The notes under the pieces: generated by a model | Databases searched by the model: none | What the model was told of the DNA's origin: nothing | What the model saw: the letters and a program-made list of their open reading frames with translations, nothing else | Source of the DNA: Escherichia coli | GTDB taxonomy: Bacteria > Pseudomonadota > Gammaproteobacteria > Enterobacterales > Enterobacteriaceae | Length of the DNA: 64,000 bases | Assembly: GCF_046105845.1 (NCBI RefSeq) | Contig: NZ_CP151004.1 | Direction: 5' to 3' (one strand) | Part shown: positions 1-64,000 of the stretch, in pieces | Layout of the letters: the number at the start of each line of letters is the position of its first letter | Numbering within the stretch: the first letter of the stretch is position 1 | Program-made: the position numbers and the translations under genes

Positions 1-463
<463 letters not shown>

Positions 464-1636
464 TTATTGTCCTGCGAGTTGCTGAAGGGCTGTGATGACG
501 CGGTCGGCATCGGCGGTAGTCATATCCGGGAACAGCGGCAACGAACAGATGCGTTCGCTATTCCATTCGGTATTCGGTAACGACAGCGTGGGAAAACGCT
601 CGCGATAATATTTTTGTGTGTGAGCGGCGCGGAAATGTAACCCGGTACCAATACCTCTTTCTTTTAACGCTTCCATCAACGCATCGCGACTGATACCACA
701 ACGTTGTTCATCGACACGAATAATAAACAGATGCCAGGCGTGAACGTGCGGCCAGGCGGGAAGGCTTAATGGCTGAAAGGGGAGAGCTGCCAGTGCTTGC
801 TGATATTGCTGGGCAATTTCGCGCCGACGGGTGTTGAGGTGCTCTAATTTGGCTAACTGGGTCAGGGCAATCGCGGCGTTAATATCGGTCAGATTATACT
901 TATAGCCCGGCGTTAAGACTTCAGCTTGCGGTGCACGGCCCCAGGTTTGTCTGTCATAGGCATCGACACCCAGACCGTGAAATTTTAGCATCCGTAGCTG
1001 GCGGGCAAGGTTTTCATTATCAGTAACAATCAGGCCACCTTCCGCACAGGTAATATTTTTGATGGCGTGAAACGAAAAAATAGCGGTACCTTTTGCGCCA
1101 ATATGTCGGCCTTTGTAATACGTACCGACGGCATGGGCAGCATCTTCGATAACTGCGATGCCGTAACGTTCGCCAATGGCGCGAATGGCGTCAATATCTG
1201 CTGGCGCACCGGCATAATGCACCGGAATGATGGCTTTAGTGCGTGGCGTAATGGCTGACTCGATCGCTTCAGGCGTGACCATCAGCGTATCGTGGTCGAC
1301 ATCCACCATTACCGGCGTTGCACCCAACAAGGAAATCATATTGAGGGTTGAAACCCAGGTCAGGGAAGGCGTAATCACTTCATCGCCCTTGCCAATTTCC
1401 AACGCCATTAGCGTGATATGCATTCCGGCGGTGGCTGAATTGACCGCGATGGCATGCTGATTTCCCGTCAACTGGCAAAAGGCTTGTTCAAGCGCCTGAT
1501 TCTTCGGACCGGTTGTGATCCAACCGGATTCGAGAACCTCTTTAACTGCAGCGAGTTCCTCCACGCCCATTGCTGGTCGCGAAAAAGGCAAAAATTCTGA
1601 CATTGTTTTTCCTTCCGCCATTGAATACCTGTCCAC
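464..1636 (-). CDS. arnB: UDP-4-amino-4-deoxy-L-arabinose--oxoglutarate aminotransferase (DegT/DnrJ/EryC1 PLP family)
   Basis: 390-aa ORF; PLP-lysine context [13 protein letters not shown]; operon position upstream of arnC. Confidence 0.93.
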
Positions 1637-1701
1637 TTATATTTGCTATAAAGAGTGTTGTGTATATTTTGCCATTTGGAGCGAAATTTTAAGGATAGAA
1701 T

Positions 1702-1718
1702 ATTAACTTAACCTTAAG
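1702..1718 (-). promoter_or_regulatory. Putative PmrA(BasR) box upstream of arnB
   Basis: Minus strand reads CTTAAG-GTTAA-GTTAAT, two hexamer half-sites spaced 5 nt (YTTAAK-N5-YTTAAK-like), 66-82 nt upstream of the arnB start codon in the arnB/ais divergent region. Confidence 0.55.
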
Positions 1719-1910
1719 AAACTAATATTAGACGTAAATATTGAAATTTTTATATTTTTTCTTATTTAGGCTTTGCATTTGGCAAAATTTTGAGGCATTT
1801 TGCCGGCATCGCAGGATTTTTAATATTACACCAACTGCTAATTATCGCCAGAAATGTCGCTCAATTTCACGGTAATTGTCTGGTTGCGCTTGTCTATAGG
1901 TGGAGTTTAC

Positions 1911-2513
1911 GTGTTAGCTTTTTGCCGCTCTTCGTTGAAGTCAAAAAAATATTTCATCATTTTACTGGCGCTCGCTGCAATTGCCGGACTGGGTACTCAT
2001 GCCGCCTGGAGTAGCAATGGTTTGCCACGTATCGACAATAAAACGCTGGCCAGACTGGCACAGCAGCATCCGGTTGTCGTTTTGTTTCGCCATGCTGAAC
2101 GTTGCGATCGTTCAACCAACCAATGCTTGTCAGATAAAACAGGTATTACGGTTAAAGGTACCCAGGATGCCCGTGAACTGGGCAACGCTTTTAGTGCTGA
2201 TATCCCTGATTTCGATCTTTATTCCAGTAATACCGTCCGGACCATTCAGTCGGCGACCTGGTTTTCAGCGGGTAAAAAGCTGACGGTAGATAAACGACTT
2301 CTTCAGTGCGGTAATGAGATTTATAGTGCAATTAAGGACTTACAAAGCAAAGCGCCTGATAAAAATATCGTTATTTTCACCCATAATCATTGCCTGACAT
2401 ATATTGCTAAAGATAAGCGTGATGCGACATTTAAACCTGATTATCTGGATGGTTTAGTCATGCATGTGGAAAAAGGCAAAGTTTATCTGGATGGGGAATT
2501 CGTTAACCACTAA
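1911..2513 (+). CDS. ais: Histidine-phosphatase-like protein Ais (LPS core heptose(II)-phosphate phosphatase)
   Basis: GTG start at 1911 preceded by GGAG; 200 aa beginning [23 protein letters not shown] histidine-phosphatase motif; divergent from arnB. Confidence 0.85.
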
Positions 2514-2551
2514 ATTTTCAATCTGACAGCCAGTAATGGCTGTCATCATTG

Positions 2552-2977
2552 TTACAGAAGACCTTTCAAACGTAACGTTTTTCGGGTGGCGACATTCAAA
2601 TCATAATGCACCAGATCTTCAGGTTTTACCCACGCGTAGTCCTGAAACTCTTCGTTTATTTTCACTTCTCGGTTGGCAGAAACGCAGTCAAAAATCAGGT
2701 AAATCATATAAATCTCTTCCTTGCGACCATCTGCATACGTCTTGGTGCGAATATCATCGCTGAAGGTCCACGGCGTGATTTCTGTCAAAAGCAGCTGTTC
2801 TCCCAGTTCTTCGCGAATTTCGCGGCGTAGTGCCTCTTCAATTCGTTCGCCAGGCTCCACGCCGCCACCCGAAAGCGCCCATTGACCGGGGAAAACGCCG
2901 CGATCGTCGGCCATTTTACACAGCAAATAAGCACCATCATTTTGAATCAAAGGGCATACAATAGTCCGTTGTCGCAC
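2552..2977 (-). CDS. nudI: Nudix hydrolase (nucleoside triphosphatase NudI)
   Basis: Nudix box [27 protein letters not shown] start at 2977 gives 141 aa (the track ORF extends further 5'). Confidence 0.85.
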
Positions 2978-3255
2978 GGGGATATTCCTTATAAATAAAA
3001 AGAAACCATGAGAATACGGTAACTCAGAAATATGTGAAAGTGACAGTAATCTCTTTTGCGATGATAACTGCACTTATTATTATTTTTGTGTGTATCGATA
3101 AAGTGTGTTTATTTTTTCGGCGTTTAATTATTTAAGAAGTATTTAGTTACAATAAGTGACTAGATCCCTTTTTTCGCTCATTGAATCCTCTGTGCCAGGC
3201 AGTACAATCCCGCAGCTTTGGGAATTTTGATTTATTGCTTGTGGGAGAGGGGAAA

Positions 3256-3798
3256 ATGAAAAAAATTGCGCTAGCAGGTCTGGCCGGAATGCTGTTGGTT
3301 TCTGCATCGGTCAATGCAATGAGCATCAGCGGCCAGGCGGGTAAAGAATACACCAATATTGGTGTCGGTTTTGGGACTGAATCGACGGGCCTGGCGTTAA
3401 GCGGTAACTGGACACATAACGACGACGACGGTGACGTCGCGGGCGTGGGGCTGGGGTTGAATCTGCCTCTCGGGCCGTTAATGGCGACCGTTGGCGGAAA
3501 AGGCGTTTACACCAACCCGAATTACGGCGATGAAGGTTATGCCGCAGCGGTAGGAGGTGGTTTGCAGTGGAAAATTGGCAACAGCTTCCATTTGTTTGGC
3601 GAGTATTACTACTCTCCGGATTCGCTCTCCAGCGGTATTAAAAGTTATGAGGAAGCGAATGCGGGCGCGCGTTACACCATTATGCGTCCAGTGAGTATTG
3701 AGGCGGGCTATCGCTACCTGAACCTTTCTGGTAAAGACGGTAACCGCGACAACGCCGTGGCTGACGGCCCGTATGTTGGGGTTAACGCCAGTTTCTGA
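3256..3798 (+). CDS. yfaZ: Small outer-membrane protein YfaZ
   Basis: ATG at 3256 gives 180 aa with signal peptide MKKIALAGLAGMLLVSASVNA and a glycine/aromatic-rich beta-barrel-like sequence. Confidence 0.8.
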   Translation: MKKIALAGLAGMLLVSASVNAMSISGQAGKEYTNIGVGFGTESTGLALSGNWTHNDDDGDVAGVGLGLNLPLGPLMATVGGKGVYTNPNYGDEGYAAAVGGGLQWKIGNSFHLFGEYYYSPDSLSSGIKSYEEANAGARYTIMRPVSIEAGYRYLNLSGKDGNRDNAVADGPYVGVNASF

Positions 3799-3897
3799 TC
3801 CCTTCCGGCGCGGCATTCTGTCGCGCCATTCAGTTTCTTACTACGCCTTATCTCCCTTTGCGTTATAGTGATTCGATAACAAAAGCAGGAGATAACC

Positions 3898-5100
3898 ATG
3901 TTAAAAGTGGAAATGCTATCCACCGGGGATGAAGTGTTACACGGGCAAATCGTTGACACTAACGCTGCCTGGCTGGCCGATTTTTTCTTTCATCAGGGGT
4001 TGCCATTATCTCGCCGCAATACGGTGGGAGATAACCTTGATGACTTAGTGACCATTCTTCGCGAACGGAGTCAGCACGCCGATGTGCTGATCGTTAACGG
4101 CGGGCTGGGGCCGACCAGTGATGATTTAAGCGCACTCGCCGCTGCAACAGCAAAAGGGGAAGGCCTGGTGCTGCATGAGGCCTGGCTCAAAGAGATGGAA
4201 CGCTATTTCCACGAACGTGGACGAGTAATGGCACCGAGCAACCGTAAACAAGCGGAGCTGCCTGCCAGTGCTGAATTTATCAATAACCCGGTAGGCACCG
4301 CCTGTGGTTTTGCCGTGCAGCTTAATCGTTGCCTGATGTTCTTTACCCCCGGCGTACCGTCAGAATTTAAGGTGATGGTCGAGCACGAAATCCTGCCGCG
4401 CCTGCGCGAGCGTTTTTCTTTACCGCAGCCGCCGGTTTGCCTGCGTTTGACTACCTTTGGTCGTTCGGAAAGCGATCTGGCACAAAGCCTGGACACTCTA
4501 CAATTGCCGCCGGGCGTAACAATGGGCTATCGCTCTTCTATGCCGATTATCGAACTGAAACTCACCGGACCGGCAAGCGAGAAACAGGCGATGGAAAAAT
4601 TGTGGCTGGACGTTAAACGTATTGCCGGACAGAGCGTGATTTTCGAAGGTACCGAAGGACTGCCCGCGCAGATCAGCCGCGAATTGCAAAACCGCCAGTT
4701 CAGCCTGACGTTGAGCGAGCAATTCACCGGTGGTTTATTGGCTTTGCAACTTTCTCGCGCAGGTGCTCCATTGCTGGCGTGTGAAGTGGTTCCTTCACAG
4801 GAAGAAACCCTGGCGCAAACGGCGCACTGGATTACAGAACGGCGGGCCAACCATTTTGCCGGGCTGGCACTGGCTGTTTCGGGTTTCGAGAACGAGCATC
4901 TCAACTTTGCGCTAGCCACGCCAGATGGCACTTTCGCTCTGCGTGTACGTTTCAGCACTACACGCTACAGCCTGGCTATCCGTCAGGAAGTGTGCGCAAT
5001 GATGGCACTGAATATGCTGCGCCGTTGGTTAAACGGTCAGGACATCGCCAGTGAGCATGGCTGGATTGAGGTTGTTGAGTCCATGACTTTATCTGTCTGA
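3898..5100 (+). CDS. yfaY: CinA-like protein (MoCF-binding domain N-terminus)
   Basis: 400-aa ORF; N-terminus LSTGDEVLHGQIVDTNAAWLA typical of CinA/MoeA-type domain. Confidence 0.85.
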   Translation: MLKVEMLSTGDEVLHGQIVDTNAAWLADFFFHQGLPLSRRNTVGDNLDDLVTILRERSQHADVLIVNGGLGPTSDDLSALAAATAKGEGLVLHEAWLKEMERYFHERGRVMAPSNRKQAELPASAEFINNPVGTACGFAVQLNRCLMFFTPGVPSEFKVMVEHEILPRLRERFSLPQPPVCLRLTTFGRSESDLAQSLDTLQLPPGVTMGYRSSMPIIELKLTGPASEKQAMEKLWLDVKRIAGQSVIFEGTEGLPAQISRELQNRQFSLTLSEQFTGGLLALQLSRAGAPLLACEVVPSQEETLAQTAHWITERRANHFAGLALAVSGFENEHLNFALATPDGTFALRVRFSTTRYSLAIRQEVCAMMALNMLRRWLNGQDIASEHGWIEVVESMTLSV

Positions 5101-5325
5101 TTCCGCCACTCTGTGCCGGTTTACTGCACCGGCACATTCCCCCTCCGGCAAAATTTGTCCAACCTGTTGTACTCAATAAGAAAAAATCCGTGCGCTGATT
5201 CACAAATTTGTGCGTAATTTCTCCAGTCCGCTGGACGAGGAGTGGGATTTGATGCGCTTCACAATTTTACTCCCCCTGAGCAACGACAACGAGACTGATT
5301 CCAGTATCTAAGACTGGAGTCCAGT

Positions 5326-6108
5326 ATGTTGGAATCAAGCAAAGTTCCCGCCCTGACACGGGCTATTGATATTCTCAATTTGATTGCCCGCATTGGCCCC
5401 TGTAGTGCTGCGACGATCATTGACACATTGGGGATCCCTAAAAGCACGGCCTATTTGCTGCTTAATGAACTCAGGCGTCAGCGTTTTCTTAGCCTTGATC
5501 ACCAGGAAAATTTTTGTTTGTGGACCAAGCTGGTGGAGCTTTCCGGTCATGCGTTAAGCAAGATGGATCTCCGGGAACTGGCTCGACCGCGTTTGACGCA
5601 ACTGATGGATACCACCGGGCTGTTATGTCACCTGGGGATTATTGATAACGGCAGCGCTTATTACATTTTGAAAGTGGAGTCATCAGCCACTATCAGCGTG
5701 CGTTCCCATGAAGGAAAAAGCCTTTCGCTTTATCGCTCCGGAATAGGTAAATGCCTGCTTGCCTGGCAACCTGCAGCTGTACAGCAAAGTATTATCGAAG
5801 GGCTGGTCTGGGAGCAGGCGACACCCACAACGATTACTCATCCACAGCAACTTCACGAAGAACTGGCGCGTATTCGCCGTCAGGGCTGGAGTTATGACAA
5901 CGGCGAAGATTATGCCGATGTCCGTTGTGTCGCTGCGCCGGTGTTTAACGCCAATAACGAGCTTACCGCTGCGATTTCGGTGGTCGGTACCCGCTTACAA
6001 ATCAATGAAGAATACCGTGATTATCTGGCGGGCAAGGCCATTGCCTGCGCCAGGGATATTTCACGTCTGTTGGGATGGAAAAGTCCCTTTGACTTACAGG
6101 CCTCATAA
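5326..6108 (+). CDS. rhmR: IclR-family transcriptional regulator of L-rhamnonate utilisation
   Basis: 260 aa; N-terminal HTH ([27 protein letters not shown]) followed by an IclR-type effector domain; heads the rhmRDTA cluster. Confidence 0.85.
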
Positions 6109-6122
6109 CAATGGAGAACATC

Positions 6123-7328
6123 ATGACCCTACCAAAAATCAAACAGGTTCGCGCCTGGTTTACTGGCGGTGCGACAGCAGAAAAAGGCGCTGGCGGTGGT
6201 GATTATCACGACCAGGGGGCGAATCACTGGATTGACGATCATATTGCCACCCCGATGAGTAAATACCGCGATTACGAGCAGTCACGCCAGTCATTTGGCA
6301 TTAACGTTCTTGGCACGTTGATTGTTGAAGTCGAAGCAGAAAACGGCCAGACCGGATTCGCCGTTTCGACAGCCGGTGAAATGGGCTGTTTTATTGTCGA
6401 AAAACACCTTAACCGTTTCATTGAGGGTAAATGTGTCAGTGATATCAAACTGATCCACGATCAAATGCTCAATGCCACCCTGTATTACTCCGGCTCTGGT
6501 GGCCTGGTGATGAATACGATTTCCTGTGTCGATCTGGCTCTGTGGGATCTGTTCGGCAAAGTGGTCGGGCTTCCGGTTTATAAACTTTTAGGCGGCGCAG
6601 TTCGTGATGAGATTCAGTTCTACGCCACAGGTGCGCGTCCGGATCTGGCAAAAGAGATGGGCTTTATCGGTGGCAAAATGCCGACGCACTGGGGGCCACA
6701 TGATGGCGATGCGGGGATCCGCAAAGATGCCGCTATGGTCGCGGATATGCGTGAAAAATGCGGTGAGGATTTCTGGTTAATGCTCGACTGCTGGATGAGT
6801 CAGGACGTGAACTATGCCACCAAACTGGCCCACGCTTGCGCGCCTTATAACCTGAAATGGATCGAAGAGTGCCTGCCGCCACAGCAGTATGAAGGTTATC
6901 GCGAACTGAAACGCAACGCGCCAGTCGGAATGATGGTCACCAGCGGTGAGCATCACGGCACACTGCAATCTTTCCGTACGCTTTCAGAAACCGGTATCGA
7001 CATTATGCAGCCGGATGTTGGCTGGTGCGGTGGCTTAACCACGCTGGTGGAAATTGCCGCAATCGCCAAATCCAGGGGGCAACTGGTGGTGCCGCACGGT
7101 TCGTCTGTTTACTCTCACCATGCGGTGATCACCTTCACCAATACGCCATTCAGCGAATTCCTGATGACCAGCCCGGATTGTTCAACGATGCGTCCGCAAT
7201 TTGATCCGATTCTGCTTAATGAGCCAGTGCCGGTGAATGGTCGTATTCATAAATCAGTGCTTGATAAACCCGGTTTCGGCGTCGAACTCAATCGTGACTG
7301 CAATTTGAAACGCCCCTACAGCCACTAA
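6123..7328 (+). CDS. rhmD: L-rhamnonate dehydratase (enolase superfamily)
   Basis: ATG at 6123 preceded by GGAG gives 401 aa ([13 protein letters not shown]...); enolase-superfamily sequence. Confidence 0.9.
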
Positions 7329-7384
7329 TCACTCCGGGCGTTGCTGTGACAACGGTAACGCCCACATATTCTAAGGAGCTTTTT

Positions 7385-8674
7385 ATGAGCACCGCTTTGC
7401 TTGACGCCGTGGTGAAGAAAAACCGCGCGCGTTTAATTCCGTTTATGTTGGCGCTTTATGTGCTGGCGTTTCTCGACCGTTCGAATATTGGTTTTGCCAA
7501 ACAGACCTACCAGATTGATACCGGGCTGAGTAATGAAGCTTATGCGCTGGGAGCAGGCATTTTCTTTGTGGTATACGCGTTTCTGGGGGTTCCGGCGAAT
7601 CTTTTGATGCGAAAACTGGGGGCCAGAACCTGGATTGGTACGACAACACTGCTGTGGGGATTTCTTTCGGCAGCCATGGCATGGGCCGATACTGAAGCGA
7701 AATTTCTGATCGTTCGCACTCTGCTTGGTGCTGCGGAGGCCGGGTTTTTCCCTGGTATGATTTATCTCACCTCGCAATGGTTTCCGCAGCGTAATCGCGC
7801 CAGCATTATGGGGTTGTTCTATATGGGCGCACCGCTGGCGTTAACACTGGGATCACCGCTTTCCGGCGCGCTGCTGGAGATGCATGGATTTATGGGGCAT
7901 CCCGGCTGGTTCTGGATGTTTGTGATTGAAGGATTGCTGGCAGTCGGCGCTGGGGTATTCACATTCTTTTGGCTTGATGACACACCGGAGCAGGCACGTT
8001 TTCTGAGTAAACAAGAAAAAACGTTGCTTATCAATCAACTGGCAAGTGAAGAACAACAGAAAGTGACTTCTCGATTGAGCGATGCGCTGCGTAATGGCCG
8101 AGTCTGGCAACTGGCGATTATCTACCTGACCATTCAGGTGGCGGTTTACGGATTAATTTTCTTCCTGCCGACCCAGGTTGCTGCATTGCTGGGGACAAAA
8201 GTGGGTTTTACGGCGTCGGTGGTCACCGCCATTCCGTGGGTTGCGGCCTTGTTTGGGACCTGGCTTATTCCGCGCTATTCCGATAAAACCGGCGAACGGC
8301 GTAATGTCGCAGCGCTGACATTACTGGCGGCGGGCATTGGTATTGGTCTGTCCGGGCTGCTTTCTCCAGTACTGGCGATCGTAGCGCTGTGTGTTGCAGC
8401 CATCGGGTTTATTGCCGTGCAGCCGGTGTTCTGGACGATGCCGACACAACTGCTTTCCGGTACGGCGCTGGCGGCGGGGATTGGTTTTGTAAACCTGTTT
8501 GGTGCAGTGGGTGGGTTTATTGCCCCGATCCTGCGCGTGAAAGCAGAAACGTTGTTTGCCAGCGATGCGGCGGGATTACTGACGCTGGCAGCGGTGGCGG
8601 TCATCGGTTCGCTGATTATTTTCACTCTGCGTGTAAATCGCACTGTTGCGCAGACCGACGTGGCACATCATTAA
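7385..8674 (+). CDS. rhmT: MFS transporter for L-rhamnonate
   Basis: ATG at 7385 after AAGGAG gives 429 aa; multiple predicted TM helices, MFS-type. Confidence 0.85.
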
Positions 8675-8690
8675 TAGGTTAAGGAACACC

Positions 8691-9494
8691 ATGAACGCAT
8701 TATTAAGCAATCCCTTTAAAGAACGTTTACGCAAGGGCGAAGTGCAAATTGGTCTGTGGTTAAGCTCGACTACTTCTTATATGGCAGAAATTGCCGCCAC
8801 TTCCGGTTATGATTGGTTGCTGATTGACGGGGAGCACGCGCCAAACACCATTCAGGATCTTTATCACCAGCTACAGGCGGTAGCGCCCTATGCCAGCCAA
8901 CCCGTGATCCGTCCGGTGGAAGGTAGTAAACCGCTGATTAAACAAGTCCTGGATATTGGCGCGCAAACTCTACTGATCCCGATGGTCGATACTGCCGATC
9001 AGGCACGTCAGGTGGTGTCTGCCACGCGCTATCCTCCCTACGGTGAGCGTGGTGTCGGGGCCAGTGTGGCACGGGCTGCTCGCTGGGGACGCATTGAGAA
9101 TTACATGGCGCAAGTCAACGATTCGCTTTGTCTGTTGGTGCAGGTGGAAAGTAAAACAGCACTGGATAACCTGGACGAAATCCTCGACGTCGAAGGGATT
9201 GACGGCGTGTTTATTGGACCTGCGGATCTTTCTGCGTCGTTGGGCTACCCGGATAACGCCGGGCACCCGGAAGTGCAGCGAATTATTGAAACCAGTATTC
9301 GGCGGATCCGTGCTGCGGGTAAAGCGGCTGGTTTTCTGGCTGTGGCTCCTGATATGGCGCAGCAATGCCTGGCGTGGGGAGCGAACTTTGTCGCTGTTGG
9401 CGTTGACACGATGCTCTACAGCGATGCCCTGGATCAACGACTGGCGATGTTTAAATCAGGCAAAAATGGGCCACGCATAAAAGGTAGTTATTGA
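8691..9494 (+). CDS. rhmA: 2-keto-3-deoxy-L-rhamnonate aldolase (HpcH/HpaI family)
   Basis: ATG at 8691 gives 267 aa ([24 protein letters not shown]...). Confidence 0.9.
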
Positions 9495-9534
9495 TATCAA
9501 AGGCCCATGGGGATCGGCTGTGGGCCTGTGTTAA

Positions 9535-9708
9535 TTAGTGGTTATTCGCTGCCAGATCGGCTTCGCTTAGCTGGGTGGCAGCGAGCACCAGGTCACGATC
9601 AATGCCCTGTTCCAGCATGCGCAAGGCAATTTTAATGGCTTGTTCATGCATACCTTCCTGCCAGCCAATTTGGTGTCCTTCCTGCCGTAGCCGTTCAGCA
9701 ATAGTCAT
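9535..9708 (-). CDS. Possible internal in-frame small ORF (RpnS-like, 57 aa) in the 3' end of rpnB
   Basis: In-frame ATG at 9706-9708 preceded by AAGGAGAGATTA (strong SD, 6-nt spacer); encodes [19 protein letters not shown]...AANNH. Confidence 0.35.
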
Positions 9709-10437
9709 TAATCTCTCCTTTTGTAGTGGTGAACGTTCGGCAATCTCCTCAATAAAACGGGTGAAACGGGAGGTATCGCCGCATTGCAGCAGATAATTAA
9801 ACAGCGTTTGTAGCTGGCTGTCATTAGTGAAGCCTCTAACCAAAAGCGTGGTGATCCTGTCGACCATACCGATTAAATCGCGGTCGCGAATATGCTTTTG
9901 AATCAGTTCCAGCAGAGCTATACGCCGATGTTGCATGATCTCATCGTCAGGTACGATGGTGATATCCACCAACGGAAAAGCTTCGGTGTACAACTGCCGG
10001 GCAAGTTGCGGATCGTCAAACTCATCCAGCCAGTTGAGTGAGTACGGGTAGGGCGAGGTTTCGCCATGATAAAACAGTAACGGTACCACCAGCGGGACTC
10101 TGTCATAGCCTTTGTCCAGATGACGTTGCATGGCGGCAGTGGCATAGCGCATTAGCCGAAAGGCCATATTCTTTTCCGCTGAACTTTGATGTTCAATCAC
10201 GCAGTAGATATAGCCGTCACCGTCGCTGGTTTCCACCGACCACAAAACATCTGAGTAGTAAGCGCGTAAACTTTTTTCAATAAAACTGGTGGGTTCCAGG
10301 CGTAAGGTTTGCAGGTTACAAAGCTTGCGCAGTGGTTCTGGTAAATGTATTTCGAGAAAATCTCGCGCCGTATCGGGCGAGAACATAAAGGTTTTAAATA
10401 CCGCATCATGCGGGGAGGAGGTTGTTGATTCGGTCAT
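9535..10437 (-). CDS. rpnB: Rpn-family recombination-promoting nuclease (PD-(D/E)xK, transposase_31-like)
   Basis: 300-aa ORF; N-terminus HDAVFKTFM... and overall sequence characteristic of the YhgA/Rpn family (rpnB = yfaD). Confidence 0.8.
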
Positions 10438-10584
10438 GGTTGTCCGTCACCTGATATTTATGATGACGCGACATTACGGTTATCCCAGGCCTTTGACATC
10501 TGCCAGTTTCAGCCTTTGCGAGACGTTTTCAGAGGAATTTTCACTGCGTTGCAACGCATACACTGGGCACGGAATCGTGTACGC

Positions 10585-10616
10585 AAAAATGCCCGGTAAC
10601 AACATGCTTACCGGGC
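10585..10616 (-). terminator. Rho-independent terminator downstream of glpC
   Basis: 9-bp stem GCCCGGTAA/TTACCGGGC with 8-nt loop, followed on the minus strand by a T-run. Confidence 0.6.
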
Positions 10617-10629
10617 ATCAGAAAGGAGT

Positions 10630-14694
<4,065 letters not shown>

Positions 14695-14840
14695 TGTTAT
14701 CCCTCTGAAGTTCGTTTTTTACCATTTAGCCATAGTAAAAATATGAATTGTTTGATTTCGCGCATATTCGCTCATAATTCGAAAGTGAAACGTGATTCCA
14801 TGCGTCATTCTGAACATTTAACCCATCGTATTTAATAATG

Positions 14841-14856
14841 TGTGCGGTAATTCACA
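14841..14856. promoter_or_regulatory. CRP-binding site in the glpACB/glpTQ divergent control region
   Basis: TGTGC-GGTAAT-TCACA, a near-consensus TGTGA-N6-TCACA. Confidence 0.6.
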
Positions 14857-14966
14857 TTTAATTTATGAATGTTTTCTTAACATCGCGGCAACTCAAGAAA
14901 CGGCAGGTTCTCCCACTGAATCAGGCTGTTAATCATAAATAAGACCACGGGCCACGGAGGCTTTCA

Positions 14967-16325
14967 ATGTTGAGTATTTTTAAACCAGCGCCACACAAAG
15001 CGCGCTTACCTGCCGCGGAGATCGATCCGACTTATCGTCGATTGCGTTGGCAAATTTTCCTGGGGATATTCTTTGGTTATGCTGCTTACTATTTGGTTCG
15101 TAAGAACTTTGCCCTCGCTATGCCTTATCTGGTCGAGCAGGGCTTCTCACGCGGTGATTTAGGTTTTGCCCTTTCGGGGATCTCGATCGCTTATGGATTT
15201 TCGAAATTCATCATGGGCTCGGTGTCGGATCGCTCGAATCCGCGCGTTTTCCTGCCCGCAGGTTTGATTCTGGCGGCGGCAGTGATGTTGTTTATGGGCT
15301 TTGTGCCGTGGGCGACGTCGAGCATCGCGGTGATGTTTGTACTGTTGTTCCTCTGCGGTTGGTTCCAGGGGATGGGGTGGCCGCCGTGTGGTCGTACTAT
15401 GGTGCACTGGTGGTCGCAGAAAGAACGTGGCGGCATTGTGTCAGTGTGGAACTGTGCACACAACGTCGGTGGTGGTATTCCGCCGCTGCTGTTCCTGCTG
15501 GGGATGGCCTGGTTCAATGACTGGCACGCGGCGCTCTATATGCCCGCTTTCTGCGCCATTCTGGTGGCACTGTTCGCCTTTGCGATGATGCGCGATACCC
15601 CGCAATCTTGTGGCCTGCCGCCGATCGAAGAGTACAAAAATGATTATCCGGACGACTATAACGAAAAAGCGGAACAGGAGCTGACGGCGAAGCAAATCTT
15701 CATGCAGTACGTGCTGCCGAACAAATTGCTGTGGTACATCGCTATCGCCAACGTGTTCGTTTATCTGCTGCGTTACGGCATCCTCGACTGGTCACCGACT
15801 TATCTGAAAGAGGTGAAACACTTCGCGCTGGATAAATCCTCCTGGGCCTACTTCTTCTATGAGTATGCGGGCATTCCGGGCACCCTGCTGTGCGGCTGGA
15901 TGTCGGATAAAGTCTTCCGTGGCAACCGTGGGGCCACCGGCGTCTTCTTTATGACACTGGTGACCATCGCGACTATCGTTTACTGGATGAACCCGGCAGG
16001 TAACCCAACCGTAGATATGATTTGTATGATTGTTATCGGCTTCCTGATCTACGGCCCTGTGATGCTGATCGGTCTGCATGCGCTGGAACTGGCACCGAAA
16101 AAAGCGGCAGGTACGGCAGCGGGCTTTACCGGGCTGTTTGGTTACCTGGGCGGTTCGGTGGCGGCGAGCGCGATTGTTGGCTACACAGTGGACTTCTTCG
16201 GCTGGGATGGCGGCTTTATGGTAATGATTGGCGGCAGCATTCTGGCGGTTATCTTGTTGATTGTTGTGATGATTGGCGAAAAACGTCGCCATCAGGAATT
16301 ACTGCAAAAACGCAACGGAGGCTAA
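14967..16325 (+). CDS. glpT: Glycerol-3-phosphate:phosphate antiporter (MFS)
   Basis: 452 aa, 12-TM MFS protein; N-terminus [31 protein letters not shown]. Confidence 0.95.
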
Positions 16326-16329
16326 TGGC

Positions 16330-17406
16330 ATGAAATTGACGCTGAAAAACCTTAGCATGGCGATCATGATGAGTGGAATGATCATGGGAAGCAGTGCAAT
16401 GGCGGCGGACAGCAACGAAAAAATAGTCATCGCCCATCGCGGTGCCAGTGGATATTTGCCGGAGCATACGCTGCCAGCAAAAGCGATGGCGTATGCGCAG
16501 GGAGCGGATTATCTGGAACAAGATTTAGTGATGACGAAGGATGACCATCTGGTTGTTCTGCATGACCATTATCTCGATCGTGTTACTGATGTTGCCGATC
16601 GTTTCCCGGATCGGGCGCGCAAAGACGGTCGTTACTACGCGATAGATTTCACGCTCGATGAAATTAAGTCACTGAAATTTACCGAAGGTTTCGATATTGA
16701 AAATGGTAAGAAAGTACAGACTTATCCGGGGCGTTTCCCGATGGGTAAATCTGACTTCCGGGTACACACTTTCGAGGAAGAGATTGAATTTGTTCAGGGG
16801 TTAAATCACTCTACCGGGAAAAATATCGGTATCTATCCAGAAATTAAAGCGCCGTGGTTCCATCATCAGGAAGGGAAGGATATTGCGGCAAAAACGCTGG
16901 AAGTGCTGAAGAAATATGGTTACAGCGGTAAGGACGACAAAGTTTATTTGCAATGTTTTGATGCCGATGAACTGAAGCGTATTAAGAATGAGCTGGAACC
17001 TAAAATGGGCATGGACCTCAATCTGGTACAGCTGATTGCCTATACCGACTGGAACGAAACTCAGCAGAAACAGCCGGACGGAAGCTGGGTTAATTACAAC
17101 TACGACTGGATGTTTAAGCCGGGGGCCATGAAACAGGTGGCGGAATATGCTGATGGTATTGGTCCGGATTATCATATGTTGATTGAGGAGACATCGCAGC
17201 CAGGTAATATCAAACTCACTGGCATGGTGCAAGATGCTCAGCAGAACAAGCTGGTAGTGCATCCTTATACCGTGCGGTCAGATAAACTGCCTGAATACAC
17301 TACTGATGTGAATCAGTTATATGATGCTCTGTATAACAAAGCGGGTGTAAATGGGCTGTTTACTGATTTCCCTGATAAGGCAGTAAAATTCCTTAATAAA
17401 GAGTAA
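16330..17406 (+). CDS. glpQ: Periplasmic glycerophosphodiester phosphodiesterase
   Basis: ATG at 16330 gives 358 aa with signal peptide; GP-PDE motif HRGASGYLPEHT. Confidence 0.93.
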   Translation: MKLTLKNLSMAIMMSGMIMGSSAMAADSNEKIVIAHRGASGYLPEHTLPAKAMAYAQGADYLEQDLVMTKDDHLVVLHDHYLDRVTDVADRFPDRARKDGRYYAIDFTLDEIKSLKFTEGFDIENGKKVQTYPGRFPMGKSDFRVHTFEEEIEFVQGLNHSTGKNIGIYPEIKAPWFHHQEGKDIAAKTLEVLKKYGYSGKDDKVYLQCFDADELKRIKNELEPKMGMDLNLVQLIAYTDWNETQQKQPDGSWVNYNYDWMFKPGAMKQVAEYADGIGPDYHMLIEETSQPGNIKLTGMVQDAQQNKLVVHPYTVRSDKLPEYTTDVNQLYDALYNKAGVNGLFTDFPDKAVKFLNKE

Positions 17407-17626
17407 TGCTATTGCAGGATGGCGTTCATGCGCCATCCTCTGCTAAAGCGAAATAATGCTACTTCCGGTTGTTCTATTCATTAACCGGTGCATCCTGTTA
17501 AAAAAGATGCCAACATATTTGCATAAAACTCATTCGTTAAGAAAGCTAACACTGGGCATTGTTATTCCTTAAACAGTATGAATTGGGTTCAATAATAAAT
17601 TGTATTGCAGTTTATACTGTAAAGTA

Positions 17627-18697
17627 TTATTCGCATTTCGGGAAAGTAAAGAAAATATTAATGTATCTTATTAATTTATTATATTGTTCTTGAGTGAATG
17701 CTATTTGCACACCTTCAGGATAATATTCACCAGTAATAACCAGTTGTCCATTGCTGTGTTGTACCATTAAACCTTTTTTTTCCTTTGGATCTTCAAACTT
17801 AGAATTATCAAACGTGAAGATGTTATTTTCCTGTTTTGAGTAAGCAAAGAAATCTCGTGTATAGCTGAAACTATCATTTATTAATGGTGCTAACTTTTTG
17901 TCGGCGATATCGATAAGCTCACCACTTAATTTATTGATGTATTTCATTTGGTTCAATTTTTTCTGCGCTTGTACAATTTGCTTGTAGGTATTTTTAATTT
18001 CCTTAGAAGAATTCTTGAATTTATCATAGCGTTCCACGGAGGATGCGTATTTGTACCATTCTGTATTTTTCTCAGAATGTAGTAGCAGGTCTGTATATTT
18101 TTTTTGATCGCTGTAAAGTTGACTTTTAATACTTTCCTCACTGCTGGTTTTATAAGGTTTATCAGAGCTGTTTATTTTTGAAATGTCTTTTTCTGTCGGT
18201 GACTGGACCGTGTTGTGGATATTTTCTTTTATAACATGTTCATTGATGATGTTAATTGCAGTTTCATATTCATTTAAGTTTATTGTTCTTTGTGAAATAA
18301 ACCCTTCTTTGCTTTCGACACTCAAAATACCTTCGTTGTTTTCACCTCGGGTAAAGGTAAGGGTATAGGGTTCATAATCCGCTGCAAATTCATTTTTATA
18401 CGTTATGACATGTTCGACAAAATGTCTTATTGGTACGAAACCATAACTGTGAACGTCAATTTTTTGGGTCTTGATACTATCAATTGCATCTGAGGCTTTC
18501 GTGAAAAAAGCCAATAAATTAGCTATGCTGTCTGCTGAAGTTGATAACCCGTATCTACTTTGAGATATTTTTAGAAACTCATCGCAAAAAAACTCAAGTT
18601 TCGCGGTTTGTTGTGATTCTTTGTAAATTTCTGCTGGTTGCAATTTATTATTTTGTAAAATATTACAGCGAGATAAGTGAATAGATGTATTTGGCAT
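17627..18697 (-). CDS. Hypothetical protein, 356 aa, AT-rich, no recognisable domain
   Basis: Long intact ORF; first ATG at 18697 preceded by AAGGAATCATTT (SD); the track ORF begins at an upstream TTG. Base composition by eye is roughly 30-35% G+C against about 50% in flanking genes. No signal peptide, TM helix or catalytic motif recognised. Confidence 0.6.
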   Translation of the reverse strand: MPNTSIHLSRCNILQNNKLQPAEIYKESQQTAKLEFFCDEFLKISQSRYGLSTSADSIANLLAFFTKASDAIDSIKTQKIDVHSYGFVPIRHFVEHVITYKNEFAADYEPYTLTFTRGENNEGILSVESKEGFISQRTINLNEYETAINIINEHVIKENIHNTVQSPTEKDISKINSSDKPYKTSSEESIKSQLYSDQKKYTDLLLHSEKNTEWYKYASSVERYDKFKNSSKEIKNTYKQIVQAQKKLNQMKYINKLSGELIDIADKKLAPLINDSFSYTRDFFAYSKQENNIFTFDNSKFEDPKEKKGLMVQHSNGQLVITGEYYPEGVQIAFTQEQYNKLIRYINIFFTFPKCE

Positions 18698-19162
18698 AAA
18701 TGATTCCTTGTATTGTGAGTTAACAAGATACAATCTAATCTTTGCAAAATATATTCACTATCAAATTTAGCTCATTTTATTACGAAGACCTTTACGCATG
18801 GTAGAAAGTATCATTATTGTTAATAAATACGGTAATAAGTAACAAACAGATATTGATAACTTCCCTGAAAAGTTACTAGGTATCCCACTTGAAGATTGAG
18901 AATGGCTCCAGAGTAAACTGTGTACTGTTCGCCGGAGTGTCATTACTCTCAACGATCGGTTTTGACAGTGAGTCGGGCGCTTCATACCGGTTTCTACCTG
19001 GAGTCATTGTCACTTCTCCCAACTGGATAAATATATATCGCCAATTCACAAAGTGGGCCAAAATCAGGTGAAAACGAATTATTACGCCTGGTAAAGGCTA
19101 TAGTACAACTAAGTGTGGCGAATCAGGCAGTCTTGCATTTGTCATCAATCTCATGTCTTACA

Positions 19163-20041
19163 TCAAATTTTTCCACTCACCACGAGTTGTTCCGTACACG
19201 TTTGTAGTAAAAACAGTGGACTGCCTTCTACCGGCTTTTCTTTAGCCAGCAACGAAATCTGTCGATAGAAGGTTGGTTCGAGAGGAACGGAACACAATTC
19301 ATCTGCAATGGTTTTCAGCGTTAACTCTGGTAATAAGGCGATGCCTAATCCCTGTCGAATAAAACTGATCGCTGTATCCGGGTGATTAAATTCATATTTT
19401 ATCTGTGGGGTAATATTCTTTTCTTTAAATAGTGCCATAATGCTTAATTCATAGCGTCCTTTACTAATAATTAATGGTTCACCCATTAACTCTTCCACTG
19501 TAATAGTGCTGTTTTTTGCCAGAGCATGGTTGGGCGGTAACACTACGGTGAATTTATCCTGATAAATGGGCACGGAGTACATTCCGCTCACCGGAAAATG
19601 AACAAAACCGGCATCAATGGATTCATTCTGAAGGGAATCAATAATCGCTGTGCTATTTTCCTCAAAAGGAATAATTTTTATATTCGGATGATGAATTTCA
19701 AAGTAGCGAATCACAGCCGGTAAGATACAGGCGCAGACGCTGGGGAAACAACCAAGTCTCAGCGTTCTTTGAGGGTTCTGCTTTTCCTGCTCGGCTATCT
19801 CTTTTACTGCGTTCACTTCCCGATTAATGGCGCGCAGATGATGCATAATGCGGTGACCTGCAGAGGTCAGTTGTATAGCTTTACGGCGATCGCGTAACAG
19901 TATATTCACGCCAAGTTCTTGTTCGAGGGCAGCAATTGCCTGACTTACCGCCGACTGCGTCATGAACAATCGCTTGCTGGCTTCAGTAAAGCCACCGTAA
20001 TCCAGCACGGCGAGTAAAGAATTTATTTGGGTAAGAGTCAT
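19163..20041 (-). CDS. LysR-family transcriptional regulator
   Basis: 292 aa; N-terminal HTH LTQINSLLAVLDYGGFTEASKRLFMTQSAVSQAIAALEQELG; divergent from the adjacent MFS gene. Confidence 0.85.
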   Translation of the reverse strand: MTLTQINSLLAVLDYGGFTEASKRLFMTQSAVSQAIAALEQELGVNILLRDRRKAIQLTSAGHRIMHHLRAINREVNAVKEIAEQEKQNPQRTLRLGCFPSVCACILPAVIRYFEIHHPNIKIIPFEENSTAIIDSLQNESIDAGFVHFPVSGMYSVPIYQDKFTVVLPPNHALAKNSTITVEELMGEPLIISKGRYELSIMALFKEKNITPQIKYEFNHPDTAISFIRQGLGIALLPELTLKTIADELCSVPLEPTFYRQISLLAKEKPVEGSPLFLLQTCTEQLVVSGKI

Positions 20042-20192
20042 TAGAGTTTGCTAATCAATAATATTAAAACGATTAATTTCTCTAATAGCATGCCGCCATT
20101 TATACTTCTGTTCTGCAAAGTACATCACAATTTGACGCAACCGCAGTAACGGGAGTGTTGTCTGCGTGCGTCATCCTGACAGGCGGTAGGGT

Positions 20193-21383
20193 ATGAAAGA
20201 GAAGTTATGGACGAAGGATTTTTGGGCAATAACCATCATCAGCTTTATTATTTTCTTCGTCTTTTATGTTTTACTAACATTGTTGCCAATTTATATCTCT
20301 GACCGCTTGCATGCCTCTCCTGATAAAGCCGGTTTATTGGTGACTTTATTTTTAATTGCCGCCATTGTTATTCGCCCATTTGCCGGGCAATGGGTGGGTA
20401 AATACTCGAATAAAACTATTCTGGTGCTCTCTTCTCTGGCCTTTTTATTGGTCACAGCGTTGTATCCTTTTTGCCACTCAATTGAATCACTGCTTTTTAT
20501 TCGGGTGCTTCATGGTATTACCTTCGGGGTTATCACTACGGTAAAAGGAACGATTTCCGCGCGGCTGATCCCGGCCTCCCGACGTGGGGAGGGCATCAGT
20601 TTTTTCTCTCTGGCAATGGGGCTGGCAATGGTGGTCGGGCCGTGGATTGGCCTGAATATGGCGCGCTGGGAGGCCTTTAATATGGCTTTCTGGTTATGCA
20701 CCGGCGTGGCAGCGGTGGGGATTATTCTGTCGCTGATTATGACAGTGCCGCCGGTTATCAGCCATGCTGATGGTTCAACGCCGAAAATGGGCTTCGCCGC
20801 CATGTTCGATCGCGCGGCGTTGCCATTTGCGATGGTCACCTTTTTTATGACCTTTTCGTATGCCGGGGTTTCTGCTTTTCTGGCGCTTTATGCACGCGAA
20901 CTTAACCTGATGTCGGCAGCCAGTAATTTCCTGCTTTGCTACGCTATCTTCCTGATGATTTGCCGTACCTTTACCGGCAATGTCTGCGACAAAAAAGGAC
21001 CGAAATATGTGGTTTACCCTTGCCTTGTGTTCTTTACGGTAGGACTGGTGGTTCTCGGCTACACCCAGGGAAGCATAATGATGGTTGTTTCTGGCGCATT
21101 GATTGGTATCGGGTATGGTTCCGTGACGCCAGTTTTTCAGACGCAGATTATCAGTTCAGTGGAACCGCATAAAATCGGTGTCGCAAACTCCCTCTTCTTC
21201 AATGCGATGGATGCAGGCCTGGCGCTGGGAGCCTTTGTGATGGGGATGATGGTTGCACATACTGGCTACCGAATGATTTATCTGCTGGGTGCACTATTAG
21301 TGGTGGTGGCTGGTGGAGTCTATGCGCTGCAAATGAAGGGTAAAAGCGGTGTCGCGCTAGTAGTGGCAAAAGAAATTCATTAA
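20193..21383 (+). CDS. MFS transporter (probable LysR-controlled efflux/uptake pump)
   Basis: 396 aa with about 12 hydrophobic segments; divergent from the LysR gene. Confidence 0.8.
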   Translation: MKEKLWTKDFWAITIISFIIFFVFYVLLTLLPIYISDRLHASPDKAGLLVTLFLIAAIVIRPFAGQWVGKYSNKTILVLSSLAFLLVTALYPFCHSIESLLFIRVLHGITFGVITTVKGTISARLIPASRRGEGISFFSLAMGLAMVVGPWIGLNMARWEAFNMAFWLCTGVAAVGIILSLIMTVPPVISHADGSTPKMGFAAMFDRAALPFAMVTFFMTFSYAGVSAFLALYARELNLMSAASNFLLCYAIFLMICRTFTGNVCDKKGPKYVVYPCLVFFTVGLVVLGYTQGSIMMVVSGALIGIGYGSVTPVFQTQIISSVEPHKIGVANSLFFNAMDAGLALGAFVMGMMVAHTGYRMIYLLGALLVVVAGGVYALQMKGKSGVALVVAKEIH

Positions 21384-21463
21384 TACGACACGTTTCATTA
21401 AGATTTTTCGCAGGTAACCACCTATAGTCATTGTCGTTAATAAAAAATGACAGGCGATAGGGT

Positions 21464-22114
21464 ATGGCAGTTTCAGCAAAGCACGACGAATTTAATCACT
21501 GGTGGGCAACAGAGGGCGACTGGGTTGAAGAGCCTAACTATCGCCGTAATGGTATGAGCGGGGTGCAATGCGTCGAGCGCAACGGCAAAAAGCTATATGT
21601 AAAGCGCATGACGCATCATCTGTTTCATTCCGTACGTTATCCGTTCGGCCGACCAACGATTGTCCGTGAGGTTGCGGTAATTAAAGAACTGGAACGGGCC
21701 GGTGTCATCGTGCCGAAGATCGTTTTTGGTGAAGCAGTGAAAATTGAGGGGGAATGGCGCGCGTTGCTGGTGACTGAAGATATGGCGGGGTTCATCAGCA
21801 TTGCTGACTGGTATGCCCAGCATGCAGTAACGCCCTATTCTGACGAAGTACGGCAAGCCATGTTGAAAGCAGTGGCGCTGGCGTTTAAGAAAATGCATAG
21901 CGTTAATCGTCAGCATGGCTGTTGCTATGTTCGCCATATCTATGTGAAAACAGAAGGTAAGGCAGAAGCTGGTTTTCTTGATCTGGAGAAAAGTCGTCGC
22001 CGCTTGCGTCGCGATAAAGCGATTAATCATGACTTCCGCCAGCTGGAAAAATATCTGGAGCCGATCCCTAAAGCGGACTGGGAGCAGGTGAAAGCGTATT
22101 ACTACGCCATGTAA
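21464..22114 (+). CDS. inaA: Kdo/WaaP-like lipopolysaccharide kinase family protein InaA
   Basis: 216 aa matching InaA by sequence and position next to yfaE-nrdBA. Confidence 0.85.
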   Translation: MAVSAKHDEFNHWWATEGDWVEEPNYRRNGMSGVQCVERNGKKLYVKRMTHHLFHSVRYPFGRPTIVREVAVIKELERAGVIVPKIVFGEAVKIEGEWRALLVTEDMAGFISIADWYAQHAVTPYSDEVRQAMLKAVALAFKKMHSVNRQHGCCYVRHIYVKTEGKAEAGFLDLEKSRRRLRRDKAINHDFRQLEKYLEPIPKADWEQVKAYYYAM

Positions 22115-22167
22115 TCGTTGTAGGCCAGATAATACGCGTAAGCGTCGTATCTGGCGCTAGTACCCGA

Positions 22168-22422
22168 TCACAACTCGATTTCAATATCGCCTTTTGCCCG
22201 GCAACAACAGGGCAAAATTTCCCCCGGCTGAATAAAGGCTAACGGTTCGGCAATCCAGTCCACCTGGCCTGCAACAAGGCGCGTGCGACAGGAACCGCAG
22301 TAACCTTCGCGGCACTGGTACTCAACCGCCACATTGTGGGATTCCAGCGCCGCCAGAAGGGAAGGGTGTTCATCCTGGCACAGCAGTTGTGTGCCAGTGA
22401 TGCGCAGGGTAACGCGAGCCAT
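22168..22422 (-). CDS. yfaE: 2Fe-2S ferredoxin YfaE (NrdB diferric-tyrosyl cofactor maintenance)
   Basis: 84 aa; cysteine motif CREGYCGSCR; start overlaps nrdB stop (TGATG). Confidence 0.9.
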   Translation of the reverse strand: MARVTLRITGTQLLCQDEHPSLLAALESHNVAVEYQCREGYCGSCRTRLVAGQVDWIAEPLAFIQPGEILPCCCRAKGDIEIEL

Positions 22423-23552
22423 CAGAGCTGGAAGTTACTCAAATCGTCGGTGTCCACTTCCGAGTCAATCTGCCCGACCAGATAAGAACTGACTTCCACT
22501 TCCTGCGGAGCAACCTGCACGTTATCAGACACCAGCCAGGTATTGATCCACGGGATCGGGTTGGAGCGTGTCTGGAACGGCAGATCCAAACCGACTGCCT
22601 GCATACGGATATTGGTGATGTATTCAACGTACTGGCAGAGAATGTCTTTATTCAGACCAATCATCGAACCGTCACGGAACAGATAATCCGCCCAGTCTTT
22701 CTCTTGCTGTGCCGCCTGGACAAACAGGTCATAGCTCTCCTGCTTACATTCTTCGGCAATTTCCGCCATCTCCGGATCATCCGCACCGCTGCGCAGCAGA
22801 TTCAGCATATGCTGAGTACCGGTCAGGTGCAGGGCTTCGTCGCGGGCAATCAGGCGAATAATTTTGGCGTTACCTTCCATCAGTTCGCGTTCTGCAAAGG
22901 CAAAGGAACAAGCAAAGCTGACGTAGAAGCGGATCGCTTCCAGCGCGTTAACGCTCATCAGGCAGAGATACAGTTTTTTCTTCAGCTCGCGCAGGCTAAC
23001 GGTTACGGTTTTACCGTTAACGGTGTGGGTACCTTCGCCCAGCAGATGCCAGTAGCTGGTCATTTCGATCAGCTCATCGTAATAGCTGGAGATCCCTTCC
23101 GCACGTTTCTGGATCTGCTCGTTGGTGACGATATCATCAAACACAACGGACGGATCGTTAACGATATTACGAATGATATGGGTATAAGAACGAGAGTGAA
23201 TGGTTTCTGAGAACGCCCAGGTTTCGACCCAGGTTTCCAGTTCAGGGATCGAGATCAGCGGCAGCAGTGCCACGTTCGGGCTGCGACCCTGAATGGAGTC
23301 CAGCAACGTCTGATATTTCAGGTTGCTGATAAAGATGTGTTTTTCGTGTTCAGGCAGTGCCTGGTAATCGATACGGTCACGAGAAACGTCAACTTCTTCC
23401 GGACGCCAGAAGAAAGAGAGCTGCTTTTCGATCAGCTTTTCGAAGATGTCATATTTTTGCTGATCGTAGCGAGCCACGTTGACCGGCTGACCAAAGAACA
23501 TCGGTTCTTTCAGCTGATCATTTTTCGTCTGTGAAAAGGTGGTATATGCCAT
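22422..23552 (-). CDS. nrdB: Ribonucleoside-diphosphate reductase 1 beta subunit
   Basis: ATG at 23552 gives 376 aa ([22 protein letters not shown]...); the track ORF extends 5' into the REP region. Confidence 0.95.
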
Positions 23553-23575
23553 GAATGTGTCCTGTTGGGAGTTTA

Positions 23576-23690
23576 ATGCCGGATAAGGCATTTTACGCCG
23601 CATCCTGTGCCTGATGCGACGCTGGCGCGTCTTATCAGGCCTACAAATCCGAGCCGTAGGCCAGATAAGGCGTTCACGCCGCATCCGGCA
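23576..23690. repeat. REP/BIME cluster in the nrdA-nrdB intergenic region
   Basis: Inverted GCCGGATAAGGCxxxxACGCCGCATCCGGC-type units (REP consensus), at least two copies. Confidence 0.75.
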
Positions 23691-23698
23691 TCTCAAAA

Positions 23699-25984
23699 TC
23701 AGATCTTACATGCGCCGCTTTCGCAGCCATCGTCCTGGATTGACGGCACCAGATCGTCTTGTGCGTCTTCAGCACCGTCACGGGTGTTCTGATAATACAG
23801 CGTTTTAACCCCGAATTTGTAGGCGGTGAGCAGGTCTTTCAGCAGTTGCTGCATCGGCACTTTTCCTGACGGGAAGCGTGACGGATCGTAGTTGGTGTTA
23901 GCAGAGATCGACTGATCGATAAATTTCTGCATGATACCCACCAGTTGCAGATAGCCATCGTTACCCGGCATTTCCCACAGCAGTTCATAGGCGTCGTGCA
24001 GATGCTCGTAGTCCGGCACCACCTGGCGCAGAATACCGTCTTTCGACGCTTTGATGCTGACGTAACCACGCGGCGGTTCAATACCGTTAGTGGCGTTAGA
24101 GATCTGCGAAGAGGTCTCGGACGGCATCAGAGCAGAAAGCGTGGAGTTACGCAGGCCGTGCGTTTTGATTGACTCACGCAGTGCTTCCCAGTCGTAATGC
24201 AGCGGCTCATTAGCGATGGCATCCAGATCTTTCTTATAGGTATCGATCGGCAGGATCCCTTTCGCGTAAGTGGTTTCGTTAAACCACGGGCACGCGCCTT
24301 GCTCTTTCGCCAGCTCATTAGAGGCTTTCAGCAGGTAATACTGAATCGCTTCGAAGGTTTTATGCGTCAGGTTGTTGGCGCTGCCGTCGGAGTAGCGTTT
24401 ACCGTGCTTCGCCAGGTAGTAAGCGAAGTTGATCACTCCAATACCCAGCGTACGACGACCCATCGCTCCACGTTTGGCGGCCGGGATCGGGTAATCCTGA
24501 TAGTCCAGCAGCGCGTCGAGTGCGCGTACCGCCAGAATCGCCAGCTCTTCCAGTTCATCAAGGCTGTTAATTGCGCCCAGGTTGAAAGCAGACAACGTAC
24601 ACAGCGCGATTTCACCGTTCTCGTCGTTGACATCATTCAGCGGTTTGGTCGGCAGGGCGATTTCCAGGCACAGGTTAGACTGGCGCACTGGCGCGATGGC
24701 CGGATCAAACGGGCTATGGGTATTGCAGTGGTCAACGTTCTGAATATAGATACGACCGGTAGACGCACGTTCCTGCATCATCAGCGAGAACAGCTCAACG
24801 GCTTTCACACGCTGCTTGCGGATGCTGTCGTCTTTCTCATATTTGGTGTACAGGCGTTCAAACTCTTCCTGATCGGCGAAGAACGCGTCGTACAGCCCCG
24901 GTACGTCGGACGGGCTGAACAGGGTGATATCTTCACCTTTCAGCAGACGGGTATACATCAGTTTGTTGATTTGTACCCCGTAGTCCATATGACGCACGCG
25001 GTTGCCTTCCACCCCACGGTTGTTTTTCAACACCAGCAGGCTTTCCACTTCCAGATGCCACATCGGGTAGAACAGCGTAGCCGCACCGCCACGCACACCG
25101 CCCTGAGAGCAGGATTTCACCGCTGTCTGGAAATGCTTATAGAACGGAATACAACCGGTATGGAACGCTTCGCCACCGCGAATCGGGCTACCCAGCGCAC
25201 GAATACGCCCGGCATTGATGCCGATCCCGGCACGCTGGGAAACGTATTTAACAATCGCGCTGGAGGTGGCGTTAATGGAATCCAGGCTGTCACCGCACTC
25301 GATCAGTACGCAGGAGCTGAACTGACGAGTCGGGGTACGCACGCCGGACATGATTGGCGTCGGCAGCGAAATTTTAAATGTGGAAACCGCGTCGTAAAAA
25401 CGCTTCACGTATTGCAGGCGCGTTTCACGCGGGTAGTTCGAGAACAGGCACGCGGCAACCAGAATATAAAGGAACTGGGCGCTTTCGTAGATTTCGCCGG
25501 TCACACGGTTCTGCACCAGATATTTGCCTTCCAGCTGCTTAACGGCAGCATAAGAGAAGGTCATATCACGGTCGTGATCGATAAACGTGTCCATCTGCTT
25601 GAACTCTTCTTCCGTGTAGTCTTCCAGCAGATGATTATCGTATTTGCCCATCTCGACCATTTTCACCACGTGGTCGTACAGCGCAGGCGGCTCAAACTGG
25701 CCGTAGGCTTTTTTACGCAGGTGGAAGATTGCCAGGCGCGCGGCGAGATACTGATAATCCGGCGCATCACGGGAGATCAGGTCTGCGGCAGCCTTGATAA
25801 TGGTTTCGTGGATGTCAGAGGTCTTGATACCGTCATAAAACTGAATGTGGGAGCGCAGTTCGACCTGGGAAATCGAAACGTTATGCAGTCCTTCTGCCGC
25901 CCAATCCAGAACGCGATGGATTTTGTCGAGATTGATGCGCTCTGTGCTACCGTCGCGCTTTGTCACCAGCAGATTCTGATTCAT
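23699..25984 (-). CDS. nrdA: Ribonucleoside-diphosphate reductase 1 alpha subunit
   Basis: 761 aa; C-terminal redox tail CESGACKI. Confidence 0.96.
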
Positions 25985-26061
25985 GTATGTCGTACCTGTT
26001 TTTGGAATTCTTTCCGCAATAGTTTCGTGCAGACTACCTGTAGTACGGGAAGCTGCTTAGA

Positions 26062-26108
26062 ACACTATATATAGGGGGTATGTTTGGGATTCACTGCAAG
26101 ATAGTGTG
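26062..26108 (-). promoter_or_regulatory. Two NrdR boxes upstream of nrdA
   Basis: Minus strand reads CCCCCTATATATAGTGT (26062-26078) and CACACTATCTTGCAGTG (26092-26108), matching the NrdR box pair as I recall it. Confidence 0.6.
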
Positions 26109-26137
26109 AAAATGGCCCTCTTGCAAGTGCATAACTT

Positions 26138-26146
26138 TGTGGATAA
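26138..26146 (-). promoter_or_regulatory. DnaA box upstream of nrdA
   Basis: TGTGGATAA on the plus strand is a perfect TTATCCACA on the minus strand. Confidence 0.55.
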
Positions 26147-26679
26147 CTCAGGAAGGAAAAAGTGGCTTTCGCGCACCTTAGGTCAGACAAGGTGTCCGGG
26201 AAAGTCAATGGGAAGAGAAAAATTTGTTAAAAATAACTGTTCGGCGATTTCTTGAACGGAAGAATAGGTTAGATAAATTGATATAGATGGTTTATTAATC
26301 TTTTGGCTAATGATTGCAAAAATTGATCTAAGCACGAATCATCGCATAATCTGATGTATCAGTTCTGGTCAATATATAAGCGAATGTAAGCGATTGTTGA
26401 TATCGAAATGGTTGTTTTCTCTTCGGTTATTGTTAAATGCGAAGCCATTTTGTTAATTTACCTTATATTATAAGAAAATTATTCATTACTTTAATTCAGT
26501 TTAAATATAACTAATATCCCTTAAGGTGATTAACTTGAATTATGACGCACTGATATTATTCATGAAATAATAACAAAATAGCCATTGCACGGGGTTGAAC
26601 AATTTACAAAAGAAAAATAACCCATATCGTATAATGCGATTAAATATGCCGTCTTATAGAAAATGATGGTCAGATTAAT

Positions 26680-44789: not shown

Positions 44790-46112
44790 TCAGAACAGCG
44801 TTAAACCAATGACGAAAATGACGCCGGAGAAGAGCAGGGCAGTGATGCAATAGCCCATGATGTCGCGGACACCGAGTCCGGCGATTGCCAGTGCTGGCAG
44901 CGCCCAGAATGGTTGTGCCATGTTCATCCATTGCTCGCCGTAGGCGATCGCCATTACCGATTTACCGAGATCAGCGCCCAGCGCCTGGGCTGCGGGTATC
45001 ACGAAAGGTCCCTGAATAACCCAGTGACCGCCGCCAGACGGAACGGCGAAGTTAATCAGTGCAGAACTAAAAAAGGTCATTACCGGGAAGGTGTCTTTGT
45101 TCGCAACATTGATGAAGAATTCGGTAATGAGTCCGCCCAGACCGGAATGCTCCATCATCAGTTGGATCCCCGCGTAGAAGGGGAATTGCACCAGAATACC
45201 GGCAGTACTGCGTGCTGCCGCGCTGATAGCACGCATATAAGCCATTGGCGTTTTATGTAGCAGCAGACCCGCAATCATAAACATCAGGTTGACGGTATTG
45301 ATGGTGATGTTGAAGCCATGTTCGCTGAAGTACATCGCAAGGTAAGCGATACCGAGTGCGCCAATGATCAACGTCAGAATGCGGCTCTCTTCCAGTCGCT
45401 CGGATGGTGGGGCATCTTTCGGTAGCTGCTTTTGAAAATCAGCCTCTTCCATGAGTAGTTTCGGATCGATACTCACCACGTCAGACGGTTTTGGCATCAT
45501 CATGCGGGTGATAAATGGCATCACCACAATCAACGCCACAGTGATGAAAATGTTAAAACCACTGAACAGAGTATCGCCCACCGGGATCAGCCCGGCGATA
45601 TGCTCAACCGGGTTGCCCGGTGTTGCAGCCAACAGAGGCATTGAGCCAGAGAAACCGCCACCCCAGGTGAGAAAACCAATGTAGGCGCAGGCAATGAGCA
45701 ACGGATAATCAGAACCGGGTACTCGGCGGGCGACTTCACGGGCAAACATTGCGCCGACAACCAAACCAAATCCCCAGTTGATGACACAAGCGACTGAACC
45801 GAAGAAAGTAACCAGCATGACGCCCTGTACGGGCGTCTTTGCGGCGGAGGCGGCAGTACGCAGCAAACTTTTTACCGGAGCAGAGCTGGCAAGGGCATGA
45901 CCGGTAACGATGATAAGCGCCATCTGCATACCAAACGCCAGCAAGTTCCAGAAACCGTCACCCCACATTTTCACCATGCTGATCGGCGTTTGTGGTGTTA
46001 ACCAAAGCGCGATCACGAAAGTTAGCAATGTCAGCAACATGGCAAAGATCAGTGGATCGGGAAGCCACCGGCTGACAAAACGCGTCATAAAACGCGATAT
46101 GCGACCAATCAT
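44790..46112 (-). CDS. atoE: Short-chain fatty acid transporter
   Basis: 440-aa polytopic membrane protein in the ato operon position. Confidence 0.9.
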   Translation of the reverse strand: MIGRISRFMTRFVSRWLPDPLIFAMLLTLLTFVIALWLTPQTPISMVKMWGDGFWNLLAFGMQMALIIVTGHALASSAPVKSLLRTAASAAKTPVQGVMLVTFFGSVACVINWGFGLVVGAMFAREVARRVPGSDYPLLIACAYIGFLTWGGGFSGSMPLLAATPGNPVEHIAGLIPVGDTLFSGFNIFITVALIVVMPFITRMMMPKPSDVVSIDPKLLMEEADFQKQLPKDAPPSERLEESRILTLIIGALGIAYLAMYFSEHGFNITINTVNLMFMIAGLLLHKTPMAYMRAISAAARSTAGILVQFPFYAGIQLMMEHSGLGGLITEFFINVANKDTFPVMTFFSSALINFAVPSGGGHWVIQGPFVIPAAQALGADLGKSVMAIAYGEQWMNMAQPFWALPALAIAGLGVRDIMGYCITALLFSGVIFVIGLTLF

Positions 46113-46759
46113 AAATCACCCCGTTGCGTATTCAGATCGGCGGCAACTTCAAACCGAGCTTCTGTTTTGGCACACACGGTGGCTAAATCACACCCGTCGG
46201 CAATTTCGGTGAGCCACATTTTGCCGTCAATAAAACGAAAGACAGCCAGTTCAGTAACCAGCATATGCACCGCATGTTGCGCAGTGAGTGGCATGGTGCA
46301 GCGGCGCAAAATTTTTGCTGAACCATCTTTGGCACAATGTTCCATGGCGATGATCACTTTGCGCGACCCGGTCACCAGATCCATCGCGCCACCCATACCG
46401 GGCACCATTTTCCCAGGCACTACCCAGTTCGCGAGGTTTGCTTCTTCGTCTACTTGCAAACCGCCGAGCACGCAGGCATCAATATGACCGCCGCGGATTA
46501 GCGCAAATGACATGGCGCTATCAAACATGGCTGCACCGGGTAAAACACCGCACGGTTGTCCGCCAGCGTTCACCAGATCTGGATGCGCTGTCGTGACCGG
46601 GCCTAAACCGAGGAAGCCGTTTTCCGATTGCAGAGTGATATGAATACCCTCCGGTAAAAAATTGGCGACCATTGTGGGTAAACCGATCCCTAAGTTAACG
46701 ATGTCACCATCACGAAGCTCTTGCGCCACACGGCGCGCAATACGTTGTTTCGCATCCAT
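46109..46759 (-). CDS. atoA: Acetate CoA-transferase beta subunit
   Basis: 216 aa; overlaps the atoE start by 4 nt. Confidence 0.92.
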   Translation of the reverse strand: MDAKQRIARRVAQELRDGDIVNLGIGLPTMVANFLPEGIHITLQSENGFLGLGPVTTAHPDLVNAGGQPCGVLPGAAMFDSAMSFALIRGGHIDACVLGGLQVDEEANLANWVVPGKMVPGMGGAMDLVTGSRKVIIAMEHCAKDGSAKILRRCTMPLTAQHAVHMLVTELAVFRFIDGKMWLTEIADGCDLATVCAKTEARFEVAADLNTQRGDL

Positions 46760-47421
46760 TATTTGCTCTCCTGTGAAACGATGATGTGGTCGATAACGGC
46801 ACCAGGGGTGACAATATGGTCAGGTTGCAGCTCGCCGGTTTCGACCAGTTCATCTGGCTCTACCAGCGTGATATCAGCCGCAAGGGCTATCAGGGGGTTA
46901 AAGTTGCGGGCGCTAAGTTGATAGGTCAGGTTGCCAAGTGTGTCGCAACGATGAGCGCGAATTAGCGCCAGGTCGGCGCGCAGTGGGCGTTCGAGCAGCC
47001 AGGTTTTACCGTCGAGTGTCAGTGTCTGTTTGCCTTCCTCTACGACGGTGCCGACACCCGTTGGGGTGAGAAAACCACCAAGTCCAGCTCCACCACAGCG
47101 AATTTGCTCGATTAGCGTACCTTGCGGCACCAGAACGACGTCCATCTCACCAGATATCATGCGCCGACCTGTTTCCGGGTTGGTGCCGATATGTGAAGCA
47201 ATCACTTTGCGGACTCGACCATTGACGATGAGCGGACCGATGCCAGTATCAACAAACGCGGTATCATTGGCTATCAATGTCAGGTCGCGAACACCAGATT
47301 CCAGTAATGCTTCAACCAGGCGGGATGGAGTGCCAATCCCCATAAATCCGCCCACCATGATGGTCATGCTGTCACGAAAGAAGCCGGTGGCGTCTTGTAA
47401 TGTCATCAATTTTGTTTTCAT
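46759..47421 (-). CDS. atoD: Acetate CoA-transferase alpha subunit
   Basis: 220 aa; first gene of atoDAEB. Confidence 0.92.
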
Positions 47422-47466
47422 TTTTTATCCCTCTTGCATACACCGTTGTGGGTACAGTCAGGGAAT

Positions 47467-47482
47467 AGCAAGGGGAGTGCCA
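47467..47482 (-). promoter_or_regulatory. Sigma-54 (-24/-12) promoter of atoDAEB
   Basis: Minus strand reads TGGCAC-TCCCC-TTGCT, matching TGGCAC-N5-TTGCW, 46-61 nt upstream of the atoD ATG. Confidence 0.7.
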
Positions 47483-47564
47483 GAATGAGATTATTGGATT
47501 TAGTTATTTAACTAATTGAATAGAAAAGGATAAATTGGATGGGGATTTATAAGGAGAATGAGCG

Positions 47565-47605
47565 GCTATGCAGAAAATTGCGCACTGTGCAAATTTCTGC
47601 ATAGC
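47565..47605. promoter_or_regulatory. AtoC upstream activating sequence (41-bp palindrome)
   Basis: GCTATGCAGAAAATTGCGCACTGTGCAAATTTCTGCATAGC, a long inverted repeat about 100 nt upstream of the sigma-54 promoter. Confidence 0.7.
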
Positions 47606-47616
47606 AAGTTTTGGCG

Positions 47617-49002
47617 TTATACATCCGCCGGATCGATACCGTATTCCTGGAGTTTATACATCAATGCACGGCGACTGATGCCCAGCATTAAAGCAGTGCG
47701 GGTTCGGTTTCCTTCTTGTTGTTCCAGCACTTCCATAATGATGCGTTTTTCGACGCGTTTAATTTCCTCTTTTAAATTACGCTCACCGACAGGGGATGTT
47801 TTTACCTCGCCAGCATTACAGACTGGCTGACGAATCTGCGGCGGAAGATCCTCAGAAAAAATGATCGGGCCTGAGTTCATCACGACGGCGCGTTCAATAA
47901 CGTTGGAAAGCTCTCGAATATTTCCCGGCCATGACCAGGCGGTAAGCAGTGACATTGCCATCGGATCGATGTCGATAATATCGCGCTGATTCTCACTACT
48001 GAATTTTTGCAAAAAGTGATTAGCTAACAGGGAAATATCTTCCCGGCGATCGCGCAGAGGCGGCAGTATTAAATGAATAACGTTAAGGCGATAAAAGAGA
48101 TCTTCACGGAAGGTGCCTTCTTTTACCATTGCCTGCAAGTCACGGTTGGTGGCAGCAATGATGCGGATATCAACTTTTATGGTCTGATGGCCGCCAATCC
48201 GTTCAAATTCCCGTTCCTGCAGAATGCGTAGTAATTTGGCTTGCAGTACGAGCGGCATTTCGCCAATTTCGTCGAGGAGCAGAGTACCTTCGTTGGCACG
48301 TTCAAATAATCCCTGACGCAAGGTTTGTGCACCAGTAAATGCACCTTTTTCATGACCAAACAGTTCACTTTCGAGCAACGATTCCGGCAGCGCCGCGCAG
48401 TTGACTTTAATGAACGGCCCCTTTGCCCGCCGCGAATTGTAGTGAATCGCTCTGGCAATCAACTCTTTCCCGGTGCCGCTTTCACCGCTAATCAAGACGC
48501 TGGCCTGAGAAAGGGCAATTTTGGCGGTGTCTTTGCAGATGTCCATCATCGCCGGGCTGTTGGTGAGAATGTGCCCCCATTGCCAGCTGGTGCTCAGTGC
48601 CTGGTGCAGATGACGGATCTCTTTTTTCATTGACTGGAGTTGTAAAGCGCGCTGAACGATTAAATTCAACTCATCGAGATCAAACGGTTTGATAACATAG
48701 TCGAAGGCTCCGCAGCGTAGCGCTTCGACGGCGGTTTCCACTTCAGCATAGGCCGTCATCAGAATAACGGGTGTCCGGGTCTCATTACTGCGCATCTCCT
48801 TTAGTGCCTTGATGCCGTCCATCTCTGGCATGCGGATATCCATCAACACCACGTCAGGGTGAATATCGACAAACAGGTGTAATGCTGTGCGTCCGTTGTT
48901 CGCACAATGTGTTTCGAATCCTTGTAGTGCAAAAGCGGTGCTCAGCATACGGCGAACATTATCTTCATCATCCACAATAAGGATGCGATTAATAGCAGTC
49001 AT
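47617..49002 (-). CDS. atoC: NtrC-family sigma-54-dependent response regulator
   Basis: 461 aa; receiver domain, AAA+ Walker A GESGTGKE, GAFTGA motif, C-terminal HTH. Confidence 0.95.
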   Translation of the reverse strand: MTAINRILIVDDEDNVRRMLSTAFALQGFETHCANNGRTALHLFVDIHPDVVLMDIRMPEMDGIKALKEMRSNETRTPVILMTAYAEVETAVEALRCGAFDYVIKPFDLDELNLIVQRALQLQSMKKEIRHLHQALSTSWQWGHILTNSPAMMDICKDTAKIALSQASVLISGESGTGKELIARAIHYNSRRAKGPFIKVNCAALPESLLESELFGHEKGAFTGAQTLRQGLFERANEGTLLLDEIGEMPLVLQAKLLRILQEREFERIGGHQTIKVDIRIIAATNRDLQAMVKEGTFREDLFYRLNVIHLILPPLRDRREDISLLANHFLQKFSSENQRDIIDIDPMAMSLLTAWSWPGNIRELSNVIERAVVMNSGPIIFSEDLPPQIRQPVCNAGEVKTSPVGERNLKEEIKRVEKRIIMEVLEQQEGNRTRTALMLGISRRALMYKLQEYGIDPADV

Positions 49003-50825
49003 ACAGTCTGATTTCCCTGCGGGTTGATCGGTAAAATAAGCGTGAAGGTTGCGCCGTAGCCCGGCAAACTGGCGACGCGAATATCACCCTGATGGGCATT
49101 AATGATGCGTTGACTTAACGCCAGACCAAGCCCGGTTCCTGAGGCTTTGGTGGTGAAAAAGGGATCGAAGATCTTTTTTTGCAGCGAGAGATCAATGCCA
49201 CAGCCGTTGTCCTCTATCGAAATGGCCTGTTGTGAGTCGCTGTATTGCCAGGTTTGAATGCGAATTTTCCCTCGTGCGCTGATAGCCTGGACGGCATTGA
49301 TCAGGATATTCAGTAGTACCTGTTTGAGCAGTTCACGATCGGCGTTAATCGGGTTTAATTCATTATCCAGTTCGCTTATGAAGTCGACCCGCGCTTGTAC
49401 GCCAGCGGTTTGTACCAGTACCAGAGTTTCTTCAACCAATGCATTGAGGCTGACTTGTTGCCATTGACTGTGGCGTGGACGTGAAAATTCGAGCAATTGC
49501 TGAATAACTTTGTTAATTGAATCGATTTCTTTGAGTACTACGGACAGATATTCCTGATGTATTGGGTCACCGGTTTGTTGGCGCAAGATCTGTACATAAC
49601 CACGAATAGCCGTTAGCGGATTACGTACTTCATGCGCGACGCCAGCCATCAGCTCACCCAGTGTGGCGAGGCGTTCTGCTTGCGCCATGCGGCGCTGGGT
49701 TTCTTTGCGGGCAGTTAAATCAGAGAAAATCACCAAAGCACCTATCATTTCACCATGCGTGTTATGAATACGACTGGTAGTGACACTGAGTTCAATGGTG
49801 CGGTCACGGCCTGGAAAACTGATCTCCAGCGCTACATGTTCGGTGCCATGTTCCAGCGTATCCAGTACTGGACTGTAGAACTGAGTATGGTCGAACAACA
49901 TGGAGTAAGGCTGCCCTACCAGTTCATGACGTTGATAGCCAGTGATGACTTCTGCTGCCGGGTTCATGGTGGTTACATCACCCTGGCGGTCAATGGCAAT
50001 GACGCCATCGGCAGCGTTTTCAATAATCAGATCGTTGAGTGTCCGCGTTTCACGCAGTGCCTGGGCGAGGTTGTTAACACTCTGACTGATTTGCCCCATT
50101 TCACCGGGCAATTGTGGTAATCGAGTGGGAATATTTTGCGCCAGAGTCGAGAGGCCATCGGTGATGATATCAATATTGGCGCTCAGGCGACGGGAGAAAA
50201 GGACAATCAACAGCAGGCTTATCAGCAAACCGGCGGTGAGCACAATGATAATCCTCACATCCATTCTCCAGGCCTGGCGGCGAATATCTTCGGTTAATTC
50301 ATTGGCCCAGATATAGCCGAGGATTTCACCATTACGCTCAATGGGGAGCATTGAATTCAAAATATCGCCGCGCACCTGCCTGCCTGAATAAACCAAAGGG
50401 GTATTTGTACGCATGACTTCGCGACCAGGGTGATCTGCGGCAATGGTAACGCCGACATTATTCTGATATAGCGCTGAAGGCGCGTAGGTGATTATCGCAT
50501 CCAGCGTTTTGTTGTAATAACCAGCGCCGATGCCAGGGAAGGCGTGAGTGATATTTTCGGTAATGGGGGCAAGTTCTGCATTTAATGCGCGGATACGCTC
50601 CTCACGTGGTAAGTCGATGTAGAGATCATAGCGATCGCCTAGTGCCTGATTAAGCAGGTTGACCACGGCAGAAAGTTTTTTCTCTTTTTCAGATAAGACT
50701 GCTGAACGTCCTTCCGTTTCTACGATATAACCAATAGTAAGCGTTGGGACAATGACCATCAGGATTGCCATCAGGATCATTTGATTGCGTAAGCGGCGTG
50801 GATAAATCCACTTCATATAATGCAT
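48999..50825 (-). CDS. atoS: Sensor histidine kinase
   Basis: ATG at 50825 gives 608 aa; two TM segments, PAS, H-box (GVAHEVRNPL) and ATPase domain; overlaps the atoC start by 4 nt. Confidence 0.92.
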   Translation of the reverse strand: MHYMKWIYPRRLRNQMILMAILMVIVPTLTIGYIVETEGRSAVLSEKEKKLSAVVNLLNQALGDRYDLYIDLPREERIRALNAELAPITENITHAFPGIGAGYYNKTLDAIITYAPSALYQNNVGVTIAADHPGREVMRTNTPLVYSGRQVRGDILNSMLPIERNGEILGYIWANELTEDIRRQAWRMDVRIIIVLTAGLLISLLLIVLFSRRLSANIDIITDGLSTLAQNIPTRLPQLPGEMGQISQSVNNLAQALRETRTLNDLIIENAADGVIAIDRQGDVTTMNPAAEVITGYQRHELVGQPYSMLFDHTQFYSPVLDTLEHGTEHVALEISFPGRDRTIELSVTTSRIHNTHGEMIGALVIFSDLTARKETQRRMAQAERLATLGELMAGVAHEVRNPLTAIRGYVQILRQQTGDPIHQEYLSVVLKEIDSINKVIQQLLEFSRPRHSQWQQVSLNALVEETLVLVQTAGVQARVDFISELDNELNPINADRELLKQVLLNILINAVQAISARGKIRIQTWQYSDSQQAISIEDNGCGIDLSLQKKIFDPFFTTKASGTGLGLALSQRIINAHQGDIRVASLPGYGATFTLILPINPQGNQTV

Positions 50826-50991
50826 GCTGAAATCCACTAGTCTTGTCCGGTATATGACGATTATCAGAGGTTAAGGTGATGATTTCTCGGCGGTGTATCA
50901 TATTCCAGAGAAGAGAGAACATTGCGGTAACACGCTTTTACCGCTACCTTAACCACACTCCATCGGTCACCTGAGGCGGAGCTTCGCCCCT

Positions 50992-53841
50992 TTGAAATAC
51001 CTTGCTTCTTTTCGTACAACCCTGAAAGCCTCGCGCTACATGTTCAGAGCATTGGCGTTAGTGCTCTGGCTGTTGATTGCTTTTTCATCCGTTTTTTACA
51101 TCGTTAATGCGTTACATCAGCGAGAATCGGAAATTCGTCAGGAATTTAATCTGAGTTCCGATCAGGCTCAGCGCTTTATTCAACGTACCTCTGATGTGAT
51201 GAAAGAGCTGAAGTACATCGCTGAAAATCGCTTATCGGCAGAAAACGGTGTGCTTTCCCCGCGTGGACGAGAAACGCAGGCGGATGTGCCTGCGTTTGAA
51301 CCGCTGTTTGCCGACTCCGATTGTTCCGCAATGAGTAACACCTGGCGAGGCTCTCTGGAGTCATTGGCGTGGTTTATGCGCTACTGGCGCGATAATTTCT
51401 CTGCGGCTTACGATCTCAACCGGGTATTTTTAATCGGCAGCGATAACCTCTGCATGGCCAATTTCGGTCTGCGTGATATGCCAGTGGAACGCGATACCGC
51501 GTTGAAAGCGTTGCATGAACGCATTAATAAATATCGAAATGCACCACAAGATGATAGTGGCAGTAACCTCTACTGGATCAGCGAAGGTCCGCGCCCTGGC
51601 GTCGGGTATTTTTACGCGTTGACGCCAGTTTATCTGGCGAACCGGTTGCAGGCGCTTTTGGGTGTCGAGCAGACTATCCGGATGGAGAATTTTTTCTTAC
51701 CTGGTACGTTGCCGATGGGGGTTACCATTCTTGATGAAAATGGTCATACCCTGATTTCGCTTACCGGACCAGAAAGCAAAATTAAGGGCGATCCTCGCTG
51801 GATGCAGGAACGCTCCTGGTTTGGCTATACGGAAGGTTTCCGGGAGCTGGTGCTGAAGAAAAATCTGCCTCCCTCATCGCTAAGCATCGTTTATTCGGTG
51901 CCGGTTGATAAGGTGCTGGAACGCATTCGCATGTTGATCCTTAACGCAATTTTGCTGAATGTGCTTGCCGGAGCTGCATTGTTTACTCTCGCGCGGATGT
52001 ACGAGCGGCGTATTTTCATTCCGGCGGAAAGCGACGCCTTGCGACTGGAAGAACATGAGCAGTTTAATCGCAAGATTGTCGCCTCCGCGCCAGTGGGTAT
52101 CTGCATTTTGCGTACCGCTGATGGCGTCAATATTTTAAGTAACGAACTGGCGCATACCTATCTCAATATGCTTACGCATGAGGACCGCCAACGGCTGACA
52201 CAAATTATCTGTGGGCAGCAGGTCAATTTTGTTGATGTCCTGACCAGTAACAATACCAATCTGCAAATCAGCTTCGTCCATTCGCGCTATCGTAATGAAA
52301 ACGTGGCCATTTGTGTGCTGGTGGATGTTTCTTCGCGCGTGAAGATGGAAGAGTCGTTGCAGGAGATGGCACAAGCAGCGGAACAGGCGAGCCAGTCAAA
52401 ATCGATGTTCCTTGCCACCGTCAGTCATGAGCTGCGAACGCCGCTGTATGGCATTATCGGTAACCTGGATCTGTTGCAAACCAAAGAGTTACCGAAAGGC
52501 GTCGATCGTCTGGTGACGGCAATGAACAACTCTTCCAGCCTGTTGTTGAAAATTATCAGCGATATTCTCGACTTCTCGAAGATTGAATCGGAACAGTTGA
52601 AGATCGAACCACGTGAGTTTTCACCGCGTGAAGTGATGAACCACATCACCGCCAACTATTTGCCGCTGGTGGTACGCAAGCAGCTAGGCTTGTACTGCTT
52701 TATTGAACCGGATGTGCCAGTGGCCTTAAATGGCGACCCAATGCGTTTACAGCAGGTCATCTCCAACCTGTTGAGTAACGCCATAAAATTCACCGATACC
52801 GGCTGTATAGTTCTGCATGTTCGCGCTGATGGCGATTATCTCTCTATCCGCGTTCGCGATACCGGCGTGGGTATTCCAGCGAAAGAAGTGGTGCGCTTGT
52901 TTGATCCCTTCTTCCAGGTCGGAACGGGCGTACAGCGTAACTTCCAGGGGACCGGTCTGGGGCTGGCGATTTGTGAAAAACTGATCAGCATGATGGACGG
53001 CGACATCTCGGTAGATTCAGAACCGGGAATGGGCAGCCAGTTTACCGTGCGTATTCCGTTGTACGGCGCTCAGTACCCGCAGAAAAAAGGCGTGGAAGGG
53101 TTGAGTGGTAAACGCTGCTGGCTGGCGGTCCGCAATGCGTCGCTCTGTCAGTTCCTGGAAACCAGTTTGCAGCGCAGCGGCATCGTCGTTACAACATACG
53201 AAGGGCAGGAACCGACTCCCGAAGATGTGTTAATCACTGACGAGGTAGTGAACAAAAAATGGCAGGGTAGAGCGGTAGTGACCTTCTGTCGTCGCCATAT
53301 TGGTATTCCGCTGGAGAAAGCGCCAGGGGAGTGGGTACACAGTGTGGCTGCCCCGCATGAGCTACCGGCATTGTTGGCGCGTATTTATTTGATCGAGATG
53401 GAGAGCGACGATCCTGCTAACGCTCTGCCGTCGACGGACAAAGCGGTCAGCGATAACGACGATATGATGATTCTGGTCGTGGATGATCATCCGATTAACC
53501 GGCGTCTTCTGGCAGATCAGTTGGGATCGTTGGGCTATCAATGTAAAACCGCGAATGATGGCGTCGATGCGCTTAATGTACTTAGCAAGAATCATATTGA
53601 TATCGTGCTTAGCGACGTCAACATGCCAAATATGGATGGTTACCGCTTGACGCAACGCATTCGTCAGTTGGGACTGACGTTGCCGGTAATCGGAGTAACT
53701 GCTAATGCGTTGGCTGAAGAGAAGCAGCGGTGTCTGGAGTCCGGTATGGACAGCTGCCTGTCGAAGCCGGTAACGCTGGATGTGATAAAACAGACGCTAA
53801 CGGTATATGCCGAGAGGGTCAGGAAATCGCGGGATTCGTAG
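50992..53841 (+). CDS. rcsC: Hybrid sensor histidine kinase of the Rcs phosphorelay
   Basis: 949 aa; H-box SHELRTPL, ATPase domain, C-terminal receiver domain. Confidence 0.95.
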   Translation: MKYLASFRTTLKASRYMFRALALVLWLLIAFSSVFYIVNALHQRESEIRQEFNLSSDQAQRFIQRTSDVMKELKYIAENRLSAENGVLSPRGRETQADVPAFEPLFADSDCSAMSNTWRGSLESLAWFMRYWRDNFSAAYDLNRVFLIGSDNLCMANFGLRDMPVERDTALKALHERINKYRNAPQDDSGSNLYWISEGPRPGVGYFYALTPVYLANRLQALLGVEQTIRMENFFLPGTLPMGVTILDENGHTLISLTGPESKIKGDPRWMQERSWFGYTEGFRELVLKKNLPPSSLSIVYSVPVDKVLERIRMLILNAILLNVLAGAALFTLARMYERRIFIPAESDALRLEEHEQFNRKIVASAPVGICILRTADGVNILSNELAHTYLNMLTHEDRQRLTQIICGQQVNFVDVLTSNNTNLQISFVHSRYRNENVAICVLVDVSSRVKMEESLQEMAQAAEQASQSKSMFLATVSHELRTPLYGIIGNLDLLQTKELPKGVDRLVTAMNNSSSLLLKIISDILDFSKIESEQLKIEPREFSPREVMNHITANYLPLVVRKQLGLYCFIEPDVPVALNGDPMRLQQVISNLLSNAIKFTDTGCIVLHVRADGDYLSIRVRDTGVGIPAKEVVRLFDPFFQVGTGVQRNFQGTGLGLAICEKLISMMDGDISVDSEPGMGSQFTVRIPLYGAQYPQKKGVEGLSGKRCWLAVRNASLCQFLETSLQRSGIVVTTYEGQEPTPEDVLITDEVVNKKWQGRAVVTFCRRHIGIPLEKAPGEWVHSVAAPHELPALLARIYLIEMESDDPANALPSTDKAVSDNDDMMILVVDDHPINRRLLADQLGSLGYQCKTANDGVDALNVLSKNHIDIVLSDVNMPNMDGYRLTQRIRQLGLTLPVIGVTANALAEEKQRCLESGMDSCLSKPVTLDVIKQTLTVYAERVRKSRDS

Positions 53842-53842
53842 G

Positions 53843-53920
53843 ACGGATAAGGCGTTTACGCCGCATCTGGCATTCAGTGCAAATGCCAGATGCGACGCTG
53901 ACGCGTCTTATCTGGCCTAC
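53843..53920. repeat. REP element pair downstream of rcsC
   Basis: GGATAAGGCGTTTACGCCGCATCTGGC and inverted partner. Confidence 0.75.
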
Positions 53921-53926
53921 AGATGA

Positions 53927-54577
53927 TTAGTCTTTATCTGCCGGACTTAAGGTCACAGAAGAGAGATAATTCAGCAGAGCAATATCGTTCTCGACACCCA
54001 GCTTCATCATCGCAGATTTCTTCTGGCTACTGATGGTTTTGATACTGCGGTTCAGCTTTTTAGCGATCTCGGTCACTAGGAAACCTTCCGCAAACAGGCG
54101 TAGAACTTCACTCTCTTTTGGCGAGAGACGCTTGTCACCGTAACCACCAGCACTGATTTTTTCCAACAGGCGAGAAACGCTTTCCGGGGTAAATTTCTTC
54201 CCTTTCTGCAGCGCGGCGAGAGCTTTCGGCAGATCGGTCGGTGCACCTTGTTTCAGCACGATCCCTTCGATATCCAGATCCAATACCGCACTAAGAATCG
54301 CCGGGTTGTTGTTCATAGTCAGAACAATGATCGACAGGCTTGGGAAATGGCGCTTGATGTACTTGATTAAGGTAATGCCATCGCCGTACTTATCGCCAGG
54401 CATGGAGAGATCGGTAATCAACACATGCGCATCCAGTTTCGGCAGGTTGTTGATCAGTGCTGTAGAGTCTTCAAATTCGCCGACAACATTCACCCACTCA
54501 ATTTGCTCAAGTGATTTGCGAATACCGAACAAGACTATCGGATGGTCATCGGCAATAATTACGTTCATATTGTTCAT
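53927..54577 (-). CDS. rcsB: Response regulator RcsB (LuxR/FixJ family)
   Basis: ATG at 54577 gives 216 aa (MNNMNVIIADDHPIVLFGIR...); C-terminal LuxR HTH. Confidence 0.95.
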   Translation of the reverse strand: MNNMNVIIADDHPIVLFGIRKSLEQIEWVNVVGEFEDSTALINNLPKLDAHVLITDLSMPGDKYGDGITLIKYIKRHFPSLSIIVLTMNNNPAILSAVLDLDIEGIVLKQGAPTDLPKALAALQKGKKFTPESVSRLLEKISAGGYGDKRLSPKESEVLRLFAEGFLVTEIAKKLNRSIKTISSQKKSAMMKLGVENDIALLNYLSSVTLSPADKD

Positions 54578-54593
54578 GTAATAGGCTACCTTG

Positions 54594-64000: not shown

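Follow-up and report, generated by a model that had tools for sequence, protein, structure and literature searches.

The 17-bp element found on the minus strand at positions 1702–1718 of the 64,000-nucleotide stretch of Escherichia coli DNA analysed here (the window) is, in all likelihood, the PmrA/BasR site of the arn promoter and very probably serves the divergent gene ais as well. The box is an already published PmrA/BasR element, which had been correctly recognised from the sequence in the preliminary description, and the region around it is the standard, intact control region of E. coli. Addition of aminoarabinose to lipid A by the products of the arn operon is a main chromosomal route to polymyxin/colistin resistance, and the arn PmrA box is the switch through which pmrAB resistance mutations act. 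How the region controls ais is a more modest question of promoter architecture, which opens no new system.

The two genes flanking the control region are the following, both by RefSeq annotation and profile match:

464–1603, minus strand: arnB (UDP-4-amino-4-deoxy-L-arabinose aminotransferase), first gene of arnBCADTEF
1911–2513, plus strand: ais

The profile matches (NF008658 for ArnB, 739 bits for a cut-off of 631; NF011945 for Ais, 392 bits for a cut-off of 142) bear out the earlier naming of the neighbours as arnB and a divergent ais, and through them the genes downstream of the box are seen to modify LPS or lipid A, as is typical of pmra-box promoters. The ORF list holds a minus-strand ORF of 379–390 aa ending at 464 and a 200-aa plus-strand ORF from a GTG at 1911. 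Regarding arnB, three in-frame starts come into consideration, at 1603 (PGAP/RefSeq, 379 aa), at 1621 (the K-12 ATG, 385 aa) and at 1636 (a GTG, giving the longest ORF). The product from 1603 begins MSEF and its start has AAGGA ahead of it, the product from 1621 begins MAEGK, and both ATGs are kept across genera together with GAAGGAAA between them. The non-coding arnB-ais region thus extends over 1604–1910 (307 bp) with the RefSeq start or 1622–1910 (289 bp) with the K-12 start; the 274 bp from 1637 proposed at first derived from the longest ORF and has to be corrected to one of these lengths. The segment 1400–2200 is matched in 5418 of the 5426 complete E. coli genomes, at 95–99.6% identity and always annotated with ais on one side and arnB on the other. 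The G+C content of the arnB-ais region is 33%, and no Rfam family was found in 1400–2100 at E <= 1.

On the arnB side, the control region comprises these features:

1702–1718, minus strand (arnB sense): PmrA/BasR box 5'-CTTAAG GTTAA GTTAAT-3' (pattern match, conservation and literature)
1718–1713 and 1707–1702, minus strand: distal and proximal half-sites of the box
1701–1692, minus strand: 10-bp spacer ATTCTATCCT between the box and the −10
1686–1691, minus strand: predicted arnB −10 hexamer TAAAAT, exactly 10 bp 3' of the box, a spacing kept across species
1677–1679, minus strand: predicted PmrA-dependent arnB start, placed from the −10 position

In the 64-kb window, CTTAAGNNNNNGTTAAT has a single exact match, at 1702–1718 on the minus strand and hence in the arnB sense, and none in 100 dinucleotide-preserving shuffles (0/100), which confirms the CTTAAG-N5-GTTAAT element noticed from the sequence alone. 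As a direct repeat with a 5-bp gap, CTTAAG-GTTAA-GTTAAT conforms to the YTTAAK/XTTAAY pattern of the pmra-box, with a third TTAA inside the spacer and a sole departure from the consensus, namely the G at position 1 of half-site 2. In the verified Salmonella PmrA boxes, where CTTAAG and XTTAAT stand N5 apart, this position is 'any nucleotide' (PMC3973317); the box has exactly this verified form, which supports its reading as a PmrA site. An identical box lies in K-12 at NC_000913.3 2365813–2365829. In a study of the E. coli arn promoter the same 17-mer is shown as the PmrA site, its consensus being given 'with a slight modification' (PMC10729948), and conservation of the yfbE (arnB) PmrA motif in both E. 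coli and Yersinia has been described (PMC1525208).

The loose consensus YTTAAK-N5-YTTAAK with 1 mismatch allowed is not enriched, as it matches 4 times in the 64-kb window for 3.6 expected. Since the loose motif occurs at chance rate, the significance of the box rests on its context rather than on the motif alone, that is, on its orientation, on the 10-bp spacing to a TAnnnT hexamer and on conservation across species. When a relaxed box, the 10 bp and TAnnnT are combined, a single occurrence remains in the 64 kb, both strands being searched. Elsewhere in the window, TTTAAGAAGTATTTAGT at 3131–3147 (plus strand), upstream of yfaZ, matches the PmrA consensus with 1 mismatch. It fills precisely the 17-bp spacer of the yfaZ promoter, a mapped one with −10 TACAAT and a start at about 3159, which is unlike the PmrA architecture, and the match is at chance level.

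Across Enterobacterales, arnB loci from 80 species were compared, the genera including Escherichia, Salmonella, Citrobacter, Enterobacter, Klebsiella, Raoultella, Kosakonia, Buttiauxella, Pantoea, Erwinia and Dickeya. A forward box is present upstream of arnB in 76 of them, and TAnnnT follows it at exactly 10 bp in 75/80, any other offset being found in at most 3 species. Within E. coli, conservation was scored as the number of the 5426 complete genomes holding an identical copy of each of four 34-mers:

1694–1727: box with its flanks, identical in 5374/5426 (99%)
1728–1761: AT-rich tract beside the box, identical in 5246/5426
1770–1803: block 2, the conserved block treated below with ais, identical in 5389/5426
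1836–1869: control 34-mer nearer ais, identical in 2996/5426 (55%)

With the arnB start taken 7–9 nt after the −10, the box would span about −39 to −23. In other words, and with the start a predicted one, the box in direct orientation takes the place of the −35, the −10 lying 10 bp downstream. The orthologous boxes of Salmonella and Klebsiella have both been footprinted (PMC2565834). At Klebsiella pbgP the PmrA footprint extends from −19 to −44 (PMC2565834), and in the cryo-EM activation complex of PmrA, RNA polymerase and the pbgP promoter the pmra-box replaces the −35 (PMC10570014); the same work describes a box overlapping or replacing the −35 at pbgP, ugd and pmrCAB. The predicted arnB geometry agrees with both the footprint and the complex, and geometry, conservation and literature together support the initial view that the element sits at a position appropriate for activating arn. 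No PhoP box better than 3 mismatches was detected in the control region, in agreement with PMC2565834. Just 3' of the predicted start, CCAAATGG (1671–1678, minus strand) is conserved in Escherichia, its (A)AATG core being kept in Citrobacter and Salmonella; its ATG opens mini-ORFs of 2–9 codons (MAKYTQHSL and a stop in E. coli, MK or MR and a stop elsewhere), and this conservation may merely reflect the initiation region.

Box, spacing and conservation are observed features; for binding and activation, the literature on orthologous or identical sites points to the following mechanism. A phosphorylated PmrA (BasR) dimer would bind 1702–1718 at the arnBCADTEF promoter, its two DNA-binding domains lying head-to-tail on CTTAAG and GTTAAT, 11 bp apart. 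From the place of the −35, about −39 to −23, the box-bound PmrA would recruit and position sigma-70 RNA polymerase at the weak −10 TAAAAT located 10 bp downstream. As polymerase would have to be recruited by PmrA to this weak −10, transcription of the arn operon would be confined to conditions in which PmrB/BasS senses Fe3+, Al3+ or mild acid, or in which PmrA-P is protected by PmrD.

Published experiments bear on both directions of transcription. An arnB-lacZ fusion is raised 31-72-fold in strains with the constitutive alleles basS A20D or basR G53V (PMC8151780). On the other side, ais/pmrG has been used in E. coli as a reporter gene activated by PmrA (PMC3140997), deletion of basSR in APEC lowers ais mRNA 2.64-fold (PMC12419081), and BasR binding to the ais promoter by EMSA is cited in the latter paper. 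Besides, ais, arn, eptA and pmrR change together in ExPEC treated with serum (PMC4145685) and in iron-adapted E. coli B, where ais is co-induced with arn and eptA (PMC13405929). The gene ais belongs to the same BasR regulon as arn; the earlier suggestion that ais may share PmrA-dependent control holds at the level of co-regulation (PMC3140997; PMC12419081), and the reporter-type test put forward with it has essentially been published already, for both directions.

Whether this co-regulation passes through the one box was approached with 14 ais loci, the window included, the extra loci being gathered via Ais homologues. Each has one box, located 120–213 bp upstream of the ais start, so that the divergent pair has a single activator site in the window and in all 14 species; no second box was found in 1604–1910 with up to 2 mismatches on either strand. 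Among the 80 species sampled through ArnB, ais adjoins arnB in only three, namely E. albertii, Salmonella diarizonae and Citrobacter sp. R56; ais was consequently rejected as the usual neighbour of arnB, the divergent pairing being lineage-restricted. The box is also kept beside ais where the neighbour is menE or pmrD instead of arnB, as in Intestinirhabdus alba, C. freundii, C. rodentium, locus L089 and Escherichia L091 (pmrD being the neighbour in I. alba and Escherichia L091), and at such loci the flanks are unalignable and the box is intact. Since no second box is present and the one box has stayed with ais as lineages diverged, ais is most probably controlled from the same single box as arnB.

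Several of these loci deserve a description of their own. In Escherichia L091 (Ais 91% identical), a recent deletion has removed the arn operon from between pmrD and ais (positions 801–1500 of the locus); this arn-less lineage retains the entire control region together with some 100 bp from the 5' end of arnB. In Citrobacter tructae (L087), a single PMT-family gene (PF02366, ArnT-like; 320–1780, minus strand) stands in the place of the arn operon, divergent from ais and behind the same module of box, 10 bp and TACTCT. In I. alba, C. freundii, C. rodentium and L089, the box lies about 120–170 bp upstream of ais with TAnnnT on the side facing away from it, so that a promoter of the arnB type seems to be preserved intact although no arn gene follows it. 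Over the whole set, all 14 loci, the arn-less ones included, have without exception the arnB-side TAnnnT at its 10-bp distance from the box. An extra CTTAAT/CTTAAG hexamer occurs 8 bp (start to start) upstream of half-site 1 in two Salmonella loci and in Citrobacter sp. R56 (L014, L083 and L010); its 8-bp offset differs from the 11-bp period of the box, and it is degenerate in Escherichia (ATTAGT).

Toward ais, two further features and three promoter candidates have been delineated, the latter by a simple −35/−10 weight-matrix scan of the 14 loci:

1719–1769, no strand: AT-rich tract between the box and block 2, at the UP-element position for the arnB promoter and holding ais candidate (i)
1770–1803, plus strand: conserved block 2 GCTTTGCATTTGGCAAAATTTTGAGGCATTTTGC, with GCATTTT invariant in 14 species
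1714–1719 and 1737–1742 or 1739–1744: ais candidate (i), box-proximal, −35 TTAAGA (the outer, palindromic half-site) and −10 AATATT or TATTGA
1773–1778 and 1796–1801: ais candidate (ii), in block 2, −35 TTGCAT, 17-bp spacer, −10 CATTTT
1800–1805 and 1821–1826: ais candidate (iii), 3' of block 2, −35 TTGCCG (from block 2), 15-bp spacer, −10 TAATAT

From the box to the invariant GGCATTTT element, the sequence (1719–1793) has 20% G+C, and this element stands 67 or 77 bp from the box in 12/14 ais loci. An interval of 77 bp separates the end of the box from CATTTT in E. coli, E. marmotae, E. albertii, Escherichia L091, Citrobacter R56 and C. amalonaticus, and one of 67 bp in the two Salmonella, I. 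alba, C. freundii, C. rodentium and L089; Escherichia L092 has 76 bp and C. tructae 64 bp. By comparison, CATTTT stands anywhere between 36 and 119 bp from the ais start in the 14 loci. Such a near-fixed 67/77-bp spacing suggests, at the level of sequence comparison, a coupling of box and block 2 through the DNA. Read toward ais, the box has 2 mismatches, and the hexamer at the 10-bp position is TAGACG in E. coli, which is not a canonical −10; the conserved ais-side element, at 67–77 bp, is far for a class-II activator.

None of the three candidates is compelling. For candidate (i), a −10-like hexamer found 18–25 bp from the box ranks among the top five predictions in 10/14 species, being TATAAT in S. 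diarizonae and I. alba and weak in E. coli; the reversed box would be centred at about −41. Candidate (ii) has its 17-bp spacing in 11/14 species, its −35 is not kept in three Escherichia lineages, and the box centre would fall at about −98. Candidate (iii) recurs in 7/14 species, with a box centre at about −123. On the ais side, and with a geometry deduced from these positions, the box could accordingly be read in reverse at about −41 of the box-proximal promoter or, alternatively, could exert its effect at a promoter within the conserved block 1770–1826, relative to which it would lie at about −90 to −120.

Other readings of this part of the region were tried and discarded. TAGACG-16-TATATT (1729–1756) as the ais promoter is not conserved even in E. 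albertii. Block 2 contains TTTGAG in E. coli where several other species have TTTAAG, and TTTAAG as a PmrA half-site was rejected on this lack of conservation. The hairpin that GGCAAAAT and ATTTTGCC could form in E. coli block 2 loses its pairing in Salmonella and Citrobacter, as judged by eye. A sigma-54 reading of GGCATTTTGC has the wrong spacing, and its sigma-32 reading was dismissed as the RpoH genomic-SELEX peak (PMC5493296) maps elsewhere, inside ais, at about window position 2407 by coordinate conversion. Regarding mapped starts, the supplement of Kim 2012 lists none for ais; the only start it gives here is antisense inside ais, at window position 2312 (minus strand), and is assigned to arnB with a 691-nt leader. 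The Cappable-seq supplement has no entries for the arnB-ais region.

Three other explanations of the box have to be weighed against that of a PmrA/BasR site shared by both genes. The loose consensus at chance rate and the low G+C content of the region would both be compatible with a functionless motif arisen by chance in AT-rich intergenic DNA, yet the probability of this is practically nil: the exact form is missing from all the shuffles, published experiments deal with the same or an orthologous site, and the conservation of the architecture in 75/80 species and of a near-invariant box in the 5426 E. coli genomes rules it out. A different and quite improbable explanation, following the model of PMC10729948, places a QseB/PmrA node at the promoter, with QseB-P as the activator and PmrA on the box occluding arn. 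It draws on the EMSA of that study, where a 60-mer corresponding to window 1739–1680 with 1 mismatch was shifted by QseB-P, and on the constitutive rise of arnB and eptA in a pmrA qseC double deletion (PMC10729948), to which can be added a 1-mismatch match to the QseB consensus GYRACAATWA-N4-TT, GCGATAATTAGCAGTT at 1833–1848 (minus strand). This match, the best to that consensus, nevertheless falls outside the 60-mer, and QseB and PmrA being paralogues, QseB-P may simply bind the PmrA box. Moreover, an activating role of PmrA itself is indicated by the effect of the constitutively active basR/basS alleles on arnB-lacZ (PMC8151780), by the PmrA-dependent activation obtained from the orthologous box in Salmonella and Klebsiella, and by the solved PmrA-RNAP activation complex.

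The least improbable of the three, though still rather unlikely, is that the box serves arnB only, with ais having an independent promoter in 1770–1826 and the BasR effect on it being indirect or exerted via weak non-consensus sites. The orientation of the box and the 10-bp spacing to the −10 suit arnB only, block 2 is kept in 14 species with sigma-70-like hexamers at 17-bp spacing, and the effect of the basSR deletion on ais is modest (2.6-fold). Against this speak the lack of a second box in 1604–1910, the persistence of the box by ais in long-diverged, arn-less Citrobacter and Intestinirhabdus loci with unalignable flanks, the strict 67/77-bp spacing, which argues for DNA-level coupling, and the BasR binding reported for the ais promoter fragment (PMC12419081). 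A box shared by arnB and ais is thus retained as the preferred reading.

How the shared box would act on ais leaves room for a more speculative proposal, namely that one PmrA box works both ways and serves ais through an architecture undescribed for PmrA. This is an unlikely proposal, put forward because an invariant weak promoter that contains GGCATTTT lies at a fixed distance from the box, either 67 or 77 bp, two values that differ by one helical turn, and because box, 10 bp and TAnnnT stay intact in Citrobacter and Intestinirhabdus genomes lacking arnB. PmrA would then act from about −90 to −120 in a manner dependent on the face of the helix, either class-I-like or mediated by bending; alternatively, ais might be activated by the loading of polymerase at the divergent arnB-type promoter, e.g. 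by supercoiling coupling.

Among known systems, the closest is the pbgP (pmrH/arnB)/pmrG region of Salmonella enterica, an orthologous gene pair in the same divergent layout. Its box CTTAATGTTAATTTAAT stands at −115 from the arnB ATG, the same place as in the window, with the same 10-bp spacing to a −10 that reads TAGGGT, and block 2 is present upstream of pmrG. The differences concern the half-sites (CTTAAG and GTTAAT in E. coli, CTTAAT and TTTAAT in Salmonella), the distance from box to block 2 (77 vs. 67 bp) and the extra CTTAAT found 8 bp upstream of the box in Salmonella but degenerate in Escherichia.

At pbgP of Klebsiella pneumoniae, whose PmrA box1 is known from the crystal structure 4S05 and the cryo-EM complex, the box is, as in E. 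coli, a direct repeat with 5-bp spacing that replaces the −35, and in the locus compared here (L037) CTTAATATTATCCTAAG is followed after the same 10 bp by TACATT. Half-site 2 reads CCTAAG, arnB does not have ais as its neighbour, and the Klebsiella promoter also contains a PhoP box and a second start that depends on PhoP (PMC2565834), in contrast to E. coli, which is without a PhoP box. The contacts between PmrA and RNA polymerase are mainly electrostatic, and weakening them raises activity (PMC10570014). Beyond PmrA, the pho-box promoters of PhoB, in the OmpR/PhoB family, offer a wider parallel: like the pmra-box, the pho-box is a tandem direct repeat of 11-bp periodicity lying over the −35 and bound by a head-to-tail dimer, and the −35 is likewise weak or absent, while the recognition sequence and the regulator are different.

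Follow-up and report, generated by a model that had tools for sequence, protein, structure and literature searches.

An in-frame internal start in Escherichia coli rpnE yields the small protein RpnE-S, an instance of the published rpn gene-within-gene system

The gene-within-gene architecture of the rpn genes, including rpnE, was found in 2019 by initiation-site ribosome profiling, and its characterization as a toxin-antitoxin and anti-phage system followed in 2023. Ribo-RET peaks were detected at in-frame internal starts of all five rpn genes, and synonymous-site conservation was reported for yfaD (Meydan et al., 2019, bioRxiv 10.1101/520783). For the small protein of K-12 rpnE, initiation peaks by Ribo-RET and by Onc112 profiling have been described, as has an SPA-tagged product (bioRxiv 10.1101/520783; PMC10400941), and SPA tagging has revealed every one of the five small proteins, RpnE-S and YpaA (also denoted RpnE-Ss) among them (Zhong et al., 2023, PMC10400941). 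The production of RpnA-S, a dimeric three-helix bundle, was abolished by mutation of its RBS and ATG, and the growth inhibition, SOS induction and DNA cleavage caused by RpnL proteins were blocked by RpnS (PMC10400941). Hypervariable repeats, which begin 8-20 residues past the initiating Met, have a role in the specificity of L/S pairing; this specificity is set by repeat number, with RpnS preferring the cognate partner of equal repeat number (PMC10400941). Binding of RpnS to RpnL and inhibition of its toxicity or nuclease activity have been reported for RpnA, RpnB, RpnC and RpnP2, and for RpnE the reports are limited to expression of the small protein; protection against T-even phages was observed with the plasmid-borne RpnP2 only (PMC10400941). 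An earlier, sequence-only reading of the locus described below had proposed a small protein of the RpnS type with a modulating effect on the full-length nuclease, a proposal that agrees with the literature for the family and, for K-12 rpnE, with the published expression of the small protein. The contribution of such small proteins to phage defense that it also mentioned is published for RpnP2, but not for RpnE, for which expression alone is on record.

The window analyzed here, i.e., the whole stretch of 64,000 nucleotides taken from E. coli contig NZ_CP151004.1, harbors on its minus strand an ORF of 300 codons at positions 9535-10437. The encoded full-length protein, RpnE-L, matches the Pfam family PF04754 (Transposase_31, YhgA-like, PD-(D/E)XK) over residues 8-209 with an E-value of 8.7e-88. 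This was the sole match in a Pfam scan of the full-length protein, and a variable C-terminal tail lies beyond it. Two NCBIfam models were also matched, NF007418 with 703 bits (cutoff 583) and TIGR01784 with 172.6 bits (cutoff 52.1). The protein shares 95% identity with K-12 RpnE, compared with 67% for RpnB, 62% for RpnA and 50% for RpnC. The neighbors of its gene are glpC, on the minus strand at 10630-11895, and yfaU/rhmA, on the plus strand at 8646-9494, and apart from ypaA this is the K-12 gene order, glpC-rpnE-(ypaA)-yfaU, whereas K-12 rpnB is located between yfcH and hisP. The gene name at the matching locus is rpnE among the E. coli RefSeq records listed. The identity of 95% as opposed to 67%, the glpC/yfaU synteny and the RefSeq label thus identify the host gene as rpnE (yfaD) and rule out rpnB (yfcI), the name that it had been given from the sequence alone. 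At least 80% of the query was matched in 5,400 of the 5,426 complete E. coli genomes. When the window protein is aligned with K-12 RpnE, RpnC, RpnB and RpnA, the residues D11, D63, E82 and Q84 occupy invariant columns; all four are essential in RpnA (Kingston, 2017).

The current RefSeq (PGAP) product name of the gene is 'ISNCY family transposase,' and the intragenic small protein carries no annotation among the matches listed. The standalone downstream copy present in some genomes appears, among those matches, as 'hypothetical protein' or as 'Rpn/YhgA-type helix-turn-helix domain-containing protein.' It has been argued that the Rpn proteins are something other than conventional transposases (PMC10400941). 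Regarding the origin of the window, the stretches 9400-10600 and 30000-34000 reached a best identity of 98.4-98.6% among the 5,426 complete E. coli genomes, so that the source belongs to an E. coli-group lineage that has no near-identical complete genome in this collection. The second of these stretches, which comprises gyrA-ubiG-yfaL, matched E. coli genomes at a median of 11 places each, with a maximum of 29. A dispersed repeat must therefore be present within 30000-34000, possibly of the REP type or made of autotransporter repeats.

Within rpnE, an ATG at positions 9708-9706 of the minus strand, which specifies Met244 of RpnE-L, is preceded by the SD sequence AAGGAG at 9720-9715, encoded by Lys240-Glu241, with a spacer of 6 nucleotides (AGATTA) between the two; the minus-strand read of window positions 9740-9700 is ...CCACTACAAAAGGAGAGATTAATGACTATT... 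The frame opened by this ATG is that of the 300-codon ORF (10437-9535), with which it shares the stop at 9535, and its translation gives a product of 57 residues that matches the C-terminal end of the host protein residue for residue. The rpnE-S ORF thus spans 9535-9708 on the minus strand, stop included, and its product is predicted to form three helices. The coordinates, motif, length of 57 residues and identity with the C-terminal tail that had been proposed in the sequence-only reading are all confirmed by sequence and translation. The assignment of the ATG as the internal initiation codon (iTIS) draws on the conservation of the aligned column, the first residue of the structure 7TH0 (see below) and the published K-12 peaks. 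From 96 nucleotides before the ATG to 29 after it, the window and K-12 have the same sequence, and the K-12 initiation data consequently apply directly to this allele.

The pairing of the SD sequence with the 3' end of the 16S rRNA is predicted to contribute -8.7 kcal/mol, and in the predicted RNA fold of the start region both the SD and the ATG are found in an unpaired loop. Compared with shuffled sequences, the start region showed no excess structure (z = -0.18), with no sign of a regulatory structure, and a search of positions 9300-10700 with Rfam at E <= 1 matched zero RNA families. The combination AAGGAG-N4-9-ATG is present 3 times in the 64-kb window for 2.44 occurrences expected, which is not above chance. 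Since the count of the bare motif is at chance level, the significance of the start signals rests on their conservation. All three copies in the window nevertheless coincide with start codons, the other two with those of yfaV (probable, ATG at 7385) and glpB (13076), as placed against the K-12 gene lengths. In the case of yfaV, the mechanically called ORF starts with a GTG at 7346, but AAGGAG-N6-ATG is found at 7373-7387 on the plus strand, and the ATG at 7385 (MSTALLD...) is more likely to be the true start than the GTG. Two plus-strand ORFs overlapping the rpnE-S region, 9575-9796 and 9507-9635, were also considered. They are antisense to a frame with clear codon-level constraint, nothing was found to support either, and both were set aside.

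Conservation was assessed by scanning one genome per bacterial species, which yielded 80 Rpn loci, 77 of them with an intact long ORF. All are from Enterobacterales, the genera in the sample including Escherichia, Citrobacter, Salmonella, Klebsiella, Raoultella, Enterobacter, Kluyvera, Erwinia, Serratia, Yersinia and Photorhabdus. The aligned start codon is ATG in each of the 77 intact loci, as well as in all five K-12 paralogues and ypaA. The Lys at codon -4 is encoded by AAG in 67 of 67 cases and by AAA in none, compared with 29% AAG among the Lys codons elsewhere in these genes (Fisher p = 3e-34), and the Glu at codon -3 by GAG in 68 of 76 cases, compared with 41% elsewhere (Fisher p = 4e-18), both p-values being inflated by the phylogenetic relatedness of the 77 loci, whose independence is overstated. 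In contrast, the flanking codons are synonymously saturated. Pro at -7 is encoded by CCA, CCG, CCC and CCT in 21, 18, 21 and 14 loci, respectively, and Thr at +1 and Ala at +3 each use four codons. The contrast between the SD codons and their neighbors, seen within one and the same alignment, is unambiguous. Selection acts on the nucleotides of the start signals over and above the needs of the amino acid sequence, and the conservation of the SD and ATG independently of the encoded residues, which had been put forward earlier as a check on the internal start, is borne out by these counts.

The five K-12 paralogues and ypaA all have a GGAG-containing motif 6-7 nucleotides 5' of the aligned ATG. 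It takes the form AAGGAG in four of these genes (rpnA, rpnB, rpnE and ypaA); rpnD, with AGG, a rare codon for Arg, has AGGGAG, and rpnC has GGGAGGGGAG. Three loci have a nuclease part interrupted by one in-frame stop but have lost neither the SD and ATG nor the open small ORF. These are found in E. whittamii (L008:1501-2460, small ORF of 77 residues), in Citrobacter sp. (L067:1501-2361, 53 residues) and in Photorhabdus caribbeanensis (L084:1501-2397, 57 residues). They could represent cases in which the antitoxin was kept after loss of the toxin, or they could merely be recent pseudogenes. K-12 rpnD resembles them.

The strongest synonymous constraint of the whole rpn gene is found away from the SD, at codons 200-215, where the ratio of observed to expected per-codon synonymous entropy (H/Hexp) is 0.39 (codons 203-214), compared with a gene mean of 0.81, in an alignment of 78 Enterobacterales sequences. 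In this alignment, codon choice is almost or fully fixed at A204 (GCT 39/39), N205 (AAT 66/69), D206 (GAC 67/71), Q208 (CAG 70/77), F213 (TTT 70/70) and N214 (AAT 73/75). On the minus strand of the window, codons 205-214 encompass a candidate promoter for a short rpnE-S transcript (9796-9824), made up of ATGACA (9824-9819), a 17-nucleotide spacer and TTTAAT (9801-9796), approximately 75 nucleotides 5' of the SD. It matches 10 of the 12 positions of the sigma-70 consensus, and its -10 element lacks the usual A at position 2. A simple sigma-70 consensus scan of positions 9400-10650 called zero promoters; it missed ATGACA-17-TTTAAT because of this departure at position 2 of the -10 element, and the candidate emerged solely from the analysis of synonymous constraint. 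In dRNA-seq data, a TSS is present inside every rpn gene and the short transcript is more abundant than the full-length mRNA, and an internal promoter is drawn in Fig. 1A of the same study (PMC10400941). Judging from its sequence and the constraint on its codons, ATGACA-17-TTTAAT is a likely candidate for the internal promoter of the rpnE-S transcript.

A model of RpnE-S built with AF2 from 78 tails has a mean pLDDT of 79.5, which denotes moderate confidence, with helices at residues 3-33, 38-45 and 49-54. The best PDB match of this model in a Foldseek search was 7TH0, 'E. coli RpnA-S,' with a probability of 1.00, an E-value of 0.013 and TM scores of 0.62/0.76; the remaining matches had E > 1. 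Similarly, phmmer retrieved a single match among PDB sequences, 7TH0 ('Recombination-promoting nuclease RpnA'), over residues 244-298 of the window protein, and residue 1 of the 49-residue 7TH0 chain aligns with Met244. As modeled, RpnE-S has the three-helix fold of the RpnS proteins. A Pfam scan of the 57-residue product gave no significant match, DUF4351 (PF14261) included, the best being RepB_primase_C with E = 3.2; a reading of the tail as a standalone RpnS-like protein of the DUF4351 family was dropped on that account.

The first helix of RpnE-S contains a zone of four-residue repeats at residues 8-19 (9652-9687, minus strand), which is the site of repeat-number variation. The tails of rpnE orthologues differ in this zone by whole four-residue units of the xxEG type. 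At 57 residues, the tail encoded in the window is shorter than that of YpaA (61 residues), those of two Escherichia species (65), that of E. albertii (69) and those of E. whittamii and another E. coli (77 each). No other rpnE orthologue in this comparison has as few four-residue repeats as the window allele.

The K-12 rpnE (yfaD) locus has the same arrangement glpC-rpnE-yfaU and the same SD, spacer and ATG as the window, for a protein identity of 95%, and the first 34 residues of RpnE-S are the same in both. In K-12, however, a second, standalone copy, ypaA (rpnE-Ss, 61 residues), is located between rpnE and yfaU, where it has the same SD-ATG right after a stop codon. Alignment of the two loci reveals in K-12 an insertion of approximately 200 bp, corresponding to the second half of the rpnE-S tail and the start of ypaA, that is absent from the window. 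Comparison of window positions 9495-9534 with the corresponding K-12 segment (L001:4305-4542) confirms that ypaA is absent, with 40 bp between the stops of rpnE and yfaU. At the place of the K-12 ypaA insertion, between the two convergent stops, the window has a GC-rich, terminator-like hairpin with a 10-bp stem (9501-9527), which is possibly a shared terminator of rpnE and yfaU.

The tail encoded in the window begins like K-12 RpnE-S (...WQEGMHEQ) and ends like YpaA. K-12 RpnE-S ends with ...FEREIVLATTQLTDADIPNCH, whereas the ypaA-type ending found in the window is common to the single-copy rpnE of other Escherichia. The idea that the window allele might be a fusion of the N-terminal part of rpnE with ypaA was abandoned because, in the other Escherichia species compared, rpnE is present in a single copy with the same ending. 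This distribution suggests that the single-copy form is probably ancestral and that the K-12 ypaA arose by a later duplication; gain and loss of such copies have been described (PMC10400941). Of 60 E. coli genomes sampled across the ranking of matches, approximately half had a one-piece match of about the length of the query, with a span of some 1,200-1,260 bp, as would be expected of the single-copy arrangement, and about a third had a K-12-like span of 1,396 bp. Positions 9500-9830, which reach from the candidate promoter to the hairpin, were matched at 99% or more in 183 genomes.

Taken together, these observations are best accounted for if the internal start of rpnE yields RpnE-S as an intragenic antitoxin that holds RpnE-L inactive, a reading to which we assign a probability of about 0.85. 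The template for RpnE-S would be a short transcript, probably made from the promoter around codons 205-214, and/or the full-length mRNA. Ribosomes would bind to the AAGGAG of Lys240-Glu241 and initiate at Met244, and the product would adopt a three-helix bundle by analogy with RpnA, RpnB, RpnC and RpnP2. Its long, repeat-bearing first helix would pair with the identical domain of RpnE-L, and this pairing would keep the nuclease inactive until a trigger releases RpnE-L; phage infection and alkaline pH are examples of such triggers from the published cases. By the same analogy, we infer an antitoxin function for RpnE-S, toxicity for RpnE-L and a role of the pair in defense. PADLOC v2.0.0 matched no defense-system model.

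A rather improbable alternative is that RpnE-S is made but does not serve as an antitoxin, RpnE-L being catalytically silent and the small, HTH-like protein acting, for example, in DNA binding or regulation, or in cross-talk with other Rpn paralogues. None of the overexpression assays, whether of recombination, of toxicity or of SOS induction, revealed activity of K-12 RpnE (Kingston, 2017), and a toxin activity for RpnE-S to counteract may thus not exist; the K-12 record for rpnE reads 'inactive recombination-promoting nuclease-like protein.' The weaker structural neighbors of the RpnE-S model are HTH DNA-binding domains, e.g., those of the Mu transposase I-beta and of TrpR-like proteins, and relatedness of the small proteins to HTH motifs by HHpred, together with possible housekeeping roles, has been put forward for the family (PMC10400941). 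On the other hand, the residues essential in RpnA are all conserved in the RpnE of the window. In the assays that reported inactivity, RpnE-S was produced from the same constructs, and the host contributed further RpnE-S and YpaA from its chromosome; toxicity could thus have been masked, as has been raised for the rpn family (PMC10400941). The published specificity of RpnS for a cognate partner with an equal number of repeats also argues against it.

It is far less probable still that the AAGGAG is a by-product of a conserved Lys-Glu pair or an SD-like site of pausing in elongation, with no initiation at Met244. The chance-level frequency of the motif in the window would fit with this, and Lys-Glu and Met244 are conserved residues that could serve the full-length protein. 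However, the choice of AAG and GAG at these codons, and the use of AGG-GAG in rpnD, reveal a constraint beyond the amino acids. In K-12, where the sequence is identical, initiation-inhibitor peaks and a tagged small protein have been obtained, and the equivalent mutation of the RBS and ATG abolished RpnA-S. Moreover, the standalone ypaA of K-12 retains the SD-ATG immediately past a stop codon.

The production of an intragenic antitoxin thus remains the preferred reading of the internal start. An extension of it, which we consider doubtful, albeit less so than either alternative above, is that RpnE is not 'inactive' at all. The toxicity of the K-12 protein would be masked by RpnE-S and YpaA, and single-copy, minimal-repeat alleles such as this one would constitute a repeat-tuned toxin-antitoxin defense module in which ATGACA-17-TTTAAT sets the S:L ratio. 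An allele that is present in a single copy, in a genome region devoid of ypaA, would provide a cleaner background for the question of RpnE-L toxicity. The locus also illustrates that a real internal start could be recognized from sequence alone, and that the rpnE small protein is still omitted from current RefSeq annotation.

Next to K-12 rpnE, the closest known systems are RpnA-L/RpnA-S, RpnB, RpnC and RpnP2. They share with RpnE the Pfam family and the position of an internal Met with its SD, and with the predicted RpnE-S a three-helix small protein and a zone of four-residue repeats in helix 1. As paralogues, they are 50-67% identical to the window protein, and they differ from RpnE in that toxicity, antitoxin action and complex formation, and for RpnP2 also phage protection, have been demonstrated for them, whereas for RpnE it is expression only. 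Among them, rpnB (yfcI) has an AAGGAG-N6-ATG internal start as in rpnE but differs by its locus, yfcH-rpnB-hisP, and by its tail of 53 residues. More distant parallels are arcB and Cas10d/Cas11d, mentioned in the cited papers, and mcrB, whose mcrB-S product is annotated in K-12. As in rpnE, initiation at an internal, in-frame codon toward the 3' end of the gene gives rise to a C-terminal isoform, and the proteins and their functions are unrelated to those of rpnE. The internal start that makes RpnE-S is, in this company, an already known instance of the published gene-within-gene system.

Follow-up and report, generated by a model that had tools for sequence, protein, structure and literature searches.

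How are two back-to-back operons, one for glycerol-3-phosphate uptake (glpTQ) and one for its anaerobic oxidation (glpACB), controlled from the short stretch of DNA that separates them, and where within that stretch do their activators and their shared repressor sit? The glpT-glpA divergent promoter region is already known and well studied and, as a textbook pair of divergent promoters with a shared repressor and global activators, carries little weight as a discovery. Fosfomycin uptake is set by glpT expression, which gives the region some practical relevance. We analyzed it in a 64,000-nucleotide stretch of Escherichia coli DNA, referred to below as the window.

Gene content and layout of the glpA-glpT intergenic region

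In the open reading frame (ORF) list, positions 14695..14966 span exactly the 272-bp gap that separates the start codon of glpA, on the minus strand, from that of glpT (14967), on the plus strand. The gap is bordered by the following features:

13066..14694, minus strand: glpA coding sequence, from the ORF list; NCBIfam equivalog NF008313, 1108.8 bits
14967..16325, plus strand: glpT coding sequence, glycerol-3-phosphate:phosphate antiporter, from the ORF list; NCBIfam equivalog NF008433, 976.4 bits
14701..14705, minus strand: glpA Shine-Dalgarno sequence GAGGG, 6 nt before the ATG; plus-strand CCCTC/TCCTC is kept in the alignment
14956..14960, plus strand: glpT Shine-Dalgarno sequence GGAGG, 6 nt before the ATG at 14967, read from the sequence

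GlpB and GlpC are encoded downstream of glpA and GlpQ downstream of glpT, with all five proteins identified by NCBIfam equivalog models. The same DNA occurs, at 90-99% identity, in 5419 of 5426 complete E. coli genomes, with RefSeq-annotated glpA and glpT on its two sides. An earlier note, made from the letters of the window, had called 14695-14966 the glpACB/glpTQ divergent control region; this label is correct, because the ORFs, the NCBIfam models, the RefSeq annotation and a gapless alignment to K-12 all agree. Taken together, these data make it highly probable that the region is an E. coli-type glpTQ-glpACB divergent control region, with two back-to-back activator-dependent promoters and one shared repressor. 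An Rfam scan of 14500..15200 gave no match near threshold. The sequence around the glpT Shine-Dalgarno, GCCACGGAGGCT (14950..14962), is near-invariant over 33 genera, beyond what ribosome binding alone would need.

For comparisons across species, a GlpT scan of one genome per species yielded 80 loci, 54 of which have glpA divergently upstream. The intergenic alignment covers 33 genera; FNR-box spacing was counted over 52 loci, and CRP cores and half-sites over 54. Dinucleotide shuffles of the 272-bp region served as the chance background, and the array statistic described below was also compared with 272-bp windows across the 64 kb.

The CRP site and the glpT promoter

The CRP core consensus is TGTGA-N6-TCACA, and a class II activator is centered at -41.5, with the -10 element at -12..-7. 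Upstream of glpT, we identified these features:

14837..14858 (core 14841..14856, center 14848.5), no strand assigned: CRP site AATGTGTGCGGTAATTCACATT, near -41.5 of glpT, from sequence, conservation and a footprint in EHEC
14878..14883, plus strand: glpT -10 hexamer TAACAT, from its 29.5-bp spacing to the CRP center; the block is kept in the alignment
14888..14890, plus strand: predicted glpT transcription start, at 14888 by the numbering of PMC5352689 and at 14890 by canonical class II geometry
14788..14809 (GTGA at 14792-95, center 14798.5), no strand assigned: candidate second CRP or FNR half-site AAACGTGATTCCATGCGTCATT, read from the sequence

The CRP core TGTGCGGTAATTCACA (14841..14856, TGTGC-N6-TCACA) matches the consensus at nine of ten positions. 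Taken alone, such a match is weak evidence, because cores with at most one mismatch are not rare across the 64 kb (3 observed against 1.66 expected). Within the 272-bp region, only 0.67% of dinucleotide shuffles hold a core of this kind (P = 0.0067), and one is found in 44 of the 54 related loci. The center of the site (14848.5) lies 29.5 bp from the start of the glpT -10 hexamer (14878), which is class II geometry, and a TAnn[AC]T hexamer starts exactly 29.5 bp past the CRP center in most Enterobacteriaceae loci with an intergenic region of ~234-276 bp.

Kurabayashi et al. 2017 (PMC5352689) reported a CRP-cAMP DNase I footprint on DNA upstream of glpT from EHEC O157:H7, which extends over -30..-52 and protects AATGTGTGCGGCAATTCACATT; the primers for their probe match window positions 14667..14966. 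The EHEC CRP 22-mer differs from that of the window at a single spacer base, with T in the window for C at 14848, and glpT expression was undetectable in EHEC crp and cyaA mutants (PMC5352689). The near-consensus CRP site that had been read by eye at 14841..14856 is thus borne out by its 9/10 core, its low local chance probability, its presence in 44 of 54 loci and the EHEC footprint. Judged by its sequence, the glpT promoter is a class II CRP promoter, with a consensus-like site centered near -41.5 of the predicted start and overlapping the -35 position. Bound over this position, CRP would act as a class II activator and bring RNA polymerase to the weak -10 element TAACAT.

The candidate half-site at 14788..14809 is located 50 bp from the main CRP site, and ACGTGATTTCATGCG within this stretch is kept in the alignment. 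A review citing Larson 1992 states that CRP recognizes several sites in this region (PMC4790336).

An FNR box and a predicted class II promoter for glpA

FNR recognizes the consensus TTGAT-N4-ATCAA. An FNR box that was absent from the earlier note lies on the glpA side of the region, together with the elements of a promoter:

14752..14765 (center 14758.5), no strand assigned: FNR box TTGAT-TTCG-CGCAT, at -41.5 of the predicted glpA start; the identical motif lies in the EHEC FNR(D154A) footprint
14724..14732, minus strand: glpA extended -10 element TGGCTAAAT (hexamer CTAAAT, 14729 to 14724), 22 nt after the FNR box, in a conserved block
14717, minus strand: predicted glpA transcription start, 7 nt past the -10 hexamer, with the center of the FNR box 41.5 bp away

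The box matches the consensus at seven of ten positions in the window and is one mismatch from it (TTGTT-N4-ATCAA or similar) in 24 of 52 loci, mostly from distant genera. The block CATTTAGCCA, which holds the glpA extended -10 element, is the most conserved in the whole intergenic alignment. In 50 of the 52 loci, TGn and a hexamer in the direction of glpA come exactly 22 nt after the FNR box, the hexamer being CTAAAT in 31, and in distant genera the distance from the box to glpT varies by hundreds of bases while that to the glpA -10 element is constant. Because the 22-nt spacing to a TGn-extended -10 element is conserved while the distance to glpT varies, we infer that glpA has a class II FNR promoter with an extended -10 element and a start near 14717. 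The supplementary orthologue table of Kim et al. 2012 gives no measured start for glpA or glpT.

A 70-bp FNR(D154A) DNase I footprint on the EHEC DNA starts 32 bp upstream of the CRP site and contains TTGAT-TTCG-CGCAT at -123..-136 of glpT, and glpT expression was enhanced by FNR; the site was read solely relative to glpT, with glpA not mentioned (PMC5352689). The motif is identical in EHEC O157:H7 and in the window; the conserved 22-nt spacing described here indicates that its proximal target is glpA. In the supplements of Myers et al. 2013 (PMC3688515), glpABC is FNR-activated in one data column of the operon table, and the table for the hns/stpA mutant includes an FNR ChIP peak at glpT/glpA. 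FNR bound at 14752..14765, 41.5 bp upstream of the predicted start near 14717, would provide anaerobic class II activation of glpA and, according to the literature, would also enhance glpT.

These assignments can be read differently. The CRP site at 14841..14856 could be a chance palindrome, or could serve glpA instead of glpT. One-mismatch cores are indeed not rare genome-wide (3 against 1.66 expected in 64 kb), but a local chance probability of 0.0067, retention of the core in 44 of 54 loci, with a constant 29.5-bp spacing to the glpT -10 element in Enterobacteriaceae, the CRP-cAMP footprint on the site and the abolished glpT expression of crp and cyaA mutants (PMC5352689) make chance hardly credible, and at ~131 bp from the predicted glpA start the site is too far away to activate glpA directly. 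A role of the FNR box mainly as a distal glpT enhancer acting from about -130, and not as the proximal class II site of glpA, is more plausible than this but still improbable. It would fit the FNR-dependent enhancement of glpT and the numbering of the box at -123..-136 relative to that gene, without mention of glpA (PMC5352689). Against it stand the exact 22-nt spacing towards the glpA extended -10 element in 50 of 52 loci, including genera with 300-600-bp intergenic regions, and the listing of glpABC as FNR-activated (PMC3688515); moreover, the roles of the box as glpT enhancer and glpA activator are compatible with each other. We thus favor FNR as the proximal activator of glpA and CRP as that of glpT.

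A simple sigma-70 scan recovered neither of the real promoters, which is expected because both are activator-dependent; its sole match, TGAACA-17-AATAAT (14811..14839), is at chance level (1 against 0.8 expected). An IHF core search gave just one relaxed match, at 14919..14931.

GlpR-type half-sites in the window

GlpR is a DeoR-family repressor that is released by glycerol-3-phosphate. Its operator consensus, which we take to be the 20-bp palindrome WATGTTCGWTAWCGAACATW, is found at 20/20 positions upstream of K-12 glpD (TATGTTCGATAACGAACATT), where a second unit follows in register, and glpF also has tandem units. The consensus string and six operator sequences gave no full-text literature match. 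A position weight matrix (PWM) for the 10-bp half-site was trained on the K-12 glpD and glpF operator units only; half-sites were counted in the region at a threshold of at least 5 bits, and conserved positions across genera were scored at a threshold of at least 4 bits, with 40% of genera needed for listing. The GlpR-type elements discussed below are:

14707..14726, no strand assigned: GlpR-operator-like 20-mer GAAGTTCGTTTTTTACCATT, 14/20 to the consensus, spanning the predicted glpA start from +11 to -10
14747..14798, no strand assigned: tandem array of five GlpR-type half-sites at 10-11 bp spacing, covering -31 to -82 of glpA
14747-56: array unit ATTGTTTGAT, from the GlpR half-site PWM
14757-66: array unit TATGCGCGAA, read on the minus strand
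14767-76: array unit TATGAGCGAA, read on the minus strand
14778-87: array unit CACTTTCGAA, read on the minus strand
14789-98: weak array unit
14809..14818, plus strand: the earlier note's example half-site TCTGAACATT, 7/10 to AWCGAACATW, below 4 bits

As single sites, these sequences do not stand out. A scan with the 20-mer consensus gave no match at three or fewer mismatches, and exact CGAACAT is absent from the region; with one mismatch, the word occurs three times (14708-14, 14764-70 and 14811-17), against 1.19 expected (P = 0.12). Likewise, the region holds four half-sites of at least 5 bits compared with 4.6 expected from shuffles (P = 0.69), and the enrichment of half-sites over the density of the whole window is therefore an effect of composition. 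The best inverted 20-mer, at 14747..14766, scored 12.65 bits (P = 0.02; 15/20 to the consensus) and overlaps the FNR box. By the GlpR PWM it ranks 8th in the 64 kb, where the top match lies inside a coding ORF. This top match, ACGGATCGTTAACGATATTA (23150..23169, 17.4 bits), falls within a 424-aa ORF (22422..23696, minus strand) and is most likely a chance match that illustrates the poor specificity of the PWM.

The arrangement of the half-sites gave a different result. The best run of half-sites starts at 14747 and proceeds in steps of 10, 10, 11 and 11 bp, which is unusual compared with dinucleotide shuffles (P = 0.007 for four units, P = 0.002 for five), and just 0.6% of the 272-bp windows in the 64 kb attain its score. 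The array from 14747 consists of tandem units in a 10- or 20-bp register over a promoter. Position 14707 is exactly 40 bp from 14747, and the left half of the 20-mer that starts there (14707..14726) scored 7.2 bits. The operators of glpD and glpFK are of the same type, being built of 10-bp half-sites (WATGTTCGWT) in head to tail or inverted pairs that keep a 10- or 20-bp register and overlap the promoter. However, glpD has a perfect 20/20 palindrome, compared with 15/20 for the best unit of the window and 6-8/10 per half for most of its units, and the window has three consecutive units in the same orientation, which makes them direct and not inverted repeats.

The proposal of CGAACAT-type GlpR half-sites made in the earlier note thus holds in part: the words themselves (P = 0.12) and the PWM count (P = 0.69) are at chance, while the tandem array (P = 0.002-0.007) is not. 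The PWM scan against background that it had suggested divides in the same manner, with a plain hit count at P = 0.69, a best inverted 20-mer at P = 0.02 and the array at P = 0.002-0.007. The specific half-site offered there as an example, at about 14808..14820, could not be upheld. It maps to 14809..14818, scored below 4 bits, does not fall in the register of the array and is absent from the PWM positions conserved across the 33 genera; its TGAACAT is kept in Escherichia, Citrobacter and just a handful of further genera. The GlpR signal, as read from the sequence, is located at 14707..14726 and 14747..14798, over the predicted glpA promoter, and not at 14809..14818. Where operators are degenerate and arranged in tandem, as for GlpR, simply counting PWM hits does not set them apart from a composition-matched background, while tests that take account of architecture and phylogeny succeed; a further lesson is that a top-scoring "operator" can be the site of another factor.

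Conservation of the half-sites and published evidence for GlpR

Across the 54 loci there are 452 half-site matches compared with 264 expected from shuffles, although these loci are kin and their counts are thus not independent; 25 loci are individually significant, and Escherichia is among the weakest. Half-sites of at least 4 bits occur at 14707-16 in 73% of the 33 genera, at 14747-56 in 97%, at 14757-66 in 73%, at 14767-76 in 88%, at 14778-87 in 61% and at 14789-98 in 45%. The words TGTTCG, GTTCGT and TTCGWT are enriched 2.7- to 5.5-fold over shuffles across the loci, and units in distant genera read TGTTCGTT, TTTGTTCGTT, TATGTTCGAA and similar, which is close to the perfect glpD palindrome.

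Part of this conservation has another explanation. The homologue of the 20-mer 14747..14766 in distant genera (e.g., TTGATAAGGAACAA) keeps the FNR half-sites and has neither of the CG dinucleotides of the GlpR consensus. Because the FNR box lies inside this 20-mer and its distant homologues keep the FNR half-sites only, part of its score and conservation belongs to FNR, and since the 70-bp FNR footprint spans the same array, part of the conservation of the array could also serve FNR. The units at 14767-87 and 14707-16 carry the case for GlpR because they lie outside the FNR box and yet are conserved.

In the secondary literature, GlpR is described as binding four operators between the two genes and as forming a loop (PMC2946308, PMC4790336). 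In the Reg-Seq paper, 9 of 17 RegulonDB GlpR sites differ from the consensus at nine or more positions, a divergence in keeping with the low scores of single sites in the window.

In 64% of genera, the left half of the main CRP site (14839-48) reaches the 4-bit threshold for a GlpR half-site, and the CRP site as a whole (14839..14858) matches the GlpR 20-mer consensus at 14/20 positions. ArcA direct repeats were considered as a reading of the tandem units and set aside, since the units have a CG core (TTCGWT) and not TGTTA. GlpR operators inside glpA were reportedly described by Larson in 1992 and Yang in 1997 as acting through looping. Third-codon-position conservation and a cross-species PWM scan revealed no conserved position for such internal operators across 54 glpA sequences, the best internal candidate being 14301..14320 at 9.25 bits.

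An NsrR ChIP-seq peak has been mapped to the glpT/glpA intergenic region of UPEC CFT073, with a candidate half-site AACATGAATTG that corresponds to window 14740..14750 (PMC5320621). A C>T change of the window at 14742, unseen in six compared alleles, falls inside this candidate half-site.

Could the GlpR-like half-sites instead be chance matches in AT-rich promoter DNA, or sites of other proteins (FNR, a second CRP, NsrR, ArcA), with GlpR acting elsewhere or weakly here? The plain PWM hit count (P = 0.69) and the CGAACAT-like words (P = 0.12) would agree with this, as would the coincidence of the best GlpR-like 20-mer with the FNR box, the 70-bp FNR(D154A) footprint that lies over the array (PMC5352689), the UPEC NsrR ChIP peak with candidate half-sites in the region (PMC5320621) and the poor specificity of a single-site PWM whose top match falls in a coding ORF. 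We nevertheless consider this explanation very unlikely, given the tandem-array statistic (P = 0.002-0.007), the conservation in 33 genera of half-site positions outside the FNR box (14767-87 and 14707-16), the resemblance of distant-genus units such as TGTTCGTT to the perfect glpD palindrome and the four GlpR operators that the secondary literature places in the intergenic region (PMC2946308). Binding of GlpR to the tandem half-sites over the glpA promoter is the reading that we follow below.

A model for repression of both promoters

GlpR most likely binds degenerate 10-bp half-sites in tandem at 14747..14798, over the FNR box and the glpA -35 position, and at 14707..14726, over the glpA start. 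Bound there, between about +11 and -82 of the glpA promoter, it would exclude both RNA polymerase and FNR, and from the same sites it would repress glpT at a distance of roughly 90-180 bp. With its half-sites over the glpA promoter, GlpR is thus predicted to block glpA directly and to repress glpT remotely. Here we infer both the choice of half-sites that GlpR occupies and looping.

A more specific version of this model is tentative, and we regard it as improbable: the FNR box would also be the first unit of the GlpR array in a single composite element of the glpA promoter, FNR and GlpR would compete directly for 14747..14766, and repression of glpT would act from afar only. Separately and just as tentatively, the decay in Escherichia of the 21-bp element at 14819..14839 (see below) suggests that the input of a regulator between the two promoters was lost or rewired.

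Comparison with K-12 and other E. coli alleles

The glpTQ-glpACB control region of K-12 is among the closest known systems (Larson, Cantwell & van Loo-Bhattacharya 1992, J Biol Chem 267:6114; Yang, Gerhardt & Larson 1997, Mol Microbiol 24:511). Compared with K-12 MG1655, the intergenic region of the window has the same flanking genes and the same length of 272 bp, and it aligns without gaps at 260/272 identical positions. The 12 substitutions leave the core bases of the CRP site, the FNR box, both -10 elements and both Shine-Dalgarno sequences unchanged. Nine of the 12 are common to other natural E. coli alleles, including those at 14820-24 plus 14828, 14810, 14848 and 14913. The cluster at 14820-24 plus 14828 (AACCC..G against TGTAA..T) is a natural allele that 118UI and ST131, among other strains, also carry; the example half-site is altered by the change at 14810 and reads TTTGAACATT in K-12. 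The substitution at 14963 is common to O157, and neither 14742 C>T nor 14798 T>C is in any of six compared alleles. With the CRP and FNR sites intact, the strain from which the window comes should express glpT normally.

Among complete E. coli genomes, none matches the intergenic region fully, the closest being 98.9% identical, and the best match to glpCBA-glpTQ (10630..17406) among 5426 complete E. coli genomes is 98.7% identical. Since none of these genomes exceeds 98.7% over the glp locus, the source lineage is not closely represented among them. One E. coli contig record is 91.5% identical to the window at the glp locus.

Further conserved elements between the promoters

In Citrobacter, Klebsiella, Enterobacter and many other genera, the sequence corresponding to 14819..14839 is a near-invariant 21-mer, TTGTCATAwwwnTGTAACAAT. 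The same element is degenerate and polymorphic in Escherichia, reading AACCCATCG in the window and TGTAAATCT in K-12.

On the glpA side, many genera have a perfect inverted repeat, CCACA-N7-TGTGG, that separates the FNR box from the extended -10 element at the position of 14730..14746. This inverted repeat may be a site for a further regulator; in the window, it reads CCATA-N7-TATGA.

Follow-up and report, generated by a model that had tools for sequence, protein, structure and literature searches.

Gene content and composition of the glpQ-inaA interval

In the 64-kb stretch of Escherichia coli DNA analysed here (the window), the interval between the core genes glpQ and inaA holds three genes: an AT-rich open reading frame (ORF), a LysR-type regulator and a divergent MFS transporter. 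All three ORFs, as described in the earlier note, were confirmed at the positions listed in Table 1, where the AT-rich segment is denoted module A and the LysR-MFS pair module B.

Table 1. Features of the glpQ-inaA interval (positions in the window).
Feature	Position	Strand	Description
glpQ	ends 17406		left flank of the interval
Hairpin 3' of glpQ	17416..17439		AGGATGGCG-ttcatg-CGCCATCCT; sequence read and junction comparison
Module A, AT-rich insertion	17440..19154 (boundaries +/-4 bp)		1,715 bp, G+C 0.34; BLAST breakpoints
Orphan gene Z3496	17627..18697	-	356 codons from ATG
Module A non-coding leader	18698..19154	-	457 bp between LysR stop and orphan gene start
Module B, LysR-MFS pair	about 19163-21383		
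LysR-type transcriptional regulator Z3495	19163..20041	-	292 codons, complete
Direct repeat, left copy	19398..19405		8 bp, TTTATCTG; imperfect over about 13 bp
Divergent LysR/MFS control region	20042..20192		151 bp
MFS transporter Z3494	20193..21383	+	
Direct repeat, right copy	21277..21284		8 bp, TTTATCTG
inaA	starts 21464		right flank of the interval

The sharp drop in G+C that had been reported over the AT-rich ORF was also found: with a G+C of 0.322, the 1-kb window at 17501-18500 is the lowest anywhere in the 64-kb stretch, whose mean is 0.507 (sd 0.047), and values go down to 0.29-0.33 across 17400-18900. The GC3 of the ORF is 0.30, compared with 0.50-0.65 in neighbouring genes. Low G+C is confined to this segment, with the LysR (0.43) and MFS (0.48) genes lying much nearer the local background (glpQ, 0.455), and the break in composition therefore falls within the glpQ-inaA interval and not at its ends. 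As the earlier note had stated, the interval has no flanking mobility functions: no integrase or IS was found in or beside it in the window, ARAGORN detected no tRNA in 12000-27000, and none of 12 related loci carries an integrase annotation. Direct repeats flanking the interval, which the note had also considered, did not emerge from junction comparison or a repeat scan, where only short, chance-level matches were seen. The sole Rfam match in 17000-21800 was a chance hit to a eukaryotic lncRNA, below threshold.

The regulator contains an HTH_1 domain (PF00126, residues 3-63, E 1.1e-17) followed by a LysR_substrate domain (PF03466, residues 88-267, E 1.4e-36), and the transporter, which is of a DHA1-like or sugar-efflux-like type, an MFS_1 match (PF07690, residues 14-346, E 1.4e-45) that spans both six-helix halves. 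The best NCBIfam models for the transporter (PRK05122, PRK12382 and CntE) each scored under their cut-offs, and no curated NCBIfam equivalog reached its cut-off for either protein, except for the yfaH fragment model NF007272, which matches residues 226-292 of the regulator. In an alignment of the control region between the two genes from six genomes, representing five genera (E. coli, Escherichia sp., Salmonella arizonae, Citrobacter youngae, Pluralibacter), a block of ~35 bp, ATTAATAATATTAAAACGATTAATTTCTCTAATAG, proved mostly invariant; it contains two ATTAAT hexamers separated by 12 nt. The block presumably comprises the LTTR operator and promoters, in which case the regulator would bind a putative operator within the 151-bp region and control the transporter in response to a ligand. 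The pair resembles generic cassettes of a LysR gene and a divergent MFS gene in its HTH_1 and LysR_substrate domains and in the 151-bp distance to the divergent gene, and it shares with LTTR architecture in general an AT-rich, dyad-like putative operator that appears conserved across genera.

By sequence comparison, the LysR-MFS pair in the window is Z3495/Z3494, O-island 97 of O157:H7, an identity that the earlier note had missed. Wang et al. 2024 (PMC10819331) described O-island 97 of O157:H7 EDL933 as z3494 (MFS) and z3495 (LysR), and the lambda-Red homology arms published there match the window with 0-2 mismatches: the z3495 and OI-97 deletion primer arms map to 19123-19162 and 20040-20079, the z3494 primer arm to 20153-20192, and a further arm to 21277-21316. 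The locus and genes are the same as in EDL933, and the O157 proteins share 98-99% identity with the proteins encoded in the window. As expected of an O-island, the pair is found in O157:H7 and is absent from K-12, which has only remnants at the same position. In EHEC, Z3495 binds the rcsF promoter and raises LEE expression, and the same study treats Z3495 and O-island 97 as 'laterally acquired' (PMC10819331).

Loss of the LysR-MFS pair from K-12-type strains

According to the earlier note, K-12 has only the yfaH fragment at this position, and alignment with K-12 W3110 bears this out, adding a 35-codon tail of the MFS gene. The pseudogene yfaH corresponds to the last ~80 codons of the LysR gene that is complete in the window (NF007272 match; BLAST of 19151-19409 against K-12), and 22 of 259 nt now differ, a divergence of 8.5% that would be expected of an old pseudogene. 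K-12 thus keeps both ends of the LysR-MFS pair, joined at TTTATCTG, and junction comparison shows that the 1,879 bp separating the two repeat copies are missing from K-12-type strains. These junctions indicate that K-12-type strains lost the pair through a microhomology deletion between the 8-bp repeats, leaving yfaH behind, a case of differential loss.

The LysR-MFS pair is also located directly 3' of glpQ in S. enterica arizonae, Pluralibacter (n=1), Escherichia sp. E1V33, E. whittamii and five genomes of the Citrobacter freundii group, and its identities across genera drop in parallel with those of the flanking GlpQ and NrdB. Module B is therefore old at the glpQ site and, judging from this synteny and from the conservation of the putative operator block across genera, was probably present in the ancestor of Escherichia, Salmonella and Citrobacter; most E. 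coli have lost it. This shared position might in part stem from homologous recombination and not from vertical descent alone; of the two E. coli LysR alleles, one has just 77% DNA identity to the other. Where the O-island 97 paper invokes lateral acquisition, the synteny in Salmonella, Citrobacter and other Escherichia, together with the K-12 deletion scar, points to an ancestral gene lost by most E. coli, and the label of a 'laterally acquired EHEC regulator' for Z3495 (OI-97) should be revised.

Two independent polymorphisms

We then counted the states of the locus across 5,426 complete E. coli genomes, with module breakpoints defined by BLAST against six structural types. Modules A and B occur together in 710 genomes, scored as those covering at least 80% of window positions 16900-21900, a figure that agrees with the strain variability proposed in the earlier note. 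Module A is present in 1,052 genomes, in every case on the chromosome, and module B in 1,232, while the K-12-type deletion allele is found in 3,111 and a B2-type allele in 1,057; the intact, deleted and B2 alternatives for module B together account for 5,400 genomes. The B2 strains carry a different allele without any LysR-MFS remnant, and the 120 bp unique to them downstream of glpQ resembled neither LysR-MFS nor any other locus fetched. All three genes are present in O157:H7 MB41-1; the window itself does not come from an O157 strain, and its 5-kb region is 97.2% identical to O157.

All four combinations of presence and absence of the two modules exist, with clean and separate breakpoints. 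We consider it very probable, judging the full explanation jointly, that the glpQ-inaA interval consists of two independent, already catalogued polymorphisms. The idea of one insert of about 4 kb has accordingly to be given up in favour of two indels that arose independently and differ in history, and the choice offered in the earlier note between horizontal acquisition and differential loss resolves into both, module A being an insertion and the absence of LysR-MFS from K-12 a loss.

That all three genes might nevertheless form one horizontally acquired island is, in our view, highly improbable. The whole region is missing from K-12 and B2 strains, the G+C of the LysR gene is somewhat low, module B accompanies module A more often than chance would predict (710 of 1,052 A-carriers, compared with some 520 of the roughly 4,370 genomes that lack A), and PMC10819331 has Z3495 laterally acquired too. 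E. coli is largely clonal, however, and two sites separated by 250 bp are expected to co-occur in it. In addition, the ends of LysR-MFS retained in K-12 are the scar of a deletion, unlike an empty site, other genera have the pair in the same place, and the composition changes inside the interval. The island as a single unit is refuted by a state with module B only (locus L002) and by states that combine module A with the deletion (loci L087, L089 and L005).

The glpQ-yfaE junction is a site of gene gain and loss throughout the Enterobacteriaceae. The locus is ordinary, already known accessory genome; it offers little new biology and is a textbook case of E. coli accessory variation between core genes.

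Insertion of the AT-rich segment

BLAST comparisons with ECSD228, K-12, Escherichia sp. E1V33 and E. whittamii place the insertion point of module A 8 bp past the LysR stop codon, and module A starts straight after the glpQ hairpin. Without the module, this hairpin stands between the convergent glpQ and LysR genes and the empty site reads CATCCT/GTCT (the slash marking the junction), with the same, base-identical junction in Escherichia sp. E1V33 and E. whittamii. All records that contain module A are labelled E. coli, including Escherichia TW10509, and the module was found in none of 80 glpQ loci fetched from representatives of other species. These comparisons indicate that module A was genuinely inserted, at a position where other Escherichia species keep an empty site.

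With regard to the classical features of a genomic island, deviating composition is seen in module A only (G+C 0.34 versus 0.51, GC3 0.30), and the locus has no recombinase gene, tRNA/tmRNA adjacency or flanking direct repeats. Neither a target-site duplication nor terminal inverted repeats mark module A, which also lacks an integrase and an IS, and no donor was identified when phages and plasmids, each at the DNA and protein level, and IMG/VR viral contigs were searched, the sole 'plasmid' hit being a mislabelled 4.9-Mb chromosome. An apparent second copy of the glpQ stop and terminator at 17454-17471, which would suggest a donor glpQ locus, was not significant by shuffling (p about 0.09). 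In the leader we found no conserved ORF, Rfam family, or promoter or terminator consensus; a 72-codon ORF at 18767-18985 was rejected as coding, as all changes in it are non-synonymous and one allele (L087) contains a stop.

Divergence among module A alleles is deep: dS reaches 0.14 overall and as much as 0.30 within codons 151-210. This depth, together with the occurrence in Escherichia TW10509, indicates an old insertion. The same age (dS 0.05-0.14, and 0.30 in the central segment), the presence in TW10509 and the association with both intact and deleted module B would be compatible with a module A already present in the E. coli ancestor and later deleted from strains that lack it, so that the whole interval would reflect differential loss. 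We regard this as decidedly unlikely, since the E. coli empty site is base-identical to that of E1V33 and E. whittamii, its restoration would require precise excision without guiding repeats, and no partial remnant of the module turned up in strains without it. With module A as an insertion, a single 1.7-kb fragment from an unsampled AT-rich donor would have entered an ancestral member of the E. coli lineage once; illegitimate, end-joining-like recombination is suggested as the mechanism solely by the lack of repeats. The module would then have spread through descent and homologous recombination, and it appears to be decaying in some lineages, which carry IS1 insertions or a frameshift.

The orphan gene Z3496

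Z3496, named by gene order like its equivalent ECs3123 in Sakai, is the one gene of module A. Its ATG is preceded by an AAGGA Shine-Dalgarno sequence 7 nt upstream, and it encodes a protein of 356 aa (41 kDa, pI 6.5) that is rich in K, S, I, E and N and has no signal peptide or transmembrane segment. Roughly one in five complete E. coli genomes has the gene; its carriers include every O157:H7 genome sampled as well as many ExPEC and commensal strains that are non-LEE. The term 'z3496' does not occur in the text or supplements of PMC10819331, which leaves the adjacent AT-rich gene unmentioned, and literature searches on Z3496, ECs3121-3123 and OI-98 returned no papers or expression data.

The protein matched no family in Pfam, NCBIfam, PADLOC, PHROGs or, by sequence profile, the PDB; in PADLOC-DB no family matched even at E <= 1. 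With word-indexed and exhaustive HMMER searches, covering 5.8 and 1.84 billion clusters, we recovered, apart from one weak hit, homologues 82-98% identical to Z3496, all copies or fragments of the same protein and, wherever named, Escherichia or E. coli proteins without an assigned gene name. No relative outside Escherichia or E. coli-labelled records was found among the 1.84 billion representatives, nor was one detectable among about 15 billion predicted proteins. The weak hit, to the cadherin-repeat protein P0035 (E 1.5e-4, residues 100-146), is regarded as a spurious motif similarity, and an internal duplication between two beta-plus-helix segments was unsupported (E 9.9). The AlphaFold2 model, built on a shallow alignment, has a pLDDT of 42; it predicts N- and C-terminal alpha/beta parts separated by a long helical or disordered centre, and a Foldseek search of the PDB with this low-confidence model gave nothing at E < 0.1 or TM > 0.2.

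The reading frame has been maintained in seven of eight divergent alleles, at up to 7.8% nucleotide divergence, while simulated random substitution kept it open only 1.4-25% of the time. Overall dN/dS is about 0.3-0.7 (0.33-0.73), rising to 0.7-0.9 in parts, and the uncompensated indels of module A all fall outside the ORF; in the O157 allele, a -1/+1 pair restores the frame after 34 nt. The gene is nevertheless frameshifted in TW10509 and carries IS1 in about a fifth of its carriers. The elevated dS of its hypervariable centre implies a mosaic of old alleles and not positive selection alone. Such patterns indicate that Z3496, although under weak constraint, is a genuine orphan gene, apparently with a soluble, non-enzymatic-looking product. 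Lack of homologue, domain, confident model or literature, dN/dS close to one in places, and disruption by IS1 and the TW10509 frameshift might instead be taken as signs of a decaying or never-functional frame in foreign AT-rich DNA. This seems to us rather unlikely: an open frame of 356 codons in DNA of 32% G+C is very improbable by chance, its survival through 83 substitutions has a simulated probability of 1.4%, indels avoid it or are compensated, and it retains an overall dN/dS below 1 and a good Shine-Dalgarno sequence.

AT-rich xenogeneic orphan genes form a class in enterobacterial genomes that is bound and silenced by H-NS. From sequence alone, Z3496 resembles this class in G+C (17 points under the genome background), in being a single, lineage-restricted gene, and in its lack of homologues, weak constraint and frequent IS disruption, although, unlike in most xenogeneic islands, the borders of module A have no mobility gene, tRNA or repeat. 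Our best guess is that Z3496 would be an H-NS-silenced accessory gene, which may be transcribed by read-through from the LysR promoter, because the insertion parted the LysR gene from the hairpin formerly behind it. Alternatively, Z3496 might be a specialised interaction protein, acting as a type III effector or secretion substrate, or else conferring anti-phage defence as a single, abortive-infection-like gene. Either role would fit an AT-rich, lineage-restricted, fast-evolving protein with a hypervariable centre, whose first 22 residues are free of acidic residues and rich in S, T, N, Q, I and L, and whose gene adjoins a regulator affecting LEE expression (PMC10819331). We think such a role quite improbable, given that the protein is unlike any effector or defence family (Pfam, NCBIfam, PADLOC, PDB), and that the gene is common in non-LEE ExPEC and commensal strains and is frequently broken by IS1. 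It is likewise unlikely that Z3496 is a functional E. coli-restricted orphan, co-transcribed with Z3495 through loss of the hairpin behind that gene and part of its regulon output, for example as a new host- or phage-interaction factor, with the hypervariable linker kept as old allelic diversity. Z3496 lies directly 3' of Z3495 and could be affected when z3495 is deleted.

Two modules between glpQ and inaA

The ORF map of the glpQ–inaA interval, comprising an orphan gene, a LysR regulator and a divergent MFS transporter, was reproduced with the coordinates of the earlier note (see table). The abrupt fall in G+C over the 356-codon ORF was likewise confirmed: G+C drops to 0.29-0.33 across ~17400-18900, the 1-kb segment starting at 17501 has the lowest value of the whole 64-kb window (0.322; mean 0.507, sd 0.047), and GC3 is 0.30 in the orphan ORF, 0.42 in the LysR gene, 0.54 in the MFS gene and 0.50-0.65 in the surrounding core genes. 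In line with the earlier note, the interval contains no IS or integrase, and there is no tRNA within 12000-27000. The MFS gene and inaA each carry, over their ribosome-binding site and ATG, one copy of a 19-nt direct repeat, TGACAGGCG(G/A)TAGGGTATG, identical at 18 of 19 positions; a crossover between the copies would cut out exactly the MFS gene.

Coordinates of features in the window and in fetched glpQ-region loci of other genomes (L-handles, own coordinates)
Feature	Sequence	Position	Strand	Remark
glpQ end	window	17406
Hairpin 3' of glpQ	window	17416-17439
Module A	window	~17440-19154		AT-rich, 1,715 bp
Orphan ORF	window	17627-18697	-	356 codons from ATG; AAGGA Shine-Dalgarno 7 nt upstream of ATG
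IS1 site in orphan ORF	window	near 17930
Orphan codons 151-210	window	~18068-18247		predicted disordered centre
-1/+1 pair	window	18071-18105		codons 198-210
LysR gene	window	19163-20041	-
TTTATCTG repeats	window	19398-19405; 21277-21284
19-nt direct repeat	window	20177-20195; 21448-21466
MFS gene	window	20193-21383	+	divergent from LysR
inaA start	window	21464
B2-type sequence	F11 (L004)	2008-2130
Second LysR allele	O145:H28 RM13514 (L006)	2011-3097
IS1 copy	L005	2539-3299
IS1 copy	L088	3888-4645
Extra glpQ–yfaE DNA	Klebsiella michiganensis (L047)	9054-11804
Extra glpQ–yfaE DNA	Pluralibacter gergoviae (L067)	9048-9976
Extra glpQ–yfaE DNA	L043
Low-G+C stretch	window	25985-26679		intergenic; 1-kb minimum 0.376
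Low-G+C stretch	window	57267-58004		intergenic; 1-kb minimum 0.379

Six structural types, drawn from 5,426 complete E. coli genomes, were set against window 16273-22200. ECSD228 has the order glpQ-LysR-MFS-inaA and lacks module A. K-12 W3110 lacks both module A and the stretch between the two TTTATCTG repeats, retaining the last ~80 LysR codons (yfaH; NCBIfam NF007272) joined to the last ~35 MFS codons, in agreement with the yfaH fragment that the earlier note gives for K-12. UID2309220004, 2020CK-00188 and STEC306 combine module A with the K-12-type deletion, and both segments are missing from B2 strains such as F11, which carry an unrelated 120 bp 3' of glpQ instead. Thus, the two polymorphisms occur in every possible combination, and the interval consists of two modules rather than a single insert: of the ~4 kb insert originally proposed, the strain variability stands and the unity does not.

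Both modules (80% or more of the 5-kb query covered) were found in 710 of the 5,426 genomes. Module A occurs in 1,052, always on the chromosome and at a single locus per genome, the intact LysR-MFS segment in 1,232, the fused K-12-type remnant in 3,111 and the B2-type sequence in 1,057, the last three together covering 5,400. By subtraction, ~13% of genomes have both modules, 10% module B only, 6% module A with the deletion, 51% the deletion only and 19.5% the B2 type. The ~120 bp after glpQ in F11 and the other B2-type genomes (n=1,057) has no similarity to LysR-MFS, module A or the glpQ-inaA spacers of the other fetched species.

Module A is an insertion

Module A is bordered on one side by the hairpin 3' of glpQ and on the other reaches to 8 bp past the LysR stop codon. 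The empty site of E. coli (…GCGCCATCCT joined to GTCTCACATCAAATTT…) agrees with the one in Escherichia sp. E1V33 and in E. whittamii (…ACGCCATCCT joined to GTCTTACTTCAAATTT…), which identifies the 1,715-bp module as an insertion. Junction comparison and a repeat scan revealed neither a target-site duplication nor terminal inverted repeats. Its left end bears a suggestive resemblance to the glpQ terminator region that is not significant. None of the 80 glpQ loci fetched from representatives of other species contained the module. It does occur at this position in Escherichia TW10509 and one metagenome-derived contig. Phage and plasmid collections (DNA and protein) and IMG/VR contigs yielded nothing apart from NZ_CP141089.1 (PLSDB; H141/H142), a 4.94-Mb E. 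coli record filed as a plasmid but evidently a chromosome. These patterns are consistent with foreign AT-rich DNA having been inserted a single time, probably by illegitimate recombination, and having afterwards spread through descent and homologous recombination.

Module B is OI-97 and appears ancestral

Module B corresponds to O-island 97 (OI-97) of EDL933, which consists of z3494 (MFS) and z3495 (LysR) (Wang et al. 2024, PMC10819331). This identity is direct, since the published deletion-primer homology arms match window 19123-19162, 20040-20079, 20153-20192 and 21277-21316 with 0-2 mismatches. In domain scans, the regulator showed HTH_1 and LysR_substrate, the transporter MFS_1. In that study, Z3495 bound the rcsF promoter and activated the LEE through rcsF; deletion of z3495 reduced ler/LEE expression, adherence and mouse colonisation, and deletion of z3494 had no phenotype (PMC10819331). 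The locus falls among the known O157 'O-islands', one half of it having been characterised experimentally. Compared with a classical integrative island, it shares only the deviant composition and none of the structural features.

Wang et al. read the regulator as laterally acquired (PMC10819331). Our data point instead to a module that was ancestral and then lost, because K-12 retains both ends of LysR-MFS at a microhomology junction and because the pair lies directly 3' of glpQ in other species and genera. A GlpQ scan of one genome per species, followed by tblastn, found glpQ to be followed directly by LysR-MFS in two other Escherichia (sp. E1V33 and E. whittamii), in Salmonella enterica subsp. 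arizonae, in five Citrobacter freundii-group genomes and in one Pluralibacter, with identities that fall in step with those of the flanking GlpQ and NrdB. The earlier note's observation holds, and its alternatives of horizontal acquisition and differential loss both apply, each to a different half: module A was gained and module B lost.

In most other genera glpQ adjoins yfaE directly. Since LysR-MFS is patchy, as is inaA (present in Escherichia, the C. amalonaticus group and Intestinirhabdus), with E. albertii lacking both, the glpQ–yfaE junction is a site of recurrent gene gain and loss; it appears to be a general insertion hot spot in Enterobacteriaceae. Other genera carry 0.5-2.7 kb of extra DNA here. 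Two loci labelled 'Chryseobacterium sp. 18061' (L040) and 'Pseudomonas sp. UBA4617' (L049) have a typical enterobacterial glpQ-yfaE-nrdB arrangement, with GlpQ 81-84% and NrdB 94-95% identical to E. coli, and are probably mislabelled or contaminated assemblies.

A second E. coli LysR allele, represented by RM13514 and seen in ~99 genomes, is ~77% identical to the window allele in DNA and 84% in protein, which puts it at the same distance as its Salmonella counterpart. The adjoining MFS gene is 93% and inaA 99% identical, and differences extend to the 3' end and terminator of glpQ; on these identities, the locus looks like an allelic replacement from some relative.

The orphan gene Z3496

By gene order, the orphan ORF is Z3496 (ECs3123), as Z3497 is glpQ (PMC4041753) and ECs3125 is glpT (PMC2241611). 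Literature searches found no paper mentioning the gene. Its protein (41 kDa, pI 6.5, rich in K/S/I/E/N, with no hydrophobic segment) had no match in Pfam, NCBIfam, PADLOC, PHROGs or PDB. Searching 5.8 billion clusters gave 23 proteins, each 82-99% identical over the aligned part and all E. coli where a source was named. Exhaustive HMMER searching of 1.84 billion representatives returned Z3496 itself or fragments, plus one weak cadherin-repeat match that is probably spurious. The AlphaFold model was poor (pLDDT 42), and a fold search with it was uninformative. An effector-like or defence-like role would be speculative.

Several results from allele comparison indicate that Z3496 is a real gene. 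Among eight alleles diverging by up to 7.8% across the ORF, seven retain the 356 codons, one of these stopping one codon early; simulated random substitution left the frame open in 25% of cases with 25 changes, 13% with 35 and 1.4% with 83. All uncompensated indels in module A fall outside the ORF, and pairwise dN/dS is 0.33-0.73. The O157:H7, O55:H7 and KV7 allele (L001, L092) lost one nucleotide and gained another 34 nt away, which restores the frame and leaves 11-12 codons in another frame (IQTCYYILI vs YTDLLLHSE). PGAP calls several intact, fully open alleles 'frameshifted' (L087, L089, L091), probably through comparison with the O157 form of the protein.

Constraint on Z3496 is nevertheless weak. 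TW10509 carries a true frameshift, and of 60 carriers sampled evenly, ~13 have IS1 within the gene; some of the strains concerned bear ST410-like names. GDSC2227PM has an IS1 copy with the last 67 orphan codons on one side and the last ~170 MFS codons on the other, the DNA between being deleted. Codons 151-210 differ by ~20% of nucleotides between allele classes. Because dS (0.30, vs 0.05-0.17 in the remainder) and dN (0.22) are both raised there, this segment looks like an old recombinant mosaic in a predicted disordered linker, rather than the product of positive selection alone.

Proposed working of the locus

Beyond the observed gene content, breakpoints, distribution and OI-97 identity, a working model can be suggested. 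A block in the 151-bp LysR/MFS spacer, ATTAATAATATTAAAACGATTAATTTCTCTAATAG, with the pattern ATTAAT-N12-ATTAAT, is largely invariant over five genera and fits a putative LTTR operator, through which Z3495 would control the divergent Z3494 in response to a ligand. Module A would be xenogeneic DNA, likely bound by H-NS. Its insertion placed it between LysR and the former downstream hairpin of that gene, and the 457-bp leader holds no terminator consensus, so that read-through from the LysR promoter may account for part of Z3496 transcription.

Other low-G+C stretches

The window has two other stretches of low G+C, both of which resemble ordinary AT-rich regulatory DNA. The first is bordered by nrdA and the large ORF that comes next; flanking the second are an 890-aa sensor-type ORF, taken by sequence as rcsD, and a porin gene taken as ompC.

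Follow-up and report, generated by a model that had tools for sequence, protein, structure and literature searches.

The question raised by this locus is whether a LysR-type regulator gene and the MFS transporter gene transcribed divergently from it form a self-contained sensor and exporter circuit, and whether a palindrome in their shared spacer serves as its operator. The pair lies in the window (the whole 64,000-nucleotide stretch of Escherichia coli DNA that was analysed, from contig NZ_CP151004.1) as follows:

19163..20041, minus strand: LysR-type transcriptional regulator (LTTR), 292 aa; EHEC Z3495 ortholog and full-length form of the K-12 pseudogene yfaH
20042..20192, no strand: shared intergenic control region, 151 bp
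20193..21383, plus strand: 12-helix MFS transporter, 396 aa; EHEC Z3494 ortholog

The divergent arrangement claimed in the original prediction is real: the 151-bp spacer separates two genes whose products have the corresponding Pfam domains, and they have this orientation in each of the 26 loci where both could be scored. The literature already describes the pair: it is O-island 97 (OI-97; z3494, MFS; z3495, LTTR) of EHEC O157:H7 EDL933, the subject of a study by Wang et al. (2024, Microorganisms 12:140, PMC10819331). Published lambda-Red and cloning primers map uniquely to the window: those for knockout and cloning of z3495 at 20039-20079 (exact), for z3494 at 20153-20192 (one mismatch), and for deletion of OI-97 at 21277-21316 (two mismatches). 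O157:H7 has the same genes at the same glpQ-inaA site (in the order glpQ, hypothetical gene, LysR, MFS, inaA), and the module is 96.5-97.3% identical to O157:H7 genomes, whereas the window comes from another E. coli lineage and is closest to non-O157 strains (99.4-99.9% identical). Searches by gene name, locus tags and protein accessions found no literature on the function of the pair besides PMC10819331.

The regulator has two characteristics of the LTTR family: an N-terminal HTH_1 domain (residues 3-63, E 4e-18, 65.6 bits against a Pfam cut-off of 26.6) is combined with a C-terminal LysR_substrate domain (residues 88-267, E 9e-37, 126.9 bits against 28) in a 292-aa protein, and the gene has a divergent neighbour with a T-N11-A dyad within the shared spacer. 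Regulator residues 226-292 correspond to positions 2-68 of the 68-aa NCBIfam YfaH equivalog NF007272, which was passed with 144.7 bits against a cut-off of 139. None of the named LTTR equivalogs (GltC, CidR, AlsR, CynR, HcaR, CysB, OxyR and others) passed at the curated NCBIfam cut-offs; the best full-length matches, to GltC, CidR, AlsR and CynR, reached 119-129 bits against cut-offs of 277-430 (score/cut-off pairs 129.4/350, 125.8/415, 122.4/430 and 119.2/277). The closest solved structures are CysB, BenM, CatM and OxyR. The regulator is full length (289-295 aa) in 19 orthologs, among which identity drops to 61% while the recognition-helix stretch MTQSAVSQAI stays near-invariant. A cysteine pair, Cys98/Cys103, is conserved in the effector domain (GCFPSxCA) and, as speculation, would allow a thiol-reactive or electrophilic ligand.

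The transporter matches Pfam MFS_1 (E 2e-59, 201.7 bits against a cut-off of 33.4), and its hydropathy profile has the twelve peaks in 6+6 arrangement of a 12-TMS MFS protein. Similar to YfcJ/YhhS-type exporters and NorA, and a possible drug:H+ antiporter of the DHA1 type, it has twelve helices, motif B in TM4 (LLFIRVLHG, residues 100-108) and a motif-C-like GP sequence in TM5 (GLAMVVGPWIG, 143-153); motif A is degenerate in the first half of the protein (GQWVGKYSNK) and good in the second half alone (GNVCDKKGPK). Every one of its best family matches is an exporter scoring below cut-off: a YfcJ/YhhS-type subfamily, an arabinose exporter, CntE, MxcK and Cmx; this includes PRK05122 (full-length alignment, E 5e-32, 110.9 bits against 374) and PRK12382 (84 against 364). 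An MFS_YfcJ domain has been reported for the z3494 product (PMC10819331). Judged by its sequence, the transporter resembles the YfcJ/YhhS subfamily, but by NCBI thresholds it is not a member, and scores so far under the subfamily cut-offs make no substrate transferable.

Among solved structures, the transporter is best matched by NorA (over TM1-6), and a sugar efflux transporter is also among the top PDB matches. In a scan of 1.84 billion cluster representatives, the nearest relative outside the enterobacterial ortholog group has 55% identity, and those after it have 37% or less. The nearest (L033, from a low-GC organism) has a divergent LTTR neighbour, but that LTTR is only 24% identical and the spacer lacks the motif; a relative with 37% identity (L034) has no LTTR neighbour. 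The transporter is probably a proton-coupled exporter, a prediction in which direction and substrate are guesses, all family scores being far below curated cut-offs. The homology search against characterised exporters advised in the original prediction thus returned exporter relatives, all of them sub-cut-off and generic across NCBIfam, the PDB and the cluster representatives, with no specific substrate; nor do the neighbouring genes in Enterobacteriaceae (glpQ, yfaE-nrdBA and inaA) point to any pathway. Its caution that effector and substrate could not be assigned was justified, as neither the family models nor the solved structures assign either protein specifically.

The spacer carries the elements on which the regulatory argument depends:

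20063..20077, no strand: central dyad ATTAA-N5-TTAAT (ATTAAAACGATTAAT), proposed main LTTR binding site and best-conserved window
20040..20055, no strand: upstream dyad ATTAG-N6-CTAAT, proposed second LTTR site with a putative role, overlapping the LysR start codon at about -65 from the predicted MFS start
20072..20086, no strand: overlapping dyad ATTAA-N5-CTAAT, shifted rightwards by one helical turn relative to the central dyad, with overlap of the predicted -35; role putative
20078..20106, plus strand: predicted MFS promoter, with a weak -35 TTCTCT (20078-20083), a 17-nt spacer and -10 TATACT (20101-20106)

The palindrome that the original prediction had singled out as a candidate LTTR recognition element is located exactly at 20063..20077 and contains T-N11-A (T20064 ... 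A20076); it is the single exact copy of ATTAA-N5-TTAAT in the 64-kb window, against 0.09 expected. Its conservation in orthologous loci, which had been set beforehand as a test that could refute the idea, is near-complete, while the rest of the spacer diverges with indels. In 25 orthologs spanning E. coli to Leminorella the palindrome is exact or differs at one or two bases, and it is the top-ranked 15-bp window of the spacer, with a mean column identity of 0.96 compared with 0.66 for 20087-20192 in 25 non-redundant orthologous spacers. The proposed operator motif in pattern form is ATTAAAAYGATTAAT. An alignment of the spacers of 28 orthologs has zero indels from the LysR start codon to the -10 hexamer at 20106 and many downstream. 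The upstream dyad has conserved arms around a 6-nt spacer that is free to vary; the dyad at 20072..20086, also recorded as inverted repeat I1, has one mismatch to the palindrome pattern, and its half-site CTAAT (20082-20086) is conserved.

The predicted MFS promoter is the most widely conserved sigma-70-like arrangement of the spacer, present in 21 of 25 orthologs. Its -10 hexamers hold TAnnnT (TATACT, TATAAT, TATTAT, TATCAT, TATGAT, TAGAAT) and the sequence between the hexamers varies, while the distance from the palindrome to the -10-like hexamer is 23 nt in 24 of 25 orthologs, with an offset of one base in Pseudocitrobacter. Transcription of the MFS gene is predicted to start near 20113. 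A stricter consensus scan for promoters and terminators found nothing in the spacer; the conserved promoter surfaced only through the multi-species comparison. Over 19900-20350, Rfam gave a single implausible sub-threshold match (Yar_1, 23.7 bits against 50) and no RNA element in the leader, and single-sequence folds of the leader in 19 orthologs gave no consistent structure.

With a probability of about 0.68, the pair is a self-contained module of a LysR-type sensor and an exporter, in which the LTTR operator serves both autorepression and ligand-dependent activation of the exporter promoter. A regulator tetramer would occupy about 47 bp (20040-20086) carrying the three dyads (ATTAG-N6-CTAAT, ATTAA-N5-TTAAT and ATTAA-N5-CTAAT), which are about one or two helical turns apart. 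As the block begins at the regulator's own start codon, autorepression is expected, the bound protein hindering its own transcription. The right end of the block lies on the weak -35 of the conserved rightward promoter, and the dyad centres, at about -65, -43 and -34 from the predicted start, may represent a recognition site and two alternative activation sites. Binding of a small-molecule effector would shift the promoter-proximal dimer, allowing RNA polymerase to transcribe the MFS gene, and proton antiport by the MFS product would carry the inducer, or a related compound, out of the cell. The gene identities, their arrangement, the conservation of the sites and of the promoter hexamers and the K-12 deletion are established. 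We infer that the LysR protein binds the dyads and that it activates and does not repress, and likewise the start site, export as the direction of transport, and the ligand.

In classical divergent LTTR systems such as BenM/benA, CbnR, OxyR and CysB, the recognition site is near -65 and the activation sites are at -35 to -45, and regulation is described by a sliding-dimer model; a weak -35 overlapped by a site is typical of activator-dependent promoters. The pair has in common with these systems a wHTH and LysR_substrate protein of about 300 aa, a divergent target, a T-N11-A dyad, several in-phase dyads within about 50 bp and a proximal site that overlaps a weak -35. It differs from them in that no LTTR family model was passed and in that the best-conserved dyad is at a predicted -43 instead of -65, the usual high-affinity LTTR position; this counts against the model and may mean that a site has been misassigned or the start mispredicted. 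The poor -35 of the MFS promoter and the empty result of the consensus scan also count against it, as does the location of the AT-rich conserved block by the start codon, where it could reflect the regulator's own promoter elements.

The alternative that survives best, although it is rather unlikely, is that Z3495 is chiefly a distal (global or virulence) regulator that acts on rcsF and so on the LEE, the sites in the spacer serving autoregulation only and the MFS gene not being controlled. Deletion of z3495 lowers LEE expression, adherence and mouse colonisation, and deletion of z3494 has no effect (PMC10819331), from which it follows that some effects of the regulator bypass the transporter; EMSA and ChIP-qPCR evidence for Z3495 has been reported on the rcsF promoter (PMC10819331). 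However, genera without attaching-effacing pathogens also conserve the pair and the operator, which excludes LEE control as the ancestral role, and the operator lies at its fixed distance from a conserved promoter directed towards the MFS gene. No operator-like site with two or fewer mismatches was found in the rcsF EMSA probe, where the best match has three; this suggests that the conserved primary target is the local promoter. The ChIP enrichments are only 1.17-1.8 (log2), with many in rRNA and highly expressed genes, and no rcsF row was found in the published table (PMC10819331). The coordinates of this table appear to be those of K-12 and not of an O157 chromosome; the OI-97 spacer apparently could not be scored there, and the table is then uninformative about the local site. 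In the published z3495 deletion, the mutant retains the operator and the MFS promoter because the homology arm is 20039-20079.

Less probable still is that the AT-rich block is not a LysR operator, and is instead the core promoter or UP-element of both genes or the site of another protein (for example, a nucleoid-associated one). The block is AT-rich and located where the regulator's own promoter must be, and 9 of 25 orthologs have a minus-strand -35/-10 candidate (ATTAGA ... TATTAT) with its hexamers on either side of the palindrome. Against this, conservation tracks dyad symmetry, the arms being kept while the N6 of the first dyad is free; repetition with a phase of about 10 bp is a signature of protein dimers, unlike promoter hexamers; and the motif fits T-N11-A and is co-conserved with the recognition helix of the regulator. 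A chance palindrome in an AT-rich spacer, which the window's sequence alone would allow (a perfect 5-N5-5 palindrome occurs in 14% of dinucleotide shuffles of the 151-bp spacer, and one with a spacer of 3-9 nt in 58%), is effectively refuted by its near-invariance across genera in which the regulators are 61-81% identical and the surrounding spacer has diverged; conservation across orthologous spacers is what places the palindrome above chance.

The proposed sensor-exporter module has a different history from the one published for it. OI-97 has been described as laterally acquired (PMC10819331). Among matching E. coli genomes, the pair is chromosomal and never on a plasmid (1232 of 1232), nearly always single-copy and found in at most two places per genome. 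It is full-length in every locus scorable for both genes (L001, L003 and L005-L029), representing about ten genera (Escherichia, Salmonella, Citrobacter, Kluyvera, Klebsiella, Superficieibacter, Phytobacter, Pluralibacter, Pseudocitrobacter and Leminorella), and occupies the same site in other genera; STM2280/STM2281 are presumably the locus tags of this pair. In E. whittamii and a cryptic-clade strain, the identity of the pair (86-87%) parallels that of the flanking glpQ (88-89%). Lateral acquisition was rejected on the grounds of the chromosomal location, the synteny across genera and the divergence matching that of glpQ. Contrary to the published account, the pair is ancestral and syntenic across Enterobacteriaceae, which has consequences for the interpretation of O-islands.

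The suspicion that the module is broken in K-12 was well founded, as MG1655 has the pseudogene yfaH (b2238) between inaA and glpQ, with a deletion of 1880 bp bounded by a short repeat:

19398..19405, no strand: left 8-bp direct repeat TTTATCTG, the K-12 deletion junction, where BLAST segments end and start
21278..21285, no strand: right 8-bp direct repeat TTTATCTG, where the published OI-97 deletion primer ends

K-12-type genomes lack the 1880 bp between the two copies of TTTATCTG, their junction reading ...ATTTTATCTG joined directly to CTGGGCGCAC..., and the K-12 locus can be aligned to the left and to the right of the deletion. The N-terminal 211 LysR codons, the entire spacer and MFS codons 1-362 were lost. 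What remains in K-12 as yfaH, at the same glpQ-inaA position, is the C-terminal part of this LysR gene, whereas both genes are intact in the window.

The module is not a new kind of system, and the gain is modest. A broader interpretation, offered as a long shot, is that enterobacteria have long used the Z3495 family to sense a small molecule from the gut or the host, with the adjacent exporter as its primary conserved output, that virulence control in EHEC is indirect or a side effect specific to that lineage, and that repeated deletions have removed the circuit from about 78% of sequenced E. coli. Z3495, a published virulence regulator, gains a candidate operator and, in z3494, a candidate primary target, and OI-97 is to be interpreted as an ancestral module lost in K-12-type strains by microhomology deletion rather than as an acquired island.

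The window is chromosomal E. coli DNA, and the genes here run in the order glpT, glpQ, a hypothetical gene of low GC content, the LysR gene, the MFS gene, inaA and yfaE-nrdB-nrdA. The original prediction, of a LysR regulator divergent from an MFS transporter with a palindrome in the shared spacer, was exact in its coordinates for all three when ORFs, domains and the 151-bp spacer were checked, and in every locus that could be scored for both, the MFS gene is preceded by a full-length LysR gene transcribed divergently from it. The features of the locus are:

17627-18733, minus strand: ORF for a hypothetical protein (356/368 aa) in the low-GC segment
19163-20041, minus strand: LysR gene, 292 aa, with HTH_1 and LysR_substrate domains
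19398-19405 and 21278-21285: direct repeats TTTATCTG at the ends of the K-12 deletion
20040-20055: dyad ATTAG-N6-CTAAT, arms conserved and N6 free, overlapping the LysR start codon
20042-20192: 151-bp spacer between the LysR and MFS genes
20063-20077: palindrome (dyad ATTAA-N5-TTAAT), ATTAAAACGATTAAT, containing T-N11-A
20072-20086: dyad ATTAA-N5-CTAAT, overlapping the palindrome
20078-20083, plus strand: candidate -35 (TTCTCT/TTTACT), followed by a 17-nt spacer of variable sequence
20101-20106, plus strand: candidate -10, keeping TAnnnT (TATACT, TATAAT, TATTAT, TATCAT, TATGAT, TAGAAT)
20193-21383, plus strand: MFS gene, 396 aa, with an MFS_1 domain

In the single window sequence the palindrome is not more than chance would provide: 14% of dinucleotide-shuffled spacers contain a perfect 5-N5-5 palindrome, and 58% contain a perfect palindrome if 3-9 nt are allowed between the arms. 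Orthologous loci were therefore gathered in one scan of the genome collection with an MFS alignment, which yielded 26 loci. The pair occurs in Escherichia (including E. whittamii and cryptic clades), Salmonella (arizonae, diarizonae), Citrobacter, Kluyvera, Klebsiella spallanzanii, Superficieibacter, Phytobacter, Pluralibacter, Pseudocitrobacter and Leminorella, adjoining yfaE and, wherever that flank is available, glpQ. The palindrome is almost unchanged among these orthologs (ATTAAAAYGATTAATTT), with a mean column identity of 0.96 versus 0.66 for 20087-20192 in the spacer alignment, and it ranks first among the 15-bp windows of the spacer. Because it is near-invariant while LysR orthologs outside Escherichia are 61-81% identical, its conservation in orthologous loci, chosen beforehand as the point on which the prediction could fail, favours a genuine site.

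From the LysR ATG to position 20106 there are no indels in any ortholog, and downstream they are frequent. The comparative scan found a single widely conserved sigma-70-like candidate promoter, on the plus strand in 21 of 25 orthologs, and its distance to the palindrome is 23 nt in 24 of 25, Pseudocitrobacter being off by one base. Relative to a predicted start near 20113, on which this geometry rests, the three dyads would be centred at about -65, -43 and -34, and the proximal one would overlap the weak -35. In the sliding-dimer model, LTTRs (LysR-type transcriptional regulators) use a recognition site and two activation sites, a layout that the dyads would match. The best-conserved dyad is the one at about -43, not the one at -65. 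In the recognition helix of the regulator, the stretch MTQSAVSQAI is kept almost unchanged across 19 orthologs, which is consistent with a conserved operator. Within the predicted 5' leader of the MFS gene, a block ATCACA is conserved at 20124-20129 (its TCACA core is invariant), as is GCGYGCC...CAGG at about 20163-20183, immediately 5' of the start codon; this leader yielded neither a consistent RNA fold nor an Rfam match, and no CRP-type dyad in it was convincing.

The regulator scores below every named LTTR model (the best full-length matches, GltC, CidR, AlsR and CynR, reach 119-129 bits versus cut-offs of 277-430), and the proteins of solved structure related to it are generic (CysB, BenM, CatM, OxyR). 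The transporter has twelve segments (6+6) by hydropathy; motif B lies in TM4, and TM5 holds a GP sequence that is motif-C-like. Its full-length alignment with the YfcJ/YhhS-type subfamily scores 110.9 bits, short of the cut-off of 374; its other family matches are exporters (arabinose exporter, CntE, MxcK, Cmx), and NorA and a sugar efflux transporter rank top in the PDB. A search of 1.84 billion cluster representatives places the nearest MFS protein outside the ortholog group at 55% identity and the remainder at 37% or below. The divergent LTTR beside this nearest relative is unrelated (24% identity) and lacks the motif, so gene context offered no clue to the substrate. The best estimate is a proton-coupled exporter whose inducible expression would be controlled by a ligand-responsive LTTR. 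At the start of the effector domain, LysR residues 97-105 (about 19727-19753, minus strand) carry GCFPSxCA, in which Cys103 is invariant and Cys98 is kept in 18 of 19 orthologs. Cysteines at this pocket-lining position are unusual among LTTRs; speculatively, they might hint at a thiol-reactive ligand.

A single paper bearing directly on the locus came up in the full-text search (Wang et al. 2024, PMC10819331). It treats O-island 97 (OI-97) of EHEC O157:H7 EDL933 as a region of 2006 bp whose two ORFs are z3494, encoding an MFS protein that has a YfcJ-type domain, and z3495, encoding an LTTR. The published primers map uniquely to 20039-20079 (exact), 20153-20192 (1 mismatch) and 21277-21316 (2 mismatches), establishing the identity of the locus as OI-97. 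Deletion of z3495, unlike that of z3494, is reported to lower LEE expression, adherence and mouse colonisation (PMC10819331). Z3495 was also reported to bind the rcsF promoter (PMC10819331), a distal target about which there are two reservations. The rcsF EMSA probe (L032, 959-1281) contained no match to the conserved palindrome with fewer than 3 mismatches, and no rcsF row was seen in ChIP-seq Supplementary Table S4 of that paper. The 97 peaks in the table have a log2 enrichment no higher than 1.17-1.8, and many of them fall in rRNA and highly expressed genes. Its "glpQ" peak lies at 2,351,168, compared with 2,349,935-2,352,374 for glpQ/glpT of MG1655, and its highest coordinate is 4.47 Mb; O157 strain WS4202 has glpQ near 2.95 Mb. 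The coordinates fit K-12 MG1655, not an O157 chromosome, although the methods name EDL933. Since a K-12-like reference lacks the OI-97 spacer, the published ChIP data are silent on local binding.

The suggestion that the module is absent or broken in K-12 was borne out by alignment of that region: K-12-type genomes lack exactly 1880 bp bounded by the 8-bp direct repeats, which joins the final 81 LysR codons to the final 34 MFS codons and leaves the MG1655 pseudogene yfaH (b2238) between inaA and glpQ. In this it is typical of a microhomology deletion. At least 80% of the deleted segment is present in 1216 of 5426 complete E. coli genomes (22%), always on the chromosome and nearly always in single copy (at most two places per genome). 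Sampling the ranking at even intervals suggests that about 57% bear the K-12-type scar and about 20% lack any trace, glpQ then being followed directly by inaA, as in locus L004.

Lateral acquisition of the pair, as read by PMC10819331, is unsupported because the pair occupies the same site in other genera, because in E. whittamii and a cryptic-clade strain it diverges about as the flanking glpQ does (86-87% and 88-89%, respectively), and because further independent losses exist: Citrobacter gillenii (L030, 2-199) retains only the last 66 codons of the MFS gene, adjoining yfaE, and some E. coli genomes (H41, H42) have partial matches. The LysR match of Kluyvera genomosp. 3 (L014) is broken into two frames at one point near 3638, which suggests a frameshift; these decay events outside E. 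coli, in C. gillenii and Kluyvera, are independent. It is the 1.7-kb segment between glpQ and the LysR gene (17440-19150, roughly 32% GC), not the pair, that looks acquired. Of 5426 complete E. coli genomes, 1045 have this segment, O157:H7 and O55:H7 among them; IS1 splits it in some, and it is missing from K-12, E. whittamii and cryptic-clade strains; its hypothetical protein had no match in Pfam, NCBIfam or PDB. Among the loci compared (L005-L028), only those of Escherichia and Pseudocitrobacter have inaA between the MFS gene and yfaE; the MFS gene directly abuts yfaE in Salmonella, Citrobacter, Kluyvera, Klebsiella and the other genera, and inaA is therefore the later arrival. E. coli O169:H41 (L003, 3974-6207) has a mosaic allele of 19163-21383: its MFS protein is 99.2% identical to that of the window, its LysR protein only 84.5%, and its spacer, which has an insertion of 13 bp, resembles the Salmonella/Citrobacter type. 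This implies that recombination broke the allele near the MFS start; the candidate operator and -10 are still conserved. A 3474-base contig of a metagenome-assembled genome labelled Collinsella sp. (Actinobacteria; L029) is 99.1% identical to this E. coli locus and almost certainly a binning contaminant.

The observation is thus confirmed, and computation, as far as it reaches, supports its interpretation. The module is an ordinary LTTR/MFS pair that already has names, OI-97 and, in K-12, yfaH, and has been studied in part. The present analysis adds a candidate operator and promoter with good support, the exact extent of the K-12 deletion, and evidence for an ancestral origin of the "island".

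Follow-up and report, generated by a model that had tools for sequence, protein, structure and literature searches.

REP units of the y/z2 type at four intergenic sites of an Escherichia coli chromosome segment and their variation among strains

Results

Genomic context of the window

The stretch of DNA analysed here (64,000 nucleotides; hereinafter designated the window) is a segment of the Escherichia coli chromosome in reverse K-12 orientation, on which the open reading frame (ORF) map, the matches to complete genomes and the MG1655 annotation agree. Its genes run in the order arnB–ais–nudI–yfaZYX–rhm–glpCBA/glpTQ–inaA–yfaE–nrdB–nrdA–yfaL–ubiG–gyrA, followed by yfaATSQP–atoBEADCS–rcsC–rcsB–rcsD–micF–ompC–ftp–ada–alkB–yojI. 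The features under study are REP units in four of the intergenic spacers (hereinafter designated sites 1 to 4): nrdA-nrdB (site 1), yfaL-ubiG (site 2), rcsC-rcsB (site 3) and inaA-yfaE (site 4). The gene contexts given in a first-pass annotation of the window hold, with nrdA→nrdB in tandem and both yfaL/ubiG and rcsC/rcsB convergent. K-12 itself is ruled out as the source of the window: across positions 20000-44000 the best match among 5,426 complete RefSeq E. coli genomes reaches only 98.4% identity over 24 kb. Within this region the nearest strain differs from one sub-region to another (PCN033, 19KM1831, MEI003 or 118UI), indicating either a poorly represented source lineage or a recombination mosaic.

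Several neighbouring features differ from the K-12 annotation or deserve mention in their own right. The glpQ to inaA interval (17627-21383) encodes a 368-aa ORF without a Pfam match, which the annotation of strain 118UI gives as a frameshifted hypothetical, together with an intact LysR-family regulator and an MFS transporter, while K-12 has only a yfaH pseudogene remnant in this interval. The alpha-2-macroglobulin family gene yfaS (36451-41070, plus strand) is an intact ORF of 1539 aa and is a pseudogene in the K-12 MG1655 annotation. The MicF antisense sRNA lies upstream of ompC at 57578-57671 on the minus strand, as expected (Rfam RF00033, 116.8 bits). The atoC-atoD intergenic region contains a near-perfect 20+20-nt inverted repeat at 47565-47605, GCTATGCAGAAAATTGCGCA / TGTGCAAATTTCTGCATAGC, which we presume to be the AtoC operator upstream of atoDAEB.

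Six full-length REP units and two degenerate ones

A blastn-short scan of the whole window used consensus strings for the y, z2 and z1 units whose validation is indirect only, through matches in K-12 and an Rfam model. On alignment to the REP consensus, the point on which the assignment had been staked beforehand, exactly six full-length units emerge, 91-100% identical over 35-38 nt and scoring 46-74 bits, compared with a top score of 28.2 bits among 20 randomised versions of the window (first-order Markov). Searching for the pattern GCCTGATGCGACGC with at most two mismatches gives six matches against 0.69 expected. The full units fall in the nrdA-nrdB, yfaL-ubiG and rcsC-rcsB spacers, the three places to which the first-pass annotation had assigned REPs, with boundaries that prove right to within a few bases. 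Its list is nevertheless one site short, having missed the inaA/yfaE spacer (22119-22155). Besides the six full units, the scan yields two degenerate ones, a y-like unit at 23574-23608 on the minus strand in site 1 and the solitary z2-like unit at 22119-22155, also on the minus strand, that makes up site 4.

Applied to the homologous 64 kb of MG1655, the same scan returns REPs at these loci only, with the K-12 units typed identically, which validates both the consensus strings and the list of sites; the RefSeq MG1655 record lists no repeat_region or REP features. Queries around the sites reflect the dispersed nature of these elements: a 651-bp query containing site 1 finds a median of 22 places per E. 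coli genome and a 651-bp query containing site 2 a median of 13, and the query containing the degenerate site 4 finds one place per genome only. The Rfam RF02564 naRNA4 model, which was built from the y/z2 pairs of REP325, matches every site, with site 3 (53841-53917, plus strand) at 73.8 bits exceeding the gathering score of 59.5 and sites 1, 2 and 4 (53.7, 45.9 and 28.9 bits, respectively) remaining under it.

REP had also been described as the only repeat family in the window, a statement that holds for interspersed repeats, among which no other family was found. A search of the whole window for direct and inverted repeats produced no convincing second family, and a tandem-repeat finder run over the same sequence gave only short, low-scoring arrays, none of them meaningful. 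Neither the ERIC core consensus nor a Box-C-like palindrome has a match in the window.

Unit architecture identifies BIME-2-type clusters at three sites

By definition, a REP is an imperfect palindrome of 30-40 nt whose stem has a conserved mismatch and whose foot carries a GTAG/CTAC tetranucleotide (PMC3333891). In seven of the eight units in the window, a lower stem (7-8 bp) and an upper stem (4-5 bp) are separated by a 1x1 mismatch and capped by a loop of 3-5 nt, mostly a tetraloop, with energies for these seven of -11.8 to -21.4 kcal/mol. CCTAC follows the stem in seven of the eight, the exception being the degenerate unit at 23574-23608, which ends in GGCATTA. REPs are extragenic, typically in 3' UTRs. 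Here every unit lies between annotated genes, the one exception being the y unit of site 3, 4 nt of which fall within the final codon and stop of rcsC. Folded as whole clusters, the RNAs of the transcribed strands reach -51 to -68 kcal/mol, with z-scores of -4.8 to -8.7.

BIME-2 elements consist of inverted y and z2 pairs with short linkers, named S between tails and s, l or r between heads (PMC3333891). The units in the window likewise alternate in inverse orientation, as y'(-) z2(+) y(-) at site 1, y(+) z2(-) at site 2 and y(-) z2(+) at site 3. The tail-to-tail linkers are 11 nt each, at 30495-30505 in site 2 and at 23645-23655 in site 1, where the z2/y linker reads AAATCCGAGCC and is as short as expected in BIME-2 (PMC3333891). 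Head to head, the units are ~2 nt apart at site 1 and 11 nt apart at site 3 (53873-53883). Site 4 is a solitary unit and is thus not a BIME. Taken jointly, we are highly confident that the four sites are y/z2 REPs, of BIME-2 type at three of the four, with proposed action at both the RNA level and the DNA level.

The tandem nrdA-nrdB site

The nrdA→nrdB pair is transcribed from the minus strand, with the nrdB ATG at 23552-23550 and a spacer of 146 bp (23553-23698) that holds three REP units in the window. The first hairpin on the nrdAB mRNA is the y unit at 23656-23690 on the minus strand (34/35 identity, 97%; 61.9 bits; -19.1 kcal/mol), located 8-9 nt past the nrdA TGA (23701-23699). Across the linker lies the z2 unit, at 23608-23644 on the plus strand, which is identical to the consensus at 37/37 positions (73.8 bits) and folds at -21.4 kcal/mol (z = -5.2). 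The third unit, the degenerate y-like REP at 23574-23608 on the minus strand, is 89% identical to the y consensus over 28 nt, folds at -11.8 kcal/mol without a CTAC foot and adjoins the nrdB ribosome-binding region. In the alignment to the Rfam naRNA4 model it takes the place of the first hairpin, and it is also found in the K-12, PCN033 and O55:H7 alleles.

Two ORFs overlap this spacer. The ORF list contains a 424-aa frame (22422-23696, minus strand) that runs from nrdB through the entire REP spacer, while the true nrdB comprises 376 aa from 23552; with no stop in frame anywhere in the REP cluster, the frame is spuriously extended, which makes the spacer a trap for automated gene callers. On the opposite strand, an 11-codon ORF (23551-23586, plus strand) homologous to the K-12 small protein YoaM lies antisense across the nrdB start codon. 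Its final three codons and TAA stop lie inside the degenerate REP unit, so that the C-terminus of the YoaM-like product is REP-derived.

The convergent yfaL-ubiG, rcsC-rcsB and inaA-yfaE sites

The spacer between the convergent genes yfaL (plus strand) and ubiG (minus strand) holds two REP units and a 10-nt remnant. The y unit at 30460-30494 on the plus strand (94% over 35 nt, 54.0 bits; -19.1 kcal/mol) lies 21-22 nt past the yfaL TAA (30436-30438), and the z2 unit at 30506-30543 on the minus strand, with a loop one base longer (95% over 38 nt, 52.0 bits; -21.3 kcal/mol), starts 35 nt past the ubiG TGA (30581-30579). Allele comparison with MFDpir, 2013C-3342 and 7/2 identifies the sequence TGCCGGATGA at 30553-30562 on the plus strand as a truncated REP head remnant, which belongs to a spacer 13 nt longer than that of K-12-type alleles (140 vs 127 bp).

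Two REP units occupy the 85-bp spacer between rcsC (plus strand) and rcsB (minus strand), also convergent. The lower stem of the y unit at 53838-53872 on the minus strand (91% over 35 nt, 46.1 bits) is weakened, and the unit folds alone at only -9.1 kcal/mol, but paired with the neighbouring z2 unit it forms a structure of -51 kcal/mol. From the GTAG foot of the y unit (53838-53842), rcsC takes the last position of its final Ser codon and its TAG stop (53839-53841), and the unit begins 5 nt to the left of the boundary drawn previously (53843); K-12 has the same overlap between REP foot and rcsC stop. The z2 unit at 53884-53920 on the plus strand (92% over 37 nt, 50.1 bits; -21.4 kcal/mol) is met on the minus-strand transcript 6 nt past the rcsB TAA (53929-53927).

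The fourth site is a single REP between the stops of the convergent genes inaA (22112-22114) and yfaE (22170-22168). This solitary, degenerate z2-like unit (22119-22155, minus strand) is 92% complementary over 37 nt to the z2 unit of site 3, and its hairpin folds at -18.4 kcal/mol (z = -6.4).

REP copy number varies among strains at three of the four sites

Each site was surveyed in a systematic sample of 39 chromosomal rows evenly spaced down the ranking of all matches, and representative alleles were dissected. The cross-strain comparison bears out the proposal of the first-pass annotation that REP copy number is strain-variable at the three sites it had named. At site 4 no length variation was seen, the aligned stretch measuring 681 bases in all 39 chromosomal genomes sampled.

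The nrdA-nrdB spacer occurs in five classes in the sample. The three-REP form of the window and PCN033 (146/145 bp) accounts for ~20% of the sample, the five-REP forms of K-12 (233 bp) and O55:H7/O157:H7 (226 bp) together for ~44%, a 189-bp form with four REPs of z1-like/y type (SC477) for ~5%, and an 88-bp form with zero REPs (RIVM_C019217) for ~31%. In agreement with this last share, 1,695 of 5,425 genomes have less than 80% query coverage at nrdA-nrdB. In place of REPs, this 88-bp allele has a CCCTCTCCC…GGGAGAGGG palindrome, dispersed in its own right at a median of 14 places per genome, that we take to be probably Box C. In the nrdB-nrdA spacer of RIVM_C019217 (454-541 of the extracted locus) the palindrome reads CCCCTCACCCTAACCCTCTCCCGCAAGGGGAGAGGGGACGG, a sequence not present in the window. 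Different lineages thus hold different repeat families in the nrdA-nrdB spacer.

Most genomes carry the y/z2 pair at yfaL-ubiG, with a REP count of 1 or 2, and the locus is ~80 bp shorter in ~13% of those sampled; the one short allele dissected, that of strain 7/2, contains a single atypical REP-like palindrome. With REPs lacking from nrdA-nrdB in ~31% of genomes and the REP pair from yfaL-ubiG in ~13% of those sampled, the units are dispensable at both sites. At rcsC-rcsB the window has two REPs and K-12 has two pairs with a 31-nt AT-rich linker between them, in a spacer of 199 bp. This linker of the K-12-type, four-REP allele is absent from the window and present as a single copy in 4,437 of 5,426 genomes (81.8%), which makes the allele of the window the minority form.

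The dissected alleles differ by whole BIME units, with breakpoints within shared REP sequence. Such steps fit unequal recombination or slippage between tandem units, as judged from the allele sequences, and would also fit RAYT-mediated exchange, which has been shown in vitro (PMC3333891). REP turnover is fast, and the nrdA-nrdB allele can change between very close relatives: across inaA-yfaE the window and strain 118UI share 99.9% identity, but 118UI carries the five-REP nrdAB spacer of 233 bp.

REP units lie close to stop codons and are not followed by T-runs

The gap between stop codon and REP is at most 15 nt at five of the seven gene ends (nrdA, 8-9 nt; rcsC, 0; rcsB, 6; inaA, 5-6; yfaE, 11-12) and exceeds this distance at the other two (yfaL, 21-22 nt; ubiG, 35 nt). 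When a REP lies less than 16 nt away from a stop codon, terminating ribosomes stall and the upstream gene yields less product (PMC12306157), and nrdAB is, according to the description given in that source, a transcript for which stop-proximal REP stalling has been reported (Liang, Rudd & Deutscher 2015, Mol Cell 58:431, as described in PMC12306157). The first-pass annotation, which read the clusters as mRNA stabilisers or terminators, had omitted this translational effect. Its stabiliser reading is plausible in light of the published evidence for stabilisers and attenuators; intrinsic termination is not supported, as the hairpins are not followed by T-runs. A terminator scan found no hairpin with a subsequent T-run at any of the four sites on either strand, and none of them is therefore a canonical intrinsic terminator. 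The nrdA-nrdB spacer has no match to a sigma-70-like promoter.

Discussion

Proposed roles of the REP clusters

We propose that the REPs of the four sites would act on the transcripts that contain them and also on the DNA. REPs are non-autonomous palindromic repeats, probably spread and reshuffled by a REP-associated tyrosine transposase, with a copy number that may expand or contract through recombination of neighbouring units. Given their positions in 3' UTRs or in an intercistronic spacer, the four sites are expected to be transcribed and to fold into very stable hairpins. By analogy with the published cases, these hairpins may block 3'→5' exonucleases and stabilise the upstream message, and may cause partial Rho-dependent attenuation of read-through, either into nrdB or into the antisense of a convergent neighbour. 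A hairpin no more than 15 nt past the stop would be predicted to stall the terminating ribosome, resulting in less NrdA, RcsC, RcsB, InaA and YfaE. At the DNA level, the y/z2 clusters may serve as preferred DNA gyrase cleavage sites.

We infer the expression effects at all four sites from the literature, where REPs partially terminate transcription in a Rho-dependent way and block 3'→5' decay, locally and depending on context (bioRxiv 10.64898/2026.03.23.713779). Tandem gene pairs with a REP show upstream-biased expression, and convergent pairs with a REP show elevated expression of both genes (bioRxiv 10.64898/2026.03.23.713779).

Alternative explanations

The hairpins are G+C-rich and very stable and directly follow convergent gene ends, a common position for bidirectional terminators, and REPs are found in nearly 40% of predicted bidirectional terminators between convergent genes (bioRxiv 10.64898/2026.03.23.713779), all of which would suit classical intrinsic (Rho-independent) terminators ending the nrdA, yfaL, ubiG, rcsC and rcsB transcripts. 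The missing T-runs at every site and on both strands nonetheless make such a role very improbable, and most REPs lack a poly-U tract, with few coincidental exceptions (bioRxiv 10.64898/2026.03.23.713779). A full stop between nrdA and nrdB is unlikely in any case, since the genes are in tandem and their spacer offers no sigma-70-like promoter match. We give equally little credence to the idea that the y/z2 pairs encode naRNA4-like nucleoid-associated RNAs that bridge REP cruciforms with HU and thereby compact the chromosome. This idea derives from the original HU/naRNA4 compaction model (PMC4550694) and could draw on the naRNA4 match of site 3, which exceeds the gathering score, and on the matches of sites 1 and 2; the latter two, however, fall below that score, and the match is a consequence of the y/z2 REP pair on which the model was built. 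Moreover, deletion or overexpression of REP325 leaves nucleoid volume unchanged, and neither long-range REP-REP contacts nor a stable complex of HU, cruciform DNA and naRNA4 was detected (bioRxiv 10.64898/2026.03.23.713779). The group behind this 2026 preprint includes an author of the original naRNA4 work, and the compaction role is disputed and not reproduced (bioRxiv 10.64898/2026.03.23.713779).

Two further readings bear on the DNA itself. A main role at the DNA level, with the BIME-2 clusters as strong gyrase sites that need no transcription and release supercoils between genes that are convergent or highly transcribed, strikes us as rather unlikely, although every cluster has the y/z2 composition and positive supercoils accumulate between convergent genes, the setting of three of the four sites. 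Topo-seq places a disproportionate share of gyrase cleavage sites in part of the BIME-2 elements, chiefly within y units, and these sites increase under a transcription block (PMC6379681); by the same account, only a subset of BIME-2 is cleaved (PMC6379681), and the clusters here are small (2-3 units), with gyrase binding that is putative. Somewhat better placed, if still improbable, is the reading in which the REPs are selfish or neutral DNA without a selected function at these sites, persisting only because insertion past stop codons harms little. The presence/absence and copy-number polymorphism at three sites, the unrelated dispersed palindrome that replaces the REPs at nrdA-nrdB in ~31% of genomes and the signs of decay in the degenerate units (23574-23608 and 22119-22155) and the truncated remnant (30553-30562) would all be in keeping with it, as would the RAYT-mediated mobility proposed in the literature. 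Set against this are the occupation of the same intergenic sites in the window, in K-12 and in most sampled genomes, the stable hairpin retained by the degenerate inaA-yfaE unit within a stretch of constant length in 39/39 genomes, and published genome-wide and single-locus data that show expression effects. A selfish or neutral origin can be compatible with the explanation that we favour, y/z2 REPs acting on RNA and DNA, the one concerning where the units come from and the other what follows from their presence.

Implications

REP/BIME elements have been known since the 1980s, the same loci carry REPs in K-12, and inter-strain variation in REP copy number is already documented; the clusters described here are known and ordinary in kind, and they carry little weight as a discovery and are useful as annotation. 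They explain the spurious ORF at nrdA-nrdB and the Rfam naRNA4 match at rcsC-rcsB, and they flag five gene ends whose stop codon has a REP near enough to influence the termination of translation. The natural variants, with 0/3/4/5 REPs at nrdAB and 2/4 at rcsC-rcsB, could be used for testing models of REP function. The only mildly novel angle is the allelic series at nrdA-nrdB. Since nrdA down-regulation by a stop-proximal REP has been published for this very cluster, the alleles could set different NrdA:NrdB ratios, and one may speculate, at fairly long odds, that the spacer is a natural allelic series (0/3/4/5 REPs) that sets these ratios, or ribonucleotide reductase levels, differently by lineage. 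If true, the REP alleles of nrdA-nrdB would constitute a non-coding 'dial' on dNTP supply.

Comparison with known REP systems

The closest relative of site 1 is the nrdAB REP cluster of K-12, which lies at the same locus and has the same first y unit 8-9 nt past the nrdA stop. The K-12 spacer contains five units in 233 bp and that of the window three units in 146 bp, and the two align end to end save for one BIME unit that is missing in the window. The REP325 cluster in the yjdM-yjdN spacer, the best-studied dual terminator/stabiliser, shares the y/z2 pair architecture and lies in a tandem gene pair, a context like that of nrdA-nrdB; it differs in having 12 units, compared with 2-3 at the sites described here, and the loci are different.

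BIME-1/RIP elements belong to the same REP superfamily and are likewise inverted pairs, but BIME-1 combines y with z1 around a long L linker with an IHF site. A BIME-1/RIP (IHF) reading is ruled out for the window, which has no full z1 unit and no long L linker. The 31-nt linker of the K-12 rcsC-rcsB allele, being single-copy per genome, is not a shared L motif at the blastn level.

By contrast, the clusters conform to BIME-2 as characterised by Bachellier, Gilson and Hofnung (via Ton-Hoang et al. 2012, PMC3333891) in their imperfect palindromes of 35-38 nt, y/z2 composition, alternating orientation, short linkers and variable tandem copies. Despite the small size of the clusters (2-3 units), one unit without a CTAC foot and one overlapping the rcsC stop, there is no essential difference between BIME-2 and the sites described here.

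Follow-up and report, generated by a model that had tools for sequence, protein, structure and literature searches.

The DNA immediately 5′ of nrdA in the 64-kb stretch of Escherichia coli sequence that we analysed (the window) is the leader and promoter of the chromosomal nrdAB operon, located at 25985..26150 on the minus strand. This control region is among the best-studied promoters of E. coli, and the feature itself is already known. Its complete layout very probably consists of a promoter, a double DnaA box and three NrdR boxes, of which box 1 and box 2 form the high-affinity pair and box 0 is an ancestral partner. What is mildly novel is the comparative finding that E. coli departs from the architecture typical of its family, its own version lying within a genus-specific replacement.

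Promoter, DnaA boxes and neighbouring sequences

Of 5426 complete E. coli genomes, 5423 match the 851 bases around the site across 80% or more of that segment. In the top match, CFSAN018748 (99.6% identical), RefSeq annotates nrdA, ypaB and yfaL at the same place. The product of nrdA carries the Pfam domains ATP-cone, Ribonuc_red_lgN and Ribonuc_red_lgC, with E values down to 1e-138, and yfaL is divergent from nrdA, starting at position 26680. The nrdAB promoter of E. coli K-12 is found at the same locus with the same neighbours (yfaL, ypaB, nrdA and nrdB). Alignment of the 286 bases 5′ of the nrdA ATG with K-12 MG1655 revealed two differences in the control region: one at 26115 in the promoter spacer and the other at 26028, just 3′ of box 2, where K-12 has T. 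All boxes, linkers and hexamers are unaffected. Because the control elements are identical to those of K-12, experiments conducted with K-12 apply directly to the window. The coordinates of all features are collected in Table 1. The original prediction had described the segment as the nrdA control region, and the sites it named are indeed situated in the promoter or 5′ UTR.

Table 1. Features of the nrdAB control region and its surroundings, given as positions in the window.
Feature	Position	Strand	Basis or remarks
nrdA, class Ia ribonucleotide reductase alpha subunit, 761 aa	23699..25984	-	ORF list, Pfam, RefSeq annotation
Antisense ORF, 625 codons	24197..26074	+	TAG stop inside box 1
nrdAB 5′ leader, about 107-110 nt	25985..26094	-	Preprint, assumed leader length, hexamer geometry
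NrdR box 2, GTACTACAGGTAGTCT, central AG	26031..26046	-	About +49..+64; 5/6 core positions (G at position 9)
NrdR box 1, CCCCTATATATAGTGT	26062..26077	-	About +18..+33; 6/6 core positions
NrdR box 0, TCACACTATCTTGCAG	26094..26109	-	Overlaps -10 and start site; published 16-mer; 5/6 core positions (C6)
Candidate -10, TATCTT	26098..26103	-	17 bp from TTGCAA; read from sequence, conservation
ypaB, annotated, 47 aa	26112..26255	+	RefSeq annotation; overlaps promoter
Candidate -35, TTGCAA	26121..26126	-	Read from sequence, conservation
Proximal DnaA box, TTATGCACT, 7/9 to consensus	26126..26134	-	Same orientation as distal box, 3-bp gap
Distal DnaA box, TTATCCACA, perfect	26138..26146	-	Motif scan; ChIP-seq double box
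Conserved upstream block with imperfect inverted repeat	26147..26255	-	Escherichia conservation, phage P7 homology
AT-rich divergent intergenic DNA up to yfaL	26240..26679	.	29% GC

The candidate promoter, TTGCAA-17 bp-TATCTT, agrees with the consensus at 8 of 12 positions. A sigma-70 scan with a 9-of-12 rule called neither this nrdA promoter in E. coli nor the candidate TTGTAC/TAGAAT in Salmonella, and since both promoters score under this threshold, the assignments rest on conservation and the literature. The nrdAB leader is reportedly 110 nt long (Tuggle & Fuchs 1986; EcoCyc), which would place +1 at 26094, 4 nt after TATCTT. The geometry of this hexamer predicts +1 near 26091, a difference of 3 nt towards TATCTT for the assumed leader. 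The 17-bp spacer falls within the 16-18 bp of sigma-70 promoters, whose starts lie 5-9 nt past the -10 element; with +1 only 4 nt past TATCTT, either the -10 assignment or the start is off by a few nucleotides. A literature search yielded no citable start site for nrdA, and a recent preprint describes box 0 as spanning both the -10 region and the start of transcription (bioRxiv 10.64898/2026.05.11.724285). Relative to either +1, the approximate positions are -52..-32 for the DnaA boxes, -15..+1 for box 0, +18..+33 for box 1 and +49..+64 for box 2.

The original prediction had included a perfect DnaA box, which is present and genuine but proved to be one half of a double box whose proximal member had been missed. 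The two 9-mers are arranged as TTATCCACA-aag-TTATGCACT and adjoin the -35 element, such that the last base of the proximal box is the first T of TTGCAA. Stringer, Fitzgerald & Wade (2024) report a 14-fold DnaA ChIP-seq peak at nrdA that was assigned to the 23-mer gTTATCCACAaagTTATGCACTt (PMC11317965), and this 23-mer is identical in the window (26147..26125). The DnaA ChIP that had been proposed as a check on the prediction is therefore available as a published peak on the identical double box. According to the same study, DnaA prefers box pairs separated by 2-3 bp, mutation of either box disrupts binding, and of the genome's 32 perfect single boxes only 13 are occupied by DnaA (PMC11317965). 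The nrdA boxes are such a pair, sharing the same orientation and lying within the 2-3 bp range. Perfect copies of TTATCCACA occur twice in the window, compared with 0.35 expected. The other copy (39501..39509) was taken as a chance occurrence and rejected as a site, as it resides inside a 1539-aa ORF, is without a partner and is not in the ChIP list.

The double DnaA boxes of polA, purH, DARS2, mioC and nrdD, which are likewise bound in ChIP-seq, consist of two equally oriented 9-mers with a gap of 2-3 bp, and in each pair one 9-mer is near-perfect. Unlike these five, the nrdA double box shares a base of its proximal member with the -35 element, which allows both activation and repression. A review presents the nrdA promoter as switched by DnaA-ATP: DnaA-ADP, or low DnaA-ATP, at high-affinity boxes activates, whereas high DnaA-ATP represses (PMC8203912).

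Further upstream, the conserved block contains an imperfect inverted repeat at about 26164..26206 (CTTTC-gcg-CACCTT ... AAGGTG-tccgg-GAAAG; coordinates set by eye). The published 45-bp inverted repeat 5′ of the DnaA boxes was not reported by the inverted-repeat finder. This block probably holds the element required for cell-cycle control of nrd. Fis, IciA/ArgP and H-NS also act on nrd 5′ of the promoter according to the literature.

Part of this region is shared with phages. Identity over positions 26108..26237 is 95.4% with phages P7 and SJ46, 82.6% with P1 and 78-90% with numerous P1-like plasmids. The shared stretch comprises the promoter spacer, the -35 element, both DnaA boxes and about 90-100 bp further upstream; it breaks off at the edge of box 0. 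The copy in P1 and P7 differs from that of E. coli in its setting, being located upstream of hot, without NrdR boxes and without a ribonucleotide reductase (RNR) gene downstream. GenBank entry M95666 labels the P1 region as an 'nrdA-like promoter' with a 'dnaA box', and the P1 genome entry NC_005856 notes similarity to E. coli DNA and two predicted DnaA boxes. We rejected the plasmid and phage homology as a new lead, since the P1 'nrdA-like promoter' has long been annotated.

Several other candidate features of the region were considered. No Rfam match to a leader or intergenic RNA element was obtained at E values up to 1, and the leader folds no better than shuffled sequences (z = -0.08). With neither a family match nor an unusual fold, we rejected an RNA element here; the palindromes are DNA sites rather than RNA structure. 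The 625-codon antisense ORF had been noted as reaching the binding sites and as probably non-coding, and this judgement holds. The ORF shares its codon register with nrdA, such that stops arise in it only from the sense codons TTA, CTA and TCA. The nrdA gene has no TTA, no CTA and four TCA codons, all four at codon 605 or later, and a median of two antisense-stop codons occurs in the first 596 codons of nrdA orthologues. A Pfam search of the ORF gave no match. On the basis of these stops in orthologues, the codon usage of nrdA and the Pfam result, we reject the ORF as a gene and view it as a codon-usage shadow of nrdA. The status of ypaB as a gene also appears doubtful from its sequence: E. 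albertii, E. whittamii and Escherichia sp. E1V33 carry an in-frame TGA at codon 18, and a Pfam search of ypaB found no match.

NrdR boxes and the high-affinity pair

NrdR boxes were scored as 16-bp partially palindromic elements at six core positions (C4, A6, A8, T9, T11 and G13). Two palindromes had been recognized in the original prediction. On the minus strand, 26062..26078 reads CCCCCTATATATAGTGT and contains box 1, the sole match to ACACWATATATWGTGT in 64 kb at up to three mismatches (2 mismatches observed; 0.47 matches expected). The second, 26092..26108, reads CACACTATCTTGCAGTG on the same strand and is a weak NrdR-like box; the published 16-mer for box 0 (26094..26109) agrees with the consensus at 10 of 16 positions and at 5 of 6 core positions. 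The predicted spacing of about 30 bp from centre to centre is reproduced with the original coordinates, and is 32 bp if the published 16-mers are used. Boxes 0 and 1 had therefore both been found, but box 2, on the far side of box 1, had been overlooked. The linkers measure 16 bp between boxes 0 and 1 and 15 bp between boxes 1 and 2, and all three boxes reside within 125 bp 5′ of the nrdA ATG.

A scan of the 64 kb for loose NrdR-like pairs with centres 31-32 bp apart returned just two, adjacent to each other at nrdA (26031..26077 and 26062..26109). One such pair arose somewhere in 64 kb in 100 of 300 shuffles. Since a lone pair is common in shuffled sequence, the significance of the finding rests on the placement at an RNR gene and on the phasing of three boxes. 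The box form, the 15-16 bp linkers and the position 5′ of an RNR operon are those of a tandem NrdR operator.

Boxes 0 and 1 constitute the classical pair: Rodionov & Gelfand (2005) reportedly predicted it, and Torrents et al. (2007) are said to have used the same pair. More recently, Rozman Grinberg et al. (FEBS J 2025), who renamed the upstream element 'box 0', determined affinities by MST on 57-58-bp probes (PMC12176259). In the presence of ATP-dATP, EcoNrdR bound the box 1 + box 2 probe with a KD of 113 nM, but its KD for the box 0 + box 1 probe exceeded 6000 nM (PMC12176259). The operators of nrdHIEF and nrdDG gave KD values of about 110-160 nM with ATP-dATP NrdR (PMC12176259). Older band-shift data cited in that paper point in the same direction, as mutation of box 1 abolished NrdR binding and mutation of box 0 was without effect. 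A 2026 preprint from the same group ascribes the failure of box 0 to the C at core position 6, with the C6A change raising affinity 10-fold, and also reports that NrdR cannot bind one box alone and needs two (bioRxiv 10.64898/2026.05.11.724285). The boxes and linkers of the published probes are found exactly at 26031..26109, with a single mismatch in a 5-nt flank (26028). The original prediction of paired NrdR boxes is thus borne out in that both boxes exist and form the classical pair, but the pair that EcoNrdR binds is box 1 + box 2. The identification of box 1 + box 2 as the operative pair comes from the in vitro work of one group.

Structural work has revealed that NrdR loaded with dATP together with ATP or ADP takes the form of a tetramer, which sits on two boxes and introduces a kink into the DNA at each. 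When only ATP is bound, the E. coli protein assembles into filaments in which its DNA-binding surfaces are buried. EcoNrdR also tolerates varied distances between boxes and is capable of higher oligomerization. The nrdHIEF and nrdDG operators resemble nrdAB in having two 16-bp partially palindromic boxes, a 15-bp linker and similar affinity. In nrdAB, unlike these two operons, the high-affinity pair is located wholly downstream of the start and a third, weak box lies over the -10 element.

An alternative reading is that the classical pair is the operator after all and that NrdR bound to boxes 0 and 1 occludes RNA polymerase at the -10 element. The regular spacing of these boxes (centres 32 bp apart, 16-bp linker) is what this reading would lead one to expect, and in Salmonella mutation of either classical box derepressed nrdAB. 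However, the affinity of EcoNrdR for the E. coli box 0 + box 1 probe is 40-50 times lower than for other operators, and core position 6 of box 0 is occupied by C instead of A. The derepression observed in vivo is hard to interpret, because mutations in box 0 also change the -10 element. Although the comparative data below add weight to the classical pair, we consider it unlikely that it is the operator through which E. coli NrdR acts, and we continue with box 1 + box 2 as the high-affinity pair.

Variation of the control region across Enterobacterales

A degenerate pattern in the N-terminal coding sequence of nrdA, which makes the search independent of promoter content, retrieved at least 120 Enterobacterales loci, and among the matches listed 115 upstream regions could be anchored on box 1. 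The box 1 core (C4, A6, A8, T9, T11, G13) is perfect in 113 of 113 species among the matches listed. At -32 from box 1, box 0 retains C4, A8, T9, T11 and G13 in 111-112 of these 113 listed species, and its position 6 is C in 106 of the 113. The Salmonella box 0 reads ACTCACCATATAGCGT and that of Edwardsiella CAACACTATCTTGTTG, each followed by N16 and then box 1. Edwardsiella, Hafnia and Serratia have the same box 0 core as E. coli, CACTATCTTG (positions 4-13). Judged by these alignments, the box pair named in the original prediction is conserved across Enterobacterales among the matches listed, and its resemblance to NrdR sites is hence not due to chance.

Box 2 is present only in Escherichia among the 115 listed loci. 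The 107 species among the matches listed that are without box 2 keep a perfect box 1 and an NrdR-like box 0 core.

Two cleanly separated arrangements of the control region were distinguished. In 16 loci among the matches listed, termed 'type E', a perfect DnaA box resides upstream, the promoter has the form CACTTGCAA-N17-TATCTT, and the -10 element lies inside box 0. No DnaA box was found downstream in these 16 listed loci. The Escherichia representatives of type E are three E. coli, E. albertii, E. whittamii and Escherichia sp. E1V33, and the others are four Edwardsiella, Hafnia, a Serratia, Leminorella, Pragia, Enterobacillus and one MAG. The 'type S' arrangement accounts for 97 loci among the matches listed, which are all other Enterobacteriaceae together with Erwiniaceae. 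Upstream of box 0 these loci have a candidate promoter, TTGTnC/TAGAAT. Their double DnaA box, TTATCCACAGagTTAgtCACA, has a 3-bp gap and begins 16 bp downstream from where box 1 starts, and in many of them an inverted TGTGGATAA follows further down the leader. Neither an upstream DnaA box nor box 2 was found in the 97 listed type S loci, and within Enterobacteriaceae only Escherichia has upstream DnaA boxes among the matches listed.

The type S loci, which include those of Salmonella, Klebsiella, Enterobacter, Citrobacter and Erwiniaceae, share with E. coli a box 0-like element 32 bp upstream of a core-perfect box 1. Unlike E. coli, they have their double DnaA box in the leader just downstream of box 1 rather than upstream of the -35 element, a different candidate promoter, and ubiG instead of yfaL directly upstream of nrdA.

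This difference in gene neighbourhood coincides with a break in homology. When the window is compared with Salmonella, Citrobacter and Klebsiella, homology is lost at 30592, where ubiG ends, and returns only at about 25986..26002, no more than 19 bp before the nrdA ATG. From these breakpoints, a segment of about 4.6 kb in Escherichia (~26003..30591), carrying yfaL and the whole nrdA control region, appears to replace the ancestral spacer between ubiG and nrdA. Within the genus, E. coli and E. albertii share about 93-95% identity over the block that extends from about 26255 as far as box 1, and the AT-rich DNA upstream of it is barely alignable.

These comparisons bear on the classical pair. 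Its position is conserved in the 113 Enterobacterales species among the matches listed, and the near-invariant box 0 positions include those of the 97 listed species whose box 0 does not overlap a -10 element. Because of this separation in type S, constraint on the promoter cannot explain the conservation of box 0. In addition, the non-Escherichia species among the matches listed are without box 2, yet NrdR needs two boxes; as the species without box 2 keep a perfect box 1, it can be argued that box 0 + box 1 work in vivo, at least elsewhere. Box 0 with its C6 may thus function together with box 1 in vivo, possibly also in E. coli, or the Escherichia operator may have shifted by one box.

A further possibility is an operator of three boxes, used in alternative registers (0 + 1 or 1 + 2) or occupied by two tetramers, with graded repression of both initiation and escape. 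This would accord with the phasing of boxes 0, 1 and 2 at 32 and 31 bp, which are the sole such pairs in 64 kb, with the conservation of all three boxes within Escherichia, and with the order-wide constraint on box 0 among the matches listed. The tolerance of EcoNrdR for varied box distances and its capacity for higher oligomers would also permit such an arrangement. However, the binding data for three boxes are limited to the observation that a box 0 mutation left the shift unchanged (PMC12176259), and NrdR on DNA has to date been observed as one tetramer occupying two boxes. We regard a three-box operator as very improbable, and box 1 + box 2 remains our preferred assignment for the high-affinity site.

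With regard to the origin of the E. coli arrangement, we tentatively propose, at not quite an even chance, that it is a genus-specific oddity and not the norm for enterobacteria, in which a replacement segment brought an architecture like that of Hafniaceae, Budviciaceae and a Serratia, together with a new box 2. If this is true, the NrdR operator of Escherichia would have shifted by one box; alternatively, the C6-containing box 0 would be a working low-affinity site that was missed with short oligonucleotides. Given the sharing of sequence with P1 and P7, phage-mediated exchange of the nrdA promoter block is conceivable.

A model for nrdAB control and its reach

DnaA occupancy and NrdR affinities have been established by others on sequence identical to that of the window, and the present analysis adds the positions, the identity to K-12 and the conservation; the mode of repression and any role of box 0 in vivo are inferred. 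In the model we propose, the sigma-70 promoter TTGCAA-17 bp-TATCTT would initiate transcription about 107-110 nt before the nrdA ATG. DnaA at the double box, when DnaA-ATP is low or in the form of DnaA-ADP, would aid RNA polymerase, and high DnaA-ATP would repress; the double box would in this way tie RNR synthesis to the replication-initiation cycle. NrdR would act through its high-affinity pair, box 1 + box 2, in the early transcribed region (about +18..+64). Given this location, repression by NrdR most likely takes effect at promoter escape or early elongation and not at recruitment of the polymerase. When ATP alone is bound, NrdR would be sequestered in filaments and repression would be lifted. 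Box 0 would be the ancestral partner of box 1, kept across Enterobacterales but contributing little to EcoNrdR binding in vitro.

The original prediction held that these sites couple RNR expression to dNTP and replication status. This view holds, as NrdR senses ATP and dATP and DnaA-ATP senses replication status. The nrdAB site links dNTP supply both to replication initiation, by way of DnaA-ATP, and to the dATP/ATP ratio, by way of NrdR. For annotation, the lesson is that motif-based 'paired NrdR boxes' at E. coli nrdAB repeat a prediction that has since been revised by binding data. The combined logic of NrdR and DnaA is conserved across Enterobacterales, and the wiring is not. If this is upheld, results obtained with E. 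coli nrdAB, in which DnaA is an upstream activator and repressor, would not be directly transferable to Salmonella and Klebsiella.

Conservation around the nrdA promoter

The leader of the nrdA mRNA tolerates some loss of sequence within Escherichia. E. coli IPCEC48 lacks a 13-bp stretch in the GCGGAAAGAATTCC region (window ~26002..26014), and E. whittamii has lost fewer bases from this stretch, at a different position, leaving its leader 9 nt shorter. Together, these sequence comparisons argue that part of the 5′ UTR between NrdR box 2 and the ribosome binding site is dispensable. Upstream of the DnaA boxes lies an imperfect inverted repeat, not picked up by the repeat finder. It may correspond to a published 45-bp inverted repeat that cell-cycle control of nrd is reported to require.

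The small gene annotated as ypaB is probably spurious. In three other Escherichia species its frame meets a TGA at codon 18, and an E. coli haplotype of ~90% identity has no such annotation. The window holds a second perfect DnaA box, TTATCCACA, which lacks a partner at a distance of 2-3 bp and is absent from published DnaA ChIP-seq sites; this copy is likely a chance occurrence. In CFSAN018748, the RefSeq genome with the best match, the annotation splits nrdB into two pseudogene fragments, both incomplete (L001 31..654), and the nrdB frame is unbroken in the window (22422..23696, minus strand). The split in the CFSAN018748 record is probably an assembly error.

Features of the window and phage or plasmid counterparts of window 26108..26237
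Feature	Coordinates	Strand	Context
Imperfect inverted repeat CTTTC-gcg-CACCTT ... AAGGTG-tccgg-GAAAG	26164..26206		highly conserved block
ypaB	26112..26255	+	opposite strand to nrdA promoter and DnaA boxes, overlapping both
Second perfect DnaA box	39501..39509	-	within 1539-aa ORF (36451..41070, +)
P7 counterpart	L126 401-529
P1 counterpart	L003 1501-1615
Plasmid p2 (strain EC19) counterpart	L002 3001-3115

An nrdA-like promoter in P1-family phages

The segment comprising the -35 element, both DnaA boxes and ~90 bp upstream also occurs in phages of the P1 family and in over 300 P1-like plasmids, at identities to the window of 78% to 95%. Over the ~29 bp that cover the DnaA boxes and the -35 element, the window, P7 and plasmid p2 are identical, and P1 has one base changed. 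The phage copy sits upstream of hot, which encodes a homologue of DNA polymerase III theta. This segment is already labelled ‘nrdA-like promoter’ in GenBank.

The nrdA upstream region outside Escherichia

In Salmonella, Citrobacter and Klebsiella, ubiG lies immediately upstream of nrdA (L055, L075, L043 and L062, the nrdA loci compared with window ~26003..30591). Homology to the window in these genera stops where ubiG ends (30592), restarting at most 19 bp ahead of the nrdA ATG (25986..26002, varying by genus). The positions of these breaks indicate that yfaL and the whole nrdA control region took the place of the ancestral spacer specifically in Escherichia.

Among the loci listed (L006-L125), 97 from non-Escherichia Enterobacteriaceae and Erwiniaceae carry a double DnaA box, TTATCCACAGagTTAgtCACA, in the leader. 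There it directly abuts NrdR box 1, being located 16 bp past the start of that box (for example, in Salmonella L055, Klebsiella L043 and Enterobacter L024), and an inverted TGTGGATAA often follows ~15 bp beyond it. Upstream of the promoter, all 97 of these listed loci lack a DnaA box. The abutting layout suggests interaction or competition between DnaA and NrdR at these leaders.

Follow-up and report, generated by a model that had tools for sequence, protein, structure and literature searches.

The atoC-atoD spacer of Escherichia coli as an AtoC-activated, sigma-54-dependent control region: sequence elements and their conservation

Apart from the same locus in K-12, the closest described relatives of the system considered here are the NtrC-dependent promoter glnAp2 and the IHF-assisted sigma-54 promoters such as nifH. 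Their layout is well established: dyad enhancer sites lie about 100-150 bp upstream of a GG-N10-GC promoter, the DNA in between is AT-rich or bent by IHF, and the activator combines receiver, AAA+ and HTH domains. The control region of the atoDAEB operon shares each of these traits, and is set apart by the sequence of its enhancer, whose half-sites can be read as TGCA-N6-TGCA, and by its signal, acetoacetate acting through AtoS. For the AtoSC two-component system it is a textbook case, of little import beyond correct annotation. Here, we describe how it appears in a 64-kb stretch of an E. coli chromosome (the window), where an initial annotation had been made from the sequence alone. Nothing about this feature is new: it is the K-12 locus, with element sequences identical to those published. 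Compared with the K-12 atoDAEB promoter (Matta et al. 2007; Pilalis et al. 2011, PMC3118216), the locus, the flanking genes and the distances of the elements from atoD are all the same.

The genes on both sides of the spacer are those expected of such a system. On the minus strand, atoC (47617..49002, 461 aa; identified by Pfam and by collinear genome annotation) encodes an NtrC-family response regulator with Response_reg, Sigma54_activat, AAA_lid_14 and HTH_8 domains, the last being a Fis-type HTH. The protein matches PF00158 with E = 1.5e-75, as befits a cognate sigma-54 enhancer-binding protein, and RefSeq names the corresponding gene atoC in collinear genomes; the NtrC-type activator that the initial annotation had placed immediately upstream of atoD is thus borne out. 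An open reading frame for a HAMP/PAS histidine kinase (48999..50837, Pfam), atoS, precedes atoC. On the other side lies atoD (46759..47421, minus strand, 220 aa; Pfam CoA_trans and annotation), the acetate CoA-transferase alpha subunit gene and the first gene of atoDAEB, and after it the list of open reading frames gives atoA, atoE and atoB, reaching 43575. The atoS, atoC and atoD genes are intact and carry the expected domains. Considering the sequences themselves, their identity with K-12, the domains of the proteins and the conservation across species, all of which were observed directly, the region is almost certainly the control region of atoDAEB, an enhancer-dependent sigma-54 promoter activated by AtoC. 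No evidence contradicting this AtoC/sigma-54 model was found in the analysis.

The upstream activating sequence is a 41-bp palindrome at 47565..47605, which is given no strand. A repeat finder resolves it into 20-nt arms at 47565-47584 and 47586-47605 that are 90% (18/20) complementary and separated by a 1-nt gap, the centre base being 47585; in the minus-strand reading, from 47605 to 47565, it runs GCTATGCAGAAATTTGCACA-G-TGCGCAATTTTCTGCATAGC. The palindrome starts 11 nt past the atoC stop codon (47619..47617), and is separated from the promoter by a gap of 82 bp (47483..47564), or about 110 bp from centre to centre, which makes the earlier description of it as lying about 100 nt further upstream a fair one. 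Each arm is a half-site, GCTATGCAGAAATTTGCACA in the distal position (47586..47605, minus strand) and GCTATGCAGAAAATTGCGCA in the proximal position (47565..47584, plus strand). When the half-site pattern was searched for across the window with up to three mismatches, only these two arms matched, where shuffled sequences lead one to expect 0.04 matches and no shuffle reached two. The half-sites can be read as TGCA-N6-TGCA, except that the proximal arm has CGCA as its inner block. On this reading the four TGCA-like blocks of the palindrome follow one another at spacings of 10, 9 and 10 bp on one face of the helix, a layout that would suit two AtoC dimers.

What is known of the function of this palindrome comes from the literature on K-12. 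A 40-bp palindrome is an experimentally verified AtoC site (PMC3118216, citing Matta et al. 2007), and AtoC binds the K-12 sequence both in vivo, by ChIP, and in EMSA (PMC3118216). Table 5 of the same paper lists GCTATGCAGAAATTTGCACA at -184..-165 and GCTATGCAGAAAATTGCGCA at -163..-144 from atoD, with in vivo AtoC binding positive, and the palindrome elements are described there as governing the acetoacetate inducibility of atoDAEB. Counted from the atoD ATG at 47421, the two arms in the window have exactly the sequences and positions of that table. The initial annotation had quoted the palindrome with correct sequences, coordinates and distances, and its proposal that this is the upstream activating sequence for AtoC is supported by the match to verified sites in both sequence and distance from atoD.

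An ortholog scan of species-representative genomes with AtoC as the query returned mostly distant NtrC-family paralogues; only loci L003-L008 were orthologous and usable, from five Citrobacter species (AtoC identity 83-86%) and one divergent Escherichia (90%). Mean pairwise identities were computed from the aligned atoC-atoD spacers with K-12 excluded, and are 0.90 for the palindrome, 0.81 for the -24/-12 element, 0.75 for a 13-bp IHF-like block, and 0.87 for the atoD leader, with 0.47 and 0.48 for the two intervening spacers. The strict palindrome pattern occurs in Escherichia and in four of the five Citrobacter loci; in the fifth, the proximal (3') arm is altered at its outer end. None of the other 74 loci retrieved has the pattern, and these include all those whose AtoC-like match is at or below 56% identity. 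The complementarity of the arms is kept in 91% of the alignment cells, whereas shifting the register lowers this to 26-61%, and at 2 of 20 positions changes on both arms preserve the dyad symmetry. The retained complementarity and the paired changes together indicate that the dyad of the palindrome is under selection. This cross-species footprint gives modest independent support to the published AtoC site.

Does selection on the dyad act through DNA or through RNA? The palindrome begins 11 nt past the atoC stop codon and would be transcribed on the sense strand. Its main or additional role might be to form a hairpin in the RNA where the atoSC mRNA ends, acting as a terminator or a 3' stabiliser. 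The predicted RNA fold is strong (-24.8 kcal/mol, z-score -4.8, with none of 200 shuffles folding as well), and the changes on both arms that keep them complementary are a pattern that a hairpin would show as well. However, the stem is not followed by a U-run in E. coli or in Citrobacter, and a terminator scan of the region does not call the palindrome, the only candidate that it returns being a weak one on the plus strand inside atoD, which was judged irrelevant. Moreover, an A/C mispair near the palindrome centre (alignment columns 77/83) is invariant in 8 of 8 sequences, and this conserved asymmetry fits a protein site with asymmetric contacts better than a simple hairpin. The binding of AtoC to the palindrome DNA is itself reported as experimentally verified (PMC3118216). 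The hairpin reading is unlikely, and the palindrome is best viewed as the AtoC enhancer.

The promoter that this enhancer would serve, CTGGCAC-N5-TTGCT at 47467..47483 on the minus strand, was identified from its exact match to the consensus, its conservation and a published ChIP-seq motif. On the minus strand it consists of TGGCAC (47482..47477), the spacer TCCCC (47476..47472) and TTGCT (47471..47467), so that the -24 GG falls at 47481-47480 and the -12 GC at 47469-47468, the two dinucleotides being 10 bp apart as in sigma-54 promoters. The element TGGCAC-N5-TTGCT lies 46-61 nt 5' of the atoD ATG (47421) and in the same orientation as atoD; the initial annotation had given its sequence, strand and position correctly. 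How much weight can such a match bear? Across the 64-kb window, TGGCAC-N5-TTGCW is matched exactly only once, at 47482..47467, where shuffles lead one to expect 0.13 matches. Because one-mismatch matches are not enriched in the window (4 observed, 3.4 expected), the motif alone is modest evidence, and the weight for a sigma-54 promoter is carried instead by position and conservation.

The published data on K-12 agree. In a sigma-54 ChIP-seq study (PMC4591121), CTGGCACTCCCCTTGCT, 5' of atoD, is a sigma-54 site in K-12 under motif OS21, identical to the promoter in the window, and the table entry for atoD there gives the distance as 35 and is flagged 'C'. A gSELEX analysis with RpoN holoenzyme shows a peak in the atoC-atoD spacer (PMC8743547), and expression of atoDAEB is stated to be sigma-54 dependent (PMC3118216). 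Together with the K-12-identical promoter, these three sources support the claim of the initial annotation that sigma-54 controls the operon. That sigma-54 binds here only by chance or without productive effect, and that atoDAEB is driven from a sigma-70 promoter, is extremely improbable: although at least one exact match arises in 13 of 100 shuffled windows and sigma-54 binding is widespread and often intragenic according to PMC4591121, the element stands in the right place and orientation before atoD and beside the gene for a sigma-54 activator, its TGGCA and TTGC show no change in Citrobacter next to a spacer that has diverged, a promoter scan finds no sigma-70-like promoter in 47300..47800, and the statement of sigma-54 dependence applies to this very operon.

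Where would transcription from the sigma-54 promoter begin? Sigma-54 promoters in general start transcription about 12 nt downstream of the GC. The 2007 study of Matta et al. (J Bacteriol 189:6324) reportedly found a DNase I footprint at -146..-107 relative to the start site. If -146 corresponds to 47605, the first base of the palindrome, then the start would be 47459, only 9-10 nt past the -12 GC and thus slightly nearer to it than is canonical. We infer a start zone at 47456..47459 on the minus strand, about 9-12 nt past the -12 GC and 35-38 nt before the ATG, from the geometry of sigma-54 promoters and from the 35 that PMC4591121 lists for atoD.

The DNA between the palindrome and the promoter contains a third element, which is the sole thing that the initial annotation missed. 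This IHF-like site, ATTCAATTAGTTA at 47509..47521 on the minus strand, has one mismatch to WATCAANNNNTTR, coincides with an island of conservation in an AT-rich spacer, and is the sole near-consensus IHF core between enhancer and promoter. The GC content around it is 0.20-0.30, and some 50-65 nt separate it from the predicted start downstream. Chance alone readily yields IHF matches with one mismatch (63 observed in the window and 56 expected), and for this reason we regard the assignment as inferred; the sequence at 47521..47509 is probably an IHF site. IHF is reportedly needed for induction, according to the same 2007 study by Matta et al. A literature search on atoDAEB or AtoC with IHF (integration host factor) yielded nothing useful.

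Taken together, these elements point to the classic NtrC-type course of enhancer-dependent sigma-54 activation. Sigma-54 RNA polymerase would occupy the -24/-12 element at 47483..47467 as a closed complex. On sensing acetoacetate, AtoS phosphorylates AtoC. Phospho-AtoC would then bind the palindrome at 47605..47565, some 110 bp from the promoter on its upstream side; presumably two dimers bind there and seed assembly of the active AAA+ oligomer. Bending of the AT-rich spacer, probably by IHF at 47521..47509, would bring AtoC to the polymerase, and ATP hydrolysis by AtoC could then remodel sigma-54 and open the promoter, such that the atoDAEB transcript begins at about 47456-47459. AtoC binding, acetoacetate inducibility and sigma-54 binding are taken here from the literature, and the architecture of the AtoC oligomer, the IHF site and the exact start point are putative parts of the scheme. 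A reader without tools could recover a real enhancer and sigma-54 promoter pair from raw sequence, and comparison between species adds a likely IHF site and a conserved leader.

The atoD leader, 47422..47455 on the minus strand, was delimited by conservation and by a consensus hairpin, and contains a Shine-Dalgarno sequence, AAGAGGGA, at 47435..47428 (minus strand). Its identity of 0.87 between Escherichia and Citrobacter is nearly at the level of coding sequence. The hairpin, GUACCC...GG(N)GUAU at 47455..47438 on the minus strand, has an alifold consensus energy of -6.8 kcal/mol. The core stem-loop has substitutions in its loop and bulge, no fully compensatory change in the stem occurs among the aligned loci, and a search of the atoC-atoD spacer against Rfam finds no RNA family. 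Perhaps the leader hairpin carries some undescribed post-transcriptional control, or the palindrome doubles as a 3' hairpin on the atoSC mRNA, but we consider it quite doubtful that either is the case. If the palindrome did form such a hairpin, the stability of the regulator mRNA, or read-through into atoDAEB, would be tied to that one sequence.

The palindrome and the -24/-12 element align base for base with those of K-12 MG1655. The 195-bp atoC-atoD intergenic region as a whole has four single-base differences from K-12, and a fifth difference lies 3 nt past the atoC stop codon. Three of the four are clustered at 47523-47527 (47523, 47524 and 47527), adjoining the IHF-like site, and these private substitutions immediately 5' of its core replace CCCTTCATATT of K-12 with CCTTTTCTATT in the window. 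At 47463, just downstream of the -12 element, the window has C and K-12 has G; the C is also found in E. coli MEI003, in the divergent Escherichia and in all five Citrobacter loci. Among 5426 complete E. coli genomes the region is found in 3905 at 95-99% identity, and in the records listed the match covers genes annotated atoC and atoD. Over the 321-bp atoC-atoD stretch, none of the 5426 is more than 98.8% identical to the window. That the spacer variants mark an origin outside E. coli was considered and rejected, in view of 98.2% identity and collinearity over 40 kb with an E. coli chromosome and of 99.4% identity across the 12-kb ato region.

That 12-kb region is collinear as well as 99.4% identical with E. 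coli chromosomes, in whose annotation the order is rcsC / atoS-atoC / atoD-atoA-atoE-atoB / yfaP-yfaQ. On a larger scale, positions 23423..64000 of the window keep the gene order of E. coli MEI003, which starts at nrdB/nrdA, passes the ato genes, rcsCBD and ompC, and reaches yojI. Several features of this neighbourhood were observed in passing. The antisense sRNA MicF (Rfam RF00033, 116.8 bits) is found at 57578..57671 on the minus strand; it lies upstream of ompC (58005..59132, plus strand) and points away from it, which is the arrangement expected in E. coli. A match to naRNA4 (RF02564, 73.8 bits) at 53841..53917 on the plus strand falls in the gap between rcsC and rcsB, and begins at the final base of the listed rcsC open reading frame. 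Between yfaT and yfaQ, at 36451..41070 on the plus strand, a single open reading frame of 1539 aa represents a gene of the alpha-2-macroglobulin family, intact in the window and likewise in MEI003. Finally, the nrdB-nrdA gap, 23565..23698, exceeds that of MEI003 by about 58 bp, and a megablast alignment of the two is interrupted at that point.
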